Assembly: GCA_965217775.1 (NCBI GenBank)
Contig: CBDCJH010000002.1
Coordinates: 1,984,001-2,048,000, forward strand
Direction of reading: 5' to 3'
Source of the DNA: Acidobacteriota bacterium
GTDB taxonomy: Bacteria; Acidobacteriota; UBA6911; RPQK01; JAJDTT01
Length of the DNA stretch: 64,000 bases
Every line of letters starts with the position of its first letter. Positions within the stretch are counted from its first letter, which is position 1. The position numbers and the translations under genes are program-made. Shown here one piece after another: positions 1 to 64,000 of the stretch. The notes under the pieces are model-generated. The model saw nothing but the letters and a program-made list of their open reading frames with translations, had not been told where the DNA came from and searched no databases.

Positions 1-90
1 TCGGCCGGAGCTTTCGAACAGGCAATCCGGCGTCAAGAGACGCGACGCTCATAATTCTTGAGCAAGACAACGAGAACAAGGAGATCCAGC

Positions 91-936
91 ATGGATGAAA
101 CCCTCAAGATCATGGCCGTCATGTGCCATCCTGCCGACGCCATCGACCACGCCGGAGGTACCCTCTGCCTCCATGCCCAGCGCGGGGACCAGGTCACCAT
201 GGTGGTCTGCACCCACGGTGTCGACACTCACCACACCCGCCGCAACGAGCTCATCAAGAGCGGCCGGCTCGATCAGGTCTCCGATCTGGACGAGGCCATT
301 AGAGAAAAGGAGGAGGAGGCGCGCCGGGGGATGGAGATCCTGGGGGTCCGGGACGTTCGGTTTCTACGTCTGAAGGACGACGTCGTGATTCAGAGCCGGG
401 AGCTGATCGAAGCCATCGCCAAAGAACTGGCCGACGTCCGGCCCCATCTGCTGATCCTCCACAACCCCACCGAGGAGCTTGGTTTCGCCCATCAGGAGAC
501 GGCAGAGGCGGCCCTCCGAGCCTGCGACCTCGTCAAGACCTCCCATTACGTCCAGGACGCCGGAGACCCGGTCACTCCGGCGCAGATCTTCTTCATCACC
601 ATGTACGGCCACACCAACCAGCTTTCGGCCGAAGGCCGGCGATTCGCCAATGTTTTGGTAGATATCAGCCCGGTGGTGGAAAAGAAGGCCCGCGCCCTGG
701 ACTGCGTGGCCAGCCAATACTACACGGGAGAATTGGGCCGCAAATGCATCGAAGTCACCAACGGAAGAATGGGACTTCACTCCTCCGTCTCGTATGCCGA
801 GGCTTATCAGGTGCTCAATCCCCACGTCTACTCCCATCTTCCGGCCAACGAGTACCTCATGCGCCAAGCCTCGAACTCCAAGAGCAGCCGGGGGGAGAGC
901 CTTCAGATCCTGCTGGCCGGATCCGACCGGGGATGA
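91..936 (+). CDS. PIG-L/LmbE family deacetylase
   Basis: HPADAIDHAGGTL (variant of HPDDE..GGTL), REKEEEARRGMEILGV, HQET, VDISPVVEKKARALDC..SQ, YAEAY; AAGGAG RBS before ATG at 91. Confidence 0.8.
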   Translation: MDETLKIMAVMCHPADAIDHAGGTLCLHAQRGDQVTMVVCTHGVDTHHTRRNELIKSGRLDQVSDLDEAIREKEEEARRGMEILGVRDVRFLRLKDDVVIQSRELIEAIAKELADVRPHLLILHNPTEELGFAHQETAEAALRACDLVKTSHYVQDAGDPVTPAQIFFITMYGHTNQLSAEGRRFANVLVDISPVVEKKARALDCVASQYYTGELGRKCIEVTNGRMGLHSSVSYAEAYQVLNPHVYSHLPANEYLMRQASNSKSSRGESLQILLAGSDRG

Positions 937-955
937 AGAGGTTTTCAATGCGAGA

Positions 956-2623
956 TCACCGGCGCTTGAGTAGGTAGGCCGCGGCCACCACGCCCGCGCA
1001 GCCCACAACGTTGTAGTAGAGAAACGACAACGAGGTATACTCGCTGACCGCCCACACGCTGACCATCCCCACGATCAACCCCCAGAACGCTCCCCGCGCC
1101 GTGGCCCAGGGGGCCAGGAAGGCCAGGAGGAAGACTCCCAACAGGGAGCCGTAGAAGTAGGAGCCGACCTGGTTGACCAGCTCCAAGAGGGACGCCTCCT
1201 GCTGGCCCACGTAGAGCGCCACCCCCGTAGCCAACACGCCCCAAGCCAGGGTGGCGAGGCGCGCCGCCCAGAGATAGTGCCGGGCGGAGGCCCCTCGAAT
1301 CAGATACCGGCGGTAGAAATCCATGACCGTGGCGCTGGAGAGCGCCGTCAGCTCCGAGTCCAACGAAGACATGGCAGCGGCAAAGATGACGGCGATCATC
1401 AAACCCAGGATCCCCGCCGGCACGTAGCGAACCAGATAGGAAGGAAAGACGTAGTTGACGTCGGTGGAGGAGCGGCCCTGGACCGTCTCGACCAACGCCT
1501 TGGAGCGGCCGCGCAACGCCTCCATCTCGTCATGGTATTCCCGGATCTTGGAGCGGCCGGGCTCCAGGTCGCCCCCCTCCTGGCGGGTTTGGACCAGGTC
1601 CAGAGTCGCCTCCCGCCGGAGCGAATGAAGTTCCCGGTAGTCCTTTTCCAACTCCTCGTAGGCCGGACCCTGGCCGCTCTGGCGCACCTGCGCCTCCTCC
1701 GCCGGGTTGAAGATCAGAGGCGGCTGCTCGAAGTGGTAGAAGACGAAGAGCAGCACCCCGATGGCCAGGATCAAGAACTGCATGGGCACCTTGAGGAAGG
1801 CATTGAAGAGGAGAGCGAGGCGGCTCTGGGTCAGGGACCGGGCCGTCAGGTAGCGCTGGACCTGGCTCTGGTCGCACCCGAAGTAGGCCAAGCCCAGAAA
1901 GAAGCCCCCCACGAGCCCGGACCAGAGCGTATACGTCTTGCGGGGATCCGGAGAGAGGTCCACACTCTTCCACATCTCCTCGATTCCGCCGATATAGAAG
2001 ACGTCCCCCACGCCGACCTGAGGAGGCAGCTCACCGAAGAGGGTCCAGAGCGCCGCGCCGATCCCGCCGAACATGAGCAACATCTGCAGCACGTCGGTCC
2101 AGATGACCGCCGTAATTCCCCCCGCTGCGGTGTAGAGAATGGTCACGGCTCCAATGATCAGCACCGTGACCAGTTCGTCCCAGCCCATCAGGACCGAGAG
2201 CACCACTGCGGGAGCATAGAGGACGATTCCGGCGGCCAGTCCGCGGGAGACCAGGAACAGGAAGCTGGTCAGGGAACGGGTCCGGGCGTCGAAGCGCTGT
2301 TCCAGGAACTCGTACGCAGTGTAGACCCTCCGACGATAGAAGAACGGGACGAACAGAACGCAGAGAACCACCATTACCAGCGGCTGGGGCAGGTAGACCT
2401 GGATGAACTTCATGCCGAAGCCGTAGGACTGCCCCGTGGTTCCGATGAAGGTGATGGCGCTGGCCTGGGTGGCCATGACGGAGAGGCCGATCAGGCCCCA
2501 GGAAAGGCTGCGGTTCCCCAGGAAATAGCCTTCGACACCGGTGCTCTTCCGGCTCTGATACAGACCGACCAGGAGGATCAGGACCACGTAAAAGGAAAAG
2601 ACCGCCCAGTCGAGAACTGTCAC
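956..2623 (-). CDS. sodium:solute symporter (SSS family)
   Basis: YFLGNRSL, LSVMATQASAITFI, AYEFLEQRFD, YTAAGGITAVIWTD, DQSQVQRYL, AAAMSSLDSEL; many TM segments. Confidence 0.92.
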   Translation of the reverse strand: MTVLDWAVFSFYVVLILLVGLYQSRKSTGVEGYFLGNRSLSWGLIGLSVMATQASAITFIGTTGQSYGFGMKFIQVYLPQPLVMVVLCVLFVPFFYRRRVYTAYEFLEQRFDARTRSLTSFLFLVSRGLAAGIVLYAPAVVLSVLMGWDELVTVLIIGAVTILYTAAGGITAVIWTDVLQMLLMFGGIGAALWTLFGELPPQVGVGDVFYIGGIEEMWKSVDLSPDPRKTYTLWSGLVGGFFLGLAYFGCDQSQVQRYLTARSLTQSRLALLFNAFLKVPMQFLILAIGVLLFVFYHFEQPPLIFNPAEEAQVRQSGQGPAYEELEKDYRELHSLRREATLDLVQTRQEGGDLEPGRSKIREYHDEMEALRGRSKALVETVQGRSSTDVNYVFPSYLVRYVPAGILGLMIAVIFAAAMSSLDSELTALSSATVMDFYRRYLIRGASARHYLWAARLATLAWGVLATGVALYVGQQEASLLELVNQVGSYFYGSLLGVFLLAFLAPWATARGAFWGLIVGMVSVWAVSEYTSLSFLYYNVVGCAGVVAAAYLLKRR

Positions 2624-2649
2624 GGCGTTGGAGGATCAATGAAGGCGGT

Positions 2650-2761
2650 GTAGGGGCGACCCTCGTGGTCGCCCTTGATCGCCGGTGGCAAGTGATATTG
2701 GAGATCGTAGGGGCGACCCTTGTGGTCGCCCTTGATCGCTGGTGGCAGATGATATTGGAGA
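2650..2761 (+). repeat. tandem pair of GTAG-type REP elements (57-bp period)
   Basis: GTAGGGGCGACCCTCGTGGTCGCCC at 2650 and GTAGGGGCGACCCTTGTGGTCGCCC at 2707, each followed by a near-identical ~30-bp tail. Confidence 0.88.
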
Positions 2762-2845
2762 GACCAGAGAAATGGGAAAAGAGCAGTAAGACGCGCAGTG
2801 TGGAGACGGATCGCCATGTCGGTTTTCACCCCGGTCGCTCGCTCT

Positions 2846-2944
2846 TCAACCCAAGAGATAAAGCAGGAGGATCAGGACCAGGGTGTAACCCCCCACCGCC
2901 CAGTAGAACCGGTTCCAACGGAAAGGGCCCGAGTCGACCGGCAT
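2846..2944 (-). CDS. small single-TM membrane protein upstream of the SSS transporter (32 aa, not in ORF track)
   Basis: Manual translation MPVDSGPFRWNRFYWAVGGYTLVLILLLYLLG*; small membrane partners commonly precede SSS genes. Confidence 0.55.
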   Translation of the reverse strand: MPVDSGPFRWNRFYWAVGGYTLVLILLLYLLG

Positions 2945-3111
2945 CAGATGGCTCCGAAGTACTGCAGATCGGGATCGACCCGAACCACAGCGTCGCGCCG
3001 GCGAATCTCATGATAGTGGGGCAGCATGAGATAGCTGCAGGGTGGCCAGAAGTTCGCCAAGAGGATGCATCCGGCCACGGCCGTCAGCCTCAGAGCCTTT
3101 CGGAGGAGCAT
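2944..3111 (-). CDS. possible 55-aa ORF with a signal-like N-terminus (may be a gene remnant)
   Basis: Manual translation MLLRKALRLTAVAGCILLANFWPP...LQYFGAI*; starts just after the murA stop, and its TGA overlaps the ATG of the next small ORF. Confidence 0.3.
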   Translation of the reverse strand: MLLRKALRLTAVAGCILLANFWPPCSYLMLPHYHEIRRRDAVVRVDPDLQYFGAI

Positions 3112-3123
3112 CCGGGACACCGG

Positions 3124-4416
3124 TCAGCTCTCGCCTCGGATCCGGGCGCCTACGCCGCGCAGCCTGCCCACCACGTTCTCGTATCCTCGCAACACCACTT
3201 CGGCGTGCTCGATTCGGGTGTCGCCCTGGGCGCACAGGCCGGCCACCAGCAGCGCCATGCCGGCCCGGATATCGGGAGACTCCAGTTGCTTGCCGCGGAG
3301 ACGGCGCGGGCCTTCCACCAGAACCCGGTGGGGATCGCACATGGTGATCCGGGCTCCCATCCGAACCAGCTTGTCCACGAAGAACATGCGGGCCTCGTAC
3401 ATCCAGTCGTGGACCAGGCACAGGCCGTGGGCCTGAGTCGCCAACACGATCACCAGCGACACCAGGTCGGTGGGAAACAGTGGCCACGGACCGGCGGTGA
3501 GCTGCGAGGGGTTGACCATTCTGGAGGCTTCGACCTGCAACCCGCCTTCACAGGGCCGAAACTCGATTCCGAACCGCTCCAGCACGGGGATGACGCCCAT
3601 CAGGTCTTGCTGCCCGACACCCAGGAGACGAACCGAGCCGTGGGTCACGGCAGTGGCGATGGCCAAGGTGCCGGCATCGATGTAGTCCGGCGGCACGTCG
3701 AACTCCACTTCCTCCTTCCGTTCGCCGACGCCGCTGAGAACCCGGTAGTAGAGGGGGTGGAGCTCGATGCGGCAACCCAGTTCCCGCAAGAAATCCACCA
3801 CGGCCAGAACGTGGGGCTCGCGGGCCGGATTCCGGATCGTCCCGCCGCCCAATGCCGAGAACAGAAGCAGGGCGTTCTCAGTGGCCGTGACCGACGCCTC
3901 CTCCAGATAGACCACCGGGTCTTCCACTTGCCGGCTCTTGAGGATGTCGATGGAGGAACTGTCTTCCCGGACCCGGAAGCCGGCCGCTTCCAGGACCGAC
4001 CAGTGGACGTCGAAGGACCGGCGGCCGATGGGGCAGCCGCCGGGACTGACGCAGGAGACCCGCCCGAAAGCGGCGGCCAAGGGACCCAGAAGCAGGATGG
4101 CGCCCCGGAGCTTCTCCACCAGATCGGCGGGAAGCTGTTCCGGCTTCAACCCGCTCGAGTCCATATGGAGGTCTTCTCCCTGCCATTCGGCCTCCACGCC
4201 CACGACCCGGACCAGCCGCAGCAGGTTCTCCACGTCGTCGATGCGGGGCACCCGGTTCAGAACCACCCGGGAACGGGCCAGCAGGACGGCGCAGATCAGC
4301 GGCAGGGCGGCATTCTTGTTGCCCTGGACCGGGTAGTCGCCGTAGAGGGTGTAGCCCCCCTCGATGAGGAACTTGCGTGTCGGTGCCCGGTGGGTGTCTA
4401 TCGCGGTTAAAACCAT
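3124..4416 (-). CDS. murA: UDP-N-acetylglucosamine 1-carboxyvinyltransferase
   Basis: GNKNAALP, PGGCPIGRRSFDVH (catalytic Cys loop), SVTATEN, AREPH, FPTD, DIRAG, RGYE. Confidence 0.95.
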   Translation of the reverse strand: MVLTAIDTHRAPTRKFLIEGGYTLYGDYPVQGNKNAALPLICAVLLARSRVVLNRVPRIDDVENLLRLVRVVGVEAEWQGEDLHMDSSGLKPEQLPADLVEKLRGAILLLGPLAAAFGRVSCVSPGGCPIGRRSFDVHWSVLEAAGFRVREDSSSIDILKSRQVEDPVVYLEEASVTATENALLLFSALGGGTIRNPAREPHVLAVVDFLRELGCRIELHPLYYRVLSGVGERKEEVEFDVPPDYIDAGTLAIATAVTHGSVRLLGVGQQDLMGVIPVLERFGIEFRPCEGGLQVEASRMVNPSQLTAGPWPLFPTDLVSLVIVLATQAHGLCLVHDWMYEARMFFVDKLVRMGARITMCDPHRVLVEGPRRLRGKQLESPDIRAGMALLVAGLCAQGDTRIEHAEVVLRGYENVVGRLRGVGARIRGES

Positions 4417-5357
4417 TGGTTCGGACTGACGATCAGGATCTCGGGTTCCAACTCGATGTCGAATCTCTCTCGGACCCGGTTCGAGTATTTCCGGGCCAAA
4501 GTCAGCATATCATGGCTGGCTGCGCCTTCTTCGTTGACGAACAGGTTGGCGTGATGAGGCGCGATCAGGGCGCCTCCGATCCGCCGCCCCCGGGCGCCCA
4601 CCTCGTCCAGGAGTTTGCCGGCCGGAATCTTCCCGTAAAGGATGAAATCCGCGGGAATCCGGCTCAAAATCTCCGGCTCCAGGTCAGCCGCGATCACGTT
4701 TTTGAAGAAGCTTCCCGGGCATTTCAGGTCCACCGGGTATTTGGCCAGGCGCGTGGCCAGAATCTTGTCCGAGACCGGCTGCAGCGGCTCCGAGGCCGGC
4801 TCCAGCACCAGGGTGCAGGAGAGCATGAACCAGTCCCGGCGCTCCTTGAAGAGACTGTGCCGGTAACGAAAATCCAGTTCGCAGGCGGGAAGCGTGCGGA
4901 CACCCTCCTCCGGCGACCAGAAGGACACTTCCCGGATCCGATCCCCGATCTCCTGTCCGTAGGCGCCAGCGTTCCCCACCACGGCTCCGGCCAAGGTTCC
5001 CGGAATCCCGTAGAGGCGCTCCATCCCGGCCAGACCGAGTCCGTTGACCCAGCGGATGGTCTCTCCCAGGTCCTCTCCGCCCGAAACCCGAACCTCGTTC
5101 CCGGCGCACTCCCGTCCCCGCAGGCGATTCCGTACGACCAGCCCCTCGTATCCGGTGTCCGCGAAGAGGATGTTGCTTCCCGCTCCCAGAAATAGAACCG
5201 GTAGACCCTGGCGCCCGGCCCATCCCCAGGCGGTGTCCAGCAGTCCCGGGTCGCGCAATTCCAGCAGCCAACGGCCGCTTCCGCCAATGGCCAGCGTGGT
5301 CAGGGGAGCCAGGAGAGCTCCCGGACGGAATCCCAAATCGGCAGGCGGGGCATCCAT
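4407..5357 (-). CDS. murB: UDP-N-acetylmuramate dehydrogenase
   Basis: LGAGSNIL, GIPGTLAGAVVGNAGAYG, FRYRHSLFK, GSFFKN, HANLFVN, LEPE. Confidence 0.95.
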   Translation of the reverse strand: MDAPPADLGFRPGALLAPLTTLAIGGSGRWLLELRDPGLLDTAWGWAGRQGLPVLFLGAGSNILFADTGYEGLVVRNRLRGRECAGNEVRVSGGEDLGETIRWVNGLGLAGMERLYGIPGTLAGAVVGNAGAYGQEIGDRIREVSFWSPEEGVRTLPACELDFRYRHSLFKERRDWFMLSCTLVLEPASEPLQPVSDKILATRLAKYPVDLKCPGSFFKNVIAADLEPEILSRIPADFILYGKIPAGKLLDEVGARGRRIGGALIAPHHANLFVNEEGAASHDMLTLARKYSNRVRERFDIELEPEILIVSPNQWF

Positions 5358-5640
5358 GGGCGGTTAGGAGGCGACCCGCGTTTTCCCTGAGGGAAAACCG
5401 AGTCTGACTGAGAGTGTCGGCGAGTTCTCAACTAGTTCGGGCGGCATAGAGACCACGGAGCCTTCCTTACATGAAATAACGAGTTCGAGGGATAACCGGA
5501 AAGGGTGACATTCGGGATGATCCGAACCGACATCGAGGGTTTTCCGATTGACCCCTTTTCCGTTCTTTGAGAGATTCTGCCGGAGAACGGACTCGTGGGA
5601 CAAGGTCCCCGGAGTCACCGGGCCACGGAGGTGCAGAAAA

Positions 5641-6156
5641 ATGTCCATCAGCGAAACCTTGTTGTCCGAGTTCGATCAGGAGATCGACGGCGCTCGCAGG
5701 ACCCTGGAGCGGGTGCCGGAAGACCGGTTCGACTGGAAGCCCCACCCCAGGTCCGGGAGCATGATCTGGCTGGCGAGTCACCTGGCCAATATCCCCTACT
5801 GGGCCATCATCACGATCCATGAGGACGAGCTGGACCTCATGCCCGGCGGAAAACCCCGCCCGCAGCCCGCGGCTCCCACCAGCGTGGATCAGCTGCTCGC
5901 CGAGTTTGACCAGCGCGTTCGCGAGGCACGCGCCGCCATCGCCGGCGCCGACGACGCGGCCTTTTCCAAACCCTGGTCGCTCCTCCGAAACGGGGCCACC
6001 GTTTTTAGCATGCCCAAAGTCGCGGTCTTGCGGACCTTCGTCATGAATCATCTGATTCACCACCGCGCCCAACTCGGAGTCTACCTGCGTCTCAACGACA
6101 TTCCGGTCCCCTCCATCTACGGTCCCTCTGCCGACGAGAACCCGGTGGGAATGTGA
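5641..6156 (+). CDS. DinB/YfiT-like metal-binding protein
   Basis: WKPHPRS..LASHLA, NHLIHHRAQLGVYLRLNDIPVPSIYGPSAD; GGAGG upstream of ATG 5641. Confidence 0.9.
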   Translation: MSISETLLSEFDQEIDGARRTLERVPEDRFDWKPHPRSGSMIWLASHLANIPYWAIITIHEDELDLMPGGKPRPQPAAPTSVDQLLAEFDQRVREARAAIAGADDAAFSKPWSLLRNGATVFSMPKVAVLRTFVMNHLIHHRAQLGVYLRLNDIPVPSIYGPSADENPVGM

Positions 6157-7466
6157 GTTCGTTTCCCAATCACGCGGAATCCGGTTCCCTGTCCCGCAAC
6201 TGGGACCTGTCCCCGCCGGCGACGGCCCGTTCCATCATCGACGAATTCAAGCATCAGATGGAATTGGGACTGGCGGCGGACCGCTCCGGTTCCCTGGCCA
6301 TGATCCGGACCTTCATTCCCAGAACGGCCCGTTTTCATCCGGGAACCTTTGTGGGTCTGGACATGAGCGGCACCAACTTCCGGGTGGTGGTGCTCTCGGT
6401 CAACCCGGATCAGACTCTTGCCGGGAATCCTCGAATCCGGATCTTTCCCATTCCTTCCAGGCTCAAGCGGGGGAAGGCGGATCGCGAGGCTCATTCCCGG
6501 GACCTCTTTCGATTCCTCGCTGCCGGCATCGCCCAGACCTTGGAACGGGAGGGAATCGCCGCATCCGGCCTCCGGGTAGGGTTCACCTTCGCCTTCCCGA
6601 CGCGCATGGAGTCGGCGGACCGGGGCGTCCTCCTGAAATGGACCAAGGAGTGGGACCTGCCCGACCTGGTGGGACGGGACCCGGTGCCGGAACTGGCCCG
6701 GGCCTGCCGGCAGGCCGGCCTGCAAGGAGTGAAGGTCAACGTCCTGCTGAACGACACGGTGGGAACCCTGATCCTGGGGTATTTCAGCGACCGCCGGACC
6801 CTGGCCGGAGGAATCCTGGGAACCGGCACCAACCTGGCCGCCTGGCTGGGGTCCACGGCCATCAATTTCGAGTGCGGCAACTTCGATTTCGGCCCCCTCC
6901 GGGACCGGATCCTCACGCCTGTCGACCGGGACCTGGACTCCCGGTCCAGAAATCCGGGACAGCAACGGTTCGAGAAGATGGTGGCCGGCCGTTACCTGGG
7001 CGGGCTTCTGCGCCGGCTTCTGGACGGGACCCATCCGTCGGGACGATTCGGGGAGCGGGGTACCGTGGATGCGGAGGATCTCTCACGCTTGGCCGCGGAT
7101 TCGGGGGATCTGCCGGAGACGCGCCGCTTTCTGGAACGACTGGGCGTGGAGGAAGATCTCCTGGAGCAGCGGCAACAGGCGGCTTCCCTGGCCCGCATGA
7201 TACTGAAACGGTCGGCCCAGCTCAGTGCCCTGGCCATGACCGCCACGGCGGAGTGGGTCGATCCGGGACTGGAGGATCTCCACGTGATGACCGTGGACGG
7301 CTCACTGTTCGAGCACGCTCCGGGTTATCCCGAGGCCATGCGCCGGATGCTCCGAAATGTCCTCGGTTCCCGCGCCGATCGGATAGAATGCCGTCTGGTC
7401 AAGGATGGATCCGGAATCGGCGCCGCCCTGGCCTCCTCCGCCGTGGAGGCCCGGGCGACTGGTTGA
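6153..7466 (+). CDS. hexokinase, eukaryotic-type (Hexokinase_1/_2)
   Basis: LDMSGTNFRV, GFTFAFP, KWTK, LLNDTVGTL, GILGTGTN, INFECGNF, QRFEKMVAGRYLG, VDGSLFEH, DGSGIGAAL. Confidence 0.9.
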   Translation: MSSFPNHAESGSLSRNWDLSPPATARSIIDEFKHQMELGLAADRSGSLAMIRTFIPRTARFHPGTFVGLDMSGTNFRVVVLSVNPDQTLAGNPRIRIFPIPSRLKRGKADREAHSRDLFRFLAAGIAQTLEREGIAASGLRVGFTFAFPTRMESADRGVLLKWTKEWDLPDLVGRDPVPELARACRQAGLQGVKVNVLLNDTVGTLILGYFSDRRTLAGGILGTGTNLAAWLGSTAINFECGNFDFGPLRDRILTPVDRDLDSRSRNPGQQRFEKMVAGRYLGGLLRRLLDGTHPSGRFGERGTVDAEDLSRLAADSGDLPETRRFLERLGVEEDLLEQRQQAASLARMILKRSAQLSALAMTATAEWVDPGLEDLHVMTVDGSLFEHAPGYPEAMRRMLRNVLGSRADRIECRLVKDGSGIGAALASSAVEARATG

Positions 7467-7532
7467 AGGAAAGGGAGAGTCTCTCGCGGAACCATCGGTT
7501 GACGCTCGTCGGTGACACTTGGAGAAGCTGAA

Positions 7533-9227
7533 ATGTCGAGTCCGATCCGTCCGGCGGTGAGGCGAATCCGGATCCTGTTTCTGGGCGGCCTGCTGATCTC
7601 GTTCGCCTATTCCATGCAACTGCGCCGCCACCGGCAGTTGGAAGTTCCGGCGCCGTCGCCCCCTCCGCCGGTGGAAGTCGGAGCCGACGCGGCCACCCTG
7701 AACCTGAAGATCATAGAGCGTGGCTCGGAAGCTCCCGTCAGCGGTACCGTGAGTGTCAACGGAGGAGCCGTCGAGGGCGAAGAGGCCTACCTGGAACACT
7801 CCCTGAGGCGTTCCGCCAATCGGCACAAGGGACCGATCCGGTTCCGCCCGTTGAGCTACTACTTCTACACCGACGGCACTCTCAGCCTGAAGGTCCCGCC
7901 CGGGCGGTGTACGGTGGAGGTCCGCAAGGGCTACGAATACATCCCCTCGAACCGCAGCTTCGAACTGGATCCGGGGCAGGTCCTGGACGCCACCGTCACC
8001 CTCTCCCGCTGGATCGACATGGCGGCCCTGGGCTGGTATTCCGGTGACACCCATATCCACTTCGAACGCACCGGAACCAACGACGACGACCTGCTGACTC
8101 TGACCTCGGCCCGGGACATCCGCTATGCCTTCAGCCTCTCCATGAACACCCGGGGTTACTCGCTGGGCGGGGCGTTCGAGTCGTGGCATCAGGCCCACGG
8201 CCTGGGCGACGGCTCCGTCCGCAATCGAGGCCCCTATTTCCTCACTTCGGGCCAGGAGTATCGCACTCGGACCCTGGGGCACGTCACCGTCCTCATGGCC
8301 AGGGAGTACGTCCCCGGTGTGGGTCACACTCGCAACACCGACCGGGGGCCGTCCTTGGGGGTCATCGGCGATCAGGCCCGGGAGCTGGGGGGAGTGATCG
8401 GCCTCAATCACGGCGGCTACACGCGCCTGGAGGCGGACTCCCTCGCGCTTTCCGGCAAGATGGAGTTCCTGGAGCTGCTCCAGTTCGGAGGCTATCGGGG
8501 GTTGGGGCTCGACGGATGGTACGACTTCCTGAACCTGGGTTACCGCTGGCCCATCGTCGGCGCCTCCGACTATCCAGCCACCCGCGAGCTGGGAGACTGC
8601 CTCACCTACGTACGAGCTTCCCGTCCTCCCACTCCCCGGGGATTCGTCGAGGGGCTGGTCCGGGGAGAGAGCTTCGCCACCTCCGGTCCCATGCTTCGAG
8701 TGACCGTCGACGGGAAGCAGCCGGGAGAGTCGATCCTGGCCGAAGGGAAGAACCGACTGGAGCTGCAGGTGGAGGTCCGGGTCTCCAGTCCCGTTTACCC
8801 GGTTCGATACGTGGACCTGATCCGGAATGGACGCGTCGTGTCCCGGGACTTCGCGGCCGAGGGCCGAGCCTCCTGGGAACTGAGCCGCAGGATCGAACTC
8901 TCTTCCAGCGGCTGGGTGGCCGTCCGGGCATACTCGGACGCCGGCACCGAGGCTCACTCCAATCCGGTCTACGTCTACCTGGACGGAAAACTGCCCTTCG
9001 ATGACGACGCGTGCGGCCAGATTCTGGCCCGTCTGGACTCCTCCATCCGCGCCATCCCCGAACCGACCGTGGCCGATCAGGTCCGAACCCTGCGGGACCG
9101 GCTGGCCCGTTACCGGGATACCGGCGACTCCCAGGGACTGGCTCTGCCCACCGTCTCCCGGATCGCGGAAGATGAGAGAGAACGAACCACCGCGGCCCCG
9201 GCGGCGACAGGAGCGACATCGAGATGA
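7533..9227 (+). CDS. secreted or membrane-anchored CehA/McbA-like (PHP-type) metallohydrolase, paralog 1
   Basis: N-terminal TM, KGYEY, GWYSGDTHIH, GQEYR..GH, NHGG, WYDFLNLG..GASD, GESFATSGP, AHSNPVYV. Confidence 0.8.
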   Translation: MSSPIRPAVRRIRILFLGGLLISFAYSMQLRRHRQLEVPAPSPPPPVEVGADAATLNLKIIERGSEAPVSGTVSVNGGAVEGEEAYLEHSLRRSANRHKGPIRFRPLSYYFYTDGTLSLKVPPGRCTVEVRKGYEYIPSNRSFELDPGQVLDATVTLSRWIDMAALGWYSGDTHIHFERTGTNDDDLLTLTSARDIRYAFSLSMNTRGYSLGGAFESWHQAHGLGDGSVRNRGPYFLTSGQEYRTRTLGHVTVLMAREYVPGVGHTRNTDRGPSLGVIGDQARELGGVIGLNHGGYTRLEADSLALSGKMEFLELLQFGGYRGLGLDGWYDFLNLGYRWPIVGASDYPATRELGDCLTYVRASRPPTPRGFVEGLVRGESFATSGPMLRVTVDGKQPGESILAEGKNRLELQVEVRVSSPVYPVRYVDLIRNGRVVSRDFAAEGRASWELSRRIELSSSGWVAVRAYSDAGTEAHSNPVYVYLDGKLPFDDDACGQILARLDSSIRAIPEPTVADQVRTLRDRLARYRDTGDSQGLALPTVSRIAEDERERTTAAPAATGATSR

Positions 9228-10849
9228 GCCGGTCGGGCCGCACAAGGCTGTGGCTGATTCTCCCCTTTGCCGGGTTGCTGTTGCTGACCTTCGTCCACTC
9301 CATGCAGACCCGCCGCAAGGCCCAGATCAGCGAGGATTATCCCCTTCCGCCTCCCCTGCCGGATCCCGGCCCCGACGCCGCCACGCTCCGACTGCGGATC
9401 GTCGACGGGCGGACCGGACGCCCGGTCAGCGCCACGGTCAGCATCAACGGAGGCACCCAGGAGCCCCAGGAGGGTCCTTATCTCCCCTACTCGCTACGCC
9501 GGACCAACGGAGAGCGGCAGGGGCCCATGCGCTTCCGGAAACTCGACGACTACTTCTTCACCGACGGCTCCGTCAAGGTCCGGGTCCCTCCCGGCCATTG
9601 TGTGGTGGAGGTCGGCAAGGGGTACGAGTACCAGCGGACCCGACGGGTCTTCCAGCTCAAGGAAAAGGAGGTCCGCCAAGCCACGATTGCCGTCTCCCCC
9701 TGGATCGACATGGCGGAGCTGGGCTGGTACGCGGGCGACACCCACATCCATTTCGAGCGGGACGGAAGCAACGACGATCAGTTGCTCGTGCTCACCTCCG
9801 CCAGGGGAATCCGCTATGCCTACAGCCTGTCCATGAACACGGGCGGGTATGCCCTGGGCCGGGAGTTCGAATCGTGGCGCCAAGCCCACGGTCTCGGACC
9901 GGCGTCCGACGTGAGGCGGGGAGACTATTTCCTGTCGTCGGGCCAGGAATACCGCAACTCCTCCATGGGACACGTCACCATCGTTCTGGCCAAAGATTAC
10001 GTGCCGGCCGAGGGATGGACCGCGAACGCCAACCTGGGACCTTCACTGGCCGTCATCGGCGATCAGGCCCGGGAACTGGGCGGCTACATGGGCCTCAATC
10101 ACGGCGGGTATTACCGACTGGAGGCCGACTATCTGGGCCTCACCGGCAAAGCGGACTTCCTGGAATTGCTGCAGTTGGGCGGGTACCGGGGACTGGGTCT
10201 GGACGGTTGGTACGATTTTCTGAACCTGGGGGTCCGCTGGCCCATCGTGGGCGCTTCCGACTTTCCCTACAGCCGAGAGTTGGGAGACACCCTGACTTAC
10301 GTCTTCTCGGAGACGGAACCGACGCCGCGCGGATTCATGGAGGGTGTGGTCCAGGGGCGCAGCTTCGTCACCAGTGGCCCCATGCTCCTGGTCTCGGTCA
10401 ACGGGAAGGGTCCCGGAGAATCGCTTCATTTCCCGGGCGGCCAGCCCGCCGGCCTGGAGTTGGAGATCCGGGTCCGGAGCCCGCTCTATCCGGTCCGGTA
10501 CCTGGAGATCGTGTGGAACGGAAGGGTCGTCTCCCGTTACTTCGACCCGGAAGGGCGAAGCGTCTGGGACCATGCCGAAAGGCTTCGGGTCACCGAGAGC
10601 GGTTGGGTGGCCGTGAGGGCCCAGGGAGATCCGGGCACCGAAGCGCACTCCAACCCGGTCTACGTCGATGTCGGCGGCCGGCTACCGTTCGACGACGACG
10701 CCTGCGGGCAGATTCTGGCGCGCCTGGAAGGGTCCATACGCTCGGCCATGACGCCCCGGATCCGGGACCGGTACCAGGACATCCACGCCCGATTGAAGCG
10801 CTATCGAGAAACCCGGGACGCCGATGGACTGGCCCTTCCCCCGCGTTGA
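9224..10849 (+). CDS. secreted or membrane-anchored CehA/McbA-like metallohydrolase, paralog 2
   Basis: Same motifs as the upstream gene with long identical peptide stretches; ATGA overlap. Confidence 0.8.
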   Translation: MSRSGRTRLWLILPFAGLLLLTFVHSMQTRRKAQISEDYPLPPPLPDPGPDAATLRLRIVDGRTGRPVSATVSINGGTQEPQEGPYLPYSLRRTNGERQGPMRFRKLDDYFFTDGSVKVRVPPGHCVVEVGKGYEYQRTRRVFQLKEKEVRQATIAVSPWIDMAELGWYAGDTHIHFERDGSNDDQLLVLTSARGIRYAYSLSMNTGGYALGREFESWRQAHGLGPASDVRRGDYFLSSGQEYRNSSMGHVTIVLAKDYVPAEGWTANANLGPSLAVIGDQARELGGYMGLNHGGYYRLEADYLGLTGKADFLELLQLGGYRGLGLDGWYDFLNLGVRWPIVGASDFPYSRELGDTLTYVFSETEPTPRGFMEGVVQGRSFVTSGPMLLVSVNGKGPGESLHFPGGQPAGLELEIRVRSPLYPVRYLEIVWNGRVVSRYFDPEGRSVWDHAERLRVTESGWVAVRAQGDPGTEAHSNPVYVDVGGRLPFDDDACGQILARLEGSIRSAMTPRIRDRYQDIHARLKRYRETRDADGLALPPR

Positions 10850-10880
10850 AGAGTACCTGATTCAAACCGTCGGCCGTTGC

Positions 10881-11564
10881 ATGAAACCGATGCACTCCTG
10901 GGATCTCACTCCAAAACAGGCAGTCCAACTTCAGAAGCGGCTTGGTCCCCGCATCCGCACCGATCTGCCCTTGCCTGACCCGGGAAGAATCGGCGGCGTG
11001 GACGTCGGTTACAGCCGCTCCCTCGGACTCTCCGTCGCCACCGTCGTGGTCCTTGCATTCCCCTCCCTGGAACTTGTGGAATCGGCGGTGGCCACGACTC
11101 CCACGCCATTTCCGTACGTCCCGGGATTGCTGAGCTTTCGGGAGCTGCCCCCGATTCTGGAGGCCCTGGACCGGCTCTCGGCAGCGCCGGAGATGATCCT
11201 GGTGGACGGTCACGGACAGGCCCATCCGCGGCGATTCGGCATCGCCTGCCACCTGGGCCTGTGGCTGCGGATTCCGACCATCGGCGTGGGCAAGACCCGC
11301 CTCTGCGGAGAATACGAGGAGCCGGGATTGACCAAGGGATCGCTCACTCCCCTGCTGGACGGGTCCGAACTGCTGGGCATGGTCCTGCGCACCCGCACCC
11401 GGGTCCGGCCCGTCTTCGTCTCGGTGGGATACGGGCTGCCCCTGGAAGCCTGTGTGAATTGGACCCTGGCCGTCACTCCCCGTTACCGAATTCCCGAACC
11501 GATCCGCCAAGCCCACAACTTGGCGGCCCGATGGACCGGGAACCGGCGACGCTCTCCCGTATAA
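10881..11564 (+). CDS. nfi: endonuclease V
   Basis: HSWDLTPKQAVQLQ, GGVDVGY, FPYVPGLLSFRE, LVDGHGQAHPRRFGIACHLG, PVFVSVG, YRIPEPIRQAH. Confidence 0.95.
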   Translation: MKPMHSWDLTPKQAVQLQKRLGPRIRTDLPLPDPGRIGGVDVGYSRSLGLSVATVVVLAFPSLELVESAVATTPTPFPYVPGLLSFRELPPILEALDRLSAAPEMILVDGHGQAHPRRFGIACHLGLWLRIPTIGVGKTRLCGEYEEPGLTKGSLTPLLDGSELLGMVLRTRTRVRPVFVSVGYGLPLEACVNWTLAVTPRYRIPEPIRQAHNLAARWTGNRRRSPV

Positions 11565-12838
11565 TGAACTCCGTGCCCGATCAAGAGCGGACCAAATCTG
11601 CCCTGCCTTCCGTGGGGCTCCACCGTCCTTCCGAGCTGATCTACCGAGCCTGCTATGCTCCGGTGGACTTGGCCGGCCTGCTGGAGACGGCGGAGACGCG
11701 TTCCCGGATTCGGCGCCTGTCCGTACCGCAGATCTACTTCGGACTCAAGGAGCTGGGCGAGCACCAGATCCAGGCGCTGCTGCCCCACATCACCGAGACG
11801 CAATGGCAGGGGGTTCTGGATCTGGACCTCTGGAACCGGGACCGGGCCAACGCGGGTAAGTTTCTCTTCTGGGCGGGGCAGATCATCCAGGCAGAAAACC
11901 CGGTGGCCGCAAAGATCGTCCGGGGCACGGACCGCCAACTCCTGGAACTCTGGCTCAAACGCCGGATCAGGATCGAGGAGATCGTCGAGGACGATCCGGG
12001 ACCCGCTCCGAAAGGCGACTTCATGGAGACGCCGGACCGCGCCTATCTGGTCCATCTGCCCAATAATCCGGACGAATCCCGGCTCGCCCGCGGCCTGCTG
12101 TTGAAGCTGTACGAGTTGGGCCCGGAGGAGACCCAACTCTGGATCCAGGAATCCCGGTACCGGACCTCCATCGAGTTGGAGGAGGCCGCCTACCAGAATC
12201 GGAAACGGCGGATCGAGGAAATGGGTTTCCAGGACTACTTCGACGCCCTGGACGTGTACACCTATCTGCCTCAGGGAACCCCGCTGCCGGAGAAAATACG
12301 GGACAAATTGCGAGCCGTCGGCACCCTTCCCGCGCCATTCGCCCGGATGAAGTCGGGTCCCCTTCTCCTGTTCCAGGCCCTGGCCGCCTTCGCCCGGCCC
12401 CACGAGCTGGAACCGCTGATGGAGGAGCTGTTCTTCGTCTGCAACAAGATCCTCTCCGCCGACCGGACGCCTCCCAACCGAACCTCCCGGGTGAAACGGG
12501 CCATTCGCAAGGCGCTCAGCGGCATCAACCTGGGACTGGAAGTCTGGGCCAAAGGAGACTTGAACCGGGCCCGGGACGGACTCAGGCGCCACTACCTGCA
12601 GTCCTTCTTCCACACCGGCTACAGCCGCTTGGTGGAACTGCGCGACCGGGCCCGAGAGATTCGAGCGCAGGTCCCCCTCGAACCCGGGTCACCGCTGGAT
12701 GACGCACTGGGGGAACTGTCCCGGGACTATCCGCTCCTGCTGGTGGAGATCCGGGAAAAAAGACGGCGGCGATTCCTCAAGAACACGCCGGACCTGGATC
12801 GAGCGAATCGCTACCTGAAGGCGGCCCAAGAGGCGTAG
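11564..12838 (+). CDS. conserved hypothetical protein, DUF6178-like
   Basis: LDLDLW..D, ELEEAAYQNRKRRIEEMGF.DYFDAL.VY, NKILSAD, INLGLE, FHTGY; TAATG coupling to nfi. Confidence 0.65.
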   Translation: MNSVPDQERTKSALPSVGLHRPSELIYRACYAPVDLAGLLETAETRSRIRRLSVPQIYFGLKELGEHQIQALLPHITETQWQGVLDLDLWNRDRANAGKFLFWAGQIIQAENPVAAKIVRGTDRQLLELWLKRRIRIEEIVEDDPGPAPKGDFMETPDRAYLVHLPNNPDESRLARGLLLKLYELGPEETQLWIQESRYRTSIELEEAAYQNRKRRIEEMGFQDYFDALDVYTYLPQGTPLPEKIRDKLRAVGTLPAPFARMKSGPLLLFQALAAFARPHELEPLMEELFFVCNKILSADRTPPNRTSRVKRAIRKALSGINLGLEVWAKGDLNRARDGLRRHYLQSFFHTGYSRLVELRDRAREIRAQVPLEPGSPLDDALGELSRDYPLLLVEIREKRRRRFLKNTPDLDRANRYLKAAQEA

Positions 12839-12860
12839 GGGCTCCCCTCGTGGGCACCCT
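12835..12860 (+). repeat. degenerate GTAG-type REP
   Basis: GTAGGGGCTCCCCTCGTGGGCACCCT; its TAG is the stop codon of the preceding gene. Confidence 0.65.
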
Positions 12861-13116
12861 CTTGTCGTCCGAAGAGCCTGCGCAGTGGAAGATCTGTAGA
12901 GCAACGTGAGCTGTTGATCCTCGCTCTTCCGGATGGCCCCAAGATCAGCGATACGTTTCAACCGTTCGAGTGAGGAGCCAGGGTGCTCGATTTTCCCCTG
13001 AGAAACTGGAATCCTTTCGGACTATGTCGTTAAGTGTGTCCCGAATGCGACGTTGGCCGCCAGGGCGTGGCTAAGGCGACATCAGTAAAACATCCTTCCG
13101 ATTGAGGGGATCGACC

Positions 13117-14232
13117 ATGCATCATTCGATAAGAAGCGTCGCCCGGAATGCCGACGCCCTGGCCGCAGTCTGGAGCGGTGGCGCACGGACCGATCTTCCC
13201 TACCTCTGGCTGCGCGACAATTGCGGTTGCAGCGAGTGCCGCGTCGTGCAGACCTCGGAGAAGCGGTTCCACATCTTCCGGGTCGCCGGGGACCTGAGAC
13301 CGCTACAGTTCAGCATCGAACGCGCCGGATCCGAGGACGAGGCGATCTCGATCGTTTGGCCGGACGGGCACCGCACCCGCTACCGGTCGAGCGAGATCCA
13401 CGGCCATTTGAGCCAGCCTCGTTTCGACCTGCGCTACTGGGATTGCCGGTTCCAACCGCGGCAGTTCGACTATCGGCGGTTCCTGGCGAGCGACAGCAAA
13501 GCGGCGGAGCTGATCGAGGAGTTTCTGCGGACCGGGGTCTGCCTGCTGGTCGACGCCCCTACCGACCCCGATTCTTCGGAGCAGCTCGCGACCCGTTTGG
13601 GCCCGATCCGCGAGGTCGTGTTCGAGCGCATCCACAACGTCGTGGTCGACCCAAAGGGATACAGCATCGCGCACACGGATCTGGCGATCGCACCGCATAA
13701 CGACTTTACCGGCTACACCTGGCCGCCGAGCGTGCAGGTGCTGCACATGCTGGTGAACGAGTGCGAAGGCGGCGCATCTCTCGTCGTGGACGGCTTCGGC
13801 GTGCTCAACGAGCTACGCAACGATCACCCCGACAAGTTCGACGTGCTTTGTGCGGTGCCGGTGCCTTTCCGCCTCTTCAGCGAGGAATACGAGAGCTACG
13901 CGGCCAACCCCCTTGTCGAGCTGGACAGCGACGGCGACGTCAGGTTGTTGCGCTTCAACACCCAGCAGATGCAGGTCATTCCCCTCTCGGAACCTCGGCT
14001 GGCCGACTTCTACGCCGCCTACCACGAGCTGTCCAAGCGCATCAATGCCGCCAGCGCCCAGGTTTCCGTCCGATTGGAGGGCGGGCAGATTCTGCTGGCC
14101 GCCGGGCACCGGGTGCTGCACGGTCGCACCGCGTTGCGCTCGATCGGGCAGCGCCACCTGCAGGACGCCTACTTCGAGCACGACAACGTGCGCAACCACC
14201 TGAGGCTGCTGCGCCGCACCGGCCGAGTTTGA
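13117..14232 (+). CDS. gamma-butyrobetaine hydroxylase-like Fe(II)/2-OG dioxygenase (TauD/TfdA family)
   Basis: WLRDNCGCSEC and WPDGH Zn-binding N-domain, HND, RVLHGR. Confidence 0.88.
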   Translation: MHHSIRSVARNADALAAVWSGGARTDLPYLWLRDNCGCSECRVVQTSEKRFHIFRVAGDLRPLQFSIERAGSEDEAISIVWPDGHRTRYRSSEIHGHLSQPRFDLRYWDCRFQPRQFDYRRFLASDSKAAELIEEFLRTGVCLLVDAPTDPDSSEQLATRLGPIREVVFERIHNVVVDPKGYSIAHTDLAIAPHNDFTGYTWPPSVQVLHMLVNECEGGASLVVDGFGVLNELRNDHPDKFDVLCAVPVPFRLFSEEYESYAANPLVELDSDGDVRLLRFNTQQMQVIPLSEPRLADFYAAYHELSKRINAASAQVSVRLEGGQILLAAGHRVLHGRTALRSIGQRHLQDAYFEHDNVRNHLRLLRRTGRV

Positions 14233-14299
14233 AGGCCGCAAATCCGCGCCGTCGGACGGACAGCCTGTCGAATCTGGCCGTTTCTTGCCGCGGACAGGT

Positions 14300-14600
14300 C
14301 AACTCTTCTACCGTGTTTTTGCGGCGCAGACTCGGGAAGCTCGTCCAAAAACCGGCTGGCCAAGCCGCGGGTCACCTGGTGCAACTCCAGCCCCTCATCC
14401 TTGCGCCGGGCGAGGAACCGCCCCACCTGGTGGGCGTAGGCGGTCCGGGTGTGGGGATTGGAGAGCCGGACGGAGAAGAACTCATCGGCCGCGAAGCAGG
14501 CCGCCTTCCCGGCTCTCACGAGAACGGCCGGGAAGGCCCCTTCGAGGTCATTTTTGGAGAGCGAATCTTCGGTTTTCGGGAGGAGTTCCAAGTCCGCCAT
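14300..14600 (-). pseudogene. 5' remnant of a tyrosine recombinase paralogous to 19826-20806
   Basis: AFPAVLVRAGKAACFAADEFFSVRLSNPHTRTAYA aligns with the intact copy; similarity is lost after ~95 aa and no catalytic domain remains. Confidence 0.85.
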
Positions 14601-14604
14601 TAAA

Positions 14605-14632
14605 GATACGCATAATATACTTTATCGTAATC
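14605..14632. promoter_or_regulatory. dif-like 11-6-11 tyrosine recombinase core site
   Basis: GATACGCATAA-TATACT-TTATCGTAATC, 4 nt upstream of the remnant recombinase ATG. Confidence 0.7.
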
Positions 14633-14775
14633 TAAAGCAGACCTCTGACTCCCCATTCTCTGCGACGGACTGGCGTTTTTCCCGCCCCTTCTGTCCCAAT
14701 CCGGTGAGCCCTTGCCGGCAGAAAAATCACATTTTCCATTGTCAGGACGATCCAAACCATGAGGGGGTACACGCC

Positions 14776-15361
14776 ATGAGAAGTCGTACGAGCAAGAATC
14801 GAGGATGGCTCAGGATGACCACAGCGATGGGGGTGATCCCCTTGCTGCTAACGCAAGTTACAACCAATCTAATCTGTGTTCCCCGGGCATCGAAGTTCGG
14901 ATCGGCGAACTACCGAAAAAATGGTGTGGGAGCAACTTCCTGCCTTTCTTGATGAAGAGAAGAAGGTCACTGTTGTGCTCGCCGAGGGGGGTGCCGTCCG
15001 GGGCGAGGTGGTCGGAGTTCCCGACAACGGCATCCATCTGGGTCGTGTCTCGATGACTACCAACGGGTGGCTCTACCCGACGGGTTCGGACGCTCTGATC
15101 CCCAGATCCTCAGTCAAAGAAATCCGCGTGGAGAAACGCGGGGGGCTTAATCGCATCGGGGGAGCTGTTCTGGGCGGAGCCGGCGCGATGCTTCTTTCTT
15201 GGTTGGCACTTGCCCCGGCCAAACTGGATAGTGATTCCGCGAGAGACTCGAATATATTCTGGGCCACCTCGATTGGTGTTTCAGTTGGGGGTGCTGTTCT
15301 CGGCTACCGGATGGGCAAACGCGCGGATGTCGAGACCACCATCATCATGATCGTGGACTGA
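14776..15361 (+). pseudogene. frameshifted exported or membrane hypothetical protein
   Basis: GAGGGGG RBS and signal-like MRSRTSK..GVIPLLLTQ in one frame; the body (VTVVLAEGGAVRGEVV..SVKEIRVEK, Gly-rich TMs) is in the +1 frame from ~14876. Confidence 0.5.
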
Positions 15362-15564
15362 TTCCCCGATGTGTCGGGAATAGCTCGGAAGACGACCGCT
15401 TCCTGGAACCCCTCAGCAAACTGAAAACGACGATCCTCTGGAGAACCTCCGTTAACTGAAATTAACGGACCTTCTCTAGAAAAAGGGAGGATGTTGGGGT
15501 TTCGTCGTTGGCTGACCACTCCCGACGGACGGCGACCGTCACAATAACAGGCAGGAATCTAATC

Positions 15565-17220
15565 CTAGTTCTCATCCGGAAAGCCGTAAGTTATTGGGAA
15601 ATAAGGACTAAGGAGGAATTTTCAAGCCCCGATTTTGTCATAGTCGTTTGGTAGTCTATTGGTGCTAAATAAAAGCAACCAAATGACTTACACAAAACCG
15701 GGGGCTTGAACAATGCGTCGAAAACGGGAAAACCAGCTTCCGCTCTCCGGGCTCTGGCCCGGTCACCGACTCGCCCAGGAACTGAAAGCTGTTTCCAAGA
15801 TCTTGGATGACAACCCCTCGATCCTGGATCTGGTTCTACACGATCTGTGTGACACCGCCGGTTCAGGCCAGGGGGCTCCGGGTCTCTCCGCAGAGCAGGT
15901 CCTGCGCGCGGCCATCCTCAAGAACTGGCATCAGCTGCCCTACACCAAGTTGGCGTTCCTCTTGAGCGACTCTCAGAGCTTTCGTCGCTTCGCTCGACTC
16001 CCTTGGCAATGGACCCCCAGTGCCTCCTGCCTCCAGGACAACATCAGCCGGATTCAAGCCGGAACCTGGCAGCAGATCAACCGGCTCCTGGTGCAATGGG
16101 CGGAGGGCCAGGGACTGGAACGGGGACGGAAGATCCGAGCCGATGCCACGGCTGTGGAAAGCCCCATCCCCTATCCGCGGGATTCCCAGATGTTGTCCGA
16201 CTCGGTTCGAGTCCTCACCCGCTGGCTGCGCCGCTTGGCCCGACCTCACAAGATCGTCTTTTCGGATCACCGGCGCCGGGCCAAGCGACGCTGTTGCGAA
16301 CATCGCCAACCACCGGGGCAAGCGTCGTCTGCGAGCCTATCGGGATCTGTTGAAGGTCGCTCGCAAGACCGCTCATTACGCCAAGAGGGCGCTGCGGCAA
16401 GCGGATCGGTTCACCGACCTGCCCAGTCTGGTCATCGCCGGTCAACTGCGCCATTACTTGGATTTAACGAAGAAGATCATCGACCAGACCGAGCGGCGGG
16501 TGCTGCGGGGAGAGACGGTTCCGGCCGCCGAGAAAGTCCTCTCCTTGTTTGAGGAGCACACCGACATCATCAAAAAGAAGCGCCGGGAAACGGTCTTCGG
16601 GCACAAGCTGTTTCTGACCGGCGGCGTCTCCGGCCTGATGCTGGATACTGAGGTGGTGCGGGGGAACCCTAACGATGCCGGTCAGTTCCAGCCCTGGATG
16701 CGGCGCCAGTATGATCTGTACGGCCGTTGGCCTCGACAGGTCAGTTGTGACGGATGCTTTGCCAGCCGCTCCAATCTGGAGTGGGCCAAAAAGCAAGGCG
16801 TCCAGGATGTCGCCTTTGCCAAGAAACGCGGACTGAAGGTCCCTGAGATGGTGCGCTCCAGTTGGGTCTACCGGCAACTGCGACGCTTCCGGGCCGGCAT
16901 CGAAGGGTGCATCTCGTGGCTCAAGCGAGTGTTCGGACTCGGACGCTGCACCTGGAAGGGCTGGCCCCACTTCCAGCAATATGTGTACCTCTCGATCATC
17001 AGCTTCAACCTGCTGGTTCTGGCCCGCCTGCTGCTGTAAGCGCAGCTTGAATCCATTGCCGACGCCCCGTCAGGGACTCGTGTCTTCAAAATCCGGGATC
17101 GGCTCTCAACGGACTTGAATTTCCTGCTTTCGGCCCCCATCGAGCCGGTTTATTGCAGTTTCTCCGGCCTTCCTCGGGCTACCCAATCCCCCAAAACCCG
17201 ACTTTCTGGATGAGAACTAG
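15565..17220 (+). mobile_element. ISNCY-type (IS4/IS5-like DDE) insertion sequence
   Basis: Ends CTAGTTCTCATCCGGAAAG / CTTTCTGGATGAGAACTAG (1 mismatch), CTAG on both sides, internal transposase. Confidence 0.88.
15713..17039 (+). pseudogene. DDE transposase split by a frameshift near 16295
   Basis: N-half GLSAEQVLRAAILK..RADATAVESPI.YP.DS; C-half EKVLSLFEEHTDII, FGHKL, DGCFAS, RFRAGIEGCISWLKR in the +1 frame. Confidence 0.85.
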
Positions 17221-17978
17221 CTATCGATTCGGCCGGCAATTTCTACATTGGTGCCTCGCCTGCATCTGTTTGGAAAATGACACCAGGTCCAGGGTCGAGT
17301 ACGCTGGATTTTGCACATTTCGCCAACGGTTCCTCCATCACATCCGATTTGGTGTTGGTGAACGTGGCCACGCAGCCGATCCGTCCGTTGATCTACTTTT
17401 ATGACAAGGGGGGCCACCGCATTGATCCGGCATCGGTGGTTGATGCAGGTGGAAATCTCCAGATTCTGGACGGTGAAGCCCTGACCATTCAGACGGGAGT
17501 GGCCCCTCTGGGAGAGTCTGTGATTTCGACCCATGGCCGGGGGGAGATAGTAACCGGATCAGTGAGAGTAATAGCCGATGGACCCATTGGCGGAGTCCTG
17601 CGCTTTGATCTGGCGGGGGTTGGAGTTGCTGGAGTTGGAGCCAGCCAATCCGTCCGGGACGCCATCTTCCCGGCTCGCCGGCAAGTAGGCGGGATTAACA
17701 CTGGAACGGCGATCCGAAATCTGACCGAGACGGAGATGAGGGTCACGTGCCGATTGATGCAACATGGCACCGTGCTGGAAGAGACGGAAATCCCATTAGC
17801 CACCAGCGGTCAGGAGGCCCGGTTCATCGAAGAGATGTTCACCCGAACTGATACGTCTGACTTCATGGGGTCGGTGCGCTGCACTGCACCGGGAGAGGGG
17901 ATGTTCACCGGAGTAGCCTTGGAGATGGACGCCGGACGCGGCATCTTCACCACCCTGCCGATCGTGCCGGTCAAGTAG
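17221..17978 (+). pseudogene. 3' part of an NHL-repeat exported protein truncated by the IS
   Basis: The frame is open from the IS end: (L)AIDSAGNFYIG (NHL-like), then the beta-rich domain STLDFAHFANG..FTTLPIVPVK. Confidence 0.65.
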
Positions 17979-18856
17979 TGACGACTTGAGATCGTTGGAG
18001 CCTGCGCCATCGAAGATCTGTGGGACGAGTCAGGCGGTTGACCCTGGCTTTCTCCTCCCGCCCCGCCAACTCCGCCAGCCGCTTCGCCGCCGGCGAAAAC
18101 CCGCCCCAGCGCTGGAATGTTGCCGACGGATATGAGGGAGTGGACCTGCTTCAACTCGTCGACCGTCAGCGGCACGGGCGGCTCCGGCGGCCGTTCGCCC
18201 TCGGCCCGTTCCCAGAGCTTCAATATGCTGCGGTCGGCCCGCTCGCCCCTTCCCGCGTCCCTCACGACGGCGACGATTTCCAGATGGCAAAGGGGATCCG
18301 GCCGGCCACAAAAGGGAGAGATCTGGACCCCTGCAGGGCCGGATGGCCTCGCACGAGGGCCTTAGAGCGTTTGGCCGTGAGGCTAAAGCGCCCGGTGTTG
18401 GCGCTCGAATCTCCTCTGGGGCCGATTTCGGCCGATCCTGCGAAAAAAGACGCTCGTAGCCAGCCTATGTTGGCCTGAAAGGCGACGGTCAAGGGTAAGG
18501 CATAGGCTCCCGGCCACCGTCCAGGCTTCGCCTGCGGTGCGGCCGGCAGCGGGGATCTCTTCATTCCGCAGCGCCCGGATTTGGACTCAGGGGAAGGATT
18601 ACCCTCGAGGGATCCTTAAATCCGGAGCTCTGGCTCTGGGAACGCGGGTCGCTGCAGGGCAGCCCCCGCCTAGGTTCGCTGTATTCGAGGGGGTTTGAGA
18701 GGCTCGAGAGAGGGCGTCAGTCAAGGTTCTTCACGATTCCCACCGGGAAAGTTCCCCGGCGGGAGCGATCGAGCGGGCCGTCCATCCAATCTGATGCAAA
18801 ATAGGCCACACTTGATGTTCGGACTCATCACGCAGTTTAGTGGTTGACTAGAACAG

Positions 18857-19303
18857 TTAGAGTCCCCTCTGCCGAGGAAGCTCCCCTAATACGCCCAGAA
18901 TCATCTTTCCAGTCAAGCCGGCCTGAAACCATTCTCCATTCTTGCAGGCCCTATTGTATTCGCGGAAGGCGTCTCCTAGAGGGCCCGGCGGCGGGTCGGC
19001 GTCTTTAAGAACTTTCTGCATAACGTGGCGCTCCTCAGACGTGAACGACTTATAGAATGCGCGGATAATAATCGCCCCCGCAGTGCATAATGAGGATTCT
19101 ACGCCTATGATCTCCTTTCCGCTGAGATAAGATATTAATGCGCCGATTGCAACCACTTCAGGATTCGGAAGATTCGAAAAAATTTCATTCTTGAGTACTT
19201 CGCTGTCAAAACGGAATGATACCTCACGGACGATTCTGAGTTCGTGAGTTTCCAGGTTGATGACAGAATCTCTGGCCGACTTCCCTTCACACTCATAATC
19301 CAT
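18857..19303 (-). CDS. hypothetical protein in an AT-richer patch
   Basis: 148-aa ORF, GAGGA upstream, base composition visibly unlike the flanks; no recognised motif. Confidence 0.55.
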   Translation of the reverse strand: MDYECEGKSARDSVINLETHELRIVREVSFRFDSEVLKNEIFSNLPNPEVVAIGALISYLSGKEIIGVESSLCTAGAIIIRAFYKSFTSEERHVMQKVLKDADPPPGPLGDAFREYNRACKNGEWFQAGLTGKMILGVLGELPRQRGL

Positions 19304-19460
19304 TGTTGATCCTCTAGTTGCGGTAAGCGTTTCGCTCCTGTTTTTCTCAAATGCGCCTTATAGGATGACTCTCTGCATAGAAAGTCGCCCCCGTTCTTCT
19401 TAGCCAGCCGCAGGCGATACTAGCGGCGGCGGTCGTAGATCTGATGGTGCAGGGGTGAGC

Positions 19461-19724
19461 ATGTCCGGCTAGGTACTGGACGTCCTCAGGCGGCAAGTTC
19501 TAGTGGTTATTTTTGCTCTGATTATTTTTCAAGGTTGGTACATTGTCTATAAGATGGAACGTCGACTTGACCAGGCGTCTAAAGGCCCCTCCCATCTGGG
19601 CGAGAGAGTTGCTCGGATCGAAGGAGTCTTGTCTCGTGGAACCGCGCGGCCCATCCACATATCTGAACAGCCAGATGACCCCAGCATTTTGAGTGTGCAA
19701 CAACATGCTGGGGAGTCCGAATGA
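19461..19724 (+). pseudogene. small TM plus coiled-coil protein with an early stop
   Basis: ATG TCC GGC TAG in frame with VVIFALIIFQGWYIV...LGERVARIEGVL. Confidence 0.35.
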
Positions 19725-19825
19725 GCGCAGAGTTGGGGAGACTACTACGGAAGGGTGCTTGTAGCTCCCGGTGGTTCTAGTCTGCCGAACCTCTCGCGGC
19801 CGGCGATGTTTGCCCAGTTTGCGCC

Positions 19826-20806
19826 CTAGAAGGGGATCCGCTCGACGATGCTGCGGGTGACGCGCCGGCGCCGGCGGTCATAGAGCTGGGTGGTGGAGGG
19901 GTGGGAGTGCCCGACCAGGTGCTGGACCTCCTCGACGGGGACGTTCTGGGAGAGCAGGGCGGTGACGACCATGACGCGGAACGAGTGAGGCGTCAGGTTG
20001 TCGGGGAGCCCGGCGGCGGCGAGGCGGCGCTTGAGCATGGCCCGGACGGCGGCTTGGTTGACCTGCCGGCGGGTGAGGGATCCGCCTCGAAGCGCGCCGC
20101 GCCACAGTGGCGCTCCGGGCGGGTCTTCACCGATCCCGGACGCAGCCATGTACGCCTGGATCCACTCATCCAGATCGTCGCGCACGGGGATCTCGCGTTC
20201 CTTGCCGTTTTTCTCGCGGAAGCGAAAGAGCCGCCCCTCCTCGTGAGTCCGCAGGTCGCCGATCCGCAGCCGGCAAAGCGCCCCGATCCGGCAGCCGGTG
20301 GTGATCAGGGTGCCGAGCATGGCCCGGTCCCGAAGCCCCATGGGGGAATCGAGTTCGATGGCGGAGAAGAGCCGCCGCGCTTGCGACAGGCTGATCTCCG
20401 GCGTCTTGCCGTCGATGACCTGGTGCTGGATCCCCCGGACCGAGTGAAAGGGGTTCAACACGACGGCATGGCGGGTGACCAGGGCGTCGAAGAAATGTCT
20501 GAGCGCCGCGAGCGCCTGGTTCTTGGTCGCGGCCGACACAGGCAGATCCCGCAGGAAGCGTCCGGCCAGGCCGGGCGTCACATGGGCGAGCTCCACGTCC
20601 TCGCGCTCGCAAAACTCAAGAAACCATCCGACGGCCCGAGCGTAGGCCCGGCGGGTCTCGGGGTTCGAGATCCGGGCGGAGAAGAACTCGTCGGCCGCAA
20701 AGCAGGCCACGCGGCCGGCGCGGGCCAGCATCGGCGGGAACGCCTTCGCGGCGAGTTCCCCGCGGACGGGCTTGAGGGGGGCGAGGTCGGGCAGCGAGTC
20801 GTCCAT
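19826..20806 (-). CDS. tyrosine recombinase/integrase (XerC/D-like, intact)
   Basis: TRRAY, RDRAML..TGCRIG (R), K, HSFR, GH..TTQLY (H, Y); start at 20806 chosen because its spacing to the upstream site matches the paralog (ATG at 20812 is possible). Confidence 0.93.
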   Translation of the reverse strand: MDDSLPDLAPLKPVRGELAAKAFPPMLARAGRVACFAADEFFSARISNPETRRAYARAVGWFLEFCEREDVELAHVTPGLAGRFLRDLPVSAATKNQALAALRHFFDALVTRHAVVLNPFHSVRGIQHQVIDGKTPEISLSQARRLFSAIELDSPMGLRDRAMLGTLITTGCRIGALCRLRIGDLRTHEEGRLFRFREKNGKEREIPVRDDLDEWIQAYMAASGIGEDPPGAPLWRGALRGGSLTRRQVNQAAVRAMLKRRLAAAGLPDNLTPHSFRVMVVTALLSQNVPVEEVQHLVGHSHPSTTQLYDRRRRRVTRSIVERIPF

Positions 20807-20810
20807 AACC

Positions 20811-20838
20811 ATTTACGGTAACGTACTTTACCGGCAAT
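20811..20838. promoter_or_regulatory. palindromic 11-6-11 recombinase core site
   Basis: ATTTACGGTAA-CGTACT-TTACCGGCAAT, arms 9/11 complementary, 4 nt upstream of the integrase ATG. Confidence 0.75.
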
Positions 20839-21169
20839 AATTCAAGGCCGCCGACAACTTGGCTCGCAGCCGTAGAAGGCCCGTAGCGCTTCCGGGCCGA
20901 GCTCTCCAGCGCCAGGAGCCGGGCCGATTCCCTCCTCCAAGGATGAATTCGGCCAATCCCGAGAAAAAAGACGCCCTCAGAGGGCGTGTGAGCTTGGCGC
21001 GTCCAGACTAAGGGTGAGGCATAGGCCTCTGGCGCTTGCGGGCCGGGAACGCGCCGCACTCCGGGACCGCCTGGGACAGCTCGAAGGGCGCATGGCCCGC
21101 CTCAACGAGACATCGGACAAAACGATGGGCGATTCGCGGTCGGGTGCCCAGTCTTGTTCGCCCGACGCG

Positions 21170-21913
21170 CTACCTTCGAACTCCGCTCCGCCAGCTAACG
21201 TGATTGAGCCGGTGCTCGAAGTACCGGCGGAACACTTCGTTCTCGGGATACGCTGCCGGATCGGCCCAGATTGCCCCAAGGCGTCCCACCAATCCGGCAA
21301 TCCAATCCGCTGTCTGGAGGGTCTGATACCGGTAGCTTTCCAGATGGAACGGTGGCTCGATAAGACACCGGCGGCGTTCCGCCCTCGCATACATGCTCCG
21401 TGCCGCCTCGGTGATCAGGGCAGATCGTTGATCGTGTTCATCGAGAATCAGGACAAAATTCCCGGGCGGACTACAATCCTCTTCGCAAAATCCATCAATC
21501 CGCTTGATTGCCTCAAGAAATACCCGTGTGTAGAGCCTGTTCGAATTGTGCGCCCTCGGCGGCGCAGTCTTTTTGAGACCGATATAGAAGACGAATCCGC
21601 CGAGCGCTTCGATCTTGTTGAACAGCCGGTTGGTGAAATTCCTGAGTTCTGCGTACCGCGTCACGTTCTTGACCGTGTAGAGGCTCGCCCCCTTCTCTTC
21701 CCATAGGGCCGGATGTTTCCCCGACCGGTTGATCTCAAATTCGAGAAGCTCGCACTTGCGCCGGAAGAACCAGGTTCCGAACCCACGCACCACTTCGGAA
21801 GCGAGGACGAAGCCCGCCAGGCCAAACACTGGACTGTCCTTCTACCTTCGGTCTCGCCTGCTGACGTAGAGGCCGATATGCCCGAATTCATCAAGGTAGG
21901 CGAAGTACGTCAC
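21170..21913 (-). pseudogene. DUF3800 family protein with an in-frame TAG at codon 24
   Basis: VTYFAYLDEFGHIG..R*KDSPVFGLAGFV, WEKKG, ILDE, EPPFHLES.RYQTLQTADWIAGLVGR; TAG at 21842-21844. Confidence 0.8.
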
Positions 21914-21928
21914 CGACGGGGTCTCCGG

Positions 21929-21992
21929 AAACACGAAAGCCCGTGCCGGAGCACGGGCCTCGGAGAGAGAGCAAGACAAGCTTGCATCTCAT
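21929..21992 (-). ncRNA. candidate structured RNA leader of DUF3800 (two hairpins, the second terminator-like)
   Basis: GAGAUGCAAG-CUUGU-CUUGCUCUC, then GCCCGUGC-UCCG-GCACGGGC-UUUCGUGUUU; putative TCGACA-N17-CATAGT promoter at 22026-21998. Confidence 0.55.
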
Positions 21993-22074
21993 AAACAACT
22001 ATGCCGCTTCAAAGTTGATCTGTCGAGAATGGTGGGAAGCGGACCCCTTCTCTGAGAAACAACTCTTTAAGCCC

Positions 22075-23401
22075 CCTCTTCACCTTGCGGAGGCCCCGGA
22101 CGCTGAACCGACGAAATTCCAATACCTCTTTGATCCACCCGTGCGGCGCTTCCGAGATTCATTTGCGCCGAGCGTAGGTGGCCCGACCCGTCTCTGTTGC
22201 CTGTTTCTGCGCCATCCGCCATGTCGCCGGAGCCGTCTCCGGATCTCCCCTCTTGGTCGGGGTCTTCCCCTCTCGGCCCAGCGCCACATACCCGTCAATG
22301 CCCCGTGCCTCCAACTCCGCCAAGTCCCGCTCGTTGCCGTAGTCCGAGTCCGCCAACACCGGCTCCGGCTGTTGTCCGTACCTCGCCTTCACCGCGTCCA
22401 ACTGGGAGATCACCTGGCCTTGATCACTGGCGTGTGCCGTCACCTGCGTCGAGACGATCAGCTGATTCGCTCCGTCCACCGTCACCTGCGCGTTGTAGCC
22501 CTGCCGGAACCCTTCTGCGCTGGTGTGCATGATCCCGCTCTCCGGGTCCGTGAAGTTGCTCTGCGCCTTCGGGTCCGGTTCCCCATAGGCCCGCTTGTAG
22601 GGTCACCCTCTCTTCGGCCTCCGATCCGGTCCCGGTTTCCGTCCCCGGGCCCGATCCGCCGCTCGTTGGGCCGCCTCCAATCGCGCCTTGGCCGCCCGGA
22701 TCGCCGCCAGTCGACCCTTCCGAGTTCGCAACTCTTCCGGAATCTCGTCCCCACGCCGATCCTTCCCGTAGCGGGCGTCTTCCTCCGCGTCGATCTCGTC
22801 CGCTCGTCGCAGCCACTCCCCGATCTCCGCGTCCAGACACCCTTGTTCCCGATTCATCCGGCGGTAGGTCATCGCATTGCGCTTGCTCGCATTCGCCCGC
22901 ACCTTCGTGCCGTCGATCGACAACGTCCGTAACTTCGCCAACCCCAGCTCTCGCGCCAGTCCCACCACCTCCACGAACAGCTTCCGGAAGTCCTCCAAGT
23001 GCCGGCGACGAAACTCGCTCATGGTCCGATGCGCCGGAAAGTTCCCCGCCGTCAGCATCCGAAACGCCACATCCTCCTCCAGCTTTTTCGCGATCCCTCG
23101 AGAAGAGAACACTCCAGTCGCGTACCCGTAGATCAGAAGCTGCGTGATCATCCGTGGCTCATACGGGGCATTGCGCCGGCCGTCCCCTTCGTAGGGAGCG
23201 CAAAAAAGCCGTCAGGTCCAGTCCGTCCACCAGATCGCTCACGTGGTAGGTCATATGGCCCTCCGGCGACCAGTCCCCCAGGTCCGGCGGCAACAGCAGC
23301 TTCTGTTTCGGGTGGTAGGGGCGAAACGTCGTTGGCATCCGGCACCTCCGCCGCCTATTCTCCCATGAGGGTCGGACCCCTGTTTGCTGCGGCGCCGACT
23401 A
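22075..23401 (-). mobile_element. decayed IS1182-family element (transposase with several frameshifts and stops, 3'-truncated)
   Basis: LLIYGYATGVFSSRGIAKKLEEDVAFR..FPAHRTMSEFRRRH, IDGTKVRANAS, QGYNAQ, LADSDY, YARRK*ISEAPHGWIK; the end abuts CTAG at 23402-23405. Confidence 0.85.
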
Positions 23402-24946
23402 CTAGCCCGACGGTCCTTGTTTCTGAGTCCACACGGTCAGATTCGTCAGATCCCGGGCCGTGCCCTTCTTCGGAAGCCAGCTGATCAGGTATCCCAGTCC
23501 CAACAACGCCAGATTGGCCAGGACGATGATCCAGAAGCGGTCGGGAAAGATCCCGGCCAGCGCCGGCCACAGACGGCTACCCGTCTCGCTGCCCACGAAG
23601 ACCCAGAGACAGACGCCGGCCACGACGCAGACCGTGGCCGCGGCGGCCGATCGGCTGTCCACCCGCCGAGTCAGGAACCCCAGCAGGAAGAGCCCCAGCA
23701 GACCTCCACTGAGAATGGACATGAGGAGGCTCTGGAGGTCCATGAGGGTCTCGGTCCGGGTGAGGTAGATGGTCAGCGCCGCCCCGATCATGACCGCACC
23801 GAAGACCACCGAGAGCCAGCGTCCGACCCTGACGTAGTGCGCCTCCTCCCGGTCCGGCGCGAACAGCCGCCGGTAGAAGTCGGTCGTCACGGTGGCGGCG
23901 GACGCATTGATGCTGGAGTCGAGCGTGGACATGGCAGCCGCCAGCAGACCCGAGACGATCAGCCCGGCCAGGCCGGCGGGCATCTGGGTGAGGATGAAGA
24001 AGGGGAAGACCTGCTCGGGCGCCAGACCGGACAGCTCCGGAGTCGGGAAATGATTGTAGAAGACGTAGAGGGCGGTCCCCACGAAGGTGAAATAGAGCCA
24101 GACGGAAACCGCGGAAAAGGCGCCCAGGATGACCCCTTTTCGGGCTTCCCGGTCCGTCTTCATGGCGGAGTAACGTTGGACCGTCATCTGGTCGGTGCTC
24201 ATGACCTGGAGGAAGAGGAAGAAGTACAACAGAGTCGTGACCCAGAGCGTCTTCTCGTCCCAGGAAAAATGGGTGCTTCCGACGGAAAACTTCCCGGCCG
24301 AGTACGCCTCGGTCAGGATCTGTTCCAACCCTCCGGGAAGGAGCGTGGCCACCACCGGCACGCACAGGAGTCCTCCTCCCACCAGGGCCACCCCTTGGAG
24401 CACATCGGTCCAGATCACCGCCTCCAGCCCCCCCGCCGTGGTGTAGAAGGCCACCAGGACGCCGAAGACCACGATGATGAGAGGAATCGGAAAACCGCTG
24501 AGGGTCTCGATGGCCAGGGAGACGGCGTAGAGGATGACGCCCAGCCGAAACACCTGGAAGAGGATGAAGCCGGCGCCGGCGTAGAGCCGGGCCCAGGTCC
24601 CGAAACGGCGTTCCAGATAGGCGTAGGCCGAGGCGAACCGGCCGGCTCGAAAGAAGGGCATGAACAGAAACAACGCCGCCAGATTGGCGATCAGATAGGT
24701 CATGTGGCCGGGGATGTAACGCCAGTCCTCCTGGAAGGCGAACCCGGGCATGGCCAGGAAGGTCATGGAGCTGATGATGGTGGACATCAGGGAGATCCCC
24801 ACCACCCAACCCGGCATCTTGCGGCCGGCCAGGAAGTAGGCCTCCGACGATTTGCTCCTGCGGGAGGTGTAGATCCCGATGGCGACCATGGCCCCCAGAT
24901 TCAGGCAGATCACCAGAAAATCGGGCCATCTCAGATAGTGCAGCAT
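23402..24946 (-). CDS. sodium:solute symporter (SSS family, sialic-acid/sugar type)
   Basis: YFLAGRKMPGW, SSMTFLAMPG, AYAYLERRF, GGLEAVIWTD, DQMTVQRY, AAAMSTLDSSIN. Confidence 0.92.
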   Translation of the reverse strand: MLHYLRWPDFLVICLNLGAMVAIGIYTSRRSKSSEAYFLAGRKMPGWVVGISLMSTIISSMTFLAMPGFAFQEDWRYIPGHMTYLIANLAALFLFMPFFRAGRFASAYAYLERRFGTWARLYAGAGFILFQVFRLGVILYAVSLAIETLSGFPIPLIIVVFGVLVAFYTTAGGLEAVIWTDVLQGVALVGGGLLCVPVVATLLPGGLEQILTEAYSAGKFSVGSTHFSWDEKTLWVTTLLYFFLFLQVMSTDQMTVQRYSAMKTDREARKGVILGAFSAVSVWLYFTFVGTALYVFYNHFPTPELSGLAPEQVFPFFILTQMPAGLAGLIVSGLLAAAMSTLDSSINASAATVTTDFYRRLFAPDREEAHYVRVGRWLSVVFGAVMIGAALTIYLTRTETLMDLQSLLMSILSGGLLGLFLLGFLTRRVDSRSAAAATVCVVAGVCLWVFVGSETGSRLWPALAGIFPDRFWIIVLANLALLGLGYLISWLPKKGTARDLTNLTVWTQKQGPSG

Positions 24947-25228
24947 CGAGTGGATTTCTCCAGGAGAAGTCGGAACTCTACCGAAAACATGGCCTCAGGC
25001 CAAGTCATCACGAATCCCGTTCGCGGTCCTTTGCGGCGGGCCTCACTACGTCGGGAGACTACTTCAACGCCGGAACTGCGGTATCATGGCGGCCGCAAAA
25101 TGGATCATTTGAGTTGGACATAGACAGTGGTTGGACACGATCCCCATCACTGACGGCCTGACGGAAACGATGCCGGGGCGTCGGCCCACCTGACGTTTGT
25201 TCTTGAAGACATAAGCCCACAGCGAGTC

Positions 25229-26185
25229 ATGGACATGGATGCTTTCCGAGAATTCTTGAACCAGCACGACGAACCGGCATGGGACGACGTACTGGCGGAC
25301 CTGGATCCCTCACTTCATCCCGTGGACCGGGAGTCGACTCGAATCTGGTTCGGCTTCTGGCCACTGAAGCTCCGGCGGCTCCTCCGGGAGTCGACGGACG
25401 AGGCGGCAACGGCACAGGAGTATCTCCTGGACGGCCGCTACCGGCTGGAGCACCAGTTGGACGAGTCCGTCGACTTCCTGTACGGATCGATCTATTGGGA
25501 CCGGGTCAAGGAGGCTCTCCTTCAACGGATGGAATCGGCCTCCGACCGGAACCTGGAGAGCCTCGCGAGCGAGATACGCAGGTTGGCGGGCGGCCTGGCG
25601 GCCCAACTCAAGGTGGAGAAATCCCTCCTGCTGGGGATCTCGGCGGTGGCCTTCATGGCGTTCCAGCAGGTGGGAGCGCAACCCTTCAGGAACGGTTCCG
25701 GATCCGGAACGCCGCGTTCCAAGCGGCCCGCGCCCAAGAAGATTCTCAAATACCGATCTCGCAAAACGAGTCAAGGGCTCTTCGGCTTTCTCCGAACCGT
25801 CAACCGCAAGTTCACGGTCCGCTTCGACGAATCCAAGCGGGACGCGACCTTCTCCTGCATCGAAGGACAGGATCTGTCCTCCGCTTCCGCCGGAGATGAA
25901 CGGGACTATCAGACCCGGGACCACCGGTGCATTGCCGGACCGATCCCCGCCGAATGCCGGGTGGCCTCGTGCGGGTACTGCTGGATCGGCATCCTGAACG
26001 GCCGGGAAAACATCATCGAGTTGAGCGAACACGAGCGCCGGCGCCTGAATTACTTCGGGTACCTCGACTCCTCCTCCCACGACGAGACCCATCCCGTCAT
26101 CCGGCTGGCGTGCCAATCCAAGTGCTACGGTGACGTGACGGTGGTGGTTCCGCCCTGGAACGGGAGCCTGGACGGACGCCGTTGA
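25229..26185 (+). CDS. protein with a C-terminal 2Fe-2S ferredoxin-type domain
   Basis: C-x4-C-x2-C (ECRVASCGYC) ... RLACQ; large N-terminal domain not recognised. Confidence 0.75.
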   Translation: MDMDAFREFLNQHDEPAWDDVLADLDPSLHPVDRESTRIWFGFWPLKLRRLLRESTDEAATAQEYLLDGRYRLEHQLDESVDFLYGSIYWDRVKEALLQRMESASDRNLESLASEIRRLAGGLAAQLKVEKSLLLGISAVAFMAFQQVGAQPFRNGSGSGTPRSKRPAPKKILKYRSRKTSQGLFGFLRTVNRKFTVRFDESKRDATFSCIEGQDLSSASAGDERDYQTRDHRCIAGPIPAECRVASCGYCWIGILNGRENIIELSEHERRRLNYFGYLDSSSHDETHPVIRLACQSKCYGDVTVVVPPWNGSLDGRR

Positions 26186-26316
26186 TCCGGGACGGGCAGG
26201 ACTTCCGTCTTCAATCGGAACCTCACTTCCAAGAAAAACATGGCAGCGCCCTGGGCGGGGACATTCCTGTCCTCCTCTTCGCCACCGGCCCCGAATCGGC
26301 GACTGGAGAGGCTCAG

Positions 26317-27822
26317 CTATGCAGCATCTCCCGACGACTCCAGTTCCTGGGCGATCCCTTGGAACGCCTCCAAGGCGGCCTGCAGGTCTTCCACGATCTC
26401 GGCAGCCAGCACTTCCGGCTCCGGGAGATTCTCACTGTCCGCCAGAGCCCTGTCCCTGATCCACAGGAGATCCAGGTTCAGCTTGTCCCGCTTGGCCAGT
26501 TCGTCGTACTCGAACGCCCTCCAGCGGCCGCCCTCGTTGTCCGGGCTCCACGTCGGATCTCTCAAGTGGCGCTCGCCCGGCCGGTAGCAGGCCACGAAGT
26601 CGTCAAGATCCGCTCGACGGAGCGGCTTCAATTTGAGCGTGAAGTGCCTGTTCGTCCGCAGGTCGTAGACCCAGAGCCGCTCCGTCCAGGGCTTCTCGCG
26701 CGCGGGCCTGGCGTCGAAGAACAGGACGTTCGCCTTCACGCCCTGGGCGTAGAAGATCCCGGTCGGGAGGCGGAGGAGGGTGTGCACGTCGAATGCTTGG
26801 AGCAGGTTGCGCCTCACGGTCTCGCCTGCGCCACCCTCGAACAGGACGTTGTCCGGCACGACAATGGCGCAGGCGCCGTGCATCCTGAGCAGCGTCTTCA
26901 CGTGCTGGAGGAAGTTCAGTTGCTTGTTCTTGGTGCCGGTCCAGAAGTCCTGTCGCTCGTAGGCGTGGGACTCCGCCTCCAGTTTGCCCTCCTCGTTCAC
27001 GATTCGGACGCTGCTCTTCTTGCCGAACGGGGGGTTGGTGAGCACCATCGAGAAGCGCTCGCCGGGATCGTTGGCCAGGCTGTCGACTCCCGACCGGATC
27101 GGGGACTCGTCCGGGCCGATCCCGTGCAGGTAGAGGTTCATGAGGCAGAGTCGGGCGGTCGCTGGCACGATCTCCCAACCCCGCACGAAGTCCTGCTGTA
27201 GATGGCGCTTCCGGTCGGGATCCAAGCTGCTGCCGTGCTCTCGGACCACGTAGTCATGGGCGGCCAGGAGGAATCCGCCGGTCCCGCAGGCGGGATCGCA
27301 GACCGTGTCGTCGGGACCCGGCCGCACGCAGTCCACGATGGCCTTGATCAGTTCGCGGGGCGTGAAGTACTGGCCCGCGCCCTTCGGCGACTCCTGGGCC
27401 GACTTGGCCAGCAGGCCCTCGTAGATGTCCCCCTTCACGTCCGCGCGCATCGACATCCAGTCCTCGGGGTCGATCAGGTCGACGATCAGGCGCTTCAGCG
27501 TGGCCGGATTCTGGATCTCCTGACGGGCCTTCTTGAAGATCTCCCCCAGCATCCCTCTCTGTCTGGGAAGCTCCGTCAGGATGCGCCGGTAGTGGGCCTC
27601 CAACTCCTCGCCGTCGCGGGCGAGCAGGCTCGGCCAGTCGAATCCGGCCGGCACGATGGGCGGGCGATTCCAAGGCGGTTGGGTCCGCTGATCGGCCATC
27701 TTCAGGAACAGCAGGAACGTGATCTGCTCCGTGTAGGCCATGTACGAAAGGCCGTCGTCGCGAAGCAGGTGCGCGAAGCTCCACGCCTTGTTGACGACTT
27801 GGCGGGTGTGGTCAACCGCCAA
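26317..27822 (-). CDS. hsdM: type I R-M methyltransferase subunit
   Basis: GDIYEGLL, GAGQYFTPR, DPACGTGGF, NPPF, VVPDNVLF, LRLPTGIFY. Confidence 0.95.
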   Translation of the reverse strand: MAVDHTRQVVNKAWSFAHLLRDDGLSYMAYTEQITFLLFLKMADQRTQPPWNRPPIVPAGFDWPSLLARDGEELEAHYRRILTELPRQRGMLGEIFKKARQEIQNPATLKRLIVDLIDPEDWMSMRADVKGDIYEGLLAKSAQESPKGAGQYFTPRELIKAIVDCVRPGPDDTVCDPACGTGGFLLAAHDYVVREHGSSLDPDRKRHLQQDFVRGWEIVPATARLCLMNLYLHGIGPDESPIRSGVDSLANDPGERFSMVLTNPPFGKKSSVRIVNEEGKLEAESHAYERQDFWTGTKNKQLNFLQHVKTLLRMHGACAIVVPDNVLFEGGAGETVRRNLLQAFDVHTLLRLPTGIFYAQGVKANVLFFDARPAREKPWTERLWVYDLRTNRHFTLKLKPLRRADLDDFVACYRPGERHLRDPTWSPDNEGGRWRAFEYDELAKRDKLNLDLLWIRDRALADSENLPEPEVLAAEIVEDLQAALEAFQGIAQELESSGDAA

Positions 27823-28609
27823 CGGGCCCGCCTTCGGCGACGGGTTGAGTCAGTTGCGCTTCACCGTCGCCGCCCCCCGCTTCCGCCGCTGCCTTCGCGG
27901 CTTCCTTGGCTTCGTATTCCGCTACCCTGCACATGGCGTCCTTCCGTGCGAGGACAAGGGCGGCGAGAATGCTCTCGTTCGATGGTTCCCCTTCCGGAAA
28001 TCTCCACGGCTGCTCTGTCATTTGTTGCCTCCCGACATCTGTGGTTCGTTGCCTGGGGCCTGATGGCCGCCACTTCGTGCCCGGCTCGCGGACTGCATTC
28101 CATTCCTCGGACTCCGCCAGCAGAACCGGAACCTCGCCGGAATTGTCGTACACCCGCCAGTCGTCCACAACCTTCCGGTAAAGGTCGCGCAAGTTCCTCC
28201 AACTCCGCTCGAAGCGCCGGCGGATCACGGGCTCGGGAATGTGGTGCCCTCCTTCGCGAACGCGCCGGGCGACACGCGCAACGGAGTGATCGGCGCTCGG
28301 CATCCGAAGGTAGATGATGGAAACCCGATATCCCGAGGCTTGCCAGCGCCGGATCCGTTTGGCGTAGGCTCTGCCACTGAGCGTGGTCTCGGTTGCGAAA
28401 TCTTCGCCGCGCGCGACGTGGGCCTCCATCTCGCGCAACGCCAACCTCCCCGCCTTCTGCGCAACGGCGGCGGGGTCGTATGGACGCAGCTTTGCGGCGA
28501 TGTCGTCACCGTTCACGAAACATCGCCGATCCCCTTCGCGCTTCAGGTAGCGCCGTGCAAACGTCGTCTTGCCGGCTCCGTTCGGACCCGCGATTACGAG
28601 GATCTTCAT
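27812..28609 (-). CDS. zeta-toxin-like P-loop ATPase/kinase with a C-terminal extension
   Basis: IAGPNGAGKTT, FVNGDDIA, ETTLSG, RVARRVREGGHHIPE..RRF.RS, VYDNS; ~80 extra C-terminal residues. Confidence 0.85.
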   Translation of the reverse strand: MKILVIAGPNGAGKTTFARRYLKREGDRRCFVNGDDIAAKLRPYDPAAVAQKAGRLALREMEAHVARGEDFATETTLSGRAYAKRIRRWQASGYRVSIIYLRMPSADHSVARVARRVREGGHHIPEPVIRRRFERSWRNLRDLYRKVVDDWRVYDNSGEVPVLLAESEEWNAVREPGTKWRPSGPRQRTTDVGRQQMTEQPWRFPEGEPSNESILAALVLARKDAMCRVAEYEAKEAAKAAAEAGGGDGEAQLTQPVAEGGPVGG

Positions 28610-28762
28610 GTCGCTTCTCCTGAAAAAGCGGCGTCGGCGGTCCGATCTTGCGACCTGGCGAGGATCAGAGGGTGGACCGAGGAGCCATGGTAGCGCCGAC
28701 CCACGGGCCAATCCAAGGCTGAACGAGACTCGCGCATGCGTCAGAAGATCGAGAGCGCCTCG

Positions 28763-30187
28763 TCAGCTTCGCACACGTCGCTGGGCGCGGATGCGGCCGA
28801 GAAGAACGGACGCTGGCTCGTCGGCGGGGTCCTGGGAGACCAGGCGGCCCTCGAAGGCGCGCTTGAGGATGGACTGGCGGAGGGCGGTGGCGCGTGTGTG
28901 AGCCCTCTTAAGGAGGGTTTCCTGCTTGGCGCAGTCCCTCAATCGCTTGTCAACCTCCGTCGCGATCACGCGTTGCTCCGGGAGGGGTGGCACAGCGACG
29001 TGGAGAGACAATACCTCGGGAAAGTAAATCGTGGTGTGCGTAGACCCCTTACCGAACTTTCGTAGCGCTTTCGGATCCGCGAGAAAGACGATCTGCAGCC
29101 ACTTGGTGTCCAAGCCCTCGGTACAGATCCAATTTACGAAGTCCTGGCTCGTTGCCATTGGCCGACCAAGCACTACCACATATCCAACCGAGGCAGTCCG
29201 GCTGAGACAAACCGTATTGGCTGGGAGGAGACGCGCCGCCGAGTTTGCGAGCCCGGCTTCGTTGGTCATTTGCAGGGTCTTGTGGATCGTGCCGCCGTGA
29301 TGCGCTCTCGCGTCCTTGATGCCAACCCACGGGACATCTCCATCCCACCAGTCTGGCCGCCGCCGACTCGGCGTGTGACCGCTCTCCAGTCTTGCCAGGT
29401 CTACCAAGGGTGCCCAGCACCAAGAGCTTGGAAGGGGTAGCCCGGTGGCTCCCAATGACAATGCTGAGTGGCCTGCGACCACACCTCTGAATCTAGTGCC
29501 GTAGCGGTTGGGACGCTGGGGTGTCGGCGTCCTCTTCACGAGTTCCTCGCCGGTCTCGCCGGGTGGGTTCTCGCTACGCCAACGCTCAGTCAGCCTGCCC
29601 TCGACCGCCGCCTTCAGGACGGACGCGCGGTAGCGCTCCAGGTTGGCCTGCGCCCGCCGGATCGCGGCCACGGCCTCGTCCAGCTTCGCGAACAGCGACT
29701 CGAACTTCGCAACGATTCGGTGCTGCTCGGGGAGCGGCGCGAGGGGGATGCGCTGTTTCAGGAACTCATCTTCACGGGCAGACGGTGGACTTGTTCCGTA
29801 GGTCGGCACTTCGCCGATGAACGAATCCCGCAAGACTTGATGGAACAGGAAGCGGGACGCCACAGCACCATTTGATCTCAACACGCAGAAGGCGGTGGAT
29901 GCCACTTGACCGTGGAGCTCGGGTGGAACGAGTGCGACGTTCCGCAGATATGGTCTGACGAGGCAGAACAGCACATCGTCATTCCTGACGAGCCGTCTCG
30001 CCCGCGAGGGGGCGCGCCTGCTCGCCAAATGCCGTGCTAGACCGACGCGATTATGGACATTGTCCACGGCTTTGACGTCGATATAACAAAACGACTTGCT
30101 GCCGTCGGTTCGAGGGTTACGCGTCTCCTTCGGTTCAATCACCTCTCCCAACTCCACCTCCACCCACCCCTCCGGCAGCTCCCTCAC
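28763..30187 (-). CDS. hsdS: type I R-M specificity subunit
   Basis: LPEGWV, two PL(A/P)PLPEQ.R(I/V) conserved repeats, SVLKAAVEGRL, LRQSILKRAFEGRLV.QDPADEPAS. Confidence 0.93.
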   Translation of the reverse strand: MRELPEGWVEVELGEVIEPKETRNPRTDGSKSFCYIDVKAVDNVHNRVGLARHLASRRAPSRARRLVRNDDVLFCLVRPYLRNVALVPPELHGQVASTAFCVLRSNGAVASRFLFHQVLRDSFIGEVPTYGTSPPSAREDEFLKQRIPLAPLPEQHRIVAKFESLFAKLDEAVAAIRRAQANLERYRASVLKAAVEGRLTERWRSENPPGETGEELVKRTPTPQRPNRYGTRFRGVVAGHSALSLGATGLPLPSSWCWAPLVDLARLESGHTPSRRRPDWWDGDVPWVGIKDARAHHGGTIHKTLQMTNEAGLANSAARLLPANTVCLSRTASVGYVVVLGRPMATSQDFVNWICTEGLDTKWLQIVFLADPKALRKFGKGSTHTTIYFPEVLSLHVAVPPLPEQRVIATEVDKRLRDCAKQETLLKRAHTRATALRQSILKRAFEGRLVSQDPADEPASVLLGRIRAQRRVRS

Positions 30188-32982
30188 GCTGCCAACCTCT
30201 CATTGAGCTCGAACAGCACCGCGTCCAGATCCTCCCCGAAGACCCGGTACACGCCACCCAGACCGCCCCACCGGTTGAACGGCACGTCCTCGAAATCCTC
30301 CCGCTCGATCGCGAGGCTAGACGCGATGTGGTCCTTGATCGCATCCAGCCACCGTCGCTGATCGGACGTGAACTCCTGTCCGCCGTGCGCCTTCTCCTCC
30401 AGCCACGCCCTGTAGCGCGCCTCCACCTGGTCCGCCACGGGAACGAGCGGCTCCTCGGGCCTGAGCGCGTGCTTCACGATCGCCACCAGGTCCACCAGGG
30501 CGCTCCCGCCCCTCCCCTTCACCCGCTCCGGCTCGAGCGCCTCGTAGAGCCGCCAAAGCCCGTCCTCCGGTTTGTGCAGCGCCACGGGCGGACTCCTGAG
30601 CGCGTCCCGAAGCTCCTTCACGTGACCGTAGCGCAGTCCCGCGCGGTAGGGCCGACTGTACAGTATGCGGAGCGCCTCGATCTCTTCCTTGTTCTCTTCG
30701 AGGAATCTCCGGAAGTCGTCCAGCTTGGAGCGCGCGCTTGCGACCGCCGCCTCGCTGTGTCCGAAGTCGAGCAGCACGTCGATGGTGGCCTCGTCGATGA
30801 TCTGGTAGAGGCTCCGGGTGATCTCGACAATCGCCCGCCTGAGCCCGGGCTTGGTCAAGGGCTTGAGCGCCTCGGTCATGCGCTCGCGCTCGACGGCGTC
30901 CAGTTGCTCCGGCGTCGGCTCGTCGTCATCGGCAAGCCCGCACTTCTCCACCGCCGCCTCGTGCGTCGCCTGTGGGTCGATGCTCTCCAGCAACCGCCCG
31001 GTCAGTTCTGCGAGACTCTCTCCGCCCGATTCCCGCGCGATCCGGGCCGCCTGGTTGCCGTCCACCTGCCGGCCCAGCCGCGCCAAGCGCGAGGCCAGGC
31101 TCGACACCAGGTCCGGGTGCACCATCCCCATCGCCGCCATCTGGAGCAGCTTCTTCGTGCTCACCGAGGGCTTGCGCTCCAGCGGTGGCGACACCGTCTT
31201 GTCCCGCTCGCACACGCCCACCGCGTCGACGATCACGAAGTGCGTCTTGTCCTGCGCGTCCGGGGTCACGCTTTGCAGGTCGTCGCGGTCGATGACGCGC
31301 ACCCCGCGCCCCTTCATCTGCTCGAAGTAGCCCGCCGAGTTGACGTTACGCAGGAAGAGGATGCACTCGAGCGGCTTCACGTCGGTGCCGGTCGCAATCA
31401 TGTCCACCGTGACCGCGATGCGCGGGTTGTAGGAATTGCGGAAGCTGCTCAGCAGGTCCTCCGGCAAGGCGCCGGTCGTCTTCGAGGTGATCTTCCGGCA
31501 AAAGTCGTTCCCCTTCCCGAACTCCTCCTTGACGATCTTCACGATATCGTCCGCATGGCTGTCCTGCTTGGCGAAGACGAGGGTCTTGGGAACCTCGGTG
31601 CGCCCCGGGAAGATCTCCTTGAAGAGGCGGTCACGGAAGGTGCGCGCGACAAGCCGAATCTGGTCCGGGGCGACCACGTCGCGATCGAGTTGGTTCGCGG
31701 TGTAAGTGAGATCGTCCTCCAGCTCCGCGAGCGTTGTCTTTCTGGTGCGGCGGTCGCGCTTGGGCACATACTGCCCCGCTTCCACGCTTCCGCCCTCCTC
31801 TGAAATCTTCGTCTTGATGCGATAGACGTCGTAGCCGACGTTGACCCCGTCCGTCACCGCCTTGGTGTGCGAATAGTCCTGCACAACGTTGTTGTGGAAG
31901 AAGCCGATGGTGCGGGGACTCGGGGTCGCCGTCAGACCGGTCAGGAAGGCGTCGAAGTACTCGATCACCTGCCGCCACACGTTGTAGATGGATCGGTGGC
32001 ACTCGTCGATGATGATGAAGTCGAAGGTCTCGACGGGAAGGTCCGGAGTGTAGGAGACGGGGACGGGCTCGCTGCGCGGCAGGCGGGCAGACTCGAAGAG
32101 CGATTCGTCCTCGTTGGCCGGGTCGTACTCCGGATCGCCCTTGAGGATCGAGTAAAGCCGCTGAATGGTCGTGACGACCACCTTGCTGGCAGGATCGATG
32201 GCGTTGCCGCGCAGGTGCTGGACCGGGAACTCCTCGGCAAAGGTGTAGGCGGACCCAGTATCTCGGAACTGCTGGAACTCGTTCAGCGTCTGGCGTCCCA
32301 AATTGTTGCGGTCCACCAGGAAGAGGATTCTCTTGGCATTGGCGTGCTTGATGAGGCGGTAGCAGGCTGAGACCGCCGTGAAGGTCTTGCCGCTCCCGGT
32401 GGCCATCTGAATCAGTGCGCGGGGGCGGCCGTGGGCGAGCGACCGCTCGAGATTCCGGATGGCCTCGTGCTGGACGGGCCATAGTCTGCCTTGCGGCAAT
32501 ACCGGCATCTGCCGGAGTGTCCGGCGCAGTTGTGCCGATCCCAGGTCTTGCTGCCGGATCAGCTCTTCGGGCCGGTGGAAGGTGAAGATCTCCCGGCTGC
32601 GCGGGTGTGGGTCGAGGCCGTTGGTGAACTGGGTGACCTTGCCGGTGGACTCGTAGGCAAAGGGAAGGGGGCGGTACCGCGCGGGAATCCGTTCGTCAAG
32701 CCCTTCCGTGTAGCGCTTCGACTGGACTACAACCCCTTCGAGAGTGTGCCCCGCGGGCTTCGCCTCGACGACCCCAATGGCCCACCCGTCGGCATAGAGC
32801 AGGTAGTCCGCCGACCCGGACTTGATCGTGGTGCCATCTTTCCACTTCAGCGGAAACTCCCGAACGGCCACGCCGCGCCTCGCGTGGATGTACATGGACG
32901 CGAAGTCCTGAACCATCCACCCGCAGGCCTCCAACTGCGCGTCGATCTCCTCGCGTGCTCCCTGTTCAGGCGTCAGTGACAA
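30184..32982 (-). CDS. hsdR: type I R-M restriction subunit (EcoEI/EcoAI-like)
   Basis: ADY..VVEAK nuclease motif, MATGSGKT, DECHRS, GLTATP, QMKGRG. Confidence 0.95.
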   Translation of the reverse strand: MSLTPEQGAREEIDAQLEACGWMVQDFASMYIHARRGVAVREFPLKWKDGTTIKSGSADYLLYADGWAIGVVEAKPAGHTLEGVVVQSKRYTEGLDERIPARYRPLPFAYESTGKVTQFTNGLDPHPRSREIFTFHRPEELIRQQDLGSAQLRRTLRQMPVLPQGRLWPVQHEAIRNLERSLAHGRPRALIQMATGSGKTFTAVSACYRLIKHANAKRILFLVDRNNLGRQTLNEFQQFRDTGSAYTFAEEFPVQHLRGNAIDPASKVVVTTIQRLYSILKGDPEYDPANEDESLFESARLPRSEPVPVSYTPDLPVETFDFIIIDECHRSIYNVWRQVIEYFDAFLTGLTATPSPRTIGFFHNNVVQDYSHTKAVTDGVNVGYDVYRIKTKISEEGGSVEAGQYVPKRDRRTRKTTLAELEDDLTYTANQLDRDVVAPDQIRLVARTFRDRLFKEIFPGRTEVPKTLVFAKQDSHADDIVKIVKEEFGKGNDFCRKITSKTTGALPEDLLSSFRNSYNPRIAVTVDMIATGTDVKPLECILFLRNVNSAGYFEQMKGRGVRVIDRDDLQSVTPDAQDKTHFVIVDAVGVCERDKTVSPPLERKPSVSTKKLLQMAAMGMVHPDLVSSLASRLARLGRQVDGNQAARIARESGGESLAELTGRLLESIDPQATHEAAVEKCGLADDDEPTPEQLDAVERERMTEALKPLTKPGLRRAIVEITRSLYQIIDEATIDVLLDFGHSEAAVASARSKLDDFRRFLEENKEEIEALRILYSRPYRAGLRYGHVKELRDALRSPPVALHKPEDGLWRLYEALEPERVKGRGGSALVDLVAIVKHALRPEEPLVPVADQVEARYRAWLEEKAHGGQEFTSDQRRWLDAIKDHIASSLAIEREDFEDVPFNRWGGLGGVYRVFGEDLDAVLFELNERLAA

Positions 32983-33048
32983 GGGCGCCTCTTCTTCTCC
33001 AAAGATTTGACGGCCAAATTCATAGCACGAGGAGAAGGGTCGTTCCGT

Positions 33049-35079
33049 TCAATTTCCGGCGCCATTCCCAGGAGGGTCTGAAGCCTCCCCTTCTCCAATC
33101 GCCCGGTGGCCCGCCTCCAGAAGCTGGACGATCCGATCCACGTCGTAGACGCAGCCGCGCCAAGCGCCGCCGCTGGCCGACTGGAGCGCCGCCCAGAGCC
33201 GGGTCTCAGCCGGAAGGCGGGGATGGGGAGCGAGCTGGGGATGCATTTCCCTTCCCTCGAGGATTCGTTCCGCCGCAGACTCGGAAACCTCCGTCCCCTC
33301 GGGTCCCAGGAAGTTGATCCGGCCCTCCAAACGGCGGCGGTCGATGACCAGCTCCAGCAGGTCCCCGTCCCGGACTCGGCCGATGGGTCCGCCGGCCAGC
33401 GCTTCCGGACCGACATGTCCGATGCAGGGACCGGTGGACACCCCCGAGAAACGGGCGTCGGTGAGCACGGGCACGGTCTTGCCCCAGGGGATGAACTTGA
33501 GGGCCGACGTGACCTGATAGATCTCCTCCATTCCGGTGCCTGAGGGACCCAAGCCGGCCAGAACCAGGACGTCGCCCGACCGGACGGACCGGGGTCCCAG
33601 TCCCTTGAGGGCCCTCACCGCCTCCCGCTCCGAGCAGAAGACCCGGGCCGGTCCCCGGTGCCGGTAGACCTGTCGCTCGTCCACCAGACTCGGGTCGATG
33701 GCGGTGGCCTTGATCACCGAACCCTCGGGAGCCAGGTTCCCGGAAGGAAAGACGACGGTGCTGGTGAGTCCGTTCCGGCGGGCTGTCCCGGGGTCCATGA
33801 TGATCTGGTCCACGTCTGCCTCGCCGGACCGCTGCAGCACGCGGCGGCAATCCCGGCGGCGCCGGCTTTCCTGCCACCAGTCCAGCACGTCTCCCAACTT
33901 TTCCCCCGTCACCGTCCGCGCCTCCAGATTCAGGAGGCCCAGGCCCCGAAGGTGGAGCATCACTTCCGGGACACCGCCGGCCAGGAAAACCTGGATGGTG
34001 GGATGGTTGCGAGGCCCGTTGGGCAGTGCGTCCACGAGGCGGGGCGTGCTTCGATTGACCCGGTTCCAATCCTCGACCCGGGGCGGTTTCAGTCCGGCGG
34101 CGTGGGCGATGGCCGGAATATGGAGCAACAGGTTGGTGGAGCCCCCGAATGCCGCATGGACCAGCATGGCGTTCTCAACGGCCGCCGGCGTCAGGATCCG
34201 GGACAGGGGCAGGCTCCGTTCCTTGAGGCGGATGAGCGCCAGCGCCGACCGCCGGGCCGCATCCTTCCAGACCGGCTGTCCCGAAGGACTCAGGGCCGTG
34301 TGAGGCAAGGCCATCCCCAATCCCTCGGCCACCACCTGCGCCGTGGCCGCCGTCCCCAGAAACTGGCAGCCACCGCCCGGCGAGGCGCAGGCCCGGCACC
34401 CCATGGCCGCGGCGTCCTGCAGGGTGATGAGTCCGTGGGCGAAACGGGCGCCGATGGTCTGCACCGTTCCCGCATCCTCCCCGTTGGTGGGAGGCAGCGT
34501 GACGCCGCCGGGGACGATGACTCCCGGCAACTCGGCACAGCCCGCCAGCGCCATGAGGACGGCGGGCAGCCCCTTGTCGCAAGTTCCGATCCCCAGGACG
34601 CCCTGTCGAGTCGGGAGAGATCTGATGAGCCGCCTCAGGACGGTAGCGGCGTCGTTGCGGTAGGGGAGGCTGTCCATCATCCCCTCCGTGCCCTGGCTCC
34701 GGCCGTCGCAGGGGTCGCTGCAATAGGCGGCATAGGGGCGGGCTCCCTGGTCCCGGAAGACGCCGGCTGCGGCCGCCGCCAGCAGGCCGATCTCCCAGTG
34801 CCCCGTGTGGTACCCCAAGGCCAGCGGAGTCCCGTCGCCGTCCCGCAGGCCGCCTTGGGTGCTCAGGATCAGATAGGCGTCCCGGTCGACCTTCCCGGGA
34901 CTCCAACCCATCCCCACATCCTGGGTCCAGCCGAAGAGATTACCGCTGGGCTCATGGAGCAGCATCTCCTCGGTCAAGGGGAGCTGACCCTCCGGTCCCG
35001 CGCTCCGGGTCCGCACCCCCGACCACTCCACGCCCGACCCGACGACGTCCCCAAATGAGATCTTCTTCACGTCCCCCAC
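33049..35079 (-). CDS. YjhG/YagF family D-xylonate dehydratase (IlvD/Edd family)
   Basis: [61 protein letters not shown]. Confidence 0.88.
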
Positions 35080-35147
35080 AGCAAGCCAAGTCTACCAGCC
35101 ACAAACCGAACTCTCGTGCAACGTCATCCACCGGGGCGAATCGAACC

Positions 35148-35395
35148 GTAGGGGCACCCCTTGTGTGTATGCAGTTCTCGATGGCCCGAAGTGTGCAATT
35201 TTCAATGGTCATTGACACAACGGCCATGGACCAACTGTAAAGGATGTCCTGATACAACTTGTAAAGGATGTCTTGATACCAAACACCTTGTGGGTGCCCT
35301 CTTTCGCGCGAGGGGTTGCCGACAGGGGGAAAACGAACACGAGGGGCGCACTACCACTTTGGAACGAAGAGGGCGACCAAAAGGGCCGCCCCTAC
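35148..35395. repeat. inverted REP pair (REPIN/BIME-like); the left REP is interrupted by an insertion
   Basis: GTAGGGGCACCCCTTG[insert]CCTTGTGGGTGCCCTC and reverse copy GGGCGACCAAAAGGGCCGCCCCTAC at 35371-35395. Confidence 0.75.
35164..35285. mobile_element. 122-bp TGT...ACA mini-element made of IS21-like and IS481-like end fragments
   Basis: 5-bp direct repeat CCTTG at 35159 and 35286; two pairs of ~20-bp internal repeats, each with a 24-bp period. Confidence 0.65.
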
Positions 35396-35452
35396 GCTTT
35401 CTTCACTTCTCTCCGGAAGGTAGACTTCGGCCCGCCGGACCGGACACGATCC

Positions 35453-36310
35453 ATGAATAACCTTTGGGCCCTCACGATTCCTTCGTTGTCTTTCCTGCTG
35501 CTGGGTTGTTCCACCGGAACCCCCCCGGGGGGCTTCGAAGGCTCCGGCCCCGTCCGCATCGGATATTCCAACGAGGCGCCATTCGCCTACTACGACAACC
35601 GGACCGGAAAACTGACCGGCGAGTCGGTGGAGGTGACGCGGCGTGTCCTGGCGGAAATGGGCATCACCCGGGTCGAGGGTGTCATCACCGAGTTCGCATC
35701 CCTCATCCCAGGACTCAAGGCCGGACGCTTCGACCTGATCGCCGCCGGTATGTGGATCCTTCCGCCCCGGTGCCGGGAGATCCTCTTTTCCGAACCCCTC
35801 TCCTGCATCCTCCAGGGAATGCTGGTGCGGAAGGGCAATCCGCTGAACCTCCACAGCTATCGGGACGTGACCCGTCATGAGAGCGCCCGTCTGGGCGTGG
35901 TGGCCGGGGGTGTGGAGCTCATGTTCGCCCGAGCCGCCGGCATTCCCGAATCACGGCTTTTCATCTTTCCGGACCAGCCCAGCGCCGTGGCCGGCCTCCA
36001 GGCGGGACGGGTGGACGCCAATGCAGGTCCGGCGCCGGCCCACCGGGATCTGCTGCTTAAACCCTCTACCTCGGGACTCGAGGCGATCCGTTCTTTCGCC
36101 CAGCCGCAGGCCTCCGGACTCCCGGCCCGCACCTGTAGCGGGATCGGTTTCCGTAAGGGGGACAAGCAGCACCTGGACGAATTCAACCGTCACCTCACCG
36201 CCTTCATCGGAACTCCCGAACATCTGGAGTTGATTCGCAGTTTCGGGTTTACGGAAGCCGAGCTCCCCACCGGAATGACGACGGAAGAGCTCTGCACCGG
36301 CGCTCCCTGA
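35453..36310 (+). CDS. ehuB: ectoine/hydroxyectoine ABC transporter substrate-binding lipoprotein
   Basis: Lipobox LLGC, GYSNEAPFAY, LTGESVE, EFASLIPGLKAGRFD, T.ELC C-terminus. Confidence 0.85.
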   Translation: MNNLWALTIPSLSFLLLGCSTGTPPGGFEGSGPVRIGYSNEAPFAYYDNRTGKLTGESVEVTRRVLAEMGITRVEGVITEFASLIPGLKAGRFDLIAAGMWILPPRCREILFSEPLSCILQGMLVRKGNPLNLHSYRDVTRHESARLGVVAGGVELMFARAAGIPESRLFIFPDQPSAVAGLQAGRVDANAGPAPAHRDLLLKPSTSGLEAIRSFAQPQASGLPARTCSGIGFRKGDKQHLDEFNRHLTAFIGTPEHLELIRSFGFTEAELPTGMTTEELCTGAP

Positions 36311-36325
36311 TCTTTTTCGACCAAG

Positions 36326-36988
36326 ATGCCGCCGCCTCTGGACCTTCTTCCCAGCCTCCTGACGGGACTTTTGGTGACGCTCCAGATCACCGCGGGCGCC
36401 GCGGTGGTGGCGCTGGTTTCCTCCTTCCTGGCGGGACTGGGCCGGCTCTCCGGGCGCAGAACGGTCCGGGGGATCTGGCGCCTTTACGTCGACGTCTTCC
36501 GGGGAACCTCGGCCCTGGTCCAGCTCTTCTGGGCCTACTTCGCTCTTCCCCTGCTGGGACTCCGGCTGGAGGCGGTGACGGTGGGAATCCTGGTCTTGGG
36601 CCTGAACCTGGGATCGTACGGATCGGAGATCGTCCGGTCGGCGATCCGAAGCGTCTCCCAGTCCCAGTACGATGCCGCCGCGGCTTTAAACCTGAGCCGC
36701 CGCCAGACGCTCTGGAGAATCATCCTGCCGCAGGCCGCGTTGCACATGATTCCCCCCTTCGGGAACCTTTTCATCGAACTCCTCAAGGGAACGGCCCTCG
36801 TCTCCCTCATCAGCCTGGCAGACCTCACGTTCCGGGGGCAGACGCTACGGGCGGCCACCTTGCGTTCCGGCGAAATCTTCGCCCTGATTCTGGTCCTCTA
36901 CTTCCTGTTGGCCCAGGTGATTGCGAGAGGAATGAGATTTCTCGAGTCCAGGTTGGCGGCGGGACGCGATTCCGGGGGTGCGGCGTGA
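36326..36988 (+). CDS. ehuC: ectoine ABC transporter permease
   Basis: YVDVFRGTSALVQLFWAYFALP, GSYGSEIVR, PPFGNLFIELLKGTALVSLI. Confidence 0.88.
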   Translation: MPPPLDLLPSLLTGLLVTLQITAGAAVVALVSSFLAGLGRLSGRRTVRGIWRLYVDVFRGTSALVQLFWAYFALPLLGLRLEAVTVGILVLGLNLGSYGSEIVRSAIRSVSQSQYDAAAALNLSRRQTLWRIILPQAALHMIPPFGNLFIELLKGTALVSLISLADLTFRGQTLRAATLRSGEIFALILVLYFLLAQVIARGMRFLESRLAAGRDSGGAA

Positions 36989-37644
36989 TCTTCGACTGGG
37001 GATTCGCCCTGGAGATCCTGCCCGCGCTGCTGCGAGCCGGTCTGGTGACGCTCCAGTGCACCGTAGTGGGCATGATCCTGGCGCTGGTGCTGGGCTTGGG
37101 CTGGGCCCTCCTGCGCCGGTCTTCCCGCCGCATCCTGGCCTGGCCGGCCAATTGGATCGTGGAGTTCGTCCGCAGCACTCCGCTCCTGGTGCAGGTCTAC
37201 TTCCTCTTTTACGTCCTGCCCGAATTCGGAATCTCCTGGTCGCCCTTCGTCACCGGCGCCCTGGGTCTGGGGCTGCATTACAGCGCCTATACCGCCGAGG
37301 TCTACCGGGCCGGCATCGACAACGTCCCGTCCGGCCAATGGGAAGCCGCCCGGGCCCTGAATCTGGGCTGGATGGAGACCTGGAGGTCAGTCATTCTGCC
37401 CCAAGCGGTACCTCCCATGGTCCCGGCCTTGGGAAATTACCTGGTAGGCATGTTCAAGGAGACCCCCATCCTGGCCGCTATCACGGTCCAGGAACTGCTC
37501 CAGACCGCCAAGCTCATCGGCGCCGAGAGCTTCCGGTACCTGGAACCCTTGACCCTGGTGGGCCTCCTCTTTCTGCTGATCAGCCTTTCCTCGGCGCAAC
37601 TGATCGGGTGGCTGGAATCCCGGACGGCCCAGCGGCCTGTGTGA
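36985..37644 (+). CDS. ehuD: ectoine ABC transporter permease
   Basis: FDWGFALEILP, EFVRSTPLLVQ, GLHYSAYTAEVYRAGI, GNYLVGMFKETP, FRYLEP. Confidence 0.88.
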   Translation: MIFDWGFALEILPALLRAGLVTLQCTVVGMILALVLGLGWALLRRSSRRILAWPANWIVEFVRSTPLLVQVYFLFYVLPEFGISWSPFVTGALGLGLHYSAYTAEVYRAGIDNVPSGQWEAARALNLGWMETWRSVILPQAVPPMVPALGNYLVGMFKETPILAAITVQELLQTAKLIGAESFRYLEPLTLVGLLFLLISLSSAQLIGWLESRTAQRPV

Positions 37645-37651
37645 ATCAAAT

Positions 37652-38894
37652 GGGGCTTATATACTAAGTGACCTTGGCATACAGTTCTGGCACCACGCTT
37701 TCCCCAACGAGATACGTTCCGGTGCCCAGGGCAAGAACCCCAGCCCTGAGAATGTTCAGGGCGGCATTGTGGTCCCTGTCCATTCCAAGTCCGCAGGCCC
37801 TGCACCGGAAGGTTTCGCTCCGTCCTGGATCGTGGCGGGCGCCGCACCGGTGGCAGTCCTGCGATGTATATGCGGGATTCACTTCTACGAACTCCCGACC
37901 GGCCCATTCTGCCTTGTACTGGAGTTGATTCCGCAGAAGCCCCCATGATTGCGTCATTATTTCTCGATTCAGCCCCTTCTTCTTCGAGCCCTTCGTTACC
38001 ATCCCTTGGATGTTCAGCTTCTCCACAGCGATCAGACCGTGCTCACGAATGATCCTGGTGGAGAGACGATGGCAGGCATTACGGTTTCGGACCGATTCCC
38101 GGTGACGGAGCCGAGATAGCTGTACGATCCGCTTCCGTCTGGTCTTGGAAATCTTCTTGCACCTGGAGACCTTTCTCTGCTGCTTTCGGATCTCCCCCCA
38201 GTCCCGTCTATTCCGTTCGATCCTCTCACCCGTGGACAGCACCGCTCGCTTGCGGACTCCCAGGTCGATCCCCACCGAAGACTCGCATTTCGGTAGCGGC
38301 GGCTTCTCCACCTCGTAGGTCAGGTCCACATACACCCGGTTCGGCTTGCGGACAATCCGCAACGCTTTCAACGGGCATCCGTCCGGCAACGGCCGGGACG
38401 GAAAGATCCGGATCGTCGGGAAGCCCTTGGGCCGGATGGCGTAGCCCCGAGCGCGCTTCTTCACCCGGGTCGCCTTCGGGTCGACGACGTCGATGGTCTC
38501 CATCCTCGCAATGGGCCGGAATCGAGGATACCCCGGCTTCTCCCCCGCCTTGCAGCGACGGAAGAACGCCTTGAAGGCCCGGTCCAACCGCATCAACATC
38601 CCACGCTCCGCCTTGACCGCCACCGACCCGAGCCCCTCCGGATCGTCCTTCCTCTGGGAGGTCAACCCCTTCATCTGATCGTACAGGGTCACGCCGCGTT
38701 GCTCGGATTCCCAGGCCGTCCTGCGTTCCTCCAGTGCAGCGTTGTACAGCCGATTCAGGATGGACCTCACCCCGTCCAACCGCCGGATTCCACCCTTGGA
38801 CAGCTTGGCTCTGCACTGGATAGTTGCGTGGACTTTCATGGCAGGAATTGTAACCCATCAGCCTGAATTCTCGGCACTTACGTATATAATCCCC
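37652..38894 (-). mobile_element. non-autonomous TIR element (IS1595/ISNwi-like ends) carrying only tnpB
   Basis: TIRs GGGGCTTATATAC-TAAGTG / GGGGATTATATACGTAAGTG; perfect 8-bp duplication AATCAAAT at 37644-37651 and 38895-38902. Confidence 0.8.
37664..38839 (-). CDS. tnpB: RNA-guided endonuclease TnpB
   Basis: LYNAALEERR, AFKAFFRR..GEKPGYPRF, RuvC-I GIDLG, RuvC-II AVEKL, YTSQDCHRCG/CRACG Zn finger, RuvC-III DRDHNAALNI. Confidence 0.95.
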   Translation of the reverse strand: MKVHATIQCRAKLSKGGIRRLDGVRSILNRLYNAALEERRTAWESEQRGVTLYDQMKGLTSQRKDDPEGLGSVAVKAERGMLMRLDRAFKAFFRRCKAGEKPGYPRFRPIARMETIDVVDPKATRVKKRARGYAIRPKGFPTIRIFPSRPLPDGCPLKALRIVRKPNRVYVDLTYEVEKPPLPKCESSVGIDLGVRKRAVLSTGERIERNRRDWGEIRKQQRKVSRCKKISKTRRKRIVQLSRLRHRESVRNRNACHRLSTRIIREHGLIAVEKLNIQGMVTKGSKKKGLNREIMTQSWGLLRNQLQYKAEWAGREFVEVNPAYTSQDCHRCGARHDPGRSETFRCRACGLGMDRDHNAALNILRAGVLALGTGTYLVGESVVPELYAKVT

Positions 38895-39137
38895 AATCAA
38901 ATCCCATTCCCGCCCCTGCGGTCCCGCCACAGTCTCGATCAGGTCCTCCTGCGCGGCCAGGAAGGTCAACCCGGAGACGACGTAGCTCGGAGGTTGACAC
39001 TTGTCCCCCAATCGGGCGAGCTAATCGGCAACGCGCCGGTTCAACTTCGGAGCCGGCCTTGTCCGACCGGGCTGCTCGGACCGCAGTTCCGAGTGCCGTC
39101 CAAGCCAGCCTGCTATCCAGCCCGAAGGGAGCCCGCC

Positions 39138-39985
39138 ATGTTTAAACGCACCTCTGTCCTTTTTTTCGCCATGCTTGCATTCGCCGCCCCGGCCCGGGCG
39201 CAGAGCGAGACTGCCCGCTCGGGGGAACGGTGACCGACGAGAGACGCCAACAACTACTTCGCCAACAAGTCGGAGATCGGAAAGCTCCCCTTCAAACGAC
39301 ACCAGTTCGGTGCCACCGTGGGCGGACCCATCCTGCCGAACCGGACCTTCTTTTTCTTCGGCTACGAGGCGATGCGGGATCGCACCTCTCGGGCCCGATC
39401 CTTGAACTCCCCCACCACCAACGAGCGGCGCGGCGACTTCAGCCCGGACGGGGTCCTGCTGGGCCGGGACATCTTCGATCCCTTCAACTTGATGGAGGGA
39501 CGGAGGGTCCGGTTTCCCAACAACACCATTCCTCAGGACCGCTTCAACCCGGTGACGCAGAACATCATGAACAGCATGTTCGCGCCTTCGACTTCCCGCA
39601 CGGACAGCAGACGGTCGTCGGCTGGACCAAGCAGTTCGGGGCCTCCGTCACCAACGTGGCCAACTTCCCGCAACTGACGGGAGAAGCCTTCGGCGCGCAG
39701 GTGCGGTACGACACCCGGTGCTTCTCAATCAATCCGACCGATTACGGCAACTCGGTGGTCAATCCCATCTTCAGGGACGGTATCGTGAACCTGGATTTCG
39801 GCATGATGGAGCGCTTTTCTTTCTGGGAAAGCCGATACCTGGAGTTCCGGGCCGATGCCTTCAACCCGCTCACCAACGTCAACCTGGGAGGGCCGTCCGG
39901 AAGCGTCACCAGCGGAAGCTTCGGGCGCGTCAGCCCGGCCGCCATGGCCAGGCAGATCCAACTGGTCCTGAGGATCGTTTTTTGG
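39138..39985 (+). pseudogene. internally deleted TonB-dependent receptor (Acidobacteria-type)
   Basis: Signal peptide MFKRTSVLFFAMLAFAAPARAQ; QFGATVGGPI..NRTFFFFGYE, RRGDFS, FPNNTIP; LEFRADAFN..FGRV..ARQIQLVLRIVF, in different frames over only ~850 bp. Confidence 0.8.
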
Positions 39986-40064
39986 AGAGTAGATTCGGAA
40001 TCAGTCCGGTCCTTCGCGCCCGGTCTGCCTCGACCGGGCGCGAAGGACACGGGACCGACCCGTC

Positions 40065-41561
40065 CTATCGGAACCGGATCGAATACAAGTCCGCGTCTTT
40101 CATGACCAGGCGGAGGCGAACCGGCTGACCTGCCAGTTTGCTGACGTTGCGGCCTCCCTGCCATGAGACCACCCGCTCGATGTGGTCTCCGATGATCTCC
40201 GGACAGTCAGCCAAGGCGAAACCGGAGATGGGCTTGCCCGCCGCGTCCTGGATCTCCACCCGGAGGCTACCGGCGGCGGCGGTCGAGTAGTTGATTGTCA
40301 GTTCGCTGCCCTCGAACTTCAGCGGTCTGGTCAACAGCTCCCCACCCGAATAGGGAGCCCTCACCGAAACGAAACCGTCGGTCCTGAGGGTCAGACGCTC
40401 GATGTGATTGGACTTCTGACCGAAGTGGCGGTTCAGGTAAATGGATATCTCCGCGGGACCGGTCGGAACGATGCCCATGCCCGGGTAGTTGGTGCGGGTG
40501 GTCCAGTTCCGGGGACCGAGGCCCGGACGGATGAATCCTTCCCGGAAAGTGCGATCCACGTTCTTTCCTCCCCGGGAGGTCATGAGTATGGTTTCCGAAC
40601 AGTCACGCCAGATTTTCTCTCTCAATTTGGCGGACTTGGCCTCGGCGTCAGTCAGCGCCTGGCGGTCCGGCAGGAACCGCGCGACCAGGAGAAGATAGAT
40701 GTGGGGCGCGCGAAAATAGGCGCTCGCTCCGCATTCGTAGAATTGCTCCTCTTCGGTGGGCGGATGACTCCCGTAGTCCAAGTGCTCGAACCCACTCCAG
40801 TCGAGGAAGTCGGGCGACGTGGACCGGCCGATGGTGCGGATCAGGTTGCCTGACCGCTTGTCGTCAATCCGCGCATACTGGATGTACAGTTGCTCGCTCT
40901 CGCTCCAGAAGGGCTGGGTCAACCGGTCGCCTGCGTAGACCCGTTCCTCCCGCATCAGCTTCCAATTCAGACCGTCGCCGGAAGCGTAGGCCCGAACACC
41001 CACGTCCACGTCGAGCCGGGGCGGGGATCTCAAGCCCTTGAACCGTTGAGACGGGGGAACTCCCGGGCGGGTGTCCAGAAAAGGAATGAACGCCTGGTCC
41101 TTGAAGAGCGCGTTGTTGTTACGGGTCTTCTCCAGTCGAAAACGAGCCGGCCACTCGATCTCGATCCGGCGCAGGTTCGGCTTGGTCCAGTGGATGCCAT
41201 CTTCGCTGACGGCGTAGCACTGGTGCTCCACCACGAACGGATCCCCCCTTTGGTAGTCCGCAAAACCGCGGTAATACATGTGATACTTCTCGGGACCCTT
41301 GACCATCGCCGGGATGAAGGCGCTCCGGCCCTCCCAGGGTTCGTCGTATCGGAGCGCCACACCAGCCGGCCGGGGCGAGTGCAATTGGAGACGCACTCCG
41401 TCCAGGCGGTCAATCAGGTGATGATCGACGAACAGCTCCAGCCGCGACCCGATGTCCACAGGTTCGGAATGCCCGGCGGCGGATCCAACTTCCGGCAGGC
41501 GCACAGCCAGAAAAACCACCGCCCAGACGACCGGTCCGACGTCAAGCCGAATCATTCTCAT
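40065..41561 (-). CDS. secreted five-bladed beta-propeller glycoside-hydrolase-like protein
   Basis: Signal peptide, ELFVD, YHMYYRG, YAVSEDGIHWTKP, SGDGLNW, TLRTDGFVS, ADLYSIRF. Confidence 0.7.
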   Translation of the reverse strand: MRMIRLDVGPVVWAVVFLAVRLPEVGSAAGHSEPVDIGSRLELFVDHHLIDRLDGVRLQLHSPRPAGVALRYDEPWEGRSAFIPAMVKGPEKYHMYYRGFADYQRGDPFVVEHQCYAVSEDGIHWTKPNLRRIEIEWPARFRLEKTRNNNALFKDQAFIPFLDTRPGVPPSQRFKGLRSPPRLDVDVGVRAYASGDGLNWKLMREERVYAGDRLTQPFWSESEQLYIQYARIDDKRSGNLIRTIGRSTSPDFLDWSGFEHLDYGSHPPTEEEQFYECGASAYFRAPHIYLLLVARFLPDRQALTDAEAKSAKLREKIWRDCSETILMTSRGGKNVDRTFREGFIRPGLGPRNWTTRTNYPGMGIVPTGPAEISIYLNRHFGQKSNHIERLTLRTDGFVSVRAPYSGGELLTRPLKFEGSELTINYSTAAAGSLRVEIQDAAGKPISGFALADCPEIIGDHIERVVSWQGGRNVSKLAGQPVRLRLVMKDADLYSIRFR

Positions 41562-41621
41562 TGCACCTGCCTTTCACGGGGAAGGCCCGGAATCATCCCG
41601 GTCCGCCACCGGCCGATTCCA

Positions 41622-42260
41622 TCATGCACCATCCTTGGAGTCGACGATGGTCAGCTCCTGGCGGCGGATGACCCGTTGGCCGCTGATCCGATCGTCCAAG
41701 TGGATGACGATACGATAAGGTCCTGGGGAAAGATCCCCCAGATCGATCTCGCGAAACAGCGCCAGCCGGTCTCCCAGGGCGATGACCTTGGGAGCATCTC
41801 GCAGGACCACTCGGCCCTCACGGGCCAGCACCAGCTCCGCCAACAGGAAGGGTTGGCTGGATGCCTGGTCCACGGCGACTTCATACGCCTCCATGTAGAG
41901 AATACATCGATCCCGGTTGGTGAACCGGCGGGTCAGTTTGGGGAAGACCTTGAAACCACTGGGCACGACGAAGGGATCGGTGAGGTCCACGCCGGGGTCG
42001 GAGGAGAGGATCTTGTCGGCCAGCAGCATGGTGCTCGTAGCCAGTCCCTTTTCTTCGAACGGGCCGACCCGGATCGGCCGGGCCGAGACGGACATCTTGC
42101 CGCTGTTCTCGTCCTGTACCACCAAGGTCAGCTTGTAGGTTCCCGGTTTCAGAGGGATGGCCTTCTGATAGGTGGCCACACCGGCGACTCCCTCGGGCAC
42201 CGGACCTGGAAGCTGGTCGGCGTGGAGCATGTCCTCGAACTCGTAGACACCGCGGCATCC
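41622..42260 (-). pseudogene. C-terminal fragment of a GWxTD-domain protein
   Basis: VYEFED..YQKAIPLKPGTYKLTLVVQD.NSG, LATSTMLLAD, FVV..KVFP, LSPGPYRI; the 5' part is missing next to a MITE. Confidence 0.6.
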
Positions 42261-42363
42261 GACCGGAGCGCATTACCGGTCTCGGCGCTTCGCTGGACTT
42301 TCGGGAAAGATGGTTGCGGGTATTCTATCACTCCGCCGGGAGTTCTGACTTCCTCCCGCCTGG

Positions 42364-42522
42364 GAGTCTGCGCGGTAGAAATGATCGTAGCGAGAAAGTG
42401 GGGAATCGAGGCCAGATTTTCTCGATTTGGAGGTGCATAGTTGTTCTATTCGCCGAGAAATCGGGGAAATATGGACCGATTCTACCGCTTTCGCAGTAGA
42501 TCAATTTCTGCCGCGCAGGCTC
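42364..42522 (+). mobile_element. 159-bp MITE, copy 1
   Basis: TIRs GAGTCTGCGCGGTAGAAA / TTTCTGCCGCGCAGGCTC; CTGG on both sides; near-identical inverted copy at 44706. Confidence 0.88.
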
Positions 42523-42540
42523 CTGGTCCGGGGCCGGCTC

Positions 42541-43452
42541 TCAGGTTCCTGGAACGTATCGCTGCAGGGCCCGGGTCGACAGGAAACCGAGAAGGGCGAT
42601 AGCGGGTCCGCCGAGCCCCGGAGAGACGGCGGCGATGAGGACCCCGTCCAACAGGGAGATTCCGGCGATGAGGCCGGTGACGGCGCGAGGAACGTTTCTG
42701 CGCCGCGCCGAGAGAAAGGACGCGGACCACAGCGTCCAGACCAGAAACCAGGGTATCAACAGAAACAACGCCGGGTGGGACGCGTCCCAGATGACCCGGT
42801 GCAGCCCGAATACCAGCGGGGCGAGGAGCAGGAGCGCGGGCCAGACGGCCTTCACCCGATTGAGATCCTCCTGGGCGGCCAGGAAGGTCAACCCGGCGAC
42901 GTAGCTCACCAGCACCAGCGCACCGGTCCAGACTTGGAGGGAGAGGGACCCGGCCATCATGGAAGCGGCGATCAGGTAGATCAGTCCGCGGCAGAGCGCC
43001 ATCGCCACCGGGCCGAGGGGATCGGTCTTGTGCCGGTAGTTGTAGTAGACGATCACGGCGCCCAGAACCACCCCTGCGCCCAGCGACTCCGGACGCGGAC
43101 CGGACTGCTGCACCGAGGCCGCGTAGAGCCCCGATTGGCCCAGAGCCAGGAATCCGAAGCCCAGGGCGTAGACCTCGAACCGGCCGATCTCGCCGGATGG
43201 AATGGGGCGGCTCGGACGGGACCTCTCGTCGTGCCGGTGGTCGAAGGCATCGTTGAGGAACATGCCCCCGGTGTAGAAGCAGGAGAGTGCGGCTGCCAGG
43301 AGCAGCAAGGTGGGCAGCTCCGGAGTCGCGCCGGAGAGAGCGGCTCCGGCCAGGCAGTTGGTCCAGACGGTGGGCAGATTGGACACGCGCCCCAGGTCCA
43401 GGTAGACGCGCCAGCGGGGCCTGCGTCCAGGCAACGGCGTTGGCGCGCTCAT
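42541..43452 (-). CDS. eboC: UbiA-family prenyltransferase, EboC-like
   Basis: LGRVSNLPTVWTN, YTGGMFLNDAFD..D..RP.RPIPSG, MALCRGL, LIAGISLLDG; adjacent to eboE. Confidence 0.82.
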   Translation of the reverse strand: MSAPTPLPGRRPRWRVYLDLGRVSNLPTVWTNCLAGAALSGATPELPTLLLLAAALSCFYTGGMFLNDAFDHRHDERSRPSRPIPSGEIGRFEVYALGFGFLALGQSGLYAASVQQSGPRPESLGAGVVLGAVIVYYNYRHKTDPLGPVAMALCRGLIYLIAASMMAGSLSLQVWTGALVLVSYVAGLTFLAAQEDLNRVKAVWPALLLLAPLVFGLHRVIWDASHPALFLLIPWFLVWTLWSASFLSARRRNVPRAVTGLIAGISLLDGVLIAAVSPGLGGPAIALLGFLSTRALQRYVPGT

Positions 43453-44678
43453 TGCAGGAGCCGGTCCCGCGCCCAGGCCAGCTCGCGGGCGATGGCGTCA
43501 GTCGTATCCAGGGTCTTGTAACGCGGGGGGAGAACGTCCCAGGTATAGGTCTCCACCTCCAGATAGGGACATGCGGGTTTCGATTTCAGGCGGACCAGCA
43601 GCGCCGCCAGGTCATCCTGAGTGGTGTCGAAGCCGCTCATGCGGGAGAGGAAGACGGGAACGTGGAAATGGACTCTCCATTCCTTCCGGATGCCGGGCGA
43701 TCCGGCGCCTTCTCCCTGGAAATCCGTCTCCCGGTCCAGCGCCTGCGGCAGGTCCTGATAGCGGACGACTCCCCGCTCCGACGTCTCCACCACCTGGTGC
43801 AGGTAGGTCTCCTCGGCGAAAGGCCGCAACCTCCGTTCGGGGCTGCCGTCCCCCTCCCGGAACCGGAGGCGCAGAGCCGAACTGACTTGAACCTTCAGAA
43901 TTCGGATCGCCGCGGCTTCCAGTCGATCCAGCACCTCCGCCGGTTCCTCGAATTCCACGGCCACGTGACAGGCGTCAACGCAGATTCCCAGGTGCCTCCG
44001 AGCGACGCGCTCCGCTTGGCCCCGGGTCAGGCCCAGCTCCCGGACCAGGGTCCCGAGTCCTTCCTCCGAGAAGACATGGCCTTCGAAATAGGCCACCACG
44101 TCGTCCGTCGTTTCCAGGAAGCAGCAGGGCTCGGGCTCCAGCGCCAGGGTAATGGTTTTTCCCGTCTGGTCCCGAAGCCGGTGGAGGTAAGCGACGCTGC
44201 GGAGCATCATCTCGGCCATCCGGCGAACGTCGCCAGAGGAACCGATCTCCGTCCGAAAAGCTCCCGGAACCGTGCTGATGCTCCCTTCCATGGCCGTATC
44301 GGCGGGCAGCAGGCGAGCCAGAATCCCGGCCAACCGGTTCGTGTATTTCAAGCGGACCCGATCTCTCCAGTCCGGGAGATAGACGTTCTCCTTGACCCGG
44401 GCGCGGTGGAAGACACCGTAGGGAAATCCGTTGATGGTGAAGACGTAGGCCCCTTCCGTTGTCAGGAACTCCCGAAGCGCATCCAGATTTTCGGGACGAG
44501 CCAGGGCGTCGGCGGCCTGGCCCGAAAGACGCAGCCCGATGGCGAAGGGTTGGTCCGGACAAAGCTGGTCTCGAACCGCGCCCGGATAGGTTATGAGATT
44601 CTCCCAGACCTCGGGCCAGGTCTCGCCGGGATGGATGTTCAAGCAGTAGGTCAGATGGAATCCCGGGACCAGTTGCAT
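43449..44678 (-). CDS. eboE: metabolite traffic protein EboE (TIM-barrel)
   Basis: HLTYCLNIHPGETW, FTINGFPYG.FH..VKENVYLPDW, LALEPEP, YLHQV, WRVHFHVP, LEVETYTW. Confidence 0.9.
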   Translation of the reverse strand: MQLVPGFHLTYCLNIHPGETWPEVWENLITYPGAVRDQLCPDQPFAIGLRLSGQAADALARPENLDALREFLTTEGAYVFTINGFPYGVFHRARVKENVYLPDWRDRVRLKYTNRLAGILARLLPADTAMEGSISTVPGAFRTEIGSSGDVRRMAEMMLRSVAYLHRLRDQTGKTITLALEPEPCCFLETTDDVVAYFEGHVFSEEGLGTLVRELGLTRGQAERVARRHLGICVDACHVAVEFEEPAEVLDRLEAAAIRILKVQVSSALRLRFREGDGSPERRLRPFAEETYLHQVVETSERGVVRYQDLPQALDRETDFQGEGAGSPGIRKEWRVHFHVPVFLSRMSGFDTTQDDLAALLVRLKSKPACPYLEVETYTWDVLPPRYKTLDTTDAIARELAWARDRLLQ

Positions 44679-44705
44679 CGTGCCTCAGCGCGTCACCCGA
44701 CCTGG

Positions 44706-44864
44706 GAGCCTGCGCGGCAGAAATTGATCTACTGCGAAAGCGGTAGAATCGGTCCATATTTCCCCGATTTCTCGGCGAATAGAACGACTATGCACCTCCA
44801 AATCGAGAAAATCTGGCCTCGATTCCCCGCTTTCTCGCTACGATCATTCCTGCCGCGCAGACTC
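44706..44864 (-). mobile_element. 159-bp MITE, copy 2 (inverted)
   Basis: Reverse complement of 42364-42522 with a few substitutions; contains the stop codon of the upstream cyclase ORF. Confidence 0.88.
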
Positions 44865-46058
44865 CCAGGGAAGTTCGGTCTCGGCCACACCGGCGCCGAC
44901 CCTTCCGAACGAGTGCCGAAGCCATTCCATGGAATCGAGCAGGAGCCGGTCGTCCATTTCCGTCACCTCGAAACTGTCGCCGATGTCTCGAATCAGGCTG
45001 ATGTGGAGTTTTCCGCCCAGATGTTCCCGAAACTCGGTCAGTCCCTCCAGAACCACCCTCTGCCCGCTCCGAGTCGTGGAGAGGGCCTCATCCCAGACCG
45101 GCAGGCCCAGGTTTCGGAGCAGGGAAAGGACTCGATTCAGGACCCTCCGCTTCAGGAAACCGGCCCGGACCGAGTAGACCAGATCCAGGGCCATTCCGAT
45201 GGCGACCGCTTCTCCATGCCGGAGCCGGCTCCGGGTCATGGACTCCAGCTTGTGGGCGGACCAGTGGCCGAAATCCAGTGGCCGCGCGCTGCCGAACTCG
45301 AAGGGATCTCCGGAACTGCGAATGTGTTCCAGGTGGAGTTCCGCGGAGCGCCGAATCTGGTAGTGGAGTGGCTCCGCCACGCCTCGGGAGAGTTCCGAGA
45401 CGTTCTTCTCCAGATACTCGAAAAAGGGACGGTCCCGGATCAGGGCCACCTTGACGGCCTCGGCGATGCCGGCGATCTGGTCCCGATGCTCCAGGGTCTC
45501 GATCAGGGAACGGTCGTTGACGACCGCGAAGGGCGGGCTGAAGGCGCCCAGAAAGTTCTTCTTCCCGAACAGATTGACCCCGTTCTTGACCCCCACTCCG
45601 GAATCGCTCTGGGCGAGGACGGTGCTGGGGATCCGGATGACGCGGACCCCCCGGTGGCAGATGGAGGCCGCAAATCCCGCGGCATCCAGGACCGCACCCC
45701 CTCCCACGATCACCATGAAGGATTGACGGTCCAGGCCCAGCCGGTTCATCGTCTCCACCAGGGTCAGGACATGGCGGAGGTCCGCCTTGACGGCCTCGCC
45801 GCCGACCACCTCCACGGGCTCGCAGACCAGTTCCAGTCCCTGCTGCCGAGCATCGGCGTAGGCTGTGATTTGTGTGCGCAACCGGGGCTGAGCACGAGAG
45901 ACATTCTCGTCGATCACGAAGAAGAGACGGTGGCGCCGGTCCGATTCGAGACGGTTCACCACCCGCGAGAAGACCGGATTCAGCGGATCGAAGACACCCT
46001 CCGTGAAGATCACCGGGTAGTCATAGTCGAGGGTGAATCTCTGGTTGACGATCTCCAT
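44844..46058 (-). CDS. 3-dehydroquinate synthase-like sugar-phosphate cyclase (EboD-like)
   Basis: GGEAVK, VGGGAVLDAAGFAA, PSTVLAQSDSGVGVKNG, EAVKVALI, DPFEFGSARPLDFGHWSAHKLE, HGEAVAIG; start may be 46097. Confidence 0.85.
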   Translation of the reverse strand: MEIVNQRFTLDYDYPVIFTEGVFDPLNPVFSRVVNRLESDRRHRLFFVIDENVSRAQPRLRTQITAYADARQQGLELVCEPVEVVGGEAVKADLRHVLTLVETMNRLGLDRQSFMVIVGGGAVLDAAGFAASICHRGVRVIRIPSTVLAQSDSGVGVKNGVNLFGKKNFLGAFSPPFAVVNDRSLIETLEHRDQIAGIAEAVKVALIRDRPFFEYLEKNVSELSRGVAEPLHYQIRRSAELHLEHIRSSGDPFEFGSARPLDFGHWSAHKLESMTRSRLRHGEAVAIGMALDLVYSVRAGFLKRRVLNRVLSLLRNLGLPVWDEALSTTRSGQRVVLEGLTEFREHLGGKLHISLIRDIGDSFEVTEMDDRLLLDSMEWLRHSFGRVGAGVAETELPWESARQE

Positions 46059-46322
46059 GTCGTGAGCGCCAGGAGCGGAAGGATTGGGGGGCGACATCGC
46101 TCAACACAGTGCCGGTAAAGAACTTGTAGTCTACCACAGGGCTGGAGACGCAAAAGTCCCACCAATTTCAGACCTCGTGAGAAACCTGGAGGGGTGACTT
46201 CCAGTCGCCTGTTCCTCCGTTCCCGCGTGCTCATTCCCCCATGCTCTGTCCGGATTTCGGCGGTTGGAAACCGCCGCTCCCTGGAGCTATCGCGCCGGAA
46301 GAGGCACAGGTAGAATGAACCG

Positions 46323-46736
46323 ATGCGGTCATCTCGTTCGAGCCTCCGGTTCTTCCCTGCTCTGGGCGCGATTTTCGGTCTCGTGAGCGTGGCGGCGGGC
46401 GCCTTCGGGTCCCATGTCCTGGAAGCGAAGCTTTCCGGCGACAGGTTGGAGATCTTCGAATTGGCCACCCGCTACCTCATGGTTCACGCTCTGGCCCTAC
46501 TCCTGCTGGGCGCCCTGTCCGGCCGCCTGGAACCGAGGTGCGGAGTCCTGGCCGGATGGGGGTTCTGCGCCGGAGCGATCCTCTTCTCGGGAACGCTCTA
46601 CGCCTACAGCCTGACCGCCGCGCTCGGCTGGGTGATGCTGACTCCCGTAGGGGGGACGCTTCTGCTGGCCGGGTGGGCGTGTCTGCTCTGGGCCTGTTGG
46701 CCTCGGAGCCGCGGTTCGGAATCGGACAGGAATTGA
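46323..46736 (+). CDS. DUF423 (YgdD/TMEM256) membrane protein
   Basis: AGAFGSH, RYLMVHAL, LFSGTLY, TPVGGTLLLAGW. Confidence 0.88.
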   Translation: MRSSRSSLRFFPALGAIFGLVSVAAGAFGSHVLEAKLSGDRLEIFELATRYLMVHALALLLLGALSGRLEPRCGVLAGWGFCAGAILFSGTLYAYSLTAALGWVMLTPVGGTLLLAGWACLLWACWPRSRGSESDRN

Positions 46737-47455
46737 TGGCGCCGGGAAAACTCAGGCCGCAGGTCTCGGTGATCATCCCCGCTCTCGATGAAGAGACCGG
46801 GATCGCAAGGTCCATTGCCAGTGCGGTCCAAGAGCCGTACGTCGAGGTCATCGTCGTCGACGGGGGCAGCCGGGATGAAACGGTCCGGGTGGCCCGCCGG
46901 CAAGGCGCCAAGACGCTGTCGGTCCCTGCAGGGCGAGCCCGCCAGATGAACGCGGGAGCCCGGGCATCCAGCGGCGAATATCTGGTCTTCCTGCATGCGG
47001 ACACGATCCTTCCTTCGAACTATGCCGGCCTGGTTCGACGCCTGCTGGCATCTCCCGACGTGGTGGCGGGAGCCTTTCGGCTGGGTATCGAGGGTCGGCG
47101 GCGAAGTCTCCGCTGGGTCGAGACGGGAGCCAACTGGAGATCCCGGTGGCTCCAACTCCCTTACGGAGACCAGGCCCTCTTCGTGCGGTCCCGACTCTTT
47201 TCCGATTTGGGAGGCTATGCGGATCTTCCCATCATGGAGGATTACGACCTGGTTCAGAGGCTGCGCCGAAGAGGCCGCGTCATATTGGCCCCGGAAGCCG
47301 TCGTCACCTCGGCGAGGCGTTGGGAACGCCTGGGCGTGGTGAGAACGACGCTGTTCAATCAGGTCATGGTGACGGGCCATCTCCTGGGCGTGTCCCCTCG
47401 GAAGATGGCCCGGATCTACCGGCGCACGGCGGCGTTCCCGCCGCTGCCCAAATGA
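46736..47455 (+). CDS. GT2 glycosyltransferase (TIGR04283-like)
   Basis: SVIIPALDE, VVDGGS.D.T, GRARQMNAGA, FLHADT, LPYGDQALF, PIMED, TSARRW. Confidence 0.88.
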   Translation: MAPGKLRPQVSVIIPALDEETGIARSIASAVQEPYVEVIVVDGGSRDETVRVARRQGAKTLSVPAGRARQMNAGARASSGEYLVFLHADTILPSNYAGLVRRLLASPDVVAGAFRLGIEGRRRSLRWVETGANWRSRWLQLPYGDQALFVRSRLFSDLGGYADLPIMEDYDLVQRLRRRGRVILAPEAVVTSARRWERLGVVRTTLFNQVMVTGHLLGVSPRKMARIYRRTAAFPPLPK

Positions 47456-47475
47456 TGATTCGTCAAAAACGCGGG

Positions 47476-48360
47476 CTAAAGACCCGCCAGTTGCTCCAGA
47501 ACCTTGACCAGAGCCTGCGTCCCTTCCAGGCCCTCTCCCCGGGCCTGAGAGGTGCGAAACAACTGGTTCACCAGAGAGGTCGCCGGAAGCGCGGCCTGGG
47601 CAGCAGCGCCACTCTCCATCACCAGGCGGAGATCCTTCTGGATGAGATCGACCATGAACCCCGGGGCGAAGTCGCGATTCACGACTCGGGGAGCCAGGTT
47701 GCTCAACTGCCAGCTACCCGCCGCCCCTCCCTTGACGGCTTCGATCATCACCCGCTGGTCCAAGCCGTTCTTCCCGGCGAAGATCAGAGCTTCGCTGACC
47801 CCCATGAGGGTGACCGCCACCAGAATCTGGTTGCACAACTTGGTCAACTGGCCACTCCCCACGGGCCCACAATAGGTAATGGTCTTGCCCATGGTCTCGA
47901 ATATGGGCACCGCCCGATCAAAGGCCTCGCGGTCCCCGCCGGCCATGATGGCCAAGGTGGCATTCTGTGCCCCCACGTCGCCTCCCGACACGGGCGCATC
48001 CACCAGAGCGCATCCCTTTTCCTGGAGTTGCCGGTCCAGATCGCGCTCCACCTGGGGCGAGATGGTGCTCATGTCCATCACCACCGAGCCCGGTCGAATC
48101 CCGTCCAGAACGCCCTCCGGCCCGGCGACCACCTCTTGGACGTCCGGGGAGTCGGAGACCATGGTGATGATCATCCGGGAATTCGCGGCCACCTCTCGAG
48201 GAGAAGCAGCCACGTCGGCCCCTTCCGCTTCCAGTGACCGGGTCTTGGACCGGGTGCGGTTGTAGACCGTGACGGGATACCCGGCCTTCAAGATGTGTCC
48301 GGCCATGGGGAGCCCCATGATGCCGAGCCCGATGAAACCGACGGATGGCTTGTTCGCCAT
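47476..48360 (-). CDS. NAD(P)-dependent beta-hydroxyacid dehydrogenase (2-hydroxy-3-oxopropionate reductase-like)
   Basis: GFIGLGIMGLPMA, DAPVSGG, GSGQLTKLCNQ, F.VDLIQKDL. Confidence 0.9.
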   Translation of the reverse strand: MANKPSVGFIGLGIMGLPMAGHILKAGYPVTVYNRTRSKTRSLEAEGADVAASPREVAANSRMIITMVSDSPDVQEVVAGPEGVLDGIRPGSVVMDMSTISPQVERDLDRQLQEKGCALVDAPVSGGDVGAQNATLAIMAGGDREAFDRAVPIFETMGKTITYCGPVGSGQLTKLCNQILVAVTLMGVSEALIFAGKNGLDQRVMIEAVKGGAAGSWQLSNLAPRVVNRDFAPGFMVDLIQKDLRLVMESGAAAQAALPATSLVNQLFRTSQARGEGLEGTQALVKVLEQLAGL

Positions 48361-48453
48361 AGGATCCTCCTTTATTGGATTTTGACACGAGCGACCGGCG
48401 CGGCTGGCACGCGGACCGCGATTCAACATAAAATCATCTCCGGGAGAGAAACA

Positions 48454-50187
48454 ATGAGCAAGAGAAAAACGTGGATTCTTTCGGTCGTACTGATCATTTT
48501 CTTCGCCGGAGCGGCCATCATCTCACTGGGCCTCTATTTCGCCCTCCGTGGCTCCGTGCCCAAAGTCGAGAACGATTCGGTCGTGGAGATCGTGATTTCG
48601 GACCAGATCCGGGAATTTCCTCCAAATAATCCATTCCTTCAGATTCTTTCTCCGCAAGGGACCAGCCTCTGGCAACTGCGAAAGATTTTTCGCCGGGCGG
48701 CGGAAGACGAACGCATCAAGGCCGTGCTCCTGGAGATCCATCCCATGGCGTGGAGCTGGGCCCAGATCGAGGAACTTCGGGACCAGATCACAGTCTTCCG
48801 TGAATCGGGAAAACCGGTTCACGCGCTGCTGGCCGTGGACCTGGTCCGGGAACCGGAGTTGTACCTGGCGTCGGCCACGGACAGCGTGACCCTGAATCCG
48901 GATGCCGGCTTCCTGGTCAACGGCCTGTTGGTGGAGCAGACCTTCTTCAAGGGGACCATGGAGAAGCTGGGGATCCGCCCTGAATTCATCCAGTTCAAGG
49001 AATACAAGAGCGCCGAATCCTACAGCCGGGACAGCCTGAGTCCGGCGGTCCGAGAGATGCTGGAGACGATTGTCGTGGACCTGGAAGAGAGGTTCGTCGC
49101 CTCGGTGTCCGAGGACAGAAACTTGGAAGAAAGCGTCCTGGAGGAGTTCATGAAGCTGGGAGTGGCTTCTGCGGAGCAGGGCCTGGAACTGGGCCTCGTC
49201 GATCAAACGGGATACCGCCACCAAGTGGAAGAACTGTTGGCGGGCGATGGCGAGGACAGCAAGTACCGGTCGATTTCCGGCGCCAAATTCCTGAAGGCCG
49301 CGCGCAATGGTTCCTCGGCTCCGGCTGAGCACCGGGCCGCCGTCCTGGCCGGTGTCGGGTCCATCGTGGCCGGGAAGGGTGATCCCATGATGGAGGTCCT
49401 GGGCGGCGTCAGCCTCGCCCGCCAGCTTCGGAAGTTGCGGCAAAACGACCGGATCGAAGGGGTCATTCTGAGAGTCAACAGCCCGGGAGGATCGGCGGTG
49501 GGCTCGGACATGGTCTGGGAGGAGGTGCGGAAGCTCGAGCAGGAAGGCAAGCCCGTGGTCGTCTCCATGTCGGGCGTGGCCGGTTCGGGCGGGTACTACA
49601 TCTCCATGGGGGCGGGTCACCTCGTCTCCCAGCCTTCGACCATCACCGGTTCCATCGGGGTGATCTTCGGCAAGTTCGATTTGAGCAACCTGTATCGGTG
49701 GATGGGAATCAGCGTCGATCAGGTCAAGAGCTACCCTCACGCCGATATCTTTTCGTTGAGCCGACCCCTGGGGGCCGAACAGAGAAAGCGGGTGGAGGCC
49801 TGGACAGCCGACCTGTACCGGAAGTTCGTGACCAAGGCGGCAGACTCGAGACGGATGGAATTTCAGGACTTGGAAGAAAAGGCCCGAGGGCGCATCTACA
49901 CCGGCGCCCAGGCCAAAGCTCTGGGACTGGTCGATTCTCTGGGTGGGTTCGACGTGGCCATCCGGGAGCTGAAGCGGGCCATGTCCCTGGATGAGGACAC
50001 CCCTCTGGACCTGCACCTGCATCCGCATCCCAAGAGCTGGTGGGAAGCGGCCTTCAGCGGGGATCTCGTGTCCGTGATCCGCTCTTTCACAACGGCCTCT
50101 CCGCTGAACCGGTGGACCGCGAATCTGGTCAGACACCTCGAATCGCCCGGTCCCTGGCTGCTTGCTCCCGAACTCCGGTTCCGCTAG
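48454..50187 (+). CDS. sppA: signal peptide peptidase SppA (long form)
   Basis: N-terminal TM, YKSAE, RVNSPGGS, SGVAGSGGYYI, TITGSIGV, GRIYTGAQA. Confidence 0.9.
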   Translation: MSKRKTWILSVVLIIFFAGAAIISLGLYFALRGSVPKVENDSVVEIVISDQIREFPPNNPFLQILSPQGTSLWQLRKIFRRAAEDERIKAVLLEIHPMAWSWAQIEELRDQITVFRESGKPVHALLAVDLVREPELYLASATDSVTLNPDAGFLVNGLLVEQTFFKGTMEKLGIRPEFIQFKEYKSAESYSRDSLSPAVREMLETIVVDLEERFVASVSEDRNLEESVLEEFMKLGVASAEQGLELGLVDQTGYRHQVEELLAGDGEDSKYRSISGAKFLKAARNGSSAPAEHRAAVLAGVGSIVAGKGDPMMEVLGGVSLARQLRKLRQNDRIEGVILRVNSPGGSAVGSDMVWEEVRKLEQEGKPVVVSMSGVAGSGGYYISMGAGHLVSQPSTITGSIGVIFGKFDLSNLYRWMGISVDQVKSYPHADIFSLSRPLGAEQRKRVEAWTADLYRKFVTKAADSRRMEFQDLEEKARGRIYTGAQAKALGLVDSLGGFDVAIRELKRAMSLDEDTPLDLHLHPHPKSWWEAAFSGDLVSVIRSFTTASPLNRWTANLVRHLESPGPWLLAPELRFR

Positions 50188-50219
50188 AGTCGGAAGTCCG
50201 CCCGGGAAGGAGTTCTTCC

Positions 50220-51071
50220 ATGCCGAAGCACGTCAAAGCATTGAGAGTGCCTGACTTGCAAGAGAAGAAGCACCGTGGCGAGAAGATCTCCGCACTCACC
50301 GCCTATGACGCCACCATGGCCGCCCTGATGGACCGGGCCGGCATCGACGTTCTGTTGGTGGGTGACTCTTTGGGCACCGTGATCCTGGGATGCGACACGA
50401 CGCTGCCGGTCACCCTGGACATGATGGTGCACCACAGCCGGGCCGTCACCCGGGGAGCGCGACGCGCGCTGGTGGTTGCCGACATGCCCTTTGCCACGTA
50501 TCAGGTCTCCGTTTCCGAGGCGCTTCGCAATGCCGGACGTCTCATGCAGGAAGGCGGAGTCTCCGCGGTCAAGGTGGAAGGGGCCGGGCCGGTCCTGAAA
50601 TCCGCCCGGCACCTGGCGGAGGTGGGAATTCCAGTGATGGGGCACCTGGGCCTGACGCCGCAAAAGGTCCACGCCTTGGGAGGCCACCGGCAGCAGGCGC
50701 GGAGCCGGGAGAGCGTGGCTCGGCTGTTGGACGACGCCGCTGCCCTTGAGGACGCCGGAGTCTTCGCCCTGGTCCTGGAGTGCATTCCGGACCAAGTCGC
50801 TTTCGAAGTGACGTCGCAGCTTCGGATACCCACCATCGGCATCGGAGCCGGACCCTATTGCGACGGTCAGATCCTGGTCAGCTACGACGCCTTCGGCCTC
50901 TTCGACTCCTTCGTCCCTTCCTTCGTCAAACGCTACGCCTCCCTGGGCAGCACCATCCTGGATGCCACCGAAAACTACATCGACGACGTTCGAAGCGGAC
51001 GTTTCCCCGCTTCCAGAACGACAGACTTTTTCCGTTCCAGCGAGCCGGAGCTGGTCAAAGAGAGATCCTGA
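50220..51071 (+). CDS. panB: 3-methyl-2-oxobutanoate hydroxymethyltransferase
   Basis: LTAYD, LLVGDSLG, DMPF, VKVEG, GHLGLTPQ, IGIGAG..CDGQILV. Confidence 0.96.
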   Translation: MPKHVKALRVPDLQEKKHRGEKISALTAYDATMAALMDRAGIDVLLVGDSLGTVILGCDTTLPVTLDMMVHHSRAVTRGARRALVVADMPFATYQVSVSEALRNAGRLMQEGGVSAVKVEGAGPVLKSARHLAEVGIPVMGHLGLTPQKVHALGGHRQQARSRESVARLLDDAAALEDAGVFALVLECIPDQVAFEVTSQLRIPTIGIGAGPYCDGQILVSYDAFGLFDSFVPSFVKRYASLGSTILDATENYIDDVRSGRFPASRTTDFFRSSEPELVKERS

Positions 51072-51931
51072 TGGCCCTGGTCGTGGCCACCTCCATCGCC
51101 GGAGCCAGGAAGGCGATGGAAGGTGCCCGCCAGGGTGGGTCGTCGAGAGGCCTCGTCCCCACCATGGGAGCCCTGCACCAGGGTCATCGGAAGCTGATCC
51201 AGGTGGCGCGGCGGGAATGCGACTGGCTCGCCGTGAGCATCTTTGTGAATCCGGCCCAGTTCGGTCCGGAGGAAGACTTCGACACCTATCCGAGAGACCT
51301 GGATTCGGATCTCGCCATGTGCCGGGAATTGGGAGTCGATCTGGTCTTTCAGCCCGGCAGAGACGAAGTCTATCCGGCCACGCACAGGACTTTCGTGGAG
51401 GTCGAGACCGTGACCTCGCACCTGTGCGGCCGGTTTCGCCCCGCACATTTCCGCGGCGTCGCCACCATCGTCCTGAAACTCCTGAACATCCTGGAGCCGG
51501 ACCGAGCCTACTTCGGCGAGAAGGACGCCCAACAGACGGTGGTCGTGCGGCAATTGGCGAAGGATCTGAACCTGCCGGTGAACGTCCGCCAGGTCCCGAC
51601 GGTTCGAGACACCGACGGCTTGGCCATCAGTTCCCGGAACCGCCATCTCGGATCCCAAGAGCGAAAGGCCGCCACCGCTCTCTTTCGGACCCTGAGGCAG
51701 ATCCGGACCATGGTGCTCCAGGGAGCCCGGGACGCCGGCCAGATCCGCCGCAGCGGACTCCGGCTCCTGAGGCGGGAACCCCTGGTCCAGGTCGAGTACC
51801 TGGACTTGGTCGATCCGGAAACCATGCAGCCCGTGTCCGAGGTTCACGGCCCGGTCCGAGCCGCCGCCGCCATTCGCGTCGGCGGCGTCCGGCTGATCGA
51901 CAACCTTCTGTGCGAAGATGGAGACTGCTGA
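51071..51931 (+). CDS. panC: pantoate--beta-alanine ligase
   Basis: VPTMGALHQGH, SIFVNPAQF, RPAHFRGV, YFGEKDAQQ, DGLAISSRN, RLIDN. Confidence 0.96.
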   Translation: MALVVATSIAGARKAMEGARQGGSSRGLVPTMGALHQGHRKLIQVARRECDWLAVSIFVNPAQFGPEEDFDTYPRDLDSDLAMCRELGVDLVFQPGRDEVYPATHRTFVEVETVTSHLCGRFRPAHFRGVATIVLKLLNILEPDRAYFGEKDAQQTVVVRQLAKDLNLPVNVRQVPTVRDTDGLAISSRNRHLGSQERKAATALFRTLRQIRTMVLQGARDAGQIRRSGLRLLRREPLVQVEYLDLVDPETMQPVSEVHGPVRAAAAIRVGGVRLIDNLLCEDGDC

Positions 51932-52128
51932 AACGACTCGCTTTTACCACCTTTTTCCCAAACATCGACCTGCCGCCAGGCACCCCCCGCGCTGCCGAAT
52001 ATCTCCCTTCTCACTGCTCACTTCTCATTCCTCAAATTGACTTTCGTGCGGAAACCTTCTAGTCTGCCCTCCCGGAGTCGCTAGTCGACTATCTCAGCCA
52101 TTCGTTTCTCCGGTTCGTTCGTCCCGAT

Positions 52129-53004
52129 ATGGTCAGGAAACGGATCTATTCCACGCGGGAACTTGCCCAACTCTGGAACCTGAGCGAATCGACCATAAAG
52201 CGGTGGACCGATGCCGGGAAGCTCCAATGCGATCGGACTCCGGGCGGCCATCGAAGGTTCCAACTCAAGCATATTCAGGACTTTCAGGCTCGCCACCGAT
52301 TCGAGGGAACGGGTCTCCTCACCTCGACCGAGTGGGAGGACCCCCGATTGGAGACCTTCGTCAACCAGAGGAATTGGGCCCGGGTGAGAGAGTTGATCCT
52401 CTATCTGGCTTCCGAGAACCAGTGCGCCCCGATCAAGGATCTTCTGGAGCGGCTCTACATTCGTGGACTGAGCATGGGGGGTCTCTACGACGAGGTGCTG
52501 GCACCCATATTCGCCGGCTCCCGGGGAAATCATTCTTCCAATACCATGAGTCTGGGCCAAGCCCGGCTCGTGGAAAAGAATCTTGAAGAGGCCTTGTACT
52601 ATTTCTTTCCCGGTGTCGTCTGCCGCAGACCCCTGGGTAAGACCGGACTCTGTGCGGCGCCTGCCGCCTATTGCAGCCACTTCATCAACGGAATCTCCCG
52701 CGTCTTGAACGAAGAGGGATGGGACGCCCTGAATCTGGGCAGCAAGGTTCCGTTCGATGCGATGGCTGAAATGGTGGAGGAGCAACCGGTGAACCTGGCC
52801 TGCGTCCACGCCCGGAAGAGACTGAGTGACAAGTCGAAGGACCGTTTCCGGGCGTTGAACGTGGCCTGTGAACGCTACCGTATTCCGGTCCTTCTGTTGG
52901 GTCCGGGTTTTTCGACGCCCGGATCTAGGATGGACCTTTCCTACGACGAGTACATCCCCAGCTTTCGGGACTTCTCCGACTATATTCAGCGCGTGGTTCA
53001 CTGA
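52129..53004 (+). CDS. MerR/excisionase-type HTH regulator with a degenerate B12-binding-like C-domain
   Basis: YSTRELAQLWNLSESTIKRWTDAG.L...RTPGGHRRF; YDEVLAP; GWDALNLGSKVP. Confidence 0.75.
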   Translation: MVRKRIYSTRELAQLWNLSESTIKRWTDAGKLQCDRTPGGHRRFQLKHIQDFQARHRFEGTGLLTSTEWEDPRLETFVNQRNWARVRELILYLASENQCAPIKDLLERLYIRGLSMGGLYDEVLAPIFAGSRGNHSSNTMSLGQARLVEKNLEEALYYFFPGVVCRRPLGKTGLCAAPAAYCSHFINGISRVLNEEGWDALNLGSKVPFDAMAEMVEEQPVNLACVHARKRLSDKSKDRFRALNVACERYRIPVLLLGPGFSTPGSRMDLSYDEYIPSFRDFSDYIQRVVH

Positions 53005-53023
53005 ATCGAAAGACACGTCCGGG

Positions 53024-54079
53024 TCACGAGCCGTGGTCCTCCCCACGTAGTCTCCGCACCAGATCCTGGTACAGCCGGACACCCGCCTCCAGCTCGGCCT
53101 TGGAAACCCTCTCTTCGGCCGTGTGAGCCACCAGTATGGACCCGGGTCCCACCAGGAGCGGACGTCCCAGGGCTCTCAGGGCCGGCACATCCGTCCCGTA
53201 TCCCACGACCTTGGTGGGCAGCCCGGGGATCGACGCCATTTCCTGAGGTTCCGAGGTCGCGCGGATCTCCAAATTCGCCCGACCCGAAGCCCACTCTTTC
53301 AGAATTCCCACGTATCCGCTGTTTTCGGTCACGGTCCGGAGCAGGATCTCGGCTTCGGCCAGATCCGGAATCACGTTCGGCGCGTGGCCTCCCCGGATCA
53401 ATCCCACGTTGACGCTGGTTTCACCGAGCGTGGCGTCGGAGGGAAACTTCAGGGACTGCAACTCGGCCAGGAGGGACACCAGCTTGTCGATAGCCGACAC
53501 GCCCTGCTCGGGATAGGCGGAGTGGGCCGTGACCCCGTCACAACGCAACACGGCGTAGACCATGCCCTTGTGGCCCACCACCAATTCGTTGTCGGTGGGC
53601 TCGCCGTCAATAATATAGTTGCAGCGCAGACCCAGCTCCCTGGCCTTCCAGGCGCCGTCGCTTTCCGTCTCCTCCCCCACCACGAAGAGAAGCCCCAGGT
53701 CCGAGATGCCCTCCTGGAGGAGCCCGTCCGCGGCGCAGATCATGGCCGCGATGAGCCCTTTGGCATCCGAAACGCCGCGTCCGTACAGGTATTCTTCGTC
53801 CTGCCGGAACTCGAAGAAGGGAGGGACCGTATCCATGTGGGTCGTCAGCAGAATCCGTGGCTCTTCCCGGATGGCCAGCACGTTGATGCGGCCCCCGGTG
53901 ACGGTCTGGGACCGGCAGTTCCACCCCTGGTTCTGAAGGTATTCCAGCAGGAAGCGTCCGACGGGCCCTTCCGCTCCCGTCACCGAAGGGATGTTCACCA
54001 GAGACCGGGTCAGTTCGATCAGGTCAACCAAAGCCTCACTCCCCGTTATAGACGGCTCGAACCGAAGTGGTGATGCCAC
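53024..54079 (-). CDS. M20 family metallopeptidase / acetylornithine deacetylase-like
   Basis: [45 protein letters not shown]; the true start may be ~15 codons downstream. Confidence 0.88.
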
Positions 54080-54383
54080 CTCGTACGGTAAAGTCCCCGA
54101 TCACTTCGCAGCGAATCGGCCGAGATGCGGCCACCAGATCGTCCAGGATTTTGTTGACCACCGATTCGTAGAAGATCCCCTGGTTGCGATAGGAGAACAA
54201 ATAGAATTTCAGGGATTTCAATTCAATGACGTGTTGATCCGGAACATACCGGATCCGAATGGTCCCGAAGTCCGGCTGTCCCGTTTTGGGACACAACGAC
54301 GTGAACTCGGGACATTCGATGCTGACCTGGTACTCCCGGCCCGGGTACTGGTTCGGAAAGGTCTCCAGAATCTGGTTCGACAT
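54036..54383 (-). CDS. queF: preQ0 reductase (short type I)
   Basis: [32 protein letters not shown]. Confidence 0.95.
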
Positions 54384-54460
54384 GGTTCTCCCTCTCCGGC
54401 GTCGGATCTTGTCTCAGATGGGAGCGCGGGCAGGGTTTGCCGCCGGCAGTCGAGCGGCCG

Positions 54461-55414
54461 TTACGAAAGCACGTGCAGTTGGTTCGGTGGCTGCTTCAGC
54501 GCGGGAGGAAGGGCGAAGTGAACGTTTTCCTCCCGCGTCACCAGATCCTCCACTACGGCCCCGTTGCGCTCGAAGTATTGGATGACCTGGTCGACCAGGA
54601 CTTCAGGGGCCGAAGCACCCGAGGTCAGACCCACGGCCTCCACGCCTTGGAGCCATTCCTGCCGGATCTTGCTTACATTGCTGATGAGATGGGAAGGGAC
54701 TCCCGAATTGATCGCTTCCTCCACCAGGCGATTGGAATTGCTGCTGTTGGATGCTCCCACGACCAGAATCAGATCCGTGACAGCGGCCAATTCCCTCACC
54801 GCGAGTTGGCGATTCTGCGTCGCGTAACAGATGTCTTCCGACGGCGGTCCCTGAACCATGGGGAAGCGCTGCCTCAACGCGGCGATGATTTCCCGCGTGT
54901 CCTCGAGACTCAGGGTCGTCTGGGTCAGGTAGGCGATTTTTTCAGGGTCTTCAACCTCAAGCGCCTGGACATCCTCGATGTTGCTCACCAATACGGTGGA
55001 TTCCGGAGCCTCTCCCATGGTCCCGACGACCTCTTCGTGTCCCTCGTGACCGATGAGGACGATGGTATGTCCCCGCCTGGAATATCGGATGGCCTCGACA
55101 TGCACCTTCGTGACCAGCGGACAGGTGGCGTCGATGACATTGAGGGACCTGGTTCGGGCCTCGGCCCAGACCTGGGGAGACACCCCGTGCGCGCTGAAGA
55201 TGACCGTCCCGCCCGCGGGCACCCGGTCCAGCGAATCGACGAAGATCGCACCTTCCTGGCGGAGCTCGTCCACCACGTACGCATTGTGAATAATCTGCTT
55301 TCTCACGTAAATCGGCGGTGGACAGACTTCCAGCGCTACCCTGACGACATCGATGGCCCGAACCACACCGGCACAGAAGCCCCTGGGGGTGGCCAGGATC
55401 AACTTCTTGACCAT
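54461..55414 (-). CDS. ispH: 4-hydroxy-3-methylbut-2-enyl diphosphate reductase
   Basis: PRGFCAGV, SAHGV, DATCPLVTKVH, GHEEV, QTTLS, ICYATQNRQ, SSNS, GASAPE. Confidence 0.96.
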   Translation of the reverse strand: MVKKLILATPRGFCAGVVRAIDVVRVALEVCPPPIYVRKQIIHNAYVVDELRQEGAIFVDSLDRVPAGGTVIFSAHGVSPQVWAEARTRSLNVIDATCPLVTKVHVEAIRYSRRGHTIVLIGHEGHEEVVGTMGEAPESTVLVSNIEDVQALEVEDPEKIAYLTQTTLSLEDTREIIAALRQRFPMVQGPPSEDICYATQNRQLAVRELAAVTDLILVVGASNSSNSNRLVEEAINSGVPSHLISNVSKIRQEWLQGVEAVGLTSGASAPEVLVDQVIQYFERNGAVVEDLVTREENVHFALPPALKQPPNQLHVLS

Positions 55415-55529
55415 AGCGTAGGGATCGTAGCATAAACCTCCCGGCGTGAGCATCGAGACCGAGTTGCGGTTCGTGAAGCCAGGGAACTGCGACCGGTCAA
55501 CAGTCCGTGGTGACTTTTGCCACGGGCTG

Positions 55530-56561
55530 TCAAGACCGTTTCGGGACTGGACTCGAATAGGGACAACAACCGCCGGGACACAAGTCCGGCCCGGGTGCCC
55601 GGGCGCCCAGGAACCGGCGCCGGGTCCCTCGGGTCCGTTCCCGGACAAGCTCGCCGACCATGCTCACGAAAGCGGGATGGGTCCCCGCCGTCGCGGCTCG
55701 CACCAGGTTCAGACCCAGAGAGCGGGCCAGATCGGCCAGTTCCACGTCCAGATCGAAGACCACCTCCATGTGATCGGAGATGAAGCCGATGGGAGAGACC
55801 ACCACGTCCCGGACACCCCGACTCGCGAATCCCCGGAGGTGGTCGCCGGCATCCGGCTCCAACCAGGGCTGGTGAGGTGGTCCGCTCCGGCTCTGATAGG
55901 CCAGGCTCCATCCGGAATGGGGAACCTGATTCGCCACCAGCCGGCAGGTCTCCCGCAACTGGTCCACGTAGTCGCAGCCCCGGGCCATGGCCAGCGGAAT
56001 GCTGTGGGCGGTGAACAACAGTTGCGCCCGGGACCTCCGGAAACGTGGGATCTGCGCCAGGGCGGCGCGAACTCGATCCCGATTGGATTCGATGAACCCC
56101 GGATGATTGTAGAAGACCCGAAGCTTGTGGATCTCCGGCGGCGGAGCCCCCGTCTCCTGCTGGGCTCGTTGGATGTCCTCCAGGTACTGGCGGCATCCGG
56201 AGTAGGAGCTGTAGGCCGAGGTCACGAAGGCCAGTGCCTTCCTGATGCCGGCGGCGGCCATCTCTCCAAGAGTCTGAGAAAGCAAGGGATGCCAGTTTCG
56301 ATTTCCCCAATAGATCGGCAGGTCGGGCCCCTTCTCCCGCAGTTCCCGGCGCACGGCTTGGATCAGCTTCCGGTTCTGCCGGTTGATGGGGCTCACGCCA
56401 TCGAAGATCCGGTAGTGATGGGCCACTTCCCGGATCCTCTCCTCCGGCACGCGCTTTCCCCGCAGCACGTTTCTGAGAAAGGGCTCCACTTCGTCCATGC
56501 CTTCGGGCCCTCCGAAGGAAATCACCAGCAGCGCGTCATAGGGCGGCTCATTCATGCGCAT
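55530..56561 (-). CDS. hemH: ferrochelatase
   Basis: SFGGPE, GNRNWHP, LFTAHSIP, YQSRSGPP..PWLEPD, GFISDHMEV. Confidence 0.92.
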   Translation of the reverse strand: MRMNEPPYDALLVISFGGPEGMDEVEPFLRNVLRGKRVPEERIREVAHHYRIFDGVSPINRQNRKLIQAVRRELREKGPDLPIYWGNRNWHPLLSQTLGEMAAAGIRKALAFVTSAYSSYSGCRQYLEDIQRAQQETGAPPPEIHKLRVFYNHPGFIESNRDRVRAALAQIPRFRRSRAQLLFTAHSIPLAMARGCDYVDQLRETCRLVANQVPHSGWSLAYQSRSGPPHQPWLEPDAGDHLRGFASRGVRDVVVSPIGFISDHMEVVFDLDVELADLARSLGLNLVRAATAGTHPAFVSMVGELVRERTRGTRRRFLGARAPGPDLCPGGCCPYSSPVPKRS

Positions 56562-56744
56562 CCGTCTCCACGCTCCCCAGTATATCGCTGGGAGTGCCGC
56601 CTTCCAGGTCGGGAAACGACTGCACCGTACCGTTCACGATGACGCTTCTCTCCCGTAATTCCCGATGGAAAAGGGAGTTTCGGGAAAGTCACCGGAACTG
56701 CTATAGTTTGGTCGATTTACCTTCGGCTTACCCTGGAGAACACC

Positions 56745-58382
56745 GTGGAAAAGAGCTGGTTGCGACATTACGACGAGGCCGTCCCCACATCCATCGACTA
56801 CCCGAATATCGACCTCTACTCCCTGTTTCGACAAGCCGTCGAGGAGCATCCCCGCGGCACTGCGACGCGCTTTTTCGGTGCCCGGGTGCGGTATGGCGAG
56901 TTGGGAAGGAAGGTGGATCGATTCGCCTCGGTCCTGGCCTCCCTGGGCGTGGAAAAGGGAGATCGGGTGGCTCTGATATTGCCCAATATGCCTCTCTACC
57001 CCATCGCCCATTTCGCGGTTCTGAAACTGGGCGCCGTCCTGGTCCCCACCAACCCCCTCTACGTGGAGCGGGAGCTGCGGTATCAGCTCACGGACTCGGG
57101 GGCCGAGACGGTGGTGGTGCTGGACAAGCTCCTGGGCCGTCTTCTCTCCGTTCGGGAGCGGACTCCGGTGAAACGAATCATTTCCGCTGGAATCCAGGAG
57201 TTTCTTCCTGCCGTCCTGGGAGTTCTGTACGGACTCAAGAACCGGTCCTCCGAGCCCCCTCCGACGGCACCCGGACTGTATGAGTACCGGGACCTGATGA
57301 AGCGCAAGGTCCCTTCCCGGGAGGGCGCGGACGTTTCTCCGGACGACACCGCCATCCTGCTTTACACCGGAGGCACCACCGGCATCTCCAAAGGGGCGAT
57401 CCTGACCCACCGCAATCTGGTCTGCAACGTTCATCAGACCAATTCGTGGCTCGCGGACCTCCAGGTGAAGCAGGAGATCTTTTTCTGCGCGCTCCCCTTC
57501 TTCCACAGCTACGGACTGACCACCGGCCTCCATTTGGCCGTCCTCTGCCGGTGCACCATGATTCTCCTTCCCCGTGTCGATCTGGCCGACGTGGTCAAGC
57601 GAATCCGCAAGCACCGGCCGACCATCTTCTGCGGTGTCCCTGCCATGTACAACGCCATCAACAATTACTCCGGCATCAAGAGTTCGGACCTCTCCTCCAT
57701 CCGCCTCTGCGTCAGTGGAGGAGCCGGCCTGCCATCCGACGTCCAGGCCCGCTTCGAGGAGATGTCCGGCGGAAAATTGGTGGAGGGATACGGCCTCTCG
57801 GAGGCTTCACCGCTCGTGAGCGTGAACCCCATCTTCGGCAACCGCAAGAATGGAACCATCGGAGTGCCCGTCGCCGACACCGACGCGCGGATCGTGGACC
57901 CCGACACCGGGAACGTCCTGCCGGACGGCGAAGTCGGCGAGCTCTCGGTCTCCGGACCCCAGGTGATGCAAGGCTACTGGAACAAACCGGAGGAGACCGC
58001 GAACGTGCTGCAGGACGGTTGGCTCAAGACCGGCGACATGGCGGCGATGGATGAGGACGGGTACTTCACCATCGTGGATCGGAAGAAGGATCTGATCCTG
58101 AGCGCCGGAATGAACATCTATTCCCGCGAAGTGGAGGAGGTTCTCTACCAGCACCCCAGCGTCCAGGATGCTGCCGTGGTGGGTGTTCCCAGTCCGGTCC
58201 GGGGCGAGGTCCCCAAGGCCTTCATCGTGCTCAAGGAAGGCCACGAATTGACCAGACGGGACGTGATTCGCTTCTGCCACGGGAAGCTGGCTCGATTCAA
58301 GATCCCCAGGCACGTGGAATTCCGGGATGAGCTCCCCAAGAGCGCGATTGGAAAAATACTGAAGCGTCTTCTCAAAGATTAG
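56745..58382 (+). CDS. long-chain fatty acid--CoA ligase
   Basis: YTGGTTGISKG, EGYGLSEASP, GPQVMQGYW, TGD, DRKKD, LPKSAIGKIL. Confidence 0.92.
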   Translation: MEKSWLRHYDEAVPTSIDYPNIDLYSLFRQAVEEHPRGTATRFFGARVRYGELGRKVDRFASVLASLGVEKGDRVALILPNMPLYPIAHFAVLKLGAVLVPTNPLYVERELRYQLTDSGAETVVVLDKLLGRLLSVRERTPVKRIISAGIQEFLPAVLGVLYGLKNRSSEPPPTAPGLYEYRDLMKRKVPSREGADVSPDDTAILLYTGGTTGISKGAILTHRNLVCNVHQTNSWLADLQVKQEIFFCALPFFHSYGLTTGLHLAVLCRCTMILLPRVDLADVVKRIRKHRPTIFCGVPAMYNAINNYSGIKSSDLSSIRLCVSGGAGLPSDVQARFEEMSGGKLVEGYGLSEASPLVSVNPIFGNRKNGTIGVPVADTDARIVDPDTGNVLPDGEVGELSVSGPQVMQGYWNKPEETANVLQDGWLKTGDMAAMDEDGYFTIVDRKKDLILSAGMNIYSREVEEVLYQHPSVQDAAVVGVPSPVRGEVPKAFIVLKEGHELTRRDVIRFCHGKLARFKIPRHVEFRDELPKSAIGKILKRLLKD

Positions 58383-58429
58383 TCTTTCAATAGTATTCGT
58401 AAAACAGTTTTTTAAATTCAAGAATTGCT

Positions 58430-59821
58430 TCAGTCCGGACTCTCCGTTCGGTCGGGGTAGGGAATGAAGCCGCGGTTCAATATTCCCGCCGGATCGTAGA
58501 ACTGCTTCCACCGTTGCAGATCTTCCCAGATCTCTCCAAAGTGACTCTTCCACTGTTCCGGAGTGAACTCCACCCACCCCGAGAGGTAGCGCCTTCCCCC
58601 GACTCTCATCGAAAGATCGCTGGCCGTCTTCAGTAGCTGACGGGCCAACGGGAGCATCGGCCTGGGCACCGCAGGCAGTATCCCGAAGCCCAGGATGAAT
58701 TCGCCCGGAGGGCGCCTGAACAGGGGAAGCGCGTCTCCCTGGAAGCGGCAGGGCCAGATCAGAACGTGGCCGCCGGCCAGGAGCTGCGGGGGAAAGTTGG
58801 CCAGCACGCCGCCGATATAGCCCGGGGCCTGATCCCAGGGCAGAATGGTCTCCATCCAGGGGTGGCACATGCCCCAGGCCCCGCTCTGCCTCCACAGTTC
58901 GAAGACCGGCTCCAGCCGATGGGCGAACTCCAGCACGGTGGAATCCTCCACCTGCAGCTTGCGATAGAAGCTCAGGCCGTCGAGCAGCTCTTCCTCCCGA
59001 GGCTCTTCCTCACCGAACTCCACGGACAAGTGCAGGGGGAAGAACCATTCGGCGAAGGGAACCCGGACGCCTCCCATACGCCGCAAGCCCTGGACACAGG
59101 GAGAGGCCCAAGACTCGATGTAGTCGACGCGCTGCTGGGTCAGGAGACGCTTCTGGTCCGCCATCAGGGCACCCAGGTCATCGTAGAGGAGATAGAAGGT
59201 CCGGACCCGGGGAGCGACCCGGCGGAGCCGGAGCCGGGCGCTCAGGATGACCGAGAATTGGCCGAGTCCGCACAAGGTGCAGAAGAAGAGTTCGGAGTTT
59301 TCCTCTGGAGAACAGCGCACCCGATGCCCCTCCCCCGTCACGACCTCCAGCTCCACCACCTGGTGGGCCTGGGTGCCATAGCGGTGGGAAGACACGCCGA
59401 TGCCGGCCATGGAGAGGGTTCCCCCCACGGTCACGTTGAGATTGTTGGTGAGAACCGGGGGAAGAAGTCCCCTCTCGGAAGTGAAGGCCACCAGGTCGCG
59501 CCACAGGACGCCGGCCTGGACCTTCACCGTTTCCCCTTCCACGGCGCCGATCCCGTTCAACGGACTCAGATCCAGAAGGATTCCGTCCTGGGAGAGCGAC
59601 TGGCCACTCTGGGAATGGGAAGCTCCCCGGGTCGAGACCGGCCACCCCTCCCGGGAAGCCGTCGCCACCACGGTGGCCACGTCCTCGACCGATTCCGGCG
59701 CCACCAGGGCTTTGGGAGTCTTCACCAGGATCCGCCCGAAATCGGTGGCCACGTCTCGGCGCGACTCCTGGTCCAGGTAGATCTTCCCCCGAATCAAACG
59801 CTTGAGTTTCTCGATATCCAT
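58430..59821 (-). CDS. FAD-linked oxidoreductase, cytokinin dehydrogenase-like
   Basis: ATDFG, RGASHSQSGQS, TVGGTLSMAGI, ELEVVTG.G, GLGQF, HPWMETILP, KQFYDPAGILN. Confidence 0.8.
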   Translation of the reverse strand: MDIEKLKRLIRGKIYLDQESRRDVATDFGRILVKTPKALVAPESVEDVATVVATASREGWPVSTRGASHSQSGQSLSQDGILLDLSPLNGIGAVEGETVKVQAGVLWRDLVAFTSERGLLPPVLTNNLNVTVGGTLSMAGIGVSSHRYGTQAHQVVELEVVTGEGHRVRCSPEENSELFFCTLCGLGQFSVILSARLRLRRVAPRVRTFYLLYDDLGALMADQKRLLTQQRVDYIESWASPCVQGLRRMGGVRVPFAEWFFPLHLSVEFGEEEPREEELLDGLSFYRKLQVEDSTVLEFAHRLEPVFELWRQSGAWGMCHPWMETILPWDQAPGYIGGVLANFPPQLLAGGHVLIWPCRFQGDALPLFRRPPGEFILGFGILPAVPRPMLPLARQLLKTASDLSMRVGGRRYLSGWVEFTPEQWKSHFGEIWEDLQRWKQFYDPAGILNRGFIPYPDRTESPD

Positions 59822-59927
59822 TTGACAGACCTGAGAATACGTCATCGCGGCCGGCCCCACCGGAACCGGCGCCGCCTGCTCCCGTGAACCGGGCAAAATC
59901 TGAGCATCCGAGTATAATCGATGAATT

Positions 59928-61610
59928 ATGTCATTCGATATGAGACACCAGAGTCGAACTCTACTGGACGGACCCGACCGGGCGGGAGCGCGATCCTTCT
60001 TCAAGGCCATCGGTTTTACCGACCAGGACCTGGCCAAACCCCTCATCGGAGTCGCCCACTGCTGGATCGAGGTCACGCCCTGCAACTTCAACCACCGGCG
60101 ACTGGCGAAAAAGGTCAAGGAAGGGGTTCGAGCCGCCGGCGGCACTCCCCTGGAGTTCAACACCATCTCGGTGACCGACGGGATCGCCATGGGGACCGAG
60201 GGCATGAAATCGTCGCTGGTCAGCCGGGAGGTCATCGCCGACTCCATCGAACTGGTCTGCCGAGGACACCTGTTCGACGGCCTCGTCGCCATTACGGGAT
60301 GCGACAAGACGAGCCCGGCCGCCGCCATGGCGCTGTCGCGGCTCAACATCCCCAGTCTGATTCTCTACAGCGGTTCCATCATGCCGGGGGAATACAACGG
60401 GCGTAAGCTCACGGTTCAGGACGCCTACGAGGCCATCGGAGCCTACAATGCGGGTCGCATCGACCGGGAGGAACTCAGGGGCATCGAAAACTACGCCTGT
60501 CCCGGTGCCGGGGCGTGCGGAGGCCAGTTCACCGCCAACACCATGTCCACCGCGTTCGAGATGCTGGGCATCTCCCCCATGGGCTTCAACGGAATCCCGG
60601 CGGTGGACCCCAAAAAGGAAGAGGCGGCCCTGGAATGCGGGCGGCTGGTGATGCGGCTCCTGGAGCAGGGACTCCGGCCCCGGGACATCCTGACCCGGCG
60701 GTCCATCCTCAATGCCATCACCGGAGCCATGGCCACGGCCGGATCCACCAACGTGGTGCTCCATCTGTTGGCCATCGCTCGGGAATCCGACATTTCTCTG
60801 GACATCGACGACTTCGACCTGATCTCGCGCCAGACTCCGGTCCTGGCCGACCTGAAGCCGGCGGGGCGCTTTACCGCCCCCGACATGCACCAGGCCGGCG
60901 GCATGACCTACGTCGGCCGCCTGTTGCTGGAAGCGGGGCTCGTCGACGGTGAGCTCCCCACCGTCACCGGCAGGACCCTGGCCGCGGAACTGACCCGCGG
61001 TCAGGCTCCGGAGGGACAAGAGGTCATCCGGCTCGTGTCCGATCCCATCAAGAAGACCGGGGGCCTCATCATCTTGCGGGGAAACCTGGCCCCCGAAGGG
61101 TGCGTGCTGAAAATCTCCGGTGTCGATCGGGACGGTCACACCGGTCCCGCCCGGGTCTTCGACCGGGAGGAGGAGGCGTTCGCCGCCATCAAAAAGGGGC
61201 AAATCAAGGCCGGGGACGTCATCGTGATCCGCAACGAGGGTCCCGTGGGCGGACCGGGCATGCGAGAACTCTTGCAGGTCACGGGCGCCGTCCAGGGATC
61301 CGGCTTGGGAGACAAGGTGGCTCTCATCACGGACGGGCGTTTTTCGGGCGCTACTCGGGGTTTCGTGGTGGGGCACGTGGCTCCCGAGGCCGCCGTCGGC
61401 GGACCGTTGGCCGCCTTGCAGGATGGCGACATCATCAAGCTGGACATCAAGGAACGGATGATGAACGTGGACCTGAGCGACGGGGAGATCCGGCACCGCC
61501 TCCGGAACTGGAAACCCTCGCGGACTCGTTCCAAGATCGGCGTCTTGGCCAAGTACGCCCGTACGGTTTCCTCACCCTCCGATGGAGCCGTCACCTTTCC
61601 GCTGGACTGA
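59928..61610 (+). CDS. ilvD: dihydroxy-acid dehydratase
   Basis: PCNFN, DGIAMGTEGMKSSLVSREVIADS, CDKT, GACGGQFTANTM, GPVGGPGMRE, TDGRFSG, GHVAPEA. Confidence 0.95.
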   Translation: MSFDMRHQSRTLLDGPDRAGARSFFKAIGFTDQDLAKPLIGVAHCWIEVTPCNFNHRRLAKKVKEGVRAAGGTPLEFNTISVTDGIAMGTEGMKSSLVSREVIADSIELVCRGHLFDGLVAITGCDKTSPAAAMALSRLNIPSLILYSGSIMPGEYNGRKLTVQDAYEAIGAYNAGRIDREELRGIENYACPGAGACGGQFTANTMSTAFEMLGISPMGFNGIPAVDPKKEEAALECGRLVMRLLEQGLRPRDILTRRSILNAITGAMATAGSTNVVLHLLAIARESDISLDIDDFDLISRQTPVLADLKPAGRFTAPDMHQAGGMTYVGRLLLEAGLVDGELPTVTGRTLAAELTRGQAPEGQEVIRLVSDPIKKTGGLIILRGNLAPEGCVLKISGVDRDGHTGPARVFDREEEAFAAIKKGQIKAGDVIVIRNEGPVGGPGMRELLQVTGAVQGSGLGDKVALITDGRFSGATRGFVVGHVAPEAAVGGPLAALQDGDIIKLDIKERMMNVDLSDGEIRHRLRNWKPSRTRSKIGVLAKYARTVSSPSDGAVTFPLD

Positions 61611-62003
61611 GGCTGCGAGTCCAAGCGCGGCCTTGCGCTCGGCGCAGGCCTCCCGGATCAGCCCTCGAACGCCGGGCCGATCTACGTCCTCGACCGATCG
61701 CATCTTCACGTGACGCATCCTGACGCCGGTCCCTTCCAGCAGCTTCTCCGGGTCCGTAAGGCTCGTGCCCCTGTAGAAGCCGAGATTGACCCATGACTTG
61801 TACGGCAGGACGTATGCGTACCCATCGATCATTTTCATGGGTCCGCAACCGTAAGTGGCGGCCCGGTCGCCGAGGCGGACCACTTCGCAGGCATCCGGGT
61901 GAATTTCCAGGATCACTGCGCGCAGGCGTTCGACGACCGGTTTCAGCGGCTCGTTCGAGAGCCGGACGAGATCATCGAACTGGCCGAGCTTGGCCTTTGG
62001 CAT
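61572..62003 (-). CDS. DUF1801 (YdhG-like) protein
   Basis: VNLGFYRG..L.DPEKLLEGTG.RMRHVK. Confidence 0.85.
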   Translation of the reverse strand: MPKAKLGQFDDLVRLSNEPLKPVVERLRAVILEIHPDACEVVRLGDRAATYGCGPMKMIDGYAYVLPYKSWVNLGFYRGTSLTDPEKLLEGTGVRMRHVKMRSVEDVDRPGVRGLIREACAERKAALGLAASVQRKGDGSIGG

Positions 62004-62021
62004 GCAGACTCTCGTACTTCG

Positions 62022-62681
62022 CTAGCCCGATTTTCGCCGGCCCGTCACCAGGAGGGCGATTCCACCGAAGAGGGCTCCCACCACCATGGTGTAGGCCACC
62101 CAAATGGTCAATTGGGGAACCACGCCCGACCAGAAGAATTTGCCCATGGCGCTCATCTCCGGGAACTCCGGGGGCGCGGCGTCGTAGTGGGTTCCCCAGT
62201 CGCCCAATACCGCCGGCAGGGTGATGAGAATGACCGGAATGCGGGCGGCCAGAGCGTAGTAGAACAGGATTCTGCCCAGAGCGCACCAGCCGCGGCAGGC
62301 GATGCTCATGCCCACTATTCCGGCGACGGCCGGAACCAGAATGGCAACCGGATAGGCTTCTCCCACCAGTAGACTGCCTCCGATCATGATGGCGACGGCC
62401 GCTGCCAAGCCCCCCAACGCGTACGCCAGCACCCGGCCGGCCGACGCGGGAGCACCACCGGACTTGGCCAGCCTCAAGGCGAAGTGGACCCCGAAGATGG
62501 GCACCAGCCAAGTGATCCCTACAATGGCGCCGCCCCCGCCCGCGTCGGAATTGAACAACAGTGGAGACCAACCGTTGAGTTCTCCGACCAGGCGCAGGAT
62601 GGTCACGGCCAAGGTGATCACCGCCGGCACCAGAATCATGTCCTTGACCGAAATCGGTCCCTTGTTGTTTTCTGCCATCAT
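62022..62681 (-). CDS. hypothetical multi-TM membrane protein
   Basis: ~6 hydrophobic segments, WGTHYD motif, GAGGAGG RBS. Confidence 0.8.
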   Translation of the reverse strand: MMAENNKGPISVKDMILVPAVITLAVTILRLVGELNGWSPLLFNSDAGGGGAIVGITWLVPIFGVHFALRLAKSGGAPASAGRVLAYALGGLAAAVAIMIGGSLLVGEAYPVAILVPAVAGIVGMSIACRGWCALGRILFYYALAARIPVILITLPAVLGDWGTHYDAAPPEFPEMSAMGKFFWSGVVPQLTIWVAYTMVVGALFGGIALLVTGRRKSG

Positions 62682-62879
62682 GCCCTCCTCTCGTTTCTCT
62701 CCGATCAGCTTCAGCCTGGACAGTATGGATGACTGGCGGCGAAAATCTACCCCTGACCCCGTCCTCCCGGCGTTTGACTAGTTCCCGGTTTCCGCCTAGT
62801 CTCCAATCGTCCATGGATTACAGTTTCCCCCGGAACTTCACCACTGGCTATAGCCCTATCGGCAGGAGAGACATCGAGG

Positions 62880-64000
62880 ATGAAACCTGCAACCCAATCG
62901 TCCGATAACGCACGGTGTCCCGCCGGCATGGGGTACCGCCGCCTGGTGCTGTGGCCGCTGATGTCCCTGATGATCCAGGTCTCGGAAGCAGGAGACTGGA
63001 CGCGGTTTCGGGGACCCAACGGGTCCGGCGTCTCCACCTCCCAGGATCTGCCACTCCGATTCGGACCCCGGGAAAACGTCCGCTGGAAGACTTCCCTTCC
63101 TCCCGGCCATTCCTCTCCCGTATTTTCCCGGGAGAGCATTTTCGTCACCGGTTTCCACGAAGCCAGCCTCTCCACGACGGCCCTGGACCGGAAGACGGGA
63201 AAGATCCGGTGGACTCGGAACATCGCCAGAAACAGGAAGGGTGAGCTCCACCGGGACAATTCCCCCGCCTCCCCCAGTCCCGTGACCGACGGGAGCAACG
63301 TGTACGTCTTTTTCCAGGATCTGGGGCTCCTGGCTTACGATGCTCGCGGCAACGAACTCTGGCGGGTCCCGCTGGGTCCCTTCAACACTCCGTTCGGGAT
63401 CGGTGCTTCCCCCGTTCTGGCGGGCAATCTTGTGGTTCAGGTCTGTGACGGTGAATCCGGATCGTTCATGGTGGCCGTAGACAAGAGCACGGGACACCTT
63501 GCCTGGCGCGACGAGCGTCCTCTGGCCAGACGGGGTTTCTCCACGCCGGTCCTTTATCGGCCTGAAGCCGAAGAGCTCCAGGTCCTGGTTCCGGGATCTT
63601 TCCAACTCGTCGCCTACTCGGCGCCGGCAGGCGAGAGGATCTGGTGGAGCCGCGGACTGACTTGGCAGATGAAGCCCACGCCGGTCATGGACGGAGACTT
63701 CGCCTACGTCCTGGGATGGGCGGGCGCCGCAGACCCGGGCAAGCAGGAGGACGTGATCCCCTTTGCAGAAGCCCTGGGAAAACACGATAGCAACACGGAC
63801 CGAAAACTCTCCAAGGAAGAAGCCGAGGGTGCGATTTCGGCCGACTTCTACAGATCTTGGCACAACTTGGATCTTGATCTGGACGGCTACCTGGGAGAGC
63901 GGGACTGGGAGCTGTATCGTCTGCGCCGCGCTTCGGTCAACTCCATCCAGCGGATTCGTCTGGGAGGCAAGGGCGACATGACCGTGGCGGCCCGGGGATG
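62880..64000 (+). CDS. PQQ-like beta-propeller (BamB-like) exported protein with EF-hand-like loops, running off the window end
   Basis: Manual translation: DWTRFRGPNGSG, WKTSLPPGHSSPV, ASPSPVTDG, GASPVL, FSTPV; DSNTDRKLSKEE and DLDLDGYLGERD; absent from the ORF track because there is no stop in the window. Confidence 0.85.
   Translation, partial: MKPATQSSDNARCPAGMGYRRLVLWPLMSLMIQVSEAGDWTRFRGPNGSGVSTSQDLPLRFGPRENVRWKTSLPPGHSSPVFSRESIFVTGFHEASLSTTALDRKTGKIRWTRNIARNRKGELHRDNSPASPSPVTDGSNVYVFFQDLGLLAYDARGNELWRVPLGPFNTPFGIGASPVLAGNLVVQVCDGESGSFMVAVDKSTGHLAWRDERPLARRGFSTPVLYRPEAEELQVLVPGSFQLVAYSAPAGERIWWSRGLTWQMKPTPVMDGDFAYVLGWAGAADPGKQEDVIPFAEALGKHDSNTDRKLSKEEAEGAISADFYRSWHNLDLDLDGYLGERDWELYRLRRASVNSIQRIRLGGKGDMTVAARG

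What the first reader, a model, noticed from the sequence alone, without database searches (positions are those of the whole stretch)
37644..38902. Intact TnpB packaged between IS1595-like inverted repeats with an 8-bp target duplication
Seen: the 1243-bp unit 37652-38894 has TIRs GGGGCTTATATAC-TAAGTG and (reverse complement) GGGGATTATATACGTAAGTG. It is flanked by a perfect AATCAAAT direct repeat and encodes only TnpB. All three RuvC acidic residues and the four Zn-finger cysteines are present. The stop codon lies inside the TIR, and a TACAAT box sits 7 nt before the ATG (possible leaderless mRNA). Established: IS200/IS605 elements (TnpA-Y1) have subterminal hairpins, no TIRs and no target duplication. 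8-bp duplications and ends like ggnnatTAT are, as I recall, traits of the ISNwi group of IS1595 DDE elements, which carry passenger genes. Inference: TnpB has been captured by a DDE transposon and travels as a non-autonomous cassette mobilised in trans, a bacterial parallel to Fanzor capture by unrelated transposons.
Basis: partly seen in the sequence, partly recalled or inferred. Interest (0 to 1): 0.88.

Follow-up and report, generated by a model that had tools for sequence, protein, structure and literature searches.

The report
TnpB cassette riding an IS1595 transposon
This is a small mobile DNA cassette that carries only an RNA-guided nuclease gene (tnpB) and borrows the ends of an unrelated cut-and-paste transposon, so another element's enzyme can move it; this kind of capture has been described in bacteria before, but this example may show how the nuclease and the transposon fit together.

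Summary
Window 37652-38894 is one of 12 full-length copies of a 1.24-kb element in this genome. Ten of the 12 are flanked by perfect 8-bp duplications, all different. A same-genus genome has the empty site with a single copy of the 8-mer.

The same ~25-nt terminal inverted repeat also bounds five 1.76-kb elements in the genome. These encode an IS1595-family DDE transposase and also make 8-bp duplications.

The cargo looks functional:
- 10 of 12 tnpB reading frames are intact.
- The RuvC acidic residues and zinc-finger cysteines are present.
- dN/dS between subfamilies is 0.12-0.24.
- The 3' end of the gene holds an omegaRNA-like structure: all 260 cells paired, and 9 of 20 pairs have compensatory changes.

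The general phenomenon is already published. Altae-Tran et al. 2023 describe TnpB in DDE elements with inverted repeats, and solo TnpB moved in trans. IS1595 is not named in the text I could read.

One thing is new here. In 22 of 22 insertions with a duplication, the duplication is preceded by G and starts with A then A/T, on the tnpB-upstream side only. The transposase-carrying partner does not follow this rule. I read this as a TAM-like signature.

The parts
37644..37651 (.). Target-site duplication, copy next to the tnpB 3' end (AATCAAAT; ATTTGATT in tnpB sense). Its first base is the last base of the stop codon of the upstream 219-aa ORF 36985-37644.
   Evidence: The empty site in G006 has a single copy, AATCGAAT.
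37652..37670 (.). Terminal inverted repeat at the tnpB 3' end (the right end in tnpB sense). It carries a private 1-bp deletion compared with the other 11 copies.
   Evidence: RNA-library contigs show a C put in behind 37663.
37664..38839 (-). tnpB, 391 aa, with the RuvC motifs and zinc finger intact. The stop codon lies inside the inverted repeat.
   Evidence: dN/dS between subfamilies is 0.12-0.24.
37652..37786 (-). OmegaRNA-like structured region overlapping the 3' end of tnpB. Three tested helices lie at 37689-37748. The conserved AGAACTGT lies at 37681-37688. A candidate pseudoknot joins the loop of helix 1 to the last 6 nt of the element.
   Evidence: Alignment A1. Pair counts: all 260 cells paired, 9 of 20 pairs with changes on both sides, slid controls 33-40% paired. 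The helices are kept in the 53%-identity clade.
38847..38852 (-). TACAAT hexamer, 7 nt before the tnpB ATG. Its function is not shown.
   Evidence: The scan found no matching -35 hexamer.
38875..38894 (.). Terminal inverted repeat at the tnpB 5' end (the left end in tnpB sense), GGGGATTATATACGTAAGTG. It matches the ends of the IS1595 transposase element at 19 of 20 nt, and 25 of 27 if extended.
38895..38902 (.). Target-site duplication, copy next to the tnpB 5' end. In tnpB sense it is preceded by G (window 38903 is C on the plus strand) and begins with AT, as in all 22 insertions that have a duplication.

Best explanation
The unit is a non-autonomous member of the IS1595 transposon family: a mobile insertion cassette. 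It has IS1595-type terminal inverted repeats and makes 8-bp target duplications, but it has no transposase of its own. Its only cargo is tnpB together with an omegaRNA-like structured RNA encoded in the 3' end of the gene.

It is moved in trans by the DDE transposase of a 1.76-kb IS1595 element that is in the same genome and has almost the same ends.

Shown from sequence:
- insertion with an 8-bp duplication, confirmed by an empty site
- many independent insertions
- ends shared with a transposase-carrying partner
- an intact tnpB under purifying selection
- a covarying RNA structure

Inferred:
- The partner's transposase does the moving.
- TnpB is still an RNA-guided nuclease whose guide is read from the flank beyond the tnpB-3' end.
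- TnpB helps the cassette persist by cutting the empty allele.

The cassette and its ends have diversified together into at least five subfamilies within one genus (dS above 1). The partnership is therefore old and maintained, not a recent accident.
For: Copies and duplications:
- 12 full-length copies at 93-100% identity in the genome.
- 10 of 12 have perfect 8-bp direct repeats, all different; 1 has one mismatch; 1 has none.
- Across six genomes of the genus there are 25 distinct insertions: 19 perfect, 3 with one mismatch, 3 with none.
- Empty site in G006.

The partner:
- A search for the 20-nt repeat (up to 4 substitutions) gave 37 matches. 23 are ends of the 12 cassettes. 14 are ends of 7 elements that encode an IS1595 transposase.
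- The transposase scores PF12762 at 132.4 bits (cut-off 27) and NF033547 at 177 bits (cut-off 75).
- The partner's own insertions have perfect 8-bp duplications in 16 of 16 A-type elements for which both ends were found, in G000, G002 and G006.
- No IS200/IS605 transposase lies next to any copy. The genome has only 3 weak PF01797 matches, in frames of 225-316 aa, all outside the cassettes.
- The main cassette family (93% nt identity or more) was seen in G000 and G006 only. Both hold the A-type transposase element.

The cargo:
- 10 of 12 copies keep the 391-aa ORF.
- The catalytic and zinc-binding residues are conserved in 6 of 6 aligned proteins, except C345S in one.
- dN/dS is 0.12-0.24 in the five comparisons between subfamilies; two further pairs within the main family gave 0.33 and 0.38.
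- RNA structure with compensatory changes.
- Contigs from RNA libraries of two studies hold the element and bridge its tnpB-3' end into three other flanks.
Against: - No experiment shows transposition, and none shows that the A-type transposase acts on these ends.
- The cassette's two ends differ from the partner's at 1 and 3 of 20 positions.
- For the other subfamilies I found no transposase element with exactly matching ends in the same genome. G005 holds 4 cassettes with both ends (plus at least one more tnpB match), but only a broken IS1595 gene at 57% identity.
- 3 of 25 insertions lack a duplication.
- The RNA-library data are assembled contigs. They cannot show transcript ends, and they cannot exclude carried-over DNA.
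- Rfam has no matching family.
- Nuclease activity, the guide boundary and any TAM are untested.
Confidence: 0.8

Rival explanations
1. It is a canonical tnpB-only IS200/IS605 (IS1341-type) element. It would be moved by a Y1 TnpA, inserted 3' of a TTGAT-like motif, and its flanking repeat would be a coincidence.
For: The window copy happens to have TTGAT inside its flank ATTTGATT. The protein's best solved relative is ISDra2 TnpB.
Against: 19 of 25 insertions have perfect 8-bp duplications (18 different 8-mers; one occurs at two unrelated loci), and an empty site has one copy. The ends are 20-36-nt inverted repeats shared with a DDE transposase element. No Y1 transposase is adjacent. The scores fall below NCBIfam's IS200_TnpB and IS607_TnpB cut-offs: 168.9 against 425, and 130.3 against 350.
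Confidence: 0.01
2. The cassette moves as described, but tnpB is a passive or decaying passenger with no role in the element's life.
For: 2 of 12 copies are broken. Passenger remnants do occur in this family: the partner element carries a decayed restriction-endonuclease-fold ORF.
Against: dN/dS is 0.12-0.24 over divergences with dS above 1, all within inverted-repeat-bounded elements. The catalytic residues are kept. The RNA helices are kept by compensatory changes inside the coding region. The insertion sites carry an orientation-specific flank motif.
Confidence: 0.08
3. The G|A(A/T) rule at the tnpB-upstream flank comes from the target preference of whichever transposase moves the cassettes, or from some other bias. 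It has nothing to do with a TnpB TAM.
For: Both element types choose AT-rich 8-mers. 8 of 16 partner insertions fit G|A on one side or the other. The motif was defined after looking at the data. The true transposase of four subfamilies is unknown.
Against: DDE elements with near-identical ends should not sense orientation. Yet the G005 subfamily, whose ends match over about 25 nt, obeys the rule in 4 of 4 insertions. Of these, 3 fit on the upstream side only and none on the downstream side only. Overall 17 insertions fit on the upstream side only and 0 on the other side only (binomial 1.5e-5). The partner fits in 5 of 16 in transposase sense (Fisher 3.6e-6).
Confidence: 0.35
4. TnpB here has a different job. 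For example, it could have a fixed guide made from the element's own terminal repeat and aimed at the ends of related IS1595 elements, or it could act as a regulator.
For: The last tested helix ends 37 nt before the element's end. The terminal 30 nt could in principle be a guide. That stretch resembles the partner's ends.
Against: The loop of helix 1 can pair with the last 6-7 nt of the element. One lineage shows matching changes on both sides: GGGAAUU with AAUUCCC. This places the scaffold's end at the element's end. Intact catalytic residues argue against a pure regulator.
Confidence: 0.07

Closest known systems
DDE-transposase-associated TnpB branches (DDE-1 to DDE-6) of Altae-Tran et al. 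2023, PNAS (PMC10691335; section 9 read in full and passages of sections 5, 8 and 10 seen)
   Same: TnpB sits inside elements with inverted terminal repeats. The tnpB 3' end lies within 250 bp of the transposon end. Solo TnpB is flanked by ends nearly identical to those of transposase-carrying elements, which the authors read as mobilisation in trans.
   Different: The text names only IS630. A 2026 review (PMC13565253, passages) lists ISL2, IS630 and IS1031. 'IS1595' occurs 0 times in the paper's main text. Its supplements, which I could not open, may list it. Here tnpB and the transposase were never in one element: 0 of 25 cassettes and 0 of 16 partners. The oriented flank motif is not described in what I read.
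IS1595 family, ISNwi1 group (ISfinder/TnPedia; recalled, not checked by a call)
   Same: The partner has the IS1595 DDE domain and an N-terminal zinc ribbon. The ends begin GGGGATTAT, which fits the recalled consensus ggnnatTAT. Duplications are 8 bp. Passenger DNA is present.
   Different: The cassette itself has no transposase, and its passenger is tnpB plus a guide-RNA scaffold. A full-text search for TnpB with IS1595 gave 9 papers; by title and abstract start, none is about this arrangement. In a search for either TnpB or ISNwi1 (766 papers), none of the 10 listed held ISNwi1.
Mobile insertion cassettes (MICs, e.g. MICBce1; recalled)
   Same: Passenger gene(s) lie between IS-type inverted repeats with no transposase, and move in trans.
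   Different: The cargo is itself a transposon-derived RNA-guided nuclease, and it is under purifying selection.
tnpB-only IS200/IS605 elements (IS1341 group)
   Same: A single tnpB gene, with an omegaRNA-like structure overlapping its 3' end and reaching the element's end.
   Different: IS200/IS605 elements have no inverted repeats and make no duplication (review PMC13565253, passages). This element has both.
Fanzor in eukaryotic DDE transposons
   Same: A TnpB homologue is carried by transposons that make duplications. According to the review, the 5' duplication is read as part of the TAM and the 3' duplication lies in the omegaRNA scaffold (PMC13565253, passage).
   Different: The host is bacterial. 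The duplication is 8 bp and variable, with only its first two bases and the base before it fixed. Most of the duplication would therefore have to be guide, not TAM.

Membership tests
TnpB (RNA-guided endonuclease, NCBIfam NF040570 / Pfam PF01385 + PF07282) | Profile match above the curated cut-off | tested here: met
   NF040570 scores 218.7 bits against 100. PF07282 scores 91.4 against 26.3 and PF01385 scores 66.6 against 30.5.
TnpB (RNA-guided endonuclease, NCBIfam NF040570 / Pfam PF01385 + PF07282) | RuvC D-E-D catalytic residues and a CxxC...CxxC zinc finger | tested here: met
   D191, E272 and D353/D355 align with the motifs of 8bf8. They are invariant in 6 of 6 aligned proteins. C328, C331 and C348 are invariant, and C345 is present in 5 of 6.
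TnpB (RNA-guided endonuclease, NCBIfam NF040570 / Pfam PF01385 + PF07282) | An omegaRNA encoded at the 3' end of tnpB and running to the element's end | tested here: inconclusive
   The covarying helices are strongly supported. The pseudoknot to the terminal nucleotides has modest support. Rfam has no match. The transcript ends are not known.
TnpB (RNA-guided endonuclease, NCBIfam NF040570 / Pfam PF01385 + PF07282) | RNA-guided, TAM-dependent DNA cleavage | not testable with these tools
   This needs a cleavage or TAM-depletion assay.
IS1595 family (as a non-autonomous derivative) | Terminal inverted repeats shared with an element that encodes a DDE_Tnp_IS1595 transposase | tested here: met
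   The ends match at 19 of 20 and 17 of 20 nt with the 1762-bp elements. The transposase is identified by PF12762 and NF033547.
IS1595 family (as a non-autonomous derivative) | 8-bp target-site duplication of variable sequence | tested here: met
   19 of 25 are perfect, plus 3 with one mismatch. There is an empty site. The partner is perfect in 16 of 16.
IS1595 family (as a non-autonomous derivative) | Its own IS1595 transposase gene | tested here: not met
   tnpB is the only long sense ORF. The element is therefore a cassette, not an autonomous IS.
IS1595 family (as a non-autonomous derivative) | Actual mobilisation by the IS1595 transposase | not testable with these tools
   This needs a transposition assay.
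IS200/IS605 family | No terminal inverted repeats and no target duplication; subterminal hairpins; a Y1 TnpA in cis or in trans | tested here: not met
   Inverted repeats and variable duplications are present. The genome has only 3 weak PF01797 matches, none in or next to a copy.
IS200/IS605 family | Insertion 3' of a fixed 4-5-nt motif that serves as the TAM | tested here: inconclusive
   There is no fixed pentamer. However, an oriented K-G|A-W pattern straddles the start of the duplication in 22 of 22 insertions.
IS607 family | A serine-recombinase TnpA; no inverted repeats and no duplication | tested here: not met
   The element has inverted repeats and duplications. IS607_TnpB scores 130.3 bits, below the 350 cut-off. 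I did not search the genome for serine recombinases.

The most novel reading that the evidence does not exclude
TnpB has been fitted onto a duplication-making DDE transposon by a TAM that straddles the edge of the duplication. The motif is K-G before the 8-mer and A-W as its first two bases, which resembles the TGAT of the TTGAT TAM reported for ISDra2. The omegaRNA scaffold runs through the terminal repeat to the last CCCC, so the guide is the duplicated 8-mer plus the host DNA beyond it.

Only the naive, empty allele then reads TAM plus full guide match. In the occupied site, the upstream copy loses the match after 6-8 nt and the downstream copy lacks the TAM.

TnpB would thus cut only empty alleles and drive copying of the cassette into them. 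Only insertions that landed next to a TAM in the right orientation would persist. That would explain the 22-of-22 rule, and why the cassette outnumbers its autonomous partner.
Probability: 0.4. Interest if true: 0.8.

Novelty: new member of a known kind. Interest (0 to 1): 0.6.

Why it matters
Reviews explain the rarity of TnpB in bacterial DDE transposons in two ways. Cut-and-paste excision already leaves a break, and TnpB's fixed TAM sits badly with the variable sites that DDE enzymes choose (PMC13565253, passages).

This locus is a clean natural system for testing that explanation:
- one genus
- at least five co-diversified cassette subfamilies
- 25 mapped insertions
- an identified partner transposase
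- an empty site
- a flank motif that behaves like a TAM

If the TAM reading holds, it shows how RNA-guided homing can be layered onto a transposon that makes duplications. That would be the bacterial counterpart of what has been proposed for Fanzor.

It would also supply a compact 391-aa TnpB with a possibly very short TAM, which is of practical interest for genome editing. If the reading fails, the locus is still a well-documented example of a published class.

Tried and rejected
Rejected: the IS200/IS605 reading, for the reasons given under rivals.

Led nowhere:
- Rfam search of 37500-39050, both strands, at E up to 5: 0 matches.
- Sigma-70 and terminator scan: one promoter-like site on the plus strand inside the gene, none upstream of tnpB on the minus strand, and 0 terminators. 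The leaderless-mRNA idea stays untested.
- Exact search of metagenome contigs for the 30-nt tnpB-5' end (two degenerate positions): 0 matches.
- Search for exactly matching transposase partners of the other subfamilies. An end pattern run on G004-G008 gave 19 matches. Most lie at or beside tnpB matches. A pair 257 bp apart in G004 may be a miniature derivative, and 2 are singletons. A seed-based inverted-repeat search of 11 IS1595 loci found no match to cassette ends.
- Empty sites in the other seven genomes of the genus. Their similarity to the window's left flank stops 23 nt before the insertion point, so only 1 of 8 relatives was informative.
- L151, a cassette at 53% protein identity, has the IS1595-type ends but no duplication, so it could not be used for the flank rule.
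- RNA libraries were available only as assembled contigs. They cannot show starts, ends, strand or level. Contig depth was higher over the tnpB-3' 300 nt in the four runs, but I do not use this as evidence. Stretches without cover mean nothing.
- The representative-protein search gave 23,719 relatives at E up to 0.001 and 826 at E up to 1e-30. The best full-length hit was 52% identical. There is no genomic context, so I could not ask how many are repeat-bounded.

Not available or not used:
- The look-up of encoding contigs is declared closed and I did not call it.
- Supplementary files of Altae-Tran 2023 could not be seen. They may already list an IS1595 association.
- I did not run structure prediction, complex prediction or the protein atlas, because the protein family is not in doubt.
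Full report
**What is there.** AATCAAAT lies at 37644-37651 and again at 38895-38902, on either side of a 1243-bp unit (37652-38894). The unit's ends are inverted repeats: GGGGCTTATATAC-TAAGTG, and in reverse complement GGGGATTATATACGTAAGTG. The only long ORF is on the minus strand, 37664-38839, 391 aa.

This ORF is a TnpB:
- Pfam OrfB_IS605 and Cas12f1-like_TNB
- NCBIfam guided_TnpB at 218.7 bits against a cut-off of 100
- below the cut-offs of the IS200- and IS607-specific TnpB models

Its best solved relatives are an AI-designed nuclease and ISDra2 TnpB (8bf8, E 1.5e-32). In that alignment the GIDLG, AVEKL and DRDHNAALNI motifs line up. D191, E272, D353, D355, C328, C331 and C348 are invariant in six aligned family members. 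C345 is present in five. The stop codon lies inside the repeat, and TACAAT lies 7 nt before the ATG. A sigma-70 scan found no two-hexamer site there.

**It is a repeated, mobile unit with real target duplications.** The genome holding the window (G000, 6.43 Mb, two contigs) has 12 full-length copies at 93-100% identity, plus diverged and partial ones. With all copies read in tnpB sense:
- 10 of 12 are flanked by perfect 8-bp direct repeats, each with a different sequence
- one has a single mismatch
- one has none

The 1-bp gap in the window copy's repeat is private to that copy.

I searched the same genus with the window's left flank. One genome (G006) matched right up to the insertion point. 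There it reads ...CCTGTGTG-AATCGAAT-CCCACTCC..., a single 8-mer with no element. In the other seven genomes similarity stops 23 nt earlier, so they say nothing.

**The ends belong to an IS1595 transposon present in the same genome.** A search for the 20-nt repeat, allowing up to 4 substitutions, gave 37 matches. Twenty-three are the ends of the 12 cassettes. Fourteen are the ends of seven other elements.

Five of those seven are 1760-1762 bp long. Their ends are GGGGATTATATACGAAAGTG (19 of 20 nt shared with the cassette's tnpB-5' end, and 25 of 27 if extended). All five have perfect 8-bp duplications, and they carry a 334-aa ORF that is intact in four. The ORF is an IS1595 transposase:
- PF12762 at 132.4 bits (cut-off 27)
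- NF033547 at 177 bits (cut-off 75)
- the zinc ribbon PF12760 at 24.5 bits, just under its cut-off of 25.4

Two further elements have diverged ends and transposases 59-66% identical.

All 16 tblastn matches to TnpB in the genome belong to this one family. The genome has only three weak Y1-transposase matches, in frames of 225-316 aa, none in or beside a cassette. That the ISNwi1 group of IS1595 has ends ggnnatTAT, 8-bp duplications and passenger genes is my recollection of ISfinder. No call checked it.

**The association is old and maintained.** With the TnpB protein as query, 6 of 41 related genomes matched at E up to 1e-20. All six are in the window's genus (5 of its 8 other genomes), and none of the 32 genomes of other genera matched. 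In an even sample of the phylum, 3 of 401 genomes (1 of 227 genera) matched at E up to 1e-70, with only four candidates scored per genome.

Within the genus there are at least five subfamilies, at 73-98% protein identity. Each is bounded by repeats that start GGGG(A/C)TTATA or GGGAATTATA, and the inner part of the repeat differs by subfamily on both ends together. I collected 25 distinct insertions from six genomes: 19 with perfect 8-bp duplications, 3 with one mismatch and 3 with none.

Between subfamilies dN/dS is 0.12-0.24, with dS from 0.39 to about 1.4 (above 1 in four of the five comparisons). TnpB has therefore been under purifying selection while living inside these repeats.

Further out:
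- A metagenome contig with a TnpB 53% identical (L151) has 36-nt repeats with the same signature, GGGGCTTATATACAAGAGTGCCGAG...
- Two partial contigs of that clade end ...GTAAGCCCC.
- A 45%-identical TnpB, seen twice at one locus, has different 17-nt repeats with a 7-bp direct repeat.
- Relatives at 34-35% showed no inverted repeats with my finder. One has an HTH_17 ORF directly upstream, as IS607 elements do.

**An omegaRNA-like structure.** I aligned the last 175 nt of 13 cassettes from all subfamilies. The alignment supports three helices, at window 37689-37748 on the minus strand:
- 20 pairs, with all 260 cells forming standard pairs
- 9 pairs with changes on both sides
- 0 of 500 shuffles reaching the observed values on four of five measures, and 4 of 500 on the fifth (number of further pair types)
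- 33-40% pairing when the partners are slid by 1-3 columns

The helices lie inside the coding region, and the 53% clade keeps them with further compensatory changes. After the last helix comes the conserved AGAACTGT and then the terminal repeat.

The loop of helix 1 (GGGGUU) can pair with the last six nucleotides of the element (AGCCCC). In one lineage both sides have changed together (GGGAAUU with AAUUCCC), at the cost of two amino-acid changes. That is one event, so the support is modest. It suggests that the scaffold ends exactly at the element's end and that the guide is read from the host flank. Rfam has no matching family.

Contigs from four RNA libraries of two studies hold the element. 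They bridge its tnpB-3' end into three flanks other than the window's. Being contigs, they show neither transcript ends nor true expression.

**A flank rule that looks like a TAM.** I read all 22 insertions that have a duplication in tnpB sense.
- The base before the upstream copy of the duplication is G in 22 of 22.
- The first base of the duplication is A in 22 of 22.
- The second base is A or T in 22 of 22.
- The base two before is G in 14, and T, A and C in 3, 3 and 2.
- The mirror-image pattern on the other side occurs in 5 of 22.
- 17 insertions fit on the upstream side only, and none on the downstream side only (binomial 1.5e-5).

The 16 insertions of the transposase-carrying partner, with perfect duplications in G000, G002 and G006, fit G|A in 5 of 16 in transposase sense and in 8 of 16 in either orientation. 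Fisher tests against the cassettes give 3.6e-6 and 2.6e-4.

The rule holds in the G005 subfamily, whose two ends are nearly identical over about 25 nt. A transposase could hardly tell orientation there. The three flanks from RNA-library contigs and the three tnpB-3' flanks of the 53% clade also begin AA or AT.

I defined the motif after seeing the data. The insertions are independent events, but the elements are related, so the P values are only a guide.

K-G-A-W resembles the last four bases of TTGAT, the target and TAM reported for ISDra2 (review PMC13565253, passages). The same review says that in Fanzors the 5' duplication is read as part of the TAM and the 3' duplication lies in the scaffold.

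**How it most likely works.**

Shown: the cassette inserts with 8-bp duplications at many AT-rich sites. It shares its ends with an IS1595 transposase element. It carries an intact, selected tnpB and a covarying RNA.

Inferred:
- The IS1595 DDE transposase binds the shared ends and moves the cassette in trans.
- tnpB and the RNA are transcribed from the cassette.
- The RNA's guide is the duplicated 8-mer plus the downstream host DNA.
- TnpB cuts only the empty allele, where the K-G(A-W) motif precedes a full match. This favours copying of the cassette back into empty alleles and its retention.

In the occupied site neither copy of the 8-mer is a target. The upstream copy is followed by the repeat, and the downstream copy is preceded by CCCC. 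I give the transposition part 0.8 and the TAM and homing part 0.4.

**Comparison with what is known.** Altae-Tran et al. 2023 (PMC10691335; section 9 read, passages of sections 5, 8 and 10) describe six DDE-associated TnpB branches. All have inverted terminal repeats. They also describe solo TnpB with ends nearly identical to those of transposase-carrying systems, which they read as trans mobilisation. Only IS630 is named there. A 2026 review lists ISL2, IS630 and IS1031.

'IS1595' does not occur in the paper's main text. A full-text search for TnpB with IS1595 found 9 papers; by title and abstract start, none is about this arrangement. In a search for either TnpB or ISNwi1, none of the 10 papers listed held ISNwi1.

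The kind is therefore known. This is a new, well-resolved member, possibly with a transposon family not linked to TnpB before. The oriented flank rule is something I did not find described.

**Verdict.**
- Observation: confirmed.
- Interpretation: supported.
- Novelty: new member of a known kind.
- Interest: 0.6. This rests mainly on the TAM-like rule and on how testable the system is.

Noticed in passing
G000:C2:836929-838690 (locus L107 101-1862) and four sister copies: The 1762-bp IS1595 element has about 700 bp beyond its transposase gene. This stretch contains a 110-aa ORF with a weak restriction-endonuclease-fold match (NA-iREase1 3e-6, Mrr_cat 0.0017). It is probably a decayed passenger gene.
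   Followed up: partly
G000:C2:4647530-4647687 (inside cassette copy T11, outside the window): One cassette copy is interrupted by a ~160-bp miniature inverted-repeat element. A blastn of this element gave 105 match rows across the genome, the listed ones at 95-100% identity.
   Followed up: partly
G004:C1:4815243-4815499: Two inverted matches to the end pattern (both GGGGATTATAAAGA, as in the G005 cassettes) lie 257 bp apart. This may be a miniature derivative without tnpB.
   Followed up: no
L071 and L163 (the same locus seen twice), TnpB at 45% identity: A 1382-bp tnpB element with different 17-nt inverted repeats (GAGACGATTTCACAAAT) and a 7-bp direct repeat (TGTGTAT). A phage-integrase-family ORF starts just outside its end.
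   Followed up: partly
G000:C2:1186780-1188023 (copy T4), L028 and L037: Three cassettes have unrelated flanks instead of a duplication. This could result from recombination between copies, but I found no reciprocal partner among the listed copies.
   Followed up: no
G005 (same genus): This genome holds 4 cassettes with both ends and a duplication (at most one mismatch), plus at least one more tnpB match. The only IS1595 match to the A-type transposase query is a partial gene at 57% identity with a stop codon. These cassettes may be stranded, or served by a transposase I did not detect.
   Followed up: partly
window 36985-37644: The cassette inserted exactly at the stop codon of the upstream 219-aa ORF. 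The last base of its TGA is the first base of the duplication, so the ORF is left intact.
   Followed up: no
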